IMG/VR virus record: IMGVR_UViG_2693429599_000001
Location: 1 to 6,826 of that record
Origin: a virus
Taxonomy: Duplodnaviria; Heunggongvirae; Uroviricota; Caudoviricetes
Strand: one strand, 5' to 3'
Length of the DNA stretch: 6,826 nt
Position numbers and translations under genes: made by a program
In this document: piece by piece, positions 1 through 6,826 of the stretch
How positions within the stretch are numbered: position 1 is the first letter of the stretch
How the letters are laid out: the number at the start of each line of letters is the position of its first letter
Notes under the pieces: generated by a model
What the model was told of the DNA's origin: nothing
Database searches by the model: none
What the model saw: only the letters and a program-made list of their open reading frames with translations

Positions 1-1535
1 TTACGCAGTGCGCCTTCCTGCTGGTCAAACAGGTCAGTCCCCACCGCCTCATAAGCGGACTGAAACTCTTTAAAGTCACCGCCGAGGTTGTCCTGCATGA
101 TATTTACCAGCTCGGCGGTCTTCCCGTCTGAGGCTTTAAACGCAGCGGTCAGTTTGTCCAGCTTTCCGGTTGAGGCGGCAGTCATCAGCACGGCGGCGGC
201 TGAGCTGGCCTCCTCCCCGAAAATAGTTTTCATGTATTCAGCCTGCTGGGCAGTACCGAGCCGGTTTTTCTCAAAACTGGCCTGCATTTCTTTCAGAATG
301 GTAAATACTGGTCGGGTATTCCCCTTACTGTCTGAGGTTTTTACGCCAAGCTCTTTGAGTGCATCCCATGCTTTTCCCGTTGGTGCCTGCAGGCGACTTA
401 ACACGGCACGGCTTCCCGTCCCCGCCATTGAGCCTGTGATTTTTGCATCATGCAGCGCCCCGACCATTGCGGCGGTTTCTTCAATGCTGACACCGGCATT
501 TTTTGCCACAGGTGCGGCATAGGTCAGCGCATCGCTCATGCCGTCAAAATCGGCGGCGGTTTTGTTCATCGTCATGGAGAGAACATCCCCGATATGAGCG
601 ACCTTATCGTTTGAAAGCTGAAAGGCGGATTTCATCCCCATCAACAGGGCGGCGTTTTCTTCCATCGTGCGACGGTTCGCCAGCGCCATATTCAGCGTGA
701 CCGGCGTTGCCGCCTGAATGGCATCAACATCCCCACCGGCTTTTGCAATAATAATCTGCGCACCGGCTGCATCATCTGCCGAGGCTGCGGTATTGTCGCC
801 GAGCTGACGCGCCTGCTTGCGTAGTGCAGCCATTTCGGCGGAGTCTTTTGCCACTCCGAGCACAGCCTGTAATTCTGAGTTTTTCTGCGCAAACTCATAA
901 CCGGGCATCAGCAGCTTAACTCCGGCCATCGTTCCCGCCGCCGCAATCCCCACACCGGCAGCGCCCACCGAGGCCATATTTCCGGCCAGTTCCTTTCCGG
1001 CCTGATAACGCTGTTTTACTGCGTTAAGTTTTGCCTGTTGCGCACTGACACGCGCCAGTGCGTCGCGCTGACGATTAAGCTGTGCGGTGGTTTCACTGAT
1101 ACGGTTTTTCAGCCCCTGCTCATCATGTGCAAGATTGCGGGTATTAATTCCCACAGCGGCCAGTTCCCGCTGCTGGCGTTTAACGGAATCCGTCAGGCGG
1201 TTATATTTCGCCTGTAAGTCCTCCGCCGCTCGCTTTGCTGATTCCAGCACTTTCGCCTGAGCACGGGTCGGACGTTCGGTGTTTTTAAACTGTGTGGCAA
1301 GGGCTTCGGCCTCCTGCCGTGCCTTTTCAAGTGCATGACCAGTCACGGCAAGCTGTGCACTGGTCTTGCGAAATCCCTCAATACGGGAGGCGTGACCGTT
1401 CAGCTCGCGCAGTGATTTTTGTGTTTCCCGGATATCCCCCGACAGCGACTTACTCGCTGTGCGGATGGATTTAAACGGGCGGGATGCCTGGTCAACAGCC
1501 CTGAGCAATACCTGTAATTTTACATTGTTACTCAT
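1..1535 (-). CDS. T: Tail tape measure protein, P2 gpT-like; N-terminal 511 codons, gene runs off the window at position 1
   Basis: Minus-strand ATG at 1535-1533 translates MSNNVKLQVLLRAVDQASRPFKS; the frame stays open to the window edge (the tta at 1-3 is out of frame). Its ATG overlaps the E' stop (AATGAGTAA), and it sits downstream of E/E' as in P2. Coiled-coil-like A/Q/K/R-rich sequence. Confidence 0.85.
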   Translation of the reverse strand, partial: MSNNVKLQVLLRAVDQASRPFKSIRTASKSLSGDIRETQKSLRELNGHASRIEGFRKTSAQLAVTGHALEKARQEAEALATQFKNTERPTRAQAKVLESAKRAAEDLQAKYNRLTDSVKRQQRELAAVGINTRNLAHDEQGLKNRISETTAQLNRQRDALARVSAQQAKLNAVKQRYQAGKELAGNMASVGAAGVGIAAAGTMAGVKLLMPGYEFAQKNSELQAVLGVAKDSAEMAALRKQARQLGDNTAASADDAAGAQIIIAKAGGDVDAIQAATPVTLNMALANRRTMEENAALLMGMKSAFQLSNDKVAHIGDVLSMTMNKTAADFDGMSDALTYAAPVAKNAGVSIEETAAMVGALHDAKITGSMAGTGSRAVLSRLQAPTGKAWDALKELGVKTSDSKGNTRPVFTILKEMQASFEKNRLGTAQQAEYMKTIFGEEASSAAAVLMTAASTGKLDKLTAAFKASDGKTAELVNIMQDNLGGDFKEFQSAYEAVGTDLFDQQEGALR

Positions 1536-1955
1536 TCGTGTTTCCGCTTCGCCGGAGCGCCTTTTCGCGCCATGTGATAAGTTCGGTCAGGCTCATGGGA
1601 TACAGTTCTGATGGCGGCCAGTGAAATATCACTGCCACATCCGCCATCAGGTCATCGACCGAGAGATTTTTCGGAAACGTCACTGCACCGAGTTCGGCGA
1701 CAAAAAACCGACCACCTTACCGGCCAGCGCCACAAGGTCAGGCAGTTCCAGCGCGGCGACTTCCTGCTCGGTCAGCATCGGTGCCGTCATGCGCGGCAGC
1801 ACCTTAATCAGTGCATCGACTTCGGAGTTTGCAACCGCAGCCAGACTGACACCGCGTAGCGTCCCGGCATTGGGTTTCATCAGCGTGACCTGTTCGATAA
1901 CCTGCTCACCACGTTTGACCGGATTGTCCAGGGTAATGACATTTTCTTTGTTCAT
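1528..1955 (-). CDS. E+E': Tail assembly chaperone gpE+E', product of a programmed -1 frameshift (142 aa predicted)
   Basis: After the slip at GGT TTT TTG, the -1 frame stays open for 57 codons (VAELGAVTFPKNLSVDDLMADVAVIFHWPPSELYPMSLTELITWREKALRRSGNTNE) to a TAA at 1530-1528. That gives 85 + 57 = 142 aa, the length I recall for P2 E+E'. Confidence 0.75.
1680..1955 (-). CDS. E: Tail assembly chaperone gpE (91 aa)
   Basis: ORF-track protein MNKENVITLDNPVKRGEQVIEQ...GFLSPNSVQ; its position between tube and tape measure, its length and the slippery site near the 3' end match P2 E. Confidence 0.9.
   Translation of the reverse strand: MNKENVITLDNPVKRGEQVIEQVTLMKPNAGTLRGVSLAAVANSEVDALIKVLPRMTAPMLTEQEVAALELPDLVALAGKVVGFLSPNSVQ
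1701..1707 (-). other. Slippery heptamer T_TTT_TTG for the E/E' -1 ribosomal frameshift
   Basis: Plus strand caaaaaa at 1701-1707 is TTTTTTG on the minus strand, in the 0-frame context GGT TTT TTG at codons 83-85 of E. The P2 and lambda G/GT-type chaperone frameshift sites are of this kind. Confidence 0.75.
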
Positions 1956-2011
1956 GGTTTTCTCACTTCTGAATCAGGGTTAACCGGCCAGCCAGGCTGA
2001 CCGGATGAAAA

Positions 2012-2530
2012 TCACAGGCCGATATTGCGGCGGTGTTGCTCCAGCCGGTCGACGCCGTTCACCTTCTCAATCATGTTGATGGTGTCAATTTCGACCAGCT
2101 CCTTACCGTCCATCGTCAGCCGGAAATAGGTGCAGACCACGGAGATTTTCGACTCAGTGTCTTCTCCCTGTTTACCCTCGCCGGTGTCGATTTCTTTCTG
2201 ACGTCCACGCATGACCACTTCGACGGCCACCGTTTCGCCGGTATCATCGCGCTGGTAAGAGCCTGCAAAACGAATCGGCACGGCATCCACGCCGGTTGCG
2301 GCGTAAAGCTCCCAGATAACCGAATCCGGGAAGCCCCCGAGCGACCACTCCATTGACAGCGCATCGTCATCAAGGCCGAGGTCTACCGGTGCGCTGCCGT
2401 TCATCCCCGCACCGCGATAGTTTTCGAGCTTACGGGTCAGTTTTGGCAGCGTGACGGACTTTGCAACGCCCTGATAGCTGTAGCCGTTCAGAAAGACGTT
2501 CATTAACTTGAGTTTGCGTGGCATTGCCAT
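2012..2530 (-). CDS. FII: Tail tube protein, P2 gpFII-like (172 aa)
   Basis: ORF-track protein MAMPRKLKLMNVFLNGYSYQGVAKSVTLPKLTRKLENYRGAG...; GGAG ribosome-binding site 8 nt upstream of the ATG; lies immediately downstream of FI, and its size matches P2 FII. Confidence 0.9.
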   Translation of the reverse strand: MAMPRKLKLMNVFLNGYSYQGVAKSVTLPKLTRKLENYRGAGMNGSAPVDLGLDDDALSMEWSLGGFPDSVIWELYAATGVDAVPIRFAGSYQRDDTGETVAVEVVMRGRQKEIDTGEGKQGEDTESKISVVCTYFRLTMDGKELVEIDTINMIEKVNGVDRLEQHRRNIGL

Positions 2531-2542
2531 CGGTCAGGCTCC

Positions 2543-3733
2543 TTAATTGCTGTTAACCGAGGTGACCAGATTTGCCAGGTATTTATCGGTAATACGCTGG
2601 CGCAGGGTCAGGTTTTCGAGAGGAGGCACCGGTGTATAGTCGTAGTCGATATACAGTTTTCCGGCCTTGAGGGTTTCCGCATCGTTGGATTCTTCGCTGA
2701 ACCAGCAGGTCGCATCCACGATATAGCCGTTTGTTTTCAGCTCACGGAATTTGGCATTGATGCCGTCAACGATGTCGCGAATCAGCGTTGCGGTGATGGG
2801 CTTGTCCACCGCCCACATGTGCGCCTCAGCCATCGTGTCGGCCAGCACCTGCGCGGTGCGGGTGTAGTTTTCAAAGAGGAACAGCGGGTCATCAGAGCAG
2901 GTACGGTTACCCCAGAAGCGGAAACCATCACGGCGAATCAGCGTTGTGACGCCTGACTCATTCAGCAGGTCAGCATCGGTGCCGGACTCCTGCAAATCCC
3001 AGAATACAGAGGCACTGATGCCGGTAACACCGTTTACCCCGACATTGGACAGCGTTTTATGCCAGCCCTGCTCCTGGTCGATTTTAGCGCGCAGACCCAG
3101 CGCACGGGCGGTGGCATACGCGGTGGCGGTGGTGCTGCTGACCGTATCCCATGCGAGGAAATCCGGCCAGATGACCATCAGCTCACGCTGGCTGAAATTC
3201 TGGCGGTAGGCTTTCACCTCGGAAATGGTTTTACAGCCCCATGCGCTGATATACCCGAAAGCGCGCAGCTTCTGACAGACTGATGCCAGTGCAACAGCCA
3301 CCTCTTTGGTGTCCAGTCCCGGCACGCCGAGAATACGCGGTTTAACACCGGTTACCGACTCCGCCGCCAGCAGGGCTTTCAGTCCGGTATACTGACCGTT
3401 TTCGTCAGTGGTGCCGATGATATTGGAAACGGTCTGCGCGAGTTTCGTTTCTTCGTCGTCGCCGGTGCCGTCTTCAACACGCACGACAACGGTAACCGGT
3501 TTTGACTGGTCAGCGATGGCCTGCAACGATGCCGCCAGCGTGCCTTTTTTACCGGCCTTTGCAATTGCGCTCTGCACATTGGTAATCAGCACCGGTTTAT
3601 TGAGGGGGAAGGTTTCCGCATCCGCATCGCTGGCCGTACAGACCATGCCGACAATGGCAGTGGATACGGTGGAAATGACGCGGGTGCCGTCGTTAATCTC
3701 CAGCACCTGCACGCCGTGATGATAGTCACTCAT
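2543..3733 (-). CDS. FI: Contractile tail sheath protein, P2 gpFI-like (396 aa)
   Basis: ORF-track protein MSDYHHGVQVLEINDGTRVISTVSTAIVGMVCTASDADAETFPLNKPVLITNVQSAIAKAGKKGTLAAS...; a GGAG ribosome-binding site precedes the ATG; length and N-terminus match P2 FI as I recall it. Confidence 0.93.
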   Translation of the reverse strand: MSDYHHGVQVLEINDGTRVISTVSTAIVGMVCTASDADAETFPLNKPVLITNVQSAIAKAGKKGTLAASLQAIADQSKPVTVVVRVEDGTGDDEETKLAQTVSNIIGTTDENGQYTGLKALLAAESVTGVKPRILGVPGLDTKEVAVALASVCQKLRAFGYISAWGCKTISEVKAYRQNFSQRELMVIWPDFLAWDTVSSTTATAYATARALGLRAKIDQEQGWHKTLSNVGVNGVTGISASVFWDLQESGTDADLLNESGVTTLIRRDGFRFWGNRTCSDDPLFLFENYTRTAQVLADTMAEAHMWAVDKPITATLIRDIVDGINAKFRELKTNGYIVDATCWFSEESNDAETLKAGKLYIDYDYTPVPPLENLTLRQRITDKYLANLVTSVNSN

Positions 3734-3792
3734 CCGTTTAACTCCGTGGTTAATGGGTGAGTGATATTTTCAGTTGTGCCGGAGATGTCAGG

Positions 3793-4386
3793 CTATTTGT
3801 CCCGGTTGGCTAAGGGATGACACAATTTATTCTTTGTCGCTGATGAGGGGAATTTTTTATAGAGCGTGGACAGGCCAATATCAAAAATCAGCGCCACGCG
3901 TTGACGTGATTCACCCGCAGCCAGCAACCGTCCTGCCTGTTCCCACTCACTCGCGGTGAGCTTCGGACGTCTGCCACCAATACGACCTTTGGCTCTGGCC
4001 GCTTCCAGTCCGGCGCGAGTCCGCTCAACAATGAGTTCTCGCTCCATTTCAGCCAGGGCACCCATCACATGAAAGAAAAAACGCCCCATCGGCGTGCTGG
4101 TATCAATGGCATCCGTCAGGCTGCGAAAATTAATGCCGCGTTCGCGCAGCTCCTCAACCAGAATGACCAGATGCCGCATACTACGCCCCAGCCGGTCCAG
4201 CTTCCAGACTACCAGTGTATCCCCCTCCGATAATGTCCTGAGCAGTTTTTTCAGCCCCGGCCTGTCGGACTTCGTGCCGCTGATTTTATCCTCAAAAATC
4301 AGCTCACATCCTGCGCACTCCAGCGCGTTACGCTGCAATTCCGTGTTCTGGTCATTTGTTGACACGCGTACATAGCCAATAAGCAT
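3793..4386 (-). CDS. Serine DNA invertase, Hin/Gin/Cin/Pin family (resolvase-type catalytic domain plus C-terminal HTH)
   Basis: Translation MLIGYVRVSTNDQNTELQRNALECAGCELIFEDKISGTKSDRPGLKKLLRTL...VVWKLDRLGRSMRHL...GINFRSLTDAIDTSTPMGRFFFHVMGALAEMERELIVERTRAGLEAARAKGRIGGRRPKLT has the active-site Ser in VRVSTNDQ. I prefer the ATG at 4386-4384 (GGGGGA ribosome-binding site 5 nt upstream) to the ORF-track start at 4392. Confidence 0.9.
   Translation of the reverse strand: MLIGYVRVSTNDQNTELQRNALECAGCELIFEDKISGTKSDRPGLKKLLRTLSEGDTLVVWKLDRLGRSMRHLVILVEELRERGINFRSLTDAIDTSTPMGRFFFHVMGALAEMERELIVERTRAGLEAARAKGRIGGRRPKLTASEWEQAGRLLAAGESRQRVALIFDIGLSTLYKKFPSSATKNKLCHPLANRDK
4279..4303 (-). promoter_or_regulatory. 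Candidate recombinational enhancer element (Fis-site-like palindrome) inside the invertase 5' coding region
   Basis: Imperfect palindrome gctgatttt-N7-aaaatcagc at about +83 to +107 of the invertase gene; a second A/T-tract element ctgagcagttttttcag lies at 4238-4254, about 45 bp away. Hin, Gin and Cin enhancers lie in the 5' part of the invertase gene with two Fis sites about 48 bp apart. Position-based inference only. Confidence 0.25.
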
Positions 4387-4413
4387 GAGCATCCCCCTGA
4401 ATAAAAACCGGAG

Positions 4414-4803
4414 ATGATGCCAGTTGCCCGTTATCTCTGCATTTTCATAAACGTTGGTTTGGGGGAATTGGCTCTGGCTGGCGCAACAACCGGCGCTATG
4501 TTGGTGAATGGGTATGTAGCAATTCCATTAATTATTTCTGGCGTTCGGAGACCACTTATTATCCAGTGGGGAGTGGGGCAGTTTGGGGGAAGTCTGGGGG
4601 ATGATGCGGGATATTTAAACAATTTCCCTTTCGCTTTTCCGTCGGCGTGCTACGTGATGGTTGCCAGCCACGTGGGGCATACACCTTCGGGTGCCGGAAT
4701 ACTATCTGCTTCCGCAATCACAAAAAGCGGCTTTCGTGGTTTTTCCAGCGTAGTGACTGCCGCAAATCCTGTATCGGGCTGTTATGTTGCTATAGGAGGG
4801 TGA
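4414..4803 (+). CDS. Tail-fibre C-terminal (tip) cassette, invertase-proximal duplicate; probably silent unless joined to a fibre 5' part by recombination
   Basis: From 4454 it encodes the same 116 C-terminal residues as the fibre ORF ending at 5771 (LGELALAGATTGAMLVNGYVAIPLIISGVRRPLIIQWGVGQFGG...SGCYVAIGG). The ATG at 4414 directly abuts a GGAG (no spacer) and lies in the invertase upstream region, so independent translation is doubtful. Confidence 0.5.
   Translation: MMPVARYLCIFINVGLGELALAGATTGAMLVNGYVAIPLIISGVRRPLIIQWGVGQFGGSLGDDAGYLNNFPFAFPSACYVMVASHVGHTPSGAGILSASAITKSGFRGFSSVVTAANPVSGCYVAIGG
4442..4467 (+). other. Putative invertase crossover site A (26 bp, 12-2-12): ttttcataaacg tt ggtttgggggaa
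   Basis: Imperfect dyad with AAAC-type half-sites resembling hix/gix/cix/pix sites; lies 55 bp upstream of the invertase start; the 429-bp repeat begins at its central TT. Confidence 0.6.
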
Positions 4804-4882
4804 TGTGTTTTTTAGTCCATCTTTAAATATTTTTGTGAATCCTGCGCTTAAGGATGACTACATCAATGTAAATTCATGGCCA
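4454..4882 (+). repeat. Direct repeat copy 1 (429 bp, identical to 5422-5850)
   Basis: Base-by-base comparison of the two blocks; the identical antisense ORFs 4431-4622 and 5381-5590 in the ORF track reflect the same repeat. Confidence 0.95.
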
Positions 4883-4885
4883 TGA
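4805..4885 (+). pseudogene. Truncated tail-fibre assembly gene fragment (first 26 codons of the tfa at 5773, then a stop at the repeat boundary)
   Basis: GTG at 4805 with an AGGAGG ribosome-binding site, identical to the 5773 start; the frame hits TGA at 4883-4885, exactly where the repeat ends. Confidence 0.55.
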
Positions 4886-4901
4886 AGGCGTACTCATTGC
4901 G

Positions 4902-5771
4902 GTGGCGAACTGCCCGGAAACGTACAAACCGCAGTTGCAGGAAGGCAGTGGTCGTACCCAGACTATCCGCATGATTCTGGTTGTCACGAATACCGAAGCC
5001 ATCACGCTGAAAATCGACCCGTCGGTGGTACTGGCGACCCGTAAATACGTGGATGATAAAGTCCTGGAATTAAAGCTGTATGTGGATGACCAGATGAGAA
5101 ACCACATTGCCGCACAGGATCCTCATACCCAGTATGCACAGAAACATAATCCGACATTTACCGGAGAACCAAAAGCGCCGACGCCTGCCGCAGGAAATAA
5201 CACCACGCGGATTGCGACCACTGCGTTTGTACAGGCCGCTATTACCGCTCTGATTAACGGTGCCCCTGACACGCTGGACACACTGAAAGAAATTGCCGCA
5301 GCTATCAACAATGACCCGAAATTCAGTACCACCATTAACAATGCGCTGGCAGGTAAACAACCGCTGGACAATACGCTGACTCATTTGAGTGGAAAGGATG
5401 TAGCTGGTCTTCTCACATACCTTGGTTTGGGGGAATTGGCTCTGGCTGGCGCAACAACCGGCGCTATGTTGGTGAATGGGTATGTAGCAATTCCATTAAT
5501 TATTTCTGGCGTTCGGAGACCACTTATTATCCAGTGGGGAGTGGGGCAGTTTGGGGGAAGTCTGGGGGATGATGCGGGATATTTAAACAATTTCCCTTTC
5601 GCTTTTCCGTCGGCGTGCTACGTGATGGTTGCCAGCCACGTGGGGCATACACCTTCGGGTGCCGGAATACTATCTGCTTCCGCAATCACAAAAAGCGGCT
5701 TTCGTGGTTTTTCCAGCGTAGTGACTGCCGCAAATCCTGTATCGGGCTGTTATGTTGCTATAGGAGGGTGA
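4902..5771 (+). CDS. Tail fibre protein, 5'-truncated copy or alternative cassette (shaft region plus C-terminal tip); first ~100 codons of a full fibre gene absent
   Basis: Frame is open from 4872 with no ATG; first GTG at 4902. Encodes VLIAVANCPETYKPQLQEGSGRTQTIRMILVV...KYVDDKV...HNPTFTGEPKAPTPAAGNNTTRIATTAFVQAAITALINGAPDTLDTLKEIAAAINNDPKFSTTINNALAGKQP, which from memory resembles P2 gpH around residues 100-160 and the conserved enterobacterial side-tail-fibre motif. Crossover site B lies at codon ~170. Confidence 0.75.
   Translation: MANCPETYKPQLQEGSGRTQTIRMILVVTNTEAITLKIDPSVVLATRKYVDDKVLELKLYVDDQMRNHIAAQDPHTQYAQKHNPTFTGEPKAPTPAAGNNTTRIATTAFVQAAITALINGAPDTLDTLKEIAAAINNDPKFSTTINNALAGKQPLDNTLTHLSGKDVAGLLTYLGLGELALAGATTGAMLVNGYVAIPLIISGVRRPLIIQWGVGQFGGSLGDDAGYLNNFPFAFPSACYVMVASHVGHTPSGAGILSASAITKSGFRGFSSVVTAANPVSGCYVAIGG
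5410..5435 (+). other. Putative invertase crossover site B (26 bp): ttctcacatacc tt ggtttgggggaa
   Basis: Right half-site and core identical to site A, left half identical at 8 of 12 positions; same orientation as site A; lies inside the fibre ORF (encodes ...LLTYLGLGEL...). Confidence 0.6.
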
Positions 5772-5850
5772 TGTGTTTTTTAGTCCATCTTTAAATATTT
5801 TTGTGAATCCTGCGCTTAAGGATGACTACATCAATGTAAATTCATGGCCA
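5422..5850 (+). repeat. Direct repeat copy 2 (429 bp, identical to 4454-4882)
   Basis: Base-by-base comparison; starts at the central TT of site B and ends 78 bp into the tfa at 5773. Confidence 0.95.
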
Positions 5851-6207
5851 GATGATGCTGTTGAAGTTGATGAGCAGGTGTATATTGAGTTTTCCGGATT
5901 ACCGCCGAAAGGAAAAATCCGTATCGCTGGGGAAAATGGTTTTCCTGCATGGTCTGAAATTCCACCACCAACGCATGAGGAACAGATTGCCGCAGCCGAA
6001 TTGAAAAAACAGCAATTGATTAATCAGTCCAACGAATATATGAATACCAAGCAATGGCCTGGTAAAGCGGCTATTGGTCGTCTGAAAGGTGAGGAACTGG
6101 CGCAATATAATTTGTGGCTGGATTATCTGGACGCACTGGAACTGGTTGATACCTCCAGTGCTCCAGATATTGAATGGCCTACGCCTCCGGCAGTTCAGGC
6201 CAGATGA
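5773..6207 (+). CDS. Tail fibre assembly protein (Tfa, P2 gpG or Mu U-like chaperone) for the plus-strand fibre cassette
   Basis: GTG start 5 nt after AGGAGG and 1 nt after the fibre stop; C-terminus ...WLDYLDALELVDTSSAPDIEWPTPP shares the conserved Tfa C-terminal motif with the 6179-6772 protein. Confidence 0.85.
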   Translation: MFFSPSLNIFVNPALKDDYINVNSWPDDAVEVDEQVYIEFSGLPPKGKIRIAGENGFPAWSEIPPPTHEEQIAAAELKKQQLINQSNEYMNTKQWPGKAAIGRLKGEELAQYNLWLDYLDALELVDTSSAPDIEWPTPPAVQAR

Positions 6208-6772
6208 CATCCGGCGCGGTGCTCGTATCTGTTGCCGTCACCGCGTCAATGTAATCAAGCACGGCGTTAAGCCGGGTGGTTTCTGCCTGCGTCAGCTTCC
6301 GCCCGGCCTGTAATTTCAGCTGAATCAGGCTGATGGAAGCCATTGCAGCATCAATCAGTGACTGGCGCTGTGCTTCTGCCGCTTCTACTGCGGCACCGTG
6401 TTGTGCCTCAGTATCTGTCACCCATTTCTCACCATCCCATTTATCATATGGCGTTAACGGTGAAAGCGTGACATAACCGTTTTTGATGGCACCGATATAA
6501 TCCACTGTAACAGCTGCGCCATTTTCGATTGAGTAAACAGTCTCATTGCGATGGTCTTCTTCATGGCTCCATCCCTTACCTGTAAATACTGCCACTCTTC
6601 CCGGAATGTTTTCGCCAGGGTCAATACCAGTGGAACAGGCGGGCATACTTACGCCAGTATTAATATATTCATCAGACCAGCCCGTATACTCAGATGTTTC
6701 AGCATCATAATAAAAACAACGCATATCGCCCGGCACTGTAGCCAGCCCATTTTCATCAAAAACAGGTTTCAT
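6179..6772 (-). CDS. Tail fibre assembly protein (Tfa) partnered with the minus-strand fibre gene upstream
   Basis: ORF-track protein MKPVFDENGLATVPGDMRCFYYDAETSEY...LDYIDAVTATDTSTAPDVIWPELPEA; GAGGG ribosome-binding site upstream; converges on the plus-strand tfa with a 29-bp 3' overlap (6179-6207). Confidence 0.85.
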   Translation of the reverse strand: MKPVFDENGLATVPGDMRCFYYDAETSEYTGWSDEYINTGVSMPACSTGIDPGENIPGRVAVFTGKGWSHEEDHRNETVYSIENGAAVTVDYIGAIKNGYVTLSPLTPYDKWDGEKWVTDTEAQHGAAVEAAEAQRQSLIDAAMASISLIQLKLQAGRKLTQAETTRLNAVLDYIDAVTATDTSTAPDVIWPELPEA

Positions 6773-6826
6773 TATTTAGCCCTCACCAGAAAGTTAAATG
6801 CAATGTTACGTGGTCTGACGGCAATA
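6772..6826 (-). CDS. Extreme 3' end of the upstream minus-strand gene, presumably the expressed tail fibre (P2 H equivalent); partial, frame unresolved
   Basis: Two minus-strand frames are open to the window edge: one ends with TGA at 6785-6783 (...LPSDHVTLHLTFW), the other with TAA at 6774-6772 overlapping the tfa ATG as TAATG (...NFLVRAK). Gene order H then G is expected from P2. Confidence 0.3.
   Translation of the reverse strand, partial: IAVRPRNIAFNFLVRAK

Follow-up and report, generated by a model that had tools for sequence, protein, structure and literature searches.

The window, i.e. the whole stretch of DNA that was analysed (6,826 nucleotides), is one entire 6.8-kb draft E. coli contig which breaks off within T at one end and 54 nt into Hv at the other; the 5' part of the fibre gene H and H's own crossover site therefore fall outside the contig. 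The contig is the tail region of a P2-like (Peduovirus) E. coli prophage, and its features are collected in Table 1. The genes lie in the order H, fibre chaperone, a variable slot, pF, FI, FII, E/E' and T, and this order, together with the activator site upstream of FI, is that of a P2-like (Peduovirus) late tail gene module. The layout of E and E' is like that of the E/E+E' frameshift pair in the P2 reference annotation, and all of the tail genes visible in the window are intact. No RNA family was detected in the window using Rfam, and the window proteins gave no NCBIfam matches above the curated cut-offs.

Table 1. Features of the 6.8-kb window, with coordinates, strand and the evidence for each.
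Feature	Coordinates	Strand	Evidence
T (tape-measure), 3' part, cut by contig end	1-1535	-	PF10145; colinear with L001
Tail chaperone genes E and E'	1528-1955 (E 1680-1955, E' 1528-1683)	-	PF10109; PF06528 Phage_P2_GpE
FII, tail tube	2012-2530	-	PF04985, E 2e-60
FI, tail sheath	2543-3733	-	PF04984, PF17482, PF22671
pF, P2-type late promoter with Ogr-type activator site	3734-3828	-	Alignment to annotated P2 pF
Gin/Pin/Cin/Hin-family serine DNA invertase, 197 aa	3793-4386 (ORF open to 4392)	-	Pfam, PHROG, Gin alignment
Putative recombinational enhancer, two G-N13-C Fis-like 15-mers	4302-4365 (4351-4365, 4302-4316)	-	In invertase 5' end
Invertase-proximal crossover site, 26 bp	4442-4467	+	TTTTCATAAACG-TT-GGTTTGGGGGAA
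Hv', silent tip copy 1, Gp53-like C domain	4468-4803	+	PF21882; 100% identical to copy 2
tfa' stub, 26 codons, TGA made by duplication junction	4805-4885	+	Junction 4882/4883
H constant-part fragment, approx. codons 97-272	4883-5409	+	97.7-98.9% identity to H of L001/L002; PF12571 positions 104-150
Second crossover site, 26 bp, H-type left half	5410-5435	+	TTCTCACATACC-TT-GGTTTGGGGGAA
Hv', silent tip copy 2	5436-5771	+	100% identical to copy 1
tfa', chaperone of silent tip, GTG start, 144 aa	5773-6207	+	PF02413 (Caudo_TAP), E 3e-35
tfa, chaperone of currently expressed tip, 197 aa	6179-6772	-	PF02413 (Caudo_TAP), E 5e-27
H 3' end, tip Hv, last 17 codons; rest beyond contig	6772-6826	-	IAVRPRNIAFNFLVRAK, then stop

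The variable slot corresponds to the Z/fun position of P2, where the same interval of the reference genome reads G, a terminator, fun(Z) on the opposite strand, pF and FI. In the alignment with P2 pF, homology is continuous from approximately position 3813, the activator-site TTGTG is kept at 3825-3821, and from the activator site on the region is near-identical to that of P2; the P2 match was confined to query positions 1-174, corresponding to window positions 3640-3813. The final ~12 codons of the invertase overlap the pF region. The H operon of P2 is a late operon which depends on the Ogr activator; in the P2 reference annotation activator dependence was seen for pF only.

The invertase ORF is full length and apparently intact. 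Its product matches the Resolvase N-terminal domain (PF00239, E 3e-52), HTH_7 (PF02796, E 1e-12) and the PHROG 'DNA invertase' (E 8e-102), shares 80% identity with Mu Gin (181 aa aligned), and aligns to the Gin structures (PDB 3uj3/4m6f) across residues 1-182, including the catalytic Ser9, which lies within VRVSTNDQ. The first-pass annotation had called a Hin-family invertase here, between the fibre-assembly gene and FI, on the FI strand and 59 bp upstream of it; the comparison with Gin that it suggested, the P2 gene order, the pF alignment and the 59-bp gap between the invertase stop (3793) and the FI start (3733) bear out each of these points. Residues whose conservation is confined to invertases include the basic helix-B positions Hin 47, 48 and 51 and the Fis-contact patch Hin Q151, R154 and L155 (PMC3798978), and these correspond to K46/K47/R50 and Q150/R153/L154 of the window protein, whose numbering is one below that of Hin. 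By fold, active-site serine, HTH and family-specific residues, the protein is a predicted member of the Fis/enhancer-dependent family, and an identical protein is present on at least 1000 contigs.

Two G-N13-C motifs, which from the Hin and Gin literature we take to be Fis sites, lie in the 5' end of the invertase gene. They are degenerate and 49 bp apart, and their positions align with those of the same motifs in Mu gin. Centre to centre, the nearer motif and the proximal crossover site are ~96 bp apart, and the enhancer-hixL distance has been reported as roughly 100 bp (PMC3798978). Inversion probably needs Fis bound to this putative enhancer. A sigma-70 scan found no promoter upstream of the invertase. 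A terminator-like hairpin at 4406-4425, between the proximal site and the invertase start, was dropped as a candidate (z = -0.42 against shuffled sequences).

In both crossover sites, imperfect 12-bp inverted half-sites flank a 2-bp core. The two sites are in direct orientation to one another and are situated at LGLGE codons inside fibre gene sequence. They resemble the Mu gix site (TTATCCAAAACC-TC-GGTTTACAGGAA), with a TT core instead of TC, and occupy the same LGL codons and reading-frame position as gix in Mu S. An inverted pair of sites is present in two near-identical E. coli prophages (97-99% identity), of which L001 is in the orientation of the window and L002 is flipped; the inverted partner of the window sites should be found in H, beyond the contig. 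Breakpoints relative to these prophages fall at 4451-4467 and 5419-5435, and the BLAST breakpoint against the flipped L002 coincides with the proximal site. Between L001 and L002 the half-sites are swapped exactly at the central TT, as a G/A difference in the right half-site follows the cassette, the left half keeping to its flank. As read from these alignments, such a reciprocal half-site exchange is the signature of invertase recombination. Among complete E. coli genomes, 44 carry Hv' beside the invertase and 27 have it fused to H. Another relative, L006, uses a quasi-site in FI and its sheath gene is split; this quasi-site has no counterpart within 3 mismatches in the window.

The alternative cassette is more elaborate than the simple inverted fibre and tfa pair originally described. 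That pair is present (4902-5771 and 5773-6207), but the tip occurs twice and is accompanied by a third site and a truncated copy of H. The first Hv' copy is read by an ORF (4414-4803) which starts at an ATG upstream of the proximal site, and the H constant-part fragment runs opposite to the expressed H. Together with the second Hv' copy, positions 4902-5435, which include the second site, form a 5'-truncated H ORF of 289 aa (4902-5771, +), comprising ~175 constant-part codons, tail-collar fibre N-terminal positions 104-150 and the Gp53-like C domain; there is no obvious ribosome-binding site before its GTG at 4902. In the flipped L002, tfa' is directly downstream of an intact H-Hv' gene, and the translated H end of the window (IAVRPRNIAFNFLVRAK, then stop) matches the C-terminus of H in L001. 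H ends in unrelated tips in the two orientation states (427 vs 391 aa). The convergence of the two tfa genes noted in the first-pass annotation stands, with a 29-bp overlap; between the proteins, the likeness to Mu U and U' holds at Pfam family level only, as it does for P2 G, and neither chaperone matched Mu U, Mu U' or P2 G by BLASTP at E < 1e-3.

Our reading, to which we give a probability of roughly 0.85, is that the locus is a Gin-type tail-fibre host-range switch of a P2-like E. coli prophage with a third site derived by duplication. A Gin-type serine invertase in the Z/fun slot of P2 would recombine the 26-bp sites inside H, and a segment of ~1.8 kb would flip, replacing the C-terminal receptor-binding tip of H and its cognate chaperone. 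As assembled, Hv and tfa are in the expressed position, with Hv' and tfa' silent and opposite-facing. A 968-bp tandem duplication and then an inversion would have placed the third site and a redundant silent Hv' beside the invertase. We infer that the switch is active in this strain, that it depends on Fis and that it affects host range. The earlier proposal of an invertible fibre and chaperone cassette in the Z/fun slot, with host-range switching as its predicted outcome, is to this extent supported by the sequence.

The duplicated unit of 968 bp comprises part of the H constant region, a site, Hv' and the first 82 nt of tfa', and it is visible as a direct repeat of 429 bp (4454-4882 and 5422-5850) with 100% identity. 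At the junction 4882/4883, nt 82 of tfa' is linked to H codon ~97, away from any crossover site and with 1 nt of shared sequence; a GATGATG motif common to H and tfa' was considered as junction microhomology and rejected, as the actual join shares that single nucleotide. When a tandem duplication of 968 bp and then an ordinary inversion are simulated, the result is exactly the contig. With three sites, one of them inferred and off the contig, the simulated locus has four interconvertible states and two fibre tips; the duplication left a third site and a redundant Hv', and therefore four arrangements share two tips. Two of the four states put an N-terminally truncated fibre ORF (289 or 325 aa) in the sense orientation, and one state mismatches the Hv' fibre with the wrong chaperone. 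A shufflon-like locus, such as p15B Min or the three-repeat locus of the EPEC P2-like prophage, would have more than two sites giving more than two alternative C-termini, and the third cassette here is an identical copy of Hv', so it adds no specificity.

It is possible, if doubtful, that the switch is real and the three-site layout is an assembly artefact, the actual locus being an ordinary two-site one. As this is a draft contig with a perfect 429-bp repeat, the assembler could have taken a wrong route through its graph in arriving at the order A-R-B-R-C, and a second P2-like prophage or a population of mixed orientation possibly confused it. That the entire contig is only 6.8 kb and ends inside T and Hv suggests repeated prophage DNA, the repeat copies are identical throughout, and no instance of the junction turned up in 5,426 complete E. 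coli genomes, the GTDB species representatives or IMG/VR. However, k-mer mis-joining or orientation heterogeneity would not make a junction which lies off the crossover sites and shares 1 nt, and the exact recreation of the contig by one duplication and one ordinary inversion also speaks against an artefact. The novel junction must come either from real reads or from a chimera.

An unlikely alternative is that the locus is a frozen relic, either because the prophage is defective or because the partner site has been lost, in which case the invertase, if active, would act in trans and on other prophages alone. Pin-type invertases with cross-activity have been documented (PMC12529663), the window shows just a fragment of the prophage, the silent truncated H copy indicates an earlier rearrangement, and related loci do decay, as in the relative with the split sheath gene. 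Against this, the invertase ORF is intact, as are the two sites and all of the tail genes that can be seen, and the identical invertase protein is widespread.

We consider it distinctly improbable that the duplication is both real and an early step toward multi-cassette fibre switches, in which a site and tip were copied together to give a four-state switch with possible truncated decoy fibres. If this were true, a 289- or 325-aa fibre without its baseplate-attachment end would lie downstream of the full fibre gene in two states, and such truncated fibres might be receptor-blocking decoys, comparable to the reported StfE2. Very improbable is a main role in the lysogen, where inversion would alter the expressed fibre fragments and so block receptors against other phages, given the GTG at 4902 without an obvious ribosome-binding site and the late, Ogr-dependent H operon established for P2; its precedent is PinQ and StfE2 of e14, where fibre fragments are reported to protect the host by blocking receptors (PMC12529663), and two of the four simulated states would supply the truncated ORF in the sense orientation.

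Taken as a Gin-type host-range switch, the locus is built like the Mu G/Gin, P1 C/Cin and e14 P/Pin segments. It has the order of the Mu G type (constant fibre, site, tip, chaperone, inverted chaperone' and tip', site, invertase), as well as the 80% identity to Gin, related 26-bp sites at LGL codons and convergent chaperones. Unlike in Mu, the virion is P2-type, the module lies between the fibre chaperone and pF/FI, a third site and duplicated tip are present, and the chaperones have no BLASTP match to U/U'. The junction of invertase, pF and FI was found at 96-100% identity in 603 of the 5,426 complete E. coli genomes and in 7 phage records. P2-like carriers include the E. coli prophages L001 and L002, the phages pro483, S164 and 'P2' of O157:H43 T22, and Salmonella phage MET_P1_103_31; these share cassettes with the window, but the 968-bp duplication junction is in none of them.

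An invertible fibre switch in the Z/fun position of P2-like phages is already known and documented. Invertases in this hotspot were reported in a 2024 preprint (bioRxiv 10.1101/2024.10.15.618418), and experiments have demonstrated inversion in P2-like prophages, one of them with three repeats (Goldberg et al. 2014, PMC4272514). The latter, a 'shufflon' in the P2-like prophage of EPEC E2348/69, has three sites, two nested inversions and four variants, as determined by sequencing and PCR (PMC4272514). Compared by description, it behaves as the simulated window does; it has three different C-termini and inversions ~400 bp apart in size, whereas the window has an identical Hv' and a truncated H.

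As the switch is common and has been described before, the finding is correct but ordinary. Its value is mainly one of annotation: the contig is identified as P2-like tail DNA carrying a Gin-type switch and the crossover sites are placed, and caution is needed in annotating such loci as the assembled orientation is just one of several that are possible. In a small way the duplication illustrates how additional cassettes may arise, and it brings no new specificity. With an invertible tip, a temperate phage can hedge between two host receptors, and inversion makes clonal cultures of the lysogen genetically mixed.

The phage genes of the window lie on the minus strand, apart from an inverted block on the plus strand, and their coordinates confirm the layout proposed in the first-pass annotation, in which an invertase and an inverted fibre and chaperone cassette are situated between the fibre chaperone gene and the sheath gene FI. 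As had been described, the chaperone genes tfa and tfa' are convergent (with a 29-bp overlap) and the invertase, on the same strand as FI, stops 59 bp before the FI start. E (1680-1955) and an overlapping E' ORF (1528-1683) have a layout like the P2 E/E+E' programmed -1 frameshift pair.

Coordinates, strands and content of the features in the window
Feature	Position	Strand	Remarks
T, 3' part only	left contig end	-	
E/E'	1528-1955	-	
FII, tube	2012-2530	-	
FI, sheath	2543-3733	-	
Serine invertase	3793-4386	-	beyond inverted block
Crossover site	4442-4467		TTTTCATAAACG-TT-GGTTTGGGGGAA
Fibre-like ORF	4902-5771	+	within inverted block
Crossover site	5410-5435		TTCTCACATACC-TT-GGTTTGGGGGAA
tfa'	5773-6207	+	within inverted block
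tfa, fibre-assembly chaperone	6179-6772	-	
H, final 17 codons	6772-6826	-	translation IAVRPRNIAFNFLVRAK, then stop

The reference interval of P2 consists of G, a terminator, fun(Z) on the opposite strand, the pF activator site and FI. On alignment, P2 homology resumes at the activator-binding site (TTGTG...TTAGCCAACCGGGACAAATAGCC) and is near-perfect up to the FI start, and P2 itself matches a probe of the invertase-FI junction at 3640-3813 only. The Z/fun slot is therefore filled by the invertase module up to the late promoter, as the earlier reading had placed it, and the final dozen or so invertase codons come from promoter DNA. The invertase ORF shares its 3'-terminal stretch (3793-3828) with the P2-type pF promoter and its activator site, the promoter-encoded C-terminal tail (…LCHPLANRDK) is unlike that of Gin, and transcription of the gene would continue directly into FI.

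The invertase (197 aa) is 80% identical to Mu Gin across 181 residues and aligns end to end with the Gin crystal-structure sequences, with its catalytic serine in VRVSTNDQ, which bears out its assignment to the Hin family. Only Fis/enhancer-dependent invertases conserve Hin K47, K/R48, K/R51 and Q151, R154, L155 (McLean et al., PMC3798978). The counterparts here, numbered one lower than in Hin, are K46, K47, R50 and Q150, R153, L154. The identical protein is found on at least 1000 E. coli and Salmonella contigs. A putative enhancer lies in the 5' end of the gene, where two G-N13-C Fis-like 15-mers (4351-4365 and 4302-4316), candidate Fis sites going by the Hin and Gin literature, align in position with the same motifs of Mu gin. 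The centre of the nearer 15-mer is ~96 bp from that of the site at 4442-4467; the reported distance for hixL is ~100 bp (PMC3798978). The gene also contains a 15-nt inverted repeat (3884-3898 and 4273-4287, 14/15 complementary), which may be due to chance; its right arm shares positions with GCTGATTTTATCCTC (4279-4293), a Fis-like motif rich in A/T.

Two 26-bp sites of gix/hix form are present in the window, both with a central TT where Mu gix (TTATCCAAAACC-TC-GGTTTACAGGAA) has TC; the site codes for ...LGLGE... in H and, in the identical frame, for ...LGLQE... in Mu S. An ORF of 129 aa (4414-4803) comprises the silent tip; its ATG falls in the interval separating the crossover site from the invertase start, and the equivalent in relatives is a 'gp53-like domain-containing protein' in RefSeq.

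Comparison among relatives supports inversion of the segment by the invertase; in the strain of the window, inversion and the fibre switch that had been predicted are probable. The segment is oriented as in the window in the prophage of E. coli 2013C-4974, and in that of E. coli ECJXMCRH7 the cassettes are 98.9% identical and flipped, so that H ends in Hv' (391 aa, Gp53-like C domain) followed by tfa', and the silent Hv and tfa adjoin the invertase. The BLAST breakpoints fall within the sites (4451-4467 and 5419-5435), and the half-sites have switched partners precisely at the central TT; Hv' is invariably accompanied by the right half GGTTTGGGGGAA and Hv by GGTTTGGGAGAA, and the left half-sites remain beside H or the invertase flank. 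Counts over complete E. coli genomes give 44 with Hv' beside the invertase and 27 with Hv' fused to H. Together, these are the pattern expected from invertase-mediated exchange.

RefSeq annotates H of the 2013C-4974 prophage (6096-7379 in the coordinates of that locus, minus strand) as two pseudogene pieces; the same region translates as a single uninterrupted 427-aa ORF, and the call is probably an annotation artefact of the chimeric, switchable C-terminus. In a related P2-like prophage of E. coli AR_0013 (NZ_CP032204.1), a larger inverted block takes in the 5' part of FI along with the invertase, both chaperones and the fibre tip (ends at 3243-3250 and 6838-6841 in the coordinates of that locus). 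The inversion runs from the H site, TTCTCACATACC-TT|CGATAATGTCGC, to a quasi-site within the sheath gene, TTCTCCCAAACC-AA|GGTATCCGCGCC, and has split that gene; it appears that the invertase acted off target here and inactivated the prophage.

The invertase-pF-FI junction was detected at ≥80% coverage in 603 of the 5,426 complete E. coli genomes, and also in the P2-like phages pro483, S164, 'P2' of O157:H43 T22 and Salmonella phage MET_P1_103_31. The P2-like Z/fun hotspot often encodes a DNA invertase with adjacent genes inverted (Egorov and Atkinson, bioRxiv 10.1101/2024.10.15.618418), and in EPEC E2348/69 sequencing and PCR have revealed that two P2-like prophages continue to invert, one of them with three repeats and with four variants present together (Goldberg et al., PMC4272514). 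Given these occurrences and reports, the arrangement is common, and an invertase fibre switch in the Z/fun slot is already known.

The window spans all of CYFI01000057.1, a contig from the draft E. coli assembly GCA_001283785.1; it starts mid-T (position 1) and ends 54 nt into Hv (position 6826). Breaks inside T and Hv suggest repeated prophage DNA in the genome, and a second prophage with shared sequences in this strain. Within the contig, 4454-4882 and 5422-5850 are 100% identical, each with the site core, Hv' and the initial 82 nt of tfa'. The stretch separating them, 4883-5409, is a piece of the constant part of H (approximately codons 97-272), opposite in orientation to the expressed H. 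The order of parts across this 429-bp repeat is that of the draft assembly and is a candidate path. At 4882/4883, nt 82 of tfa' is joined to H with 1 nt shared, creating a TGA. This junction had no match among the 5,426 complete E. coli genomes, IMG/VR or GTDB representatives; a k-mer artefact is an unlikely source of it.

Starting from the flipped state, a tandem duplication of 968 bp and then an inversion between the outer sites yield exactly the contig. When the locus was simulated, with the H 5' part of the 2013C-4974 prophage substituted for the missing sequence, four interconvertible states were obtained: H-Hv with tfa, as assembled; H-Hv' with tfa', via a 1806-bp inversion; H-Hv' with a 26-aa tfa' stub, a 289-aa truncated H and tfa', via a 2774-bp inversion; and a mismatched state of H-Hv' followed by truncated H-Hv with tfa. 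As only two tips exist, no specificity is gained from the third site, and the repeats should be easily lost through homologous recombination. The duplication with its redundant third site, as laid out in the draft contig, is probably real, and it is the sole unusual feature of the window.

Follow-up and report, generated by a model that had tools for sequence, protein, structure and literature searches.

The tail-fibre switch of a P2-like prophage of Escherichia coli contains, in one deposited contig, an extra 968-bp copy that includes a second, directly oriented crossover site and a truncated fibre-tip cassette. Most probably the copy arose by accident in a very recent duplication, or else reflects faulty assembly, and does not represent a new type of switch. 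The first of these, a real, one-off and recent duplication within a standard two-site Gin/Pin-type locus, is given a probability of roughly 0.55. The DNA analyzed here, hereafter the window, is the entire 6826-bp contig CYFI01000057.1 of the draft E. coli assembly GCA_001283785.1 and spans the tail module of the prophage. Its features are as follows.

1-1535, minus strand: tail tape measure gene (gpT), truncated where the contig stops; Pfam PhageMin_Tail; collinear with the tape measure genes of the related loci L001 and L009
1528-1955, minus strand: tail assembly chaperones gpE (1680-1955) and gpE' (1528-1683); Pfam Phage_TAC_7 and Phage_P2_GpE
2012-2530, minus strand: major tail tube gene FII, 172 aa; Pfam Phage_tube and RefSeq annotation of relatives
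2543-3733, minus strand: tail sheath gene FI, 396 aa; Pfam Phage_sheath_1 and RefSeq annotation of relatives
3793-4386, minus strand: Gin/Pin-type serine DNA invertase, 197 aa, intact; Pfam Resolvase and HTH_7
4442-4467, plus strand: crossover site A, TTTTCATAAACG TT GGTTTGGGGGAA; invertase-side half joined to tip-X half, a state-1-type junction
4454-4882, plus strand: repeat copy 1; fibre tip X, its stop codon (4801-4803), then tfaX codons 1-26 (4805-4882)
4882-4883, no strand: novel junction (GGCCA|TGAAGG) at which fibre codon ~96 follows tfaX codon 26
4883-5421, plus strand: 3' portion of the constant region of fibre gene H, from codon ~96 to the crossover site; Pfam Phage_tail_fib
4902-5771, plus strand: 289-aa ORF CTZ01891.1, a 5'-truncated fibre gene in which constant codons from ~102 onward are fused to tip X
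5410-5435, plus strand: crossover site B, TTCTCACATACC TT GGTTTGGGGGAA; fibre-constant half joined to tip-X half, a state-2-type junction
5422-5850, plus strand: repeat copy 2; tip X and tfaX codons 1-26, running on into the complete tfaX
5773-6207, plus strand: tfaX, tip-X tail fibre assembly chaperone, 144 aa, complete; Pfam Caudo_TAP
6179-6772, minus strand: tfaY, tip-Y tail fibre assembly chaperone, 197 aa; Pfam Caudo_TAP_N and Caudo_TAP
6773-6826, minus strand: final ~18 codons of fibre tip Y, truncated where the contig stops; collinear with L001 to its position 8148

The genes follow the P2-like tail order H-G(tfa)-FI-FII-E-E'-T, and all of them match the corresponding protein families in Pfam; NCBIfam contained no specific model for the proteins of the window. 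P2-like prophages with ogr, gpD, gpU, baseplate and lysis genes are collinear with it at 97-99.96% nucleotide identity. The invertase has the catalytic-serine motif YVRVST, aligns over residues 1-182 with Mu Gin (3UJ3; E = 1.2e-94, phmmer) and also matches Hin's DNA-binding domain (E = 1e-8). Its exact protein sequence occurs in 1859 blocks of the collection, and the exact tfaX protein is common in E. coli. As in the relatives, the two cassettes are mirror images, tip X-tfaX on the plus strand and tfaY-tip Y on the minus strand, with a tail-to-tail overlap at 6179-6207. Fis enhancer sites are spaced by ~48 bp; a scan of the first 300 nt of the invertase gene gave candidate 15-mers and no pair at about that distance, with a degenerate motif that is too weak to decide the matter. 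For systems of this type, a recombinational enhancer that depends on Fis and lies in the 5' part of the invertase gene is described (PMC3798978).

In each of sites A and B, a 2-bp core separates two 12-bp half-sites that form an imperfect inverted repeat, a 26-bp layout that agrees with the published consensus. The core and the right half are the same at the two sites, and the left halves are alike at 8 of 12 positions. Because both cores read TT on the plus strand, the sites are directly oriented. When the window was searched on either strand with the palindromic consensus TTNTCNNAAACCNNGGTTTNNGANAA, allowing up to three mismatches, A and B (two mismatches each) were the sole matches; the chance expectation is 0.01, and two matches were reached in none of 200 shuffles. 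Site A is placed upstream of the invertase, 55 bp from the start called at 4386. The same hybrid sequence as in site A occurs in L001 (6743-6768), the sequence of site B recurs unchanged in L004, L006 and L009, and the 3' site of EC958 Phi2 likewise has the right half GGTTTGGGGGAA (PMC4134206).

Comparison of relatives in the two inversion states revealed that the half-sites (invertase-side, fibre-constant-side, tip X and tip Y) reassort exactly at the core, with reciprocal combinations in state 1 (L001 and L013) and state 2 (L002, L004, L007, L009 and L010). Sites A and B are exactly the two junction types of the state-1 and state-2 relatives. Judged by this exchange at the core, A and B are genuine Hin/Gin-family crossover sites, as the original prediction had held. 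The occurrence of both state-specific junctions on one contig indirectly suggests that inversion takes place in this strain. The inverted site, which would be the third in the window's locus, was found in all intact relatives examined (8540-8565 in L001), where tip Y runs ~390 bp further to this site and is followed by the full-length fibre gene. From a model based on L009 and from collinearity with L001, the inverted partner that had been postulated beyond position 6826 is expected ~390 bp past 6826, at a window-equivalent position of about 7216.

The two copies of the repeat, 4454-4882 and 5422-5850, are identical at 429 of 429 positions, and the identity starts at the first base of the core and ends abruptly on both sides. 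The block comprises the last 116 codons of the 289-codon ORF at 4902-5771, the stop codon and tfa codons 1-26, with the tfa start at 5773 in copy 2 and 4805 in copy 1; copy 1 is also 100% identical to the same block in L009. The layout of sites and repeat first described for this DNA, from the direct orientation and the 12-2-12 architecture to the extent of the block and the distance to the invertase, is thus borne out, and it is the deposited sequence, not the DNA of the strain, for which this confirmation holds.

The segment 4883-5421, between the copies, is oriented opposite to the sheath and tube genes. It corresponds to L001 9093-8540, read in the reverse direction; in L002 the match begins at position 6001, which is 286 nt into H. 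Its left end forms the junction 4882|4883, which is present in neither inversion state and creates a TGA directly after tfaX codon 26 of copy 1. The ORF CTZ01891.1 that begins shortly downstream lacks the fibre N-terminus and probably also a promoter. An exact-protein look-up found this 289-aa ORF on record for this contig alone, and its sole cluster mate is an ordinary partial fibre at the start of contig L004, which has no second junction. At 4882|4883 the microhomology is 0-1 bp, and the partners have neither a common core dinucleotide nor any likeness to a crossover site. Because the dinucleotide is lacking, the junction was not made by the invertase. A quasi-site product of the enzyme was rejected on the same grounds; a clean product of that kind is seen in L005, where inversion involving a sheath-gene quasi-site exchanged DNA exactly at the common AA/TT core.

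The arrangement is unique to this contig within the collections searched. The canonical pair of inverted sites is present in every intact relative examined, ten loci whose invertase protein is identical among them, and none has more than two. In megablast searches of 5,426 complete E. coli genomes with 3700-6826 and with a 120-bp junction probe, no place was aligned across the junction, and no genome covered query 3700-6826 without collapse of the repeat. The arrangement was not found in the phage collection. A 28-mer spanning the junction had no match in exact scans of IMG/VR, GTDB representative genomes and JGI metagenomes, nor in the 5,426 complete E. coli genomes, and a literature search by the assembly accession GCA_001283785.1 returned nothing. 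On the other hand, one-off rearrangements in finished genomes, namely the inversion in L005 and IS-associated losses in L011 and L015, indicate that these loci do suffer such events.

Apart from the single novel junction, the window is collinear with an unduplicated locus and corresponds to L001 (state 1) plus 968 bp: L001 is collinear with positions 1-4882 and with 5419-6824, and its fibre constant part, reversed, corresponds to 4882-5435. The following pathway could account for this. The normal layout is the constant fibre part, a site, tip X and tfaX, then tfaY and tip Y in mirror image, a second site and the invertase. A tandem duplication would have taken place while the constant part was joined to tip X; its unit of 968 bp would start at fibre codon ~96, include the crossover site and tip X, and end at tfaX codon 26. 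This duplication would have been illegitimate rather than site-specific, leaving one new junction at 4882|4883, and would have produced a third intact crossover site. A subsequent invertase-catalyzed inversion between the two outermost sites would then have swapped the left half-sites and placed one tip copy beside the invertase gene. Duplication followed by inversion in this way predicts that the identity of the copies begins exactly at the core, since the later inversion exchanged the left half-sites, and that sites A and B are directly repeated.

The pathway was modeled in silico on the closest relative, L009, by tandem duplication of 7587-8554 and inversion of the stretch bounded by the first and third site cores. 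The product aligned with window positions 1-6826 in one gap-free alignment at 99.68% identity, whereas the unmodified L009 locus and the duplication alone each aligned in several pieces. The perfect identity of the copies implies that the event was recent. A recent duplication with its left boundary at the crossover core had been one of the two possibilities first raised; the duplication would stand, and the boundary would not, as the proposed unit spans the site and the boundary at the core would have been set by inversion. Identity to L009 is 99.955% left of site A, 100% in the repeat block, 98.7% in the constant part and 98.6% in the right-hand cassettes, a pattern of mismatches that points to a mosaic fibre region and is equally compatible with one prophage and with two.

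Several observations weigh against a duplication. Its sole witness is one 6.8-kb contig from a short-read-style draft assembly, and the 28-mer of its junction is missing from the collections searched. Short-read assemblers usually break at exact two-copy repeats; the 429-bp block and the 539-bp constant part would both be such repeats, rarely resolved correctly from short reads, yet the contig runs through them. Microhomology of 0-1 bp is weak for replication slippage. Both the third site and another copy of the 539-bp constant part would be located outside the contig, so that a tandem arrangement is predicted rather than seen.

These points lead to the main competitor, which we consider a serious possibility, though the less probable one: a normal two-site locus in which the tip-X block was used twice and contig ends were joined at 4882|4883, so that no such molecule exists. 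The locus may have been flipping during growth, possibly beside a second P2-like prophage, and the fault could lie with the assembler, the scaffolder or the gap closer. A flipping population would supply both state-specific junctions of one tip, as observed, and an artificial join of two arbitrary ends would be expected to lack meaningful microhomology and to be found nowhere else, as is the case in the collections searched. A small contig of a draft assembly makes up the entire window; it starts midway through the tape measure gene, a hint of a second, related prophage that may have tangled the assembly graph. The unrelated draft contig L004 starts just 25 bp from the equivalent of 4883. Spurious duplication of invertible fibre regions is, moreover, a recognized hazard: the EC958 genome paper cautions that merging contigs of alternative orientation into an assembly produces artefactual duplications in phage fibre regions (PMC4134206).

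However, a mixture of inversion states yields sites A and B and not the join of tfaX codon 26 to fibre codon ~96; a simple chimera of two states was rejected for the reason that it leaves the junction unexplained. Assemblers based on k-mers or overlaps need reads for a new junction, and on reasoning the observed product could not be derived from the usual behavior of graph assemblers and gap closers. Also rejected was the idea that fibre genes have a natural mosaic boundary at 4883, which would favor a contig-end artefact: the fibre genes of ten relatives have no such boundary at nucleotide 286 (codon ~96). The contig has no runs of N and no other traces of scaffolding.

Alternatively, the junction could be real and the larger structure different, with two tail modules arranged head to head in a large inverted duplication, or with the structure confined to a minor subpopulation. 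The head-to-head layout would place a second invertase and sheath gene beyond 6826 instead of a full-length fibre gene. Right of 4883, the layout is the reverse complement of a state-2 prophage (L002, L007 and L009), the contig shows nothing past tip Y, and the break inside the tape measure gene would be compatible with two copies of that gene. This is nevertheless unlikely: it invokes a far larger rearrangement than a 968-bp duplication for the same single junction, the local duplication model already reproduces the whole contig, and the finished genomes examined contain no head-to-head layout.

The remaining reading builds on the multi-state Min- or shufflon-like switch raised in the original prediction and takes the second direct site, with its cassette, as a selected feature that raises the number of fibre variants. 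It is essentially refuted: three intact sites (two seen and one expected) would permit four interconvertible arrangements and multi-site invertase systems such as Min of plasmid p15B exist, but the extra cassette is 100% identical to the resident one and offers no new tip, its tfa ends after 26 codons and its fibre piece lacks the first ~95 codons, the novel junction lies away from any crossover site, and the arrangement is known from one contig, exceeding the two sites of every intact relative examined and missing from the 5,426 complete E. coli genomes.

The local duplication, our preferred reading, can be placed against known systems. P2-like invertible fibre segments (EC958 Phi2, phage P2 of O157:H43 T22, and pro483) have the order I, H, tfa, tfa', Sv', invertase, FI, FII, the same 26-bp sites, and invertases and cassettes identical or nearly identical to those of the window. 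They differ in having exactly two inverted sites and one copy of each cassette, whereas the window has the additional 968-bp unit, with which a third site is predicted. The Din family of enhancer-dependent invertases, comprising Mu G/Gin, P1 C/Cin and e14 P/Pin, resembles the window in its Gin-aligned invertase, its 12-2-12 sites with exchange at the 2-bp core, its fibre gene split into constant and variable parts, and its mirror-image tip and chaperone cassettes. In contrast, the host element here is P2-like rather than Mu, P1 or lambdoid, and has the extra direct site. Recombination of Din enzymes at quasi-sites, such as quasi-cix recombination by Cin (Iida and Hiestand-Nauer, 1987, as cited in PMC4134206), is a comparable aberrant rearrangement of a fibre switch, with a clear case in L005 as described above, but 4882|4883 is not a junction of that kind. 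The multiple-inversion system Min of plasmid p15B, reportedly from the work of Sandmeier, Iida and Arber, has six mix sites. With the predicted third site, the window would be similar to it: a single molecule would have more than two same-family sites, part of them directly oriented, and several arrangements would arise by inversion only. Min, however, is a stable, inherited design in which different tip cassettes give many distinct fibre genes, while the extra cassette of the window is an exact truncated copy seen once.

If three sites are present, four arrangements would be reachable with only two fibre tips, and hence two specificities, and in one of the four, tip X would be expressed without a full-length sense tfaX downstream. 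Recombination of the direct sites A and B by the invertase would not be expected to cause deletion. RecA-dependent recombination between the 429-bp repeats should restore the normal locus, so the duplication is expected to be young and short-lived. In its present form the arrangement, known from one unverified draft contig, would provide no new host-range variant and would be unstable to homologous recombination. For annotation, the case is a caution that invertible fibre regions in draft assemblies can appear duplicated or chimeric for inversion state, and that promoterless tip cassettes (4414-4803) and truncated fibre ORFs (4902-5771) receive gene annotation.

If the duplication is real, it would be a concrete, small example of how an extra site and cassette are added to a two-state switch, and would represent possible raw material for the evolution of multi-cassette systems like Min. 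With direct and inverted sites on one molecule, it would in addition be a natural substrate on which the orientation selectivity of a Gin-type enzyme could be studied in vivo. Tentatively, if the contig is real and all three sites are active, the strain would have a naturally occurring Gin-type switch with three sites, cycling through four arrangements, a possibility we regard as open to considerable doubt. Should it be true, the locus would have captured the first step toward Min-like multi-cassette systems, in which a crossover site and its cassette are doubled together before the copies diverge.

The window is a complete small contig (CYFI01000057.1, positions 1-6826) of the draft E. coli assembly GCA_001283785.1, and its gene set, judged from sequence, is that of a P2-like prophage tail module:

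Cut by the contig end, minus strand: tape measure gene
Minus strand: gpE/E'
2012-2530, minus strand: tube gene FII
2543-3733, minus strand: sheath gene FI
3793-4386, minus strand: serine invertase, 197 aa
4442-4467: crossover site A, TTTTCATAAACG TT GGTTTGGGGGAA
Between the invertase and tfaX, plus strand: fibre-tip and fibre sequences
5410-5435: crossover site B, TTCTCACATACC TT GGTTTGGGGGAA
5773-6207, plus strand: tfaX, tail fibre assembly gene
6179-6772, minus strand: tfaY, second assembly gene
Cut by the contig end, minus strand: final codons of a second fibre tip

The invertase aligns with Mu Gin over 182 residues (E = 1.2e-94). Sites A and B are the only matches to the family consensus in the window at up to three mismatches (0.01 expected). 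They share cores and right halves and agree at 8 of the 12 left-half positions. With TT read on the same strand in each core, they are direct repeats. Positions 4454-4882 and 5422-5850 are identical over 429 bp, beginning at the first core base and stopping sharply at both ends. Site layout, direct orientation and the 429-bp identity were rechecked, and every factual element of the original prediction proved correct. The truncated fibre ORF of 289 aa (4902-5771, CTZ01891.1) is recorded once, from a single contig, by protein look-up. A 129-aa ORF (4414-4803), labeled 'gp53-like domain-containing protein' by RefSeq in relatives, reads across site A; it is a silent tip cassette lacking a promoter, whose start codon and first 13 codons are supplied by sequence flanking the invertible segment on the invertase side. 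Rather than an independent gene, this ORF is a by-product of annotation. The contig starts midway through the tape measure gene and stops ~50 bp into fibre tip Y, and neither end (1 and 6826) is an obvious repeat boundary of one prophage, suggesting that a second, related P2-like prophage, or some other element with these sequences, is present in the genome.

In relatives from complete genomes, the canonical order is I, H (constant part), site, tip and tfa, then tfa' and tip' on the opposite strand, followed by site, invertase and sheath. Ten loci with an identical invertase protein were fetched; all those that are intact carry exactly two sites, inverted with respect to each other, and in two degraded loci IS elements replace the fibre cassettes and one site is left. 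Among the loci with the identical invertase, L011 (8998-9702) and L015 (~8544-9476) carry transposase genes within the tail gene region or close to it; they have lost the fibre gene and some of the cassette sequence, and a single orphan crossover site lies beside the invertase. The relatives occur in both orientations, with the four half-sites re-assorting precisely at the core. In state 1 (L001, L013) the tip-X half is paired with the invertase-side half and the tip-Y half with the fibre-constant half, and state 2 (L002, L004, L007, L009, L010) has the two reciprocal combinations. In the window, tip X has its state-1 junction at site A and its state-2 junction at site B. Sites of this type, one of them with the same right half, and flipping in culture have been described in P2-like prophages of E. 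coli EC958 (PMC4134206).

The window is collinear with the state-1 locus L001 at 1-4882 and 5419-6824, and 4882-5435 is the fibre constant part of L001, reversed; it thus consists of the normal locus with 968 bp added. This extra segment runs from fibre codon ~96 (window 4883, nucleotide 287 of the fibre gene in L001 and L002) through a crossover site and tip X to tfaX codon 26. Its single novel junction, 4882/4883 (GGCCA/TGAAGG), creates a TGA right after that codon. The junction was considered as an invertase product and this was ruled out, because the partners have at most one base in common at the join, share no core-type dinucleotide and neither resembles a crossover site. In contrast, a true quasi-site inversion within the sheath gene is found in L005, where both reciprocal hybrids are joined precisely at the AA/TT core. 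In this locus (NZ_OZ546943.1, complete genome of E. coli AF57, ~3737-3762 and 7330-7355) the fibre-side site has inverted with the sheath quasi-site GCGACATTATCG AA GGTATCCGCGCC, intact in L006 at ~7270-7300, splitting the fibre gene as well as the sheath gene. This locus offers a naturally occurring case of quasi-site recombination by the invertase family of the window. In the sequence around the breakpoint (window 4877-4890 and 5845-5857; 5990-6005 in L002), the join lies immediately 3' of a palindrome, TGGCCA. A 7-mer, GATGATG, lies just past the tfaX breakpoint and straddles the fibre-gene breakpoint (5 nt before, 2 nt after). Relative to the actual join these copies are offset by 5 nt, and they may have guided a misalignment or be coincidental.

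A tandem duplication has one novel junction, from unit end to unit start. Only in state 2 does an uninterrupted stretch link fibre codon 96 with tfaX codon 26, the limits of the unit. The closest relative, the state-2 locus L009, is 99.955% identical to window 1-4467 (2 of 4467 positions differ). No differences occur in the 429-bp tip block, 7 of 539 in the fibre constant part (4883-5421) and 14 of 976 in the right-hand cassettes (5851-6826); compared with the remainder of the prophage, the fibre region is mosaic. When L009 was modified in silico by a tandem duplication of 7587-8554 followed by an inversion from the first-site core to the third-site core, the product aligned with window 1-6826 in one gap-free alignment (99.68%), whereas the unmodified locus, or duplication without inversion, required several pieces. 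We propose that the 968-bp unit was duplicated in state 2, the original copy spanning the site, and that a later inversion between the first and third cores swapped left halves. Copy identity would thus begin exactly at the core because the duplication spanned the site before the half-site exchange. The recent duplication suggested originally is essentially right, with the amendment that its unit is 968 bp and spans the site, its boundary not having been created at the core. The model predicts a third site ~390 bp past the contig end, followed by a full-length fibre gene in which codons 96 to the end are an inverted copy of 4883-5421.

We estimate the probability of a real tandem duplication at about 0.55. 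One duplication and one ordinary inversion would account for every contig base, and a mixture of states alone cannot supply the junction because it is found in neither inversion state. An assembly artefact is nevertheless quite possible: the contig is short and draft, passes through repeats of 429 bp and 539 bp, has an essentially blunt junction, and starts within the tape measure gene, hinting at a second related prophage; moreover, assemblies are known to be at risk of spurious duplications in invertible fibre regions (PMC4134206). Against it, besides the absence of the junction from both states, the relatives' fibre genes lack a mosaic boundary at codon ~96 of the kind that could turn 4883 into a natural contig end. 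L004, a normal state-2 locus on an unrelated draft contig (GCA_047769835.1, ABXUFX010000086.1), begins 25 bp downstream of the 4883 equivalent, probably by coincidence or through a SNP-determined graph break; its partial fibre protein clusters with the 289-aa ORF because of this start. Among 5,426 complete E. coli genomes, none spans the junction, and every one that covers the region does so with the repeat collapsed; IMG/VR, GTDB representatives and JGI metagenomes contain no copy of the junction 28-mer. Such uniqueness is expected from a private recent mutation and from misassembly alike. A different, larger structure is improbable.

That the locus is an evolved multi-state switch is very improbable, the Min-like or shufflon-like reading finding no support in an extra cassette that adds no different tip and a layout that is not conserved; the same grounds place it outside the multiple-inversion class typified by Min of p15B. 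It is a Din-family (Gin/Cin/Pin/Hin) fibre switch as in P2-like prophages, which it resembles in invertase, sites, cassette layout and the half-site exchange seen in relatives; its inverted partner site would lie beyond the contig end.

Symbolic enumeration of inversions between oppositely oriented sites gave four reachable arrangements with only two fibre tips among them. The first, the window's own, would express tip Y with tfaY, and the second tip X with full tfaX. The third, the plain tandem duplication, would express tip X, with a tfaX stub of 26 codons, the truncated fibre ORF and finally full tfaX behind it; the fourth would have tip X and the stub with no sense-oriented full tfaX downstream, and is probably defective. 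The Fis-enhancer invertasome limits wild-type Hin-family enzymes to inverting DNA between two sites of one molecule (PMC3798978), so the invertase is expected to delete between A and B only rarely. Through RecA recombination, the 429-bp direct repeats should cause loss of the unit and a return to the normal locus, and the 100% identity of the copies would fit a very young event.

If real, the arrangement would be a sporadic structural variant of a well-known system, and otherwise an assembly error; as a real variant, it would have modest illustrative value for how extra sites and cassettes arise.

Follow-up and report, generated by a model that had tools for sequence, protein, structure and literature searches.

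How does a tail-fibre inversion switch come to contain the same fibre tip twice, in the same orientation and behind two closely similar recombination sites? The question is raised by a 6826-bp stretch of DNA (hereafter the window), which is the complete contig CYFI01000057.1 of a short-read-era draft assembly (GCA_001283785.1). In the canonical switch, an invertase flips a segment between a site in the fibre gene H and a site adjoining the invertase gene, such that two fibre tips, each with its own assembly chaperone, alternate. By comparing the window with related prophages we hypothesize, at a probability of about 0.6 for the reading as a whole, that it represents the tail region of a P2-like prophage in E. 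coli, one equipped with a tail-fibre switch of the Gin type, and that its additional 968-bp unit arose by tandem duplication in the ON state followed by an inversion catalysed by the invertase. The locus is found in one draft contig only, and is probably a private and unstable variant of a well-known system.

Gene content of the window

Genes were assigned by Pfam matches and by collinearity with annotated P2-like prophages and other relatives, including L001 (the canonical prophage of E. coli 2013C-4974, NZ_CP027587.1).

1..3733, minus strand: P2-type tail genes (Pfam assignments on called genes), collinear with the annotated prophage in L001
1-1535, minus strand: tape measure, partial (Pfam)
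1528-1683, minus strand: gpE (Pfam)
1680-1955, minus strand: tail assembly chaperone (Pfam)
2012-2530, minus strand: tube FII (Pfam)
2543-3733, minus strand: sheath FI (Pfam)
3793..4386, minus strand: serine DNA invertase of Gin/Cin/Pin/Hin type, 197 aa (Pfam Resolvase, PF00239, and HTH_7, PF02796)
5773..6207, plus strand: intact tail fibre assembly gene G2 (tfa), 144 aa, cognate to the fibre tip tip2 (Pfam Caudo_TAP; collinear with L001, L002 and L006)
6179..6772, minus strand: tail fibre assembly gene G1, 197 aa, for the alternative tip Hv1, convergent with G2 (Pfam Caudo_TAP_N and Caudo_TAP)
6773..6826, minus strand: alternative fibre tip Hv1, last codons only, up to the contig end (collinear with the Hv1 regions of L001, L002 and L006)

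The order is that of the P2-like (Peduoviridae) tail module, H-G-(invertase)-FI-FII-E/E'-T, and each of two fibre C-termini is accompanied by an assembly gene of its own: tip2 (Gp53-like_C) with G2 on the plus strand, and the end of Hv1 with G1 on the minus strand. An NCBIfam search assigned neither the fibre nor the tfa proteins to a family, and its matches for the recombinase all fell below threshold. The contig stops 54 nt into Hv1 and not at a site, a position for which the history proposed below does not account.

The invertase gene is full length, and its product belongs to the small serine recombinases, with a resolvase catalytic domain at the N terminus and a helix-turn-helix at the C terminus. 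It matches the structures of Mu Gin (3UJ3 and 4M6F; E=1e-94) over residues 1-182 with ~80% identity, and the DNA at the 5' end of the gene (the first ~250 nt), taken with the spacing between site and start, agrees with Mu gixR-gin at 82% mean column identity. In switches of this type, the 5' part of the recombinase gene carries a recombinational enhancer bound by Fis. The sequence is that of a close Gin homologue and gives no evidence of activating changes.

Recombination sites

4442..4467, plus strand: site A, 26 bp, consisting of TTTTCATAAACG (invertase-side half-site), core TT (4454-4455) and GGTTTGGGGGAA (tip2-side half-site); aligns with Mu gixR
5410..5435, plus strand: site B, 26 bp, consisting of TTCTCACATACC (H-side half-site), core TT (5422-5423) and GGTTTGGGGGAA (tip2-side half-site)

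Gin-class sites span 26 bp and are cut centrally, with a stagger of 2 bp (PMC1904230). In A as in B, two 12-bp half-sites, imperfect inverted copies of each other, flank a 2-bp core; the two sites share the core and the right half and are in direct orientation, both on the plus strand. The half-site combinations are also seen in the canonical relatives L001, L002 and L006, and the H-gene site of L004 and L006, two relatives in the switched-on state, has the same sequence as site B. No third or inverted site occurs on either strand of the window, and an inverted partner is expected inside H, past the contig end.

An inverted pair of sites is present in the close relatives L001, L002 and L006, the first combining the half-sites as inv+tip2 and Hc+Hv1, and the other two as Hc+tip2 and inv+Hv1. 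All four combinations expected from exchange at TT are thus represented among canonical relatives, indicating that the switch operates in the lineage. At the same level (in strains other than that of the window), the segment is found in both orientations.

A perfect repeat that starts at the site cores

4454..4882, plus strand: repeat copy 1, 429 bp, comprising the core and tip2 half-site, the fibre tip coding region (stop 4801-4803) and the first 78 nt of the G2 tfa (GTG 4805)
4883..5409, plus strand: Hc3', a second copy of the constant shaft from fibre gene H that spans codons about 97-275 of 275 (translation; Pfam Phage_tail_fib and Gp53-like_C)
5422..5850, plus strand: repeat copy 2, 429 bp, the same as copy 1, with the end of the tip at 5771 and an intact tfa running on

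Comparison of the window with itself at an offset of 968 bp revealed that 4454-4882 and 5422-5850 are identical over all 429 bp and lie in direct orientation, that in each copy the repeat opens precisely with the central TT of its site (A or B), and that the sequences outside the two copies are unrelated on both sides. Chance cannot explain an exact repeat of this length. In copy 1 the truncated tfa is closed by a TGA (4883-4885) created by the junction with the shaft fragment. The fragment itself, Hc3', lacks the N-terminal ~96 codons of H and is open in frame through site B into the tip, giving an ORF at 4902-5771 (289 aa); its identity to full-length H is 97.7-98.9% in L001 and L002 and reaches 100% in L006.

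A preliminary description of this DNA had proposed that the two sites and the 429-bp blocks are direct repeats, and that removal of one unit would restore the canonical succession of invertase, site, tip and tfa. Both points are borne out: after deletion of 4454-5421 in silico the invertase, site A, the fibre tip and the intact 144-aa tfa remain, and the resulting sequence is collinear with the real L001 prophage in one 5857-nt alignment (97.6% identity, 3 gap openings). The comparison with invertase-bearing P2-like prophages that it had suggested likewise finds the canonical layout, without the 968-bp unit, in real genomes. Its further view of the locus as canonical plus one inserted unit holds in that a tip block, 78 nt of tfa and a shaft fragment, 968 bp together, are added to the canonical layout, but the addition is not foreign, being the prophage's own switched-on H-tfa operon in permuted order. 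Positions 4883-6824 are collinear with the ON-state arrangement H-G2-G1 (98.9% in L002, 99.3% in L006), and the 968-bp unit is therefore a permutation of native contiguous sequence; specifically, 4883-5850 is contiguous in ON-state relatives, and 4454-5421 is a circular permutation of that stretch, which runs from H nt 288 to tfa nt 78. The locus thus has what a tandem duplication leaves behind: a single novel junction, and a unit that corresponds to one contiguous parental stretch.

The novel junction

4882..4883, plus strand: junction of G2 nt 78 with H nt 288 (comparison of parental sequences; A4882 is assignable to either parent)

The junction lies inside a 14-bp perfect palindrome, TTCATGGCCATGAA (4873-4886), and palindromy ends after these 14 bp. 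At the junction the parents have 1 nt of microhomology, and they share a 7-mer, GATGATG, nearby. When 200,000 breakpoint pairs were drawn at random, palindromes of 14 bp or more across the junction arose with P=7e-4, a 7-mer common to the parents and no more than 8 nt from either breakpoint with P=8e-3, and both features jointly with P=5e-6; the junction is a non-random join. Since the join itself has only 1 nt of microhomology, use of GATGATG requires either an additional loss of 5 nt or a double template switch.

The junction is absent from 5426 complete E. coli genomes (a 251-nt junction probe found no place at least 80% covered), as well as from IMG/VR, GTDB species representatives and JGI metagenomes. 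The simple microhomology joint, GGCCAGATGATGAAGG, has no occurrence in GTDB representatives, and its 5-nt gap would be tolerated in the search of the 5426 E. coli genomes. Crossover by the invertase at a quasi-site was also considered and rejected, as the two sides of the junction have no common 2-bp core, share only the one ambiguous A and bear no resemblance to a half-site on either side. Other phages that seemed to carry a shaft fragment beside a silent cassette proved not to do so, their two matching places per record being an internal shaft repeat and the normal inverted repeat of ~30 bp.

The window makes up a complete draft-assembly contig, and its junction is unique across every collection searched; both observations would fit an assembly artefact: the real prophage would be canonical, with two sites, and the tip block would have been written twice by scaffolding or gap-closing. 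A culture holding both orientations of the segment, possibly with a second near-identical copy in an e14-like element, would yield reads in support of both the invertase-tip2 and the H-tip2 joints, and a contig starting inside H could then be placed between the invertase flank and the segment. Mixtures of segment orientations in culture are documented in P2-like prophages (Goldberg et al. 2014, PMC4272514), and many other elements of E. coli, a number of them annotated as stfP, carry tip2-G2-G1 at ~99% identity, such that the source genome may hold multiple copies. In addition, L006, which is a contig of another draft assembly, begins 25 nt from the junction position, which shows that this part of H is a place where contigs can break.

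The join itself argues against this explanation. With parents that share 1 nt there and a 7-mer nearby, no k-mer path leads from tfa nt 78 to H nt 288, and a de Bruijn contig at this place therefore needs reads that contain the junction. Merging of overlaps through GATGATG predicts GGCCAGATGATGAAGG, whereas GGCCATGAAGG is observed; the window contains no ambiguous bases (N), at 4882/4883 or elsewhere; and the combination of palindrome and homology, at a joint chance of about 5e-6, disfavours blind concatenation. The whole structure is, moreover, exactly what one duplication and one legitimate inversion predict. We therefore regard an artefact as unlikely, although appreciable enough to carry a warning: short-read drafts of invertible phage loci can give contigs with duplicated cassettes, and read-level validation should precede interpretation.

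Proposed duplication followed by inversion

In the history that we favour, tip2 would first have been fused to H (the ON state), and the DNA between H nt 288 and tfa nt 78 would have been duplicated in tandem by a replication event or illegitimate recombination, making the single novel junction 4882/4883; 5 nt may then have been lost at the junction. The invertase would subsequently have recombined the outer H site with the invertase-proximal site and flipped the whole interval, so that the two repeat copies came to lie behind site A and site B respectively, with a promoterless shaft fragment between them. This two-step model is sufficient to reproduce the window, junction included: when 6002-6969 of L002 is duplicated and the result is inverted between two site cores, the product contains the junction string and aligns with window positions 3160-6824 in one 3666-nt alignment (98.9%). 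A third site and the full H would lie just beyond the contig, and the order of the two events is an inference from the model. Short-read assemblies struggle with exact repeats of 429 bp and 539 bp, which weighs against this history.

The same content would also result if the DNA were real but of other origin. A head-to-head inverted duplication would fuse a copy in state 1 with a reverse-complemented copy in state 2, such that Hv1, a site, a second invertase and sheath gene, and not H, would follow beyond 6826; alternatively, a 968-bp circle may have been integrated into site A by the invertase. Both models predict a window identical to the one observed. Palindromes are often linked with strand-switch events, and the junction lies in one of 14 bp; the invertase of this lineage can, furthermore, cause aberrant rearrangements that become fixed in genomes, as in L005, where a crossover occurred at a quasi-site in the sheath gene. 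The head-to-head form, however, would leave the tail operon duplicated or disrupted and requires the same illegitimate junction plus a larger rearrangement, which is less parsimonious than a 1-kb tandem duplication, and no extended fold-back accompanies the palindrome. As for the circle, the Fis-dependent family of invertases disfavours intermolecular reactions (PMC4817059). Integration would need just such a reaction, and before it an illegitimately closed circle of 968 bp. Such origins are improbable.

Predicted states and stability

If tandem duplication and inversion did occur, and if the third site lies off the contig, the locus would be a three-site, four-state module; the duplicated recombination site would turn a two-state switch into a four-state one and hide the tandem nature of the repeat. 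State a, as assembled, would express H-Hv1 with G1, and state b H-tip2 with G2; state c would be the tandem form; and state d would have H-tip2 with only the non-cognate chaperone in sense orientation and is predicted to be defective.

RecA-dependent recombination would delete the unit and return the locus to the canonical layout, between the 429-bp repeats in states a and c and between the 539-bp shaft copies in states c and d. By derivation from the model, it would do so in three of the four states, and one state would have no pair of repeats in direct orientation. The deletion by homologous recombination foreseen in the preliminary description would thus be possible in most states but not in all, and removal of a real duplication would hinge on the state of the switch. 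Instability and population heterogeneity of the locus remain predictions.

Excision by the invertase, which had also been considered conceivable, is a different matter. Were the enzyme to resolve sites A and B and release the unit as a circle at an appreciable rate, the unit would be a programmed or frequently excised element and not a passive duplication; the direct orientation of the sites, their identical cores and their identical right halves would suit such a reaction. Wild-type invertases of the Gin class, however, rely on a Fis/enhancer invertasome that is selective for inverted sites, and in the wild-type Gin/Hin invertasome directly repeated sites are brought together in an alignment that does not permit ligation after a single exchange. 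A Fis-independent Hin mutant does delete between direct sites as fast as it inverts, but it is set apart in this respect from the Fis/enhancer-dependent wild type (PMC4817059), and the enzyme of the window resembles Gin and shows no evidence of activating changes. PMC2724282 makes no statement on directly repeated sites. The duplication also persists with copies that are 100% identical. Excision by the invertase is accordingly very improbable.

Comparison with known systems

The locus resembles the Mu G segment with Gin, and likewise the P1 C segment with Cin and the e14 P segment with Pin, in having a small serine invertase (~80% identical to Gin) encoded just outside the segment, 26-bp sites alignable with gixR and equally distant from the start of the recombinase, and alternative, convergent fibre C-termini with their own chaperones. 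Those systems have two inverted sites, whereas the window has two direct ones, with the third, inverted site predicted off the contig; unlike in any of them, one silent cassette is a perfect copy of the other and brings with it about 65% of the constant shaft (179/275 codons). P1 carries 0.6-kb inverted repeats, but these lie inside the invertible segment. The canonical two-site P2-like prophages with the invertase between G and FI (among them NZ_CP027587.1, NZ_CP067342.1 and ABXUFX010000086.1) share gene order, half-sites and 97-99% nucleotide identity with the window and represent both orientations, but lack the 968-bp unit.

Tandem duplications formed at short homologies in bacterial chromosomes have one novel joint, head-to-tail units, perfect copies and RecA-dependent loss. 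The putative duplication agrees with them in its single joint, head-to-tail logic, copy identity and expected loss by homologous recombination. It differs in that it overlaps a site-specific recombination site, so that the invertase can part and reorient the copies and thereby mask their tandem nature, and in that one predicted state could not lose it by homologous recombination.

It is possible, and we suggest it tentatively, that the contig has caught a tail-fibre inversion module in the act of gaining a third cassette. A tandem duplication across the site in the expressed orientation, followed by an invertase flip, would park a complete silent copy together with most of the constant region. 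Silent cassettes have been proposed to derive from a duplicated gene with later decay of its upstream part (Milman et al. 2023, PMC9881135); if the suggestion is correct, the window would be a direct intermediate for that proposal and would show a route from two-site switches to shufflon-like modules. If the duplication is real, this route to multi-cassette tail-fibre modules is testable. The topology predicted for the window is that of a P2-like prophage of EPEC E2348/69, in which, as experiments have documented, one invertase acts on three sites in two nested inversions and four variants coexist, each giving rise to two others (Goldberg et al. 2014, PMC4272514). That module has three different C-termini and is a stable feature of its genome, whereas here the three tips include an identical pair, the sites have a shaft fragment and a truncated tfa between them, and in one of the four states the cognate chaperone is predicted to be missing; by this comparison the unit looks like a recent duplication and not an evolved third cassette.

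Gene content and recombination sites

Over its full 6826 bp the window is identical to CYFI01000057.1, a complete contig in draft assembly GCA_001283785.1 of E. coli. Its genes are arranged as in P2-like prophages in which the invertase is placed between G and FI; the two-site relatives L001 (NZ_CP027587.1) and L002 (NZ_CP067342.1) are annotated in this way.

Features of the window
Minus strand: P2-type tail genes (partial tape measure, gpE, tail assembly chaperone, tube FII, sheath FI)
4386-3793, minus strand: serine recombinase, 197 aa, after the tail genes
Right of the recombinase, plus strand: fibre-tip and tail-fibre-assembly (tfa) sequences
4442-4467, plus strand: site A, TTTTCATAAACG TT GGTTTGGGGGAA
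5410-5435, plus strand: site B, TTCTCACATACC TT GGTTTGGGGGAA
6772-6179, minus strand: second tfa, G1
Right end, minus strand: last codons of the second fibre tip, Hv1

Against the Mu Gin structures 3UJ3 and 4M6F, the recombinase scores E=1e-94 with ~80% identity across 182 residues. Site A can be aligned with Mu gixR, its distance from the recombinase start codon equals that in Mu, and neither strand of the window holds a further 26-bp site beyond A and B. In its recombinase, sites and cassette layout, and in the evidence of inversion from its lineage, the system agrees with Gin, Cin and Pin, and it is a tail-fibre switch of that family in a P2-like prophage. The inverted partner site is expected beyond the contig end; the part of the gene where an enhancer would lie, its first ~250 nt, aligns with Mu gin at 82% mean column identity, spacing to the site included. 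Half-sites in L001 join the invertase to tip2 (one alternative fibre tip) and the fibre gene H to Hv1 (the other), while L002 and a third two-site relative, L006 (ABXUFX010000086.1), carry the reciprocal combinations; judged by these sequences, the switch evidently works in this lineage. RefSeq annotates the silent cassette (window 4414-4803, L001 6715-7104) as a 129-aa 'gp53-like domain-containing protein'; this putative, promoter-distal ORF uses as its start an ATG between the invertase gene and the site.

Structure of the 968-bp unit

Compared with itself at an offset of 968, the window matches without a break over 4454-4882 (429 bp at 100%), with unrelated flanks on both sides. The two repeat copies start precisely with the central TT of their sites, which is where this class of enzyme cleaves, with a 2-bp stagger (PMC1904230). 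In silico removal of 4454-5421 gives a one-piece alignment to L001 (5857 nt, 97.6% identity, 3 gap openings), so that the preliminary description of a long repeat, direct sites and a canonical remainder after deletion is right in every structural detail.

The right end of the first copy is a novel junction, 4882/4883, whose parents we identified using intact H genes: on its left are 78 nt from the start of G2, the tfa of tip2, and on its right H from nt 288 (codon 96/97). The junction places a TGA directly behind codon 26 of the truncated tfa, and the H fragment (4883-5409) stays in frame across site B and on into the tip, forming a 289-aa ORF (4902-5771). Window 4883-6824 is collinear with the switched-on operon of L002 (98.9%) and of the L006 draft contig (99.3%), in the order H constant part, site, tip2, G2 and convergent G1. 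The 968 bp of 4883-5850 thus form one uninterrupted stretch of native sequence, of which 4454-5421 is a circular permutation. The duplicated cassette copies are still identical, and 179 of 275 constant-region codons are retained. The reference prophages L001 and L002 are themselves partly decayed. In L001, H is annotated as two pseudogene pieces (8096-8629, 8990-9379), yet at the DNA level the shaft fragment aligns collinearly with it; L002 has a truncated sheath gene, V and one morphogenesis gene (3389-3857, 9069-9641).

Origin of the structure

A two-step model was built from L002, with tandem duplication of 6002-6969 followed by inversion from the first H-site core to the invertase-proximal-site core. 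Its reverse complement contains the junction string and matches window 3160-6824 as one alignment of 3666 nt (98.9% identity). A duplication and a legitimate inversion, one of each, are therefore enough and, on this modelling, would be the most likely origin of the structure; the model also predicts a full, inverted H gene just past the window end. We put the probability that the duplication is real at about 0.6; other real topologies are improbable.

The junction is not a random join. It creates a perfect 14-bp palindrome, TTCATGGCCATGAA (4873-4886), and both parents carry the 7-mer GATGATG at most 8 nt from their breakpoints (around window 5851-5857) in the same reading frame (Asp-Asp), with only 1 nt of homology at the join itself. 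Among 200,000 simulated random breakpoint pairs, a palindrome of at least 14 bp across the join arose at 7e-4, a 7-mer shared near both breakpoints at 8e-3 and both at 5e-6, for features picked post hoc. Both features would be explained either by a 973-bp duplication via GATGATG with subsequent loss of GATGA, which would also destroy an in-frame tfa-H fusion, or by one replication event with two template switches. The junction as an invertase product was ruled out, as its parents share no common 2-bp core there.

Real duplication or assembly artefact

The contig is a draft that stops 54 nt into Hv1, not at a recombination site, so that neither the presumed third site nor the real H gene is in view. 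A junction probe found no covering place in 5426 complete E. coli genomes, and scanning IMG/VR, GTDB representatives and JGI metagenomes for exact matches likewise gave nothing.

Window 5419-6824 (tip2-G2-G1) is ~99% identical in many E. coli records with a non-matching constant fibre part, some annotated stfP (e14-like); on sequence grounds this cassette block seems common to unrelated prophages, and it may be multi-copy within genomes. Position 1 of L006, an independent draft of a 99.3% identical prophage, corresponds to window 4908, and this end and window 6826 hint at the limits of repeats shared with other prophages of the respective genomes.

Misassembly is a less likely but serious rival, since a culture with both orientations would yield reads for invertase-tip2 and H-tip2 joints alike, the tip2-G2-G1 segment is shared with other elements, and the L006 contig breaks 25 nt to the right of the junction position. 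However, no k-mer path joins the two parental positions, an overlap merge via GATGATG would produce another sequence than that observed, the contig has no N, and the junction signature is strongly non-random.

Predicted states and loss of the unit

Given a real duplication, and assuming a third, inverted site within the real H gene, inversions would connect four states. As assembled (state a), H-Hv1 would be expressed with G1; an H-site/site-B inversion would give state b, expressing H-tip2 with intact G2, and an H-site/site-A inversion would restore the tandem form (state c). State d would fuse H to tip2 with only G1 in sense; should the chaperones be tip-specific, this state would be defective.

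States a and c would have the 429-bp repeats in direct orientation, states c and d the 539-bp shaft copies, and state b neither; RecA-dependent deletion to the canonical layout is thus expected but state-dependent. Between repeats this long, such deletion would be expected at a frequency far under read-depth detection. The proposed refutation of unit loss, by uniform read depth and a missing deletion product, is weak. The architecture and the return route to the canonical form stand from the earlier interpretation; excision by the invertase, its other suggested route, is unlikely, as the wild-type invertasome aligns sites for inversion (PMC3798978).

Comparison with known switches and relatives

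The topology predicted here, with three repeats and four coexisting variants, was demonstrated by sequencing and PCR in a P2-like prophage of EPEC E2348/69 (PMC4272514). Unlike the window, the canonical relatives examined have inverted repeats of at most ~31 bp and a silent cassette without an adjoining shaft fragment. What is unusual is a private structural variant of a well-understood type of system, seen once, in a single draft contig. Silent cassettes have been suggested to descend from duplicated genes whose upstream parts decay later (PMC9881135); if real, the locus would be a plausible intermediate in such descent.

In L005 (NZ_OZ546943.1 383413-392932), an inversion (~3737-3762 and 7330-7355) with endpoints at the H site and a quasi-site within the sheath gene FI splits both H and FI. 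The switched-on relative L004 has this 26-bp quasi-site, GGCGCGGATACC TT CGATAATGTCGC, undivided in its sheath gene (8273-8298, minus strand); in L005 it is cut exactly at TT, one half adjoining the Hv1 half-site and the other the H half-site. From sequence comparison, the split looks like an aberrant invertase crossover at the quasi-site, fixed in complete genomes; NZ_CP032204.1 has the same match pattern, with H and the sheath gene split.

Follow-up and report, generated by a model that had tools for sequence, protein, structure and literature searches.

A probable 968-bp tandem duplication with subsequent site-specific inversion in the tail-fibre switch of a P2-like prophage of Escherichia coli

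Tail-fibre switches operated by DNA invertases of the Gin family, namely those of Mu, P1 and e14, are textbook systems, and such switches are on record for P2-like prophages too. Spontaneous tandem duplications of enterobacteria are equally well known: they arise at short homologies or without any homology, contain one novel joint and are unstable owing to recombination between the copies. The Min system of plasmid p15B, associated with Sandmeier, Iida and Arber, reportedly combines a Gin-family invertase with six crossover sites in fibre genes and many diverged cassettes. Wild-type invertases of the Gin/Hin family are not known to delete the DNA between directly repeated sites. These wild-type enzymes act on inverted sites in an enhancer-dependent complex (PMC3798978). 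In a P2-like locus of the enteropathogenic strain EPEC E2348/69, three inverted repeats and four coexisting genomic variants were described (Goldberg et al. 2014, PMC4272514), and tail-fibre genes rank among the targets in which programmed inversions are most enriched (PMC9881135).

The stretch of DNA analysed in the present work (the window) has a length of 6826 nt and is the entire contig CYFI01000057.1 of the draft E. coli assembly GCA_001283785.1. The record contains no Ns and, judged by its small contigs, the source assembly appears to be a short-read draft. The minus strand of the window carries the tail module of a P2-like prophage, and an invertible tail-fibre region is located to the right of the invertase gene (Table 1). 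A Gp53-like_C domain was found in the first copy of the repeat, and the contig ends 54 nt into the fibre cassette designated HvA. The fibre and chaperone proteins received no informative names from NCBIfam.

Table 1. Features of the 6826-nt window. Letters A, B, X and Y are used in the text.
Feature	Position	Strand	Remarks
Tape measure	to 1535	-	Contig starts inside the gene
gpE / E'	1528-1955	-	
Tube	2012-2530	-	
Sheath	2543-3733	-	
Gin-type serine DNA invertase, 197 aa	3793..4386	-	Pfam Resolvase + HTH_7; alternative ATG at 4392 gives 199 aa
Recombination site X, gix/hix-like, 26 bp, core TT	4442..4467	+	TTTTCATAAACG TT GGTTTGGGGGAA
Repeat copy 1 (A1): fibre C-terminal cassette (stop ends at 4803) and tfa codons 1-26 (4805-4882)	4454..4882	+	
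14-bp perfect palindrome across the novel joint 4882/4883	4873..4886	.	tfa side ttcatggcca, fibre side tgaa
Segment B, duplicated fibre interior: third base of codon 95 to codon 271 of the intact protein	4883..5409	+	Silent copy
Recombination site Y, oriented as X, encodes LLTYLGLGE in the fibre ORF	5410..5435	+	TTCTCACATACC TT GGTTTGGGGGAA
Repeat copy 2 (A2), runs on into the complete tfa gene	5422..5850	+	
5'-truncated fibre ORF according to the source record, 289 aa	4902..5771	+	GTG start, CTZ01891.1
Complete tail-fibre assembly chaperone gene tfaB, cognate to cassette A	5773..6207	+	Pfam Caudo_TAP, E = 2.8e-35
Second chaperone gene tfaA, convergent with tfaB, cognate to the other fibre end	6179..6772	-	Pfam Caudo_TAP
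Last 18 fibre codons of the currently expressed form (HvA cassette)	6772..6826	-	Collinear with the 3' end of the 427-aa fibre ORF of L005

Several additional features of the window were recorded. The 3' ends of tfaB and tfaA overlap by 29 bp (6179-6207), and this overlap is kept in four related loci (L001, L002, L003 and L005, see below). On the minus strand at 1701-1707, between the ORFs at 1680-1955(-) and 1528-1683(-), GGT TTT TTG is read in the gpE frame, whose protein product includes ...VVGFLSPNSVQ. As checked by hand, T TTT TTG is a slippery heptamer from which slippage by -1 would give access to the reading frame of the Phage_P2_GpE ORF further downstream; this fits what we take to be the programmed E/E' tail-chaperone frameshift of P2. 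In phage records such as Phi06_2974 B and vB_EcoM-720R4, similarity to the window starts at 5842, approximately at tfaB codon 23, that is, 8 nt ahead of position 5850, which is the equivalent of the duplication breakpoint. Comparison with these records suggests a natural mosaic boundary in tfaB at ~5842, at which an N-terminus specific to the cassette would give way to a gene body found widely.

The layout of the locus agrees with that of the annotated Mu record (S, U, U', S'v, gin). As with the G segment and Gin of Mu, and also the C segment and Cin of P1 and the P segment and PinE of e14, a Gin-type invertase gene adjoins the invertible segment. As in Mu, the segment provides two alternative C-termini of the fibre with a separate chaperone for each, in convergent arrangement, and the 26-bp sites are likewise placed inside the fibre ORF. 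Unlike Mu, the host of the switch is a P2-like prophage, the invertase gene is inserted between the fibre module and the sheath gene, the variable parts of the fibre are unrelated to those of Mu, and there is an extra 968-bp duplication with a predicted third site. The EPEC E2348/69 locus belongs to the same kind of prophage and has the same mechanism, and four states would be reachable in the locus under study as well if the third site exists as predicted. However, the EPEC locus offers three different C-termini, whereas the extra cassette of the window is an identical copy (429/429 nt) that adds no new specificity; with a multi-cassette shufflon defined by more than two different C-termini, the locus falls outside that class. 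It also differs from p15B Min in having three sites, of which two are seen in the window, and no diverged extra cassette. The likeness to spontaneous tandem duplications consists in one novel joint, a head-to-tail unit and a 1-nt microhomology; unlike ordinary tandem duplications, the unit spans a site-specific recombination site. The locus is a known kind of P2-like fibre switch with what is probably a private tandem duplication, i.e., an ordinary structural variant and not a new element.

The two copies of the repeat (4454-4882 and 5422-5850) are identical at 429/429 positions and part at 4882/4883 and 5850/5851, exactly where the initial annotation had placed their divergence. The 12 nt before the copies (4442-4453 and 5410-5421) differ at four positions because they represent the left halves of two different recombination sites. 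The tfa frame opened by GTG at 4805 contains 26 codons (VFFSPSLNIFVNPALKDDYINVNSWP) and is then closed by the TGA at 4883-4885, while the sequence continues as fibre in a different frame (IHGHEGVLIAVANCPETYK from 4872; IHGHEGVLIAVAN...). The earlier description of a tfa fragment joined to a 5'-truncated fibre gene was correct: the fibre part begins within codon 95, which corresponds to position 96 of the 150 positions of PF12571, an N-terminal tail-collar domain. Since this breakpoint lies inside PF12571, the copy is a headless fragment cut within the fold and not a modular unit. A breakpoint within a folded domain is as expected of a random illegitimate event rather than of modular exchange.

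Comparison of the joint with the two native sequences (a slash marks the breakpoint) gave the following picture. Native tfaB reads ...aaattcatggcca/gatgatgctg, the native fibre gene reads ...gggctttatgatga/tgaaggcgtactc, and the window reads ...aaattcatggcca/tgaaggcgtactc. The parental sequences have one base (A) in common at the joint. The proposal of an illegitimate or microhomology-mediated join was borne out in the sense that the join is illegitimate and a single base is common to both sides. In addition, a GATGATG heptamer is situated beside both parental breakpoints (5851-5857 of the window, and upstream of segment B in the L005 fibre gene), within runs of ATG trinucleotides. Simple slippage mediated by this heptamer was considered and rejected: it would give ggccaGATGATGaagg, which is 5 nt longer, whereas GATGA is missing from the actual joint, which is displaced by 5 nt from the register of the heptamer and runs straight into TGA. 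A join inside GATGATG would fuse tfaB codons 1-28 in frame to the fibre. The heptamer is either a coincidence or the trace of a two-step history with a second loss of 5 nt.

According to phmmer, residues 1-182 of the invertase match the PDB "DNA-invertase" chains 3uj3/4m6f (E = 1.2e-94), which we take to be Gin of phage Mu. The nucleotide identity of its gene to Mu gin was 68% overall and 70-83% over the first 120 nt; Fis sites in this part, where a Fis-dependent recombinational enhancer would be located, were too degenerate to call. The predicted invertase is intact and Gin-like. Both recombination sites, X (4442-4467) and Y (5410-5435), agree with the consensus TTNTCNNAAACCNNGGTTTNNGANAA at 16 of the 18 specified positions, the same score as that of the two genuine Mu gix sites used as a positive control for the scan. 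Besides the sites at 4442 and 5410, nothing in the window reached 12/18 in the Hin/Gin consensus scan, in agreement with the earlier statement that no Hin-type site is present at the joint and that the joint was not made by the invertase. X is identical to the invertase-adjacent site of L005, the complete-genome relative described below, and the left half of Y is identical to the site inside the intact L005 fibre gene. In L005 the two sites are inverted relative to each other; in the window X and Y are in direct orientation. Because deletion between direct repeats is not expected of these enzymes, X and Y should not recombine with each other. The duplication could then be removed only by homologous recombination between the two 429-bp copies, which would restore a sequence like that of L006.

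The same scan bears on the reading in which the invertase made the joint at a secondary (pseudo) site. An active-looking Gin-type invertase is encoded some 500 bp away. Nevertheless, the joint scores below 12/18, against 16/18 for X, Y and the Mu sites, and inspection by eye found no AAACC..GGTTT motif in either parental breakpoint sequence. Moreover, exchange by an invertase conserves sequence and inverts it and does not produce a 968-bp duplication. We consider this explanation extremely improbable.

All parts of the arrangement were found in undisrupted form in related E. coli prophages. An independent E. coli assembly (L006; GCA_053799275.1, contig ACBOLC010000116.1, 1-3145) is 100% identical to positions 2049-4882 and 5422-6161 of the window, i.e., it equals the window minus 968 bp. 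L006 is either the direct ancestor type or a revertant formed by recombination between the 429-bp copies. A complete genome (L005) contains the same prophage with ~99% identity, in the order invertase-X-A-tfaB-tfaA(-)-HvA(-)-site Z(inverted)-B(-)-rest of the fibre gene(-)-tail protein I. In L005, segment B is on the opposite strand, within an intact 427-aa fibre ORF, and is 99.8% identical to B of the window. A second prophage as donor was considered and is not needed, as L005 and L006 place all parts in one prophage.

The other state of the switch was found in L001, L003 and L007, where B-site-A-tfaB is contiguous; the intact fibre gene with the chaperone gene downstream encodes 391 aa in L001 and 465 aa in L003. 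L002, L005 and L006 are in the opposite inversion state to these three. The presence of both orientations among near-identical prophages argues, as comparative evidence only, that inversion occurs naturally. Residues 1-271 of the L005 (427 aa) and L001 (391 aa) fibres are almost identical, and the proteins are completely different beyond. The common part ends with ...LLTYLGLGE in L005 and ...LLAYLGLGE in L001, which is encoded by the site itself, and each variable end has its own Caudo_TAP gene downstream. The site being inside the fibre ORF, inversion swaps the C-terminus together with the cognate chaperone.

Some of these relatives have features of their own. L001 (NZ_CP067342.1; 3389-3857, 9069-9641) contains truncated virion-morphogenesis, baseplate V and sheath genes, and in L002 (NZ_CP147130.1; 7411-8694) the fibre gene is in two pseudogene pieces with a 360-bp gap. 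As L001 and L002, the closest complete-genome relatives, carry such decayed copies, the prophage lineage is often defective. Position 1 of L007 (GCA_047769835.1, contig ABXUFX010000086.1) corresponds to window position 4908, 25 nt into segment B, which is a hint that the part of the fibre gene preceding the contig start is a repeat common to several prophages of that genome. In E. coli genomes with a match to the window, the matching places number up to 13, with a median of 2.

Based on these comparisons, the joint is probably the single novel junction of a 968-bp tandem duplication that arose in the invertible fibre region and was later inverted by the resident invertase. The process would start from a fibre gene oriented constant part-B-site-A-tfaB, in which 968 bp (B-site-A, from fibre codon 95 to tfaB codon 26) would be duplicated head to tail. 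The duplication may have been an illegitimate, RecA-independent event, by replication slippage or by unequal sister exchange. As the duplicated unit would include the 26-bp site, a locus with three sites would result. The Gin-type invertase would then flip everything between the invertase-proximal site and the outermost fibre site, and the outcome would be invertase-X-A-B-Y-A-tfaB-tfaA(-)-HvA(-)-Z-B(-)-constant part. Copy 1 of A would thereby land beside the invertase gene, and B-site-A-tfaB would become a silent 5'-truncated fibre cassette on the plus strand. Because the unit spans a crossover site, the later inversion disguises the tandem order and separates the first B from the first A. That the joint would belong to a tandem unit spanning a crossover site, and would owe its odd setting near the invertase gene to a later, normal inversion, goes beyond the earlier interpretation. 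We infer how the duplication came about at the molecular level, in which order the events took place and how the locus continues past the contig end.

The proposed path was reproduced in silico on L005 by an inversion, a 968-bp tandem duplication and an inversion. The reconstructed sequence aligned with positions 1-6826 of the window as one collinear block with 99.05% identity, including the exact 24-mer across the joint. At the level of sequence, this demonstrates that a path of duplication and inversions would be sufficient for the structure of the window. What characterizes a tandem duplication was also found: B-site-A is contiguous in L001, L003 and L007, there is one novel joint, and the homology at the joint is one base.

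An identical product would be expected from a replicative double template switch (MMBIR/FoSTeS-like) in the present orientation, without an invertase step. Replication would pass from tfaB codon 26 to the inverted fibre codon 95, copy B up to the site, and return through the ~20 nt common to the sites to the start of cassette A. The 1-nt microhomology at the first joint is typical of such events, and the CCTTGGTTTGGG-type homology that the sites have in common could guide the return switch. The two routes are indistinguishable from the sequence alone. However, this one depends on two rare switches, including one to the opposite strand, against one rare event plus a routine inversion, and both inversion states exist among near-identical prophages. 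For these reasons a double template switch seems quite improbable to us.

The initial annotation had also raised the possibility of a chimeric assembly. In this case a two-site locus, probably in mixed states, would have been assembled, scaffolded or represented by chimeric reads in such a way that the contig falsely links tfaB codon 26 with the interior of the fibre gene. The window makes up an entire draft contig of 6826 bp; cultures are expected to be mixed with respect to an invertible region (PMC4272514); the joint is absent elsewhere in the collections searched; and the draft contig of L007 breaks only 25 nt from the same fibre position. On the other hand, with a one-base overlap, a k-mer graph or overlap merge should be unable to form the joint from reads that do not contain it. 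Mixed inversion states give alternative joins at the 26-bp sites and not at 4882/4883, the structure matches one duplication and one normal inversion base for base, and the record is free of Ns. An artefact is in our opinion unlikely.

Under the preferred reading, duplication followed by inversion, site Z is predicted at ~7218-7243 (window numbering), about 390-400 nt past the contig end, and the inverted B at ~7244-7770. The position of the predicted third site and inverted B past the end of a short draft contig counts against the model, as do the 5-nt mismatch in register with GATGATG and the coincidence behind the palindrome (see below). In addition, the full genome would contain, besides a 429-bp direct repeat, an inverted repeat of ~540 bp; that a presumed short-read assembly threaded repeats of this size comes as some surprise. 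The contig breaks at 1 and 6826 are likely caused by other prophages of the same genome that share the tape-measure and fibre sequences.

The joint was then sought in sequence collections. None of the 5426 complete E. coli genomes contained a sequence spanning the joint when a 120-mer query was used, and all matches began at 4882. With the same query, the joint was likewise spanned by no record of the phage or plasmid collections, and the exact 24-mer across the joint had no match in GTDB species representatives, IMG/VR or JGI metagenomes. An old, fixed arrangement, which would appear as the same junction in related genomes, thus found no example in the E. coli, phage, plasmid, GTDB, IMG/VR and JGI sets. 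The truncated fibre ORF is encoded in the gene index by one contig only, that of the window itself; a 287-aa cluster mate came from another assembly, in which a contig end truncates a normal fibre gene. As far as the collections searched are concerned, the joint appears private to the contig of the window. Since the copies are identical at 429/429 positions, the event was recent.

The perfect palindrome ttcatggccatgaa (TTCATGGCCATGAA) was found exactly at 4873-4886, as reported in the initial annotation, and it is indeed missing in copy 2, which reads ttcatggcca/gatg (ttcatggccagatg). It is the sole perfect palindrome with arms of at least 6 nt in the 6826 nt. At least one 14-bp perfect palindrome was present in 38% of dinucleotide shuffles of the same size and composition (mean 0.48), and its occurrence somewhere in such a sequence is not remarkable. 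The palindrome arises because the native TGGCCA of tfaB has ttca in front of it, and the first bases of the fibre side, tgaa, happen to be complementary to this. It therefore consists of the tfa-native TGGCCA and four further matching bases, with a chance of ~1 in 256 by our own calculation; under the duplication model this coincidence is left to chance. No stable hairpin was predicted at the palindrome, as its single-stranded folding was no better than that of shuffles (z = 0.17). To the question, raised in the initial annotation, of whether the fibre gene naturally contains ggccatgaaggcg, the answer was no: the native gene reads ctttatgatga/tgaaggcg. The palindrome was found in neither parental sequence, i.e., neither in native tfaB nor in the native fibre gene, and is therefore a product and not a cause of the joint. 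A role as a structural element was rejected in view of the lack of a stable hairpin and the ordinary frequency across the window. The palindrome is a by-product without mechanistic meaning.

These data also bear on the suggested fold-back, in which the palindrome would be the centre of an inverted duplication and the right flank would run into a second, inverted invertase gene and tail sheath gene. The palindrome does sit on the joint, and positions 4882-6824 are collinear with L001 in its reverse-complement state, where invertase(+) and sheath(+) come next. However, the symmetry stops at 14 bp (7+7 nt), its centre (4879/4880) is off the joint (4882/4883), and, as stated above, the palindrome is missing in both parents and forms no stable hairpin. 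B-site-A is in the native head-to-tail order, and on both sides the succession fibre segment-site-fibre end is native. A fold-back would also delete the baseplate genes and the fibre N-terminus and would need a further novel joint. This part of the earlier interpretation is very improbable.

If the third site is present as predicted, four states would be reachable by inversion according to symbolic enumeration of the duplicated locus. The present state would express the HvA fibre with tfaA. In two states an A-type fibre would be followed by the complete tfaB gene. In one state an A-type fibre would have only the tfaB stub downstream, together with tfaA in sense orientation; this state would presumably be defective, with the wrong chaperone paired to the fibre.

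It is possible, although we hold it to be doubtful, that the contig has caught a multi-site fibre shufflon at birth, with a third functional site and a spare cassette gained in one step. If so, the invertase would shuffle four arrangements without being able to delete any part, and the wrong-chaperone state would be a built-in cost. Divergence or replacement of the spare cassette would then lead to loci with three specificities, as in EPEC. The locus is also a worked example of how an invertase may disguise a simple tandem duplication as a chaperone stub joined to a headless fibre gene, which would be useful for annotating prophage fibre regions or for judging misassemblies. It also suggests a plausible and testable route from a two-site fibre switch to a multi-site shufflon.

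Follow-up and report, generated by a model that had tools for sequence, protein, structure and literature searches.

The Gin, Cin, Pin and Hin switches, among them the Mu G, P1 C and e14 P segments, are the closest described systems to the locus considered here, and in all of them, as here, a serine invertase adjoins the invertible segment. Gin/Pin-type switches recombine at 26-bp sites (12-2-12) with an AAAC(C/G)-TT-GGTTT core. At the site, the constant N-terminal part of the fiber is linked to either of two C-terminal cassettes, and each cassette has its own assembly gene, with the two assembly genes convergent. These attributes are all found in the present locus. The canonical switch has a single constant region, which lies outside the invertible segment. 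Min of p15B is a multiple-inversion system, and in systems of this kind distinct cassettes supply extra C-termini. Among P2-like prophages, a locus with three inverted repeats is known from EPEC E2348/69 (PMC4272514).

The locus described here is a Gin/Pin-type fiber switch of a P2-like prophage, with nothing new in kind. Unlike the canonical switch, it also shows 179 codons of constant region between two sites of the same orientation, together with a duplicate of one cassette (Sv) and a truncated copy of that cassette's assembly gene (U). The reading that we favor, by a modest degree of confidence, is that this headless, duplicated arrangement is a false duplication that arose in the draft assembly or scaffolding of a culture of mixed orientation.

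The tail end of a P2-like prophage

The window, meaning the whole stretch of 6,826 bp that was analyzed, is the entire contig CYFI01000057.1, which belongs to the draft assembly GCA_001283785.1 of E. coli. On it lies the tail end of a P2-like prophage, running on the minus strand from the tape measure gene (1-1535, interrupted by the contig start) through gpE/E+E' (1528-1955), the tail tube (2012-2530) and the tail sheath (2543-3733) to a serine DNA invertase of the Hin/Gin/Cin/Pin type (3793-4392, 197-199 aa). The invertase has the resolvase domain (PF00239, E 3e-52) and the HTH_7 domain (PF02796, E 1e-12) of a Gin/Pin recombinase and lies adjacent to the switch. Next in the window come fiber-cassette sequences on the plus strand. 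Further along are U, the 144-aa tail-fiber assembly protein for Sv (5773-6207, plus strand; PF02413 Caudo_TAP, E 3e-35), and U', the 197-aa assembly protein of the alternative cassette (6179-6772, minus strand; PF02413, E 5e-27), which is convergent with U and overlaps it by 29 nt. The final 17 codons and stop of the alternative cassette, Sv', lie at 6773-6826 on the minus strand and are interrupted by the contig end. This piece is collinear with positions 11392-11445 of L005 (CP165086.1), the closest complete relative, and its reverse complement, translated by eye, reads ...IAVRPRNIAFNFLVRAK followed by the stop, which matches the C-terminus of the L005 H gene. Each cassette begins at a crossover site, replaces the fiber C-terminus only and is paired with its own assembly gene (Sv with U, Sv' with U').

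Both ends of the contig fall inside prophage genes, the tape measure gene and Sv', and we infer that the contig was broken there by related prophage sequences located elsewhere in the genome. Among E. coli genomes with a match to the region, the median is two matching places, and some have the same cassette pair in two different prophages. In ETEC1703, for example, the pair is found in a P2-like prophage and in a prophage with a Mu/e14-like tail.

Among the relatives, a canonical locus consists of a single constant region with two cassettes and two inverted sites. In L002 and L005 the order is invertase-site-Sv-U-U'-Sv'-site-constant region. L001, L007, L009, L010 and L014 represent the other isomer, in which the constant-site-Sv arrangement is expressed. 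This joint is the usual expressed state and is seen in many complete genomes (matches H2-H7; L007, L009, L010, L014), and both isomers of the Sv cassette occur among complete genomes. All 10 of the long loci with an identical 197-aa invertase have the canonical order I-H-U-U'-Sv'-invertase-sheath, with the invertase beside the fiber cassettes. A second shaft copy was found in none of the canonical loci L001, L002 and L005 and in none of these 10 long loci. The family does include rearranged members, with deletions in L001, an IS-type transposase gene in place of the fiber genes in L011 and an aberrant inversion in L017.

A headless constant region between two sites

The plus-strand segment 4883-5421 comes from the P2-type H tail-fiber gene of the prophage itself, of whose constant region, referred to here as the shaft, it forms the 3' two-thirds. 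It comprises codons 97-275 and is without the N-terminal 96 codons. Position 4883 is occupied by the last base of H codon 96, 4884-5421 are codons 97-275, and the crossover dinucleotide at 5422-5423 lies within codon 276. The initial annotation placed about 175 codons of conserved shaft upstream of the second crossover site (site B), in the same frame as the cassette beyond it. The conserved stretch and the shared frame were both found, and the exact count is 179 codons. The frame of the open reading frame (ORF) at 4902-5771 is closed upstream by a TAA at 4869-4871 and open from 4872. From 4884 it reads EGVLIAVANCPETYKPQLQEGSGRTQTIRM...GEPKAPTPAAG...NNALAGKQPLDNTLTHLSGKDVAGLLTYLGLGE and continues unbroken through site B into the Sv cassette, where it ends at the stop codon 5769-5771. 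From 4884 onward, the product corresponds to residues 97-391 of a 391-aa H-type tail fiber.

Hundreds of H genes in E. coli prophages match the segment at 98-100% nucleotide identity, which is far above chance. The nucleotide identity of the segment to the H gene of L005 is 99.8%, the shaft protein is 100% identical to residues 97-276 of L005 H, and the longer protein matches H of L001 at 291 of 296 residues. A domain search of the 4902-5771 product, which the initial annotation had called for, returned PF12571 (phage tail-collar fiber, N-terminal) at profile positions 96-150 only, with the first 95 positions missing, and PF21882 in the cassette part. Peduovirus, PSP3 and 186 fiber proteins match residues 1-60/110 of the 179-residue query, in agreement with the likeness to P2-type fibers proposed in the initial annotation. 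The fibers of P1 (S), lambda (Stf) and D6 match query residues 88-170 (GEPKAP...NNALAGKQP) at 57-76% identity, and P1 S, lambda Stf and P2-type H have this shaft segment in common. The H proteins of P2-like phages and prophages align collinearly with residues 97-275; in contrast to a P2 gpH-type fiber, residues 1-96 are absent.

The missing 96 codons cover the greater part of the tail-collar domain at the N-terminus. Judged by its P2 gpH counterpart, this would be the end that attaches to the baseplate. There is no in-frame ATG at the shaft start, as had been noted initially, and the first start-type codon is a GTG at 4902. No sigma-70-like promoter site was found in 4380-5450. A functional H copy would have a start codon and the complete PF12571 profile (positions 1-150), and the segment has neither. 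Without its first 96 codons, an ATG or a promoter, the shaft fragment alone is not a gene, and a fragment without residues 1-96 cannot be a functional fiber.

The initial annotation had treated the plus-strand copy as an alternative cassette that extends upstream of its site. This interpretation has to be abandoned. In L005, H residues 97-276 lie outside the invertible segment, and the plus-strand copy is the constant region itself, held in a constant-site-Sv joint.

The segment could in principle come from elsewhere, as a chimera of two prophages or a capture from another phage, and the frequent presence of the same cassette pair in two prophages of one E. coli genome, as in ETEC1703, makes such a source conceivable. 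We regard a foreign or second-prophage origin as very improbable, and reject it on the 100% protein identity between the shaft and H of L005, which among complete relatives is the closest to the contig's left part. L006 also places the left part and the U of the right part in one phage type, and a different second prophage would not explain a constant/Sv joint with P2-type H. The view that the segment is no foreign fragment was already taken initially, and it is upheld in the relatives. In L005, the counterpart of 4882-5435 (554 bp, minus strand, 99.8% identity) is part of the fiber gene that directly adjoins the invertible segment on its right.

Two crossover sites are present in the window, both on the plus strand. 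Site A (4442-4467, 26 bp; TTTTCATAAACG TT GGTTTGGGGGAA) combines an invertase-side left half with an Sv-side right half, and site B (5410-5435, 26 bp; TTCTCACATACC TT GGTTTGGGGGAA) combines a fiber-constant-side left half with the Sv-side right half. By sequence reading and a pattern scan, the two share orientation and the 12-2-12 organization, and we take them to belong with the hix, gix, cix and pix family. They are the only sites in the window, and the inverted partner would fall past the contig end. In relatives the partner is at about L002 8540-8565, and in L005 the joint is at about 11835. The joint at site A also occurs in the canonical loci L002, L005 and L006, and the joint at site B also occurs in the expressed H genes of L001 and L007.

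The central TT of each site opens one copy of a 429-nt direct repeat on the plus strand. Copy 1 (4454-4882) comprises the Sv cassette, which ends at 4803, and the first 78 nt of U. Copy 2 (5422-5850) comprises the Sv cassette and the start of the intact U gene; Sv here encodes the C-terminal 116 codons of H, with PF21882 and the stop at 5769-5771. The two copies are 100% identical, with zero differences, at a spacing of 968. Identity begins at the first base of the central TT, and the copies diverge exactly at 4883/5851, which places the start of the shaft at the repeat junction, as initially described. The H shaft follows copy 1, where U stops after 26 codons at a TGA created by the junction (4805-4885; translation VFFSPSLNIFVNPALKDDYINVNSWP, then the stop), and U is intact after copy 2. 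The duplicated unit of 968 bp is therefore made up of H codons 97-275, a site, Sv and U codons 1-26, and it is because the contig carries this duplication that a headless extra copy of the shaft is seen.

The contig shows two joints that are mutually exclusive, invertase-site A-Sv and constant-site B-Sv. Positions 1-4882 are collinear with the invertase-side isomer (L002, L005), and L006 is 100% identical over 2049-4882 and then continues into an intact U. Positions 4882-6826 are collinear with the expressed isomer (L001, 98.9%). Taken singly, each half of the contig shows a normal joint, and the abnormality lies only in their being strung together. The two joints cannot both be present in one canonical molecule, so the extra copy is either a false duplication or a private duplication of 968 bp. 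The arrangement does not resemble a shufflon with distinct extra cassettes. The cassette after site A is 100% identical to the one after site B, with U cut after 26 codons, and in contrast to multiple-inversion systems the additional site would bring an identical cassette and no new fiber variant.

The junction at 4882/4883

The join at 4882/4883 was searched for at several lengths. A 251-nt junction probe, at a threshold of at least 80% coverage, found no place in 5,426 complete E. coli genomes, and none of nine matching phage records covered it. The junction 30-mer is absent from 185,579 GTDB species-representative genomes and 2.9 million viral contigs, and the junction 22-mer is absent from the GTDB species-representative genomes and from JGI metagenomes. 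The 289-aa ORF made by the junction is recorded on CYFI01000057.1 alone (GenBank CTZ01891.1, 'phage tail collar domain-containing protein'). The contig is listed for two samples, and we do not accept this as independent replication. Complete genomes also show two, the ORF has a single accession, and the two are probably one record entered a second time.

At the junction, U nt 78 runs directly into H nt 288 with both genes oriented alike, and there are no Ns, no shared k-mer and an overlap of 1 nt. On the H side, nt 288 lies inside the longest invariant stretch, nt 253-341 (89 nt), in the first 756 nt of 10 H alleles, and an independent draft contig, L004, starts at H nt 313, 25 nt from the breakpoint. 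On the U side, the breakpoint is 9 nt inside a tfa core that begins at 5842 (4874 in copy 1) and is common to yfdK and hundreds of other tfa genes at 94-99%. With several related prophages present, such positions are where short-read assembly graphs branch and contigs end. The coincidence of the breakpoints with conserved stretches is suggestive and indecisive, at an estimated chance of about 10% on the H side and a few percent on the U side.

Under the false-duplication reading, the sequenced culture, or genome, would have held the invertible segment in both orientations, and the sequences of the two isomers would have been laid in series without being collapsed. The join at 4882/4883 would be two contig ends abutting at a place of exact identity among related prophage genes. 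The real phage would then have the shaft region in a single copy, located to the right of the invertible segment and on the minus strand, and the invertase would swap Sv/U and Sv'/U' behind one constant fiber N-terminus, as in an ordinary switch. For other P2-like prophages, both orientations of the fiber segment are documented side by side in clonal E. coli cultures (PMC4272514). False duplications from unresolved sequence variants are a known class of assembly error (PMC9516828). There they are described for vertebrate assemblies, with two alternative flanks retained and the shared part written twice, as in this contig; the variants in the present case would be inversion isomers of a prophage. 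The contig has the marks expected of such an error, namely identical copies, a single draft record and breakpoints at graph-branching sequence.

Two points count against an artifact. A pure de Bruijn error cannot make this junction without reads, and with no Ns and a 1-nt overlap, a scaffolding or gap-closing step or chimeric reads must be assumed. The real rearrangements in related prophages (L001, L011, L017) also weigh on the other side. A literature search found no paper or pipeline for CYFI01 or GCA_001283785; our guess is a Velvet/SSPACE/GapFiller pipeline of the kind outlined in PMC5320598. The contig ends gave no help in fixing the assembler k, and this line was abandoned when the U-side and right-hand ends fitted no common value. 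A k of 55 or 67 would agree with H nt 342 and 354, and a k of 67 would agree with window position 67.

The main alternative is a real rearrangement private to this strain, in which a 968-bp tandem duplication was followed by an invertase-mediated inversion between the outermost sites. We consider this possible, at a probability that falls short of even. In the first step, the unit in the expressed isomer would be duplicated in tandem by illegitimate recombination; in the second, one ordinary inversion would act between the outermost sites. The joint of U nt 78 to H nt 288 is the exact novel joint of such a tandem duplication, from which one inversion gives the observed order, and the model would likewise give A an invertase/Sv pair of half-sites and B a constant/Sv pair, as observed. 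A junction free of Ns favors a real event, as do the rearranged members of the prophage family, and three-site P2-like loci exist in nature (PMC4272514). A GATGATG motif touches both breakpoints (GGCCA/GATGATG in U, GATGA/TGAAGG in H), which hints at a homology-sensing event. However, the observed junction is not the product that joining at this motif would give. The microhomology product would be GGCCAGATGATGAAGG, and the junction reads GGCCATGAAGG, with 5 nt missing and a 1-nt overlap. A simple microhomology join was rejected on this difference, and the presence of GATGATG at both breakpoints may be coincidental, both motifs encoding Asp-Asp.

Other observations also argue against a real rearrangement. 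Direct repeats of 429 bp are unstable, and fixation in an isolate should thus be rare. Neither the junction nor the 289-aa ORF occurs in any other genome, phage or metagenome record searched. An intact H would also be present, giving a two-copy inverted repeat at which a short-read assembler would be expected to break, at 4883. Two further origins for the junction were set aside. Recombination by the invertase at secondary sites is not supported by any 12-2-12 likeness around U nt 78 or H nt 288, which have one common base at the joint and no common central dinucleotide. A mosaic boundary at H nt 288 was rejected, with the frequent boundary in E. coli H genes being at nt 461-465.

Possible consequences for the fiber switch

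If the rearrangement were real, the order of the locus would be invertase, A, Sv, U (26 codons), the junction, shaft (+), B, Sv, U, U' (-), Sv' (-), C, shaft (-) and H N-terminus (-). Such a locus would contain sites A and B in direct orientation and site C inverted, with the shaft as a 0.54-kb inverted repeat and a further, direct repeat of 429 bp. With three crossover sites and nested invertible segments, it would resemble loci of the EPEC E2348/69 type. The fiber switch would still work, through inversion between B and C or between A and C, and the extra shaft copy would be carried along with no function of its own. Recombination by RecA could act in two ways, with the shaft copies permitting inversion of the segment and the 429-bp repeat permitting loss of the duplication.

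The inverted shaft homology, which the initial annotation had offered as a further route of inversion, exists only if the private 968-bp duplication is real. In that case an inverted repeat of 539-554 bp, at about 100% identity as judged from the 99.8% match in L005, would flank the interval from B to C. It is most unlikely that this homology is a maintained feature serving as a second, RecA-dependent inversion route. There is no conservation to point to, with canonical loci lacking a second shaft copy and the junction found in none of the 5,426 complete genomes, and the window itself shows a single shaft copy. We estimate that action by the invertase would be much more frequent than action by RecA on 0.5 kb. 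The arrangement also looks accidental, in that the shaft copy is accompanied by a truncated U and an unchanged duplicate of the cassette.

As an ordinary constant region within a well-known invertase switch, the element carries little biological weight. The false-duplication reading brings a caution for work on such loci. Invertible segments form mixed populations, and draft contigs can string both isomers together, creating apparent truncated gene copies, extra recombination sites and long repeats. It is possible, though less likely than not, that the contig is correct and represents a fresh evolutionary intermediate, in which a tandem duplication across a crossover site has been flipped into the invertible segment. 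If true, the locus would possess three sites, a second copy of one cassette to spare and an inverted shaft repeat of 0.54 kb. Such an event could seed the multi-cassette fiber shufflons of the Min-like, three-inverted-repeat kind, and it would bring an added RecA inversion route. It would then be of modest interest, as an indication that a fiber switch can gain sites and cassettes when a duplication spans one of its crossover sites.

An invariant stretch in the fibre gene

The tail-fibre gene H contains a stretch of 89 nt (H nt 253-341), encoding ...GFWIREIGLYDDEGVLIAVANCPETY..., that shows no variation across 10 alleles. Outside it, the same 10 alleles vary at 45 positions (756 nt compared). 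The stretch is equivalent to window positions 4848-4936, of which the window itself has only 4883-4936. Two independent draft contigs have starts inside it, namely L004 and the shaft part of the window contig.

Overlapping genes and a mosaic assembly gene

The tail-fibre assembly gene U has a sharp mosaic boundary at window position 5842 (4874 in copy 1 of the repeat). The sequence before this point is specific to the cassette, and from 5842 on it is 94-99% identical to K-12 yfdK and to the tfa genes of hundreds of genomes. Nine nucleotides at the start of the gene (window 5773-5781, GTGTTTTTT) are absent from the canonical locus L002. Gene callers annotate U as either 144 aa or 136 aa, even where the DNA is identical, and the real start codon is therefore uncertain. 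U (plus strand) and U' (minus strand) are convergent, and their 3' ends overlap by 29 nt (window 6179-6207), an overlap present in all canonical loci.

Elsewhere in the window, the gpE and tail-assembly ORFs (1528-1955, minus strand) overlap. A TTTTTTG run on the minus strand, which reads CAAAAAA on the plus strand, lies around 1702-1710, and we take it to be the putative programmed -1 frameshift site expected for P2 E/E+E'.

Decay and rearrangement in related prophages

Decayed copies are frequent among the related prophages of complete genomes. Internal deletions in one of them (L001, 3389-3857 and 9069-9641) have fused remnants of the S and V genes and truncated the sheath gene. In a second (L011, 8998-9702), an IS-type transposase gene sits in the expected place of the fibre genes, and the head region of a third, which lacks H, contains an IS21-type element (L015, 1571-3873).

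The fibre/sheath locus is rearranged in the complete genome of E. coli AR_0013 (L017, NZ_CP032204.1, 2701-7562). Here H is interrupted at about the crossover site and borders directly on the 5' portion of the sheath gene, which is inverted. This portion forms one inverted block with the recombinase gene, Sv, U, U' and Sv', and after the block comes the 3' portion of the sheath gene. The arrangement suggests an aberrant inversion in which one endpoint fell within the sheath gene, and for which the invertase possibly used a secondary site. The match row of NZ_OZ546943.1 is near-identical to that of L017, with equal coverage, identity and feature names.

A cassette pair common to two types of prophage

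The genome of E. coli ETEC1703 (NZ_CP122923.1) holds two unrelated prophages with the same Sv-U / U'-Sv' cassette pair, at 4731413-4734144 (L018) and 4931969-4935263 (L019). One of the hosts is a P2-like prophage and the other, at dusA, has a Mu/e14-like baseplate module. Each has a separate recombinase, and the U protein (WP_000466305.1) is identical between them. The shared pair represents an exchange of cassettes between phage types. Its presence in two prophages of one genome is also a source of repeats that breaks short-read assemblies.
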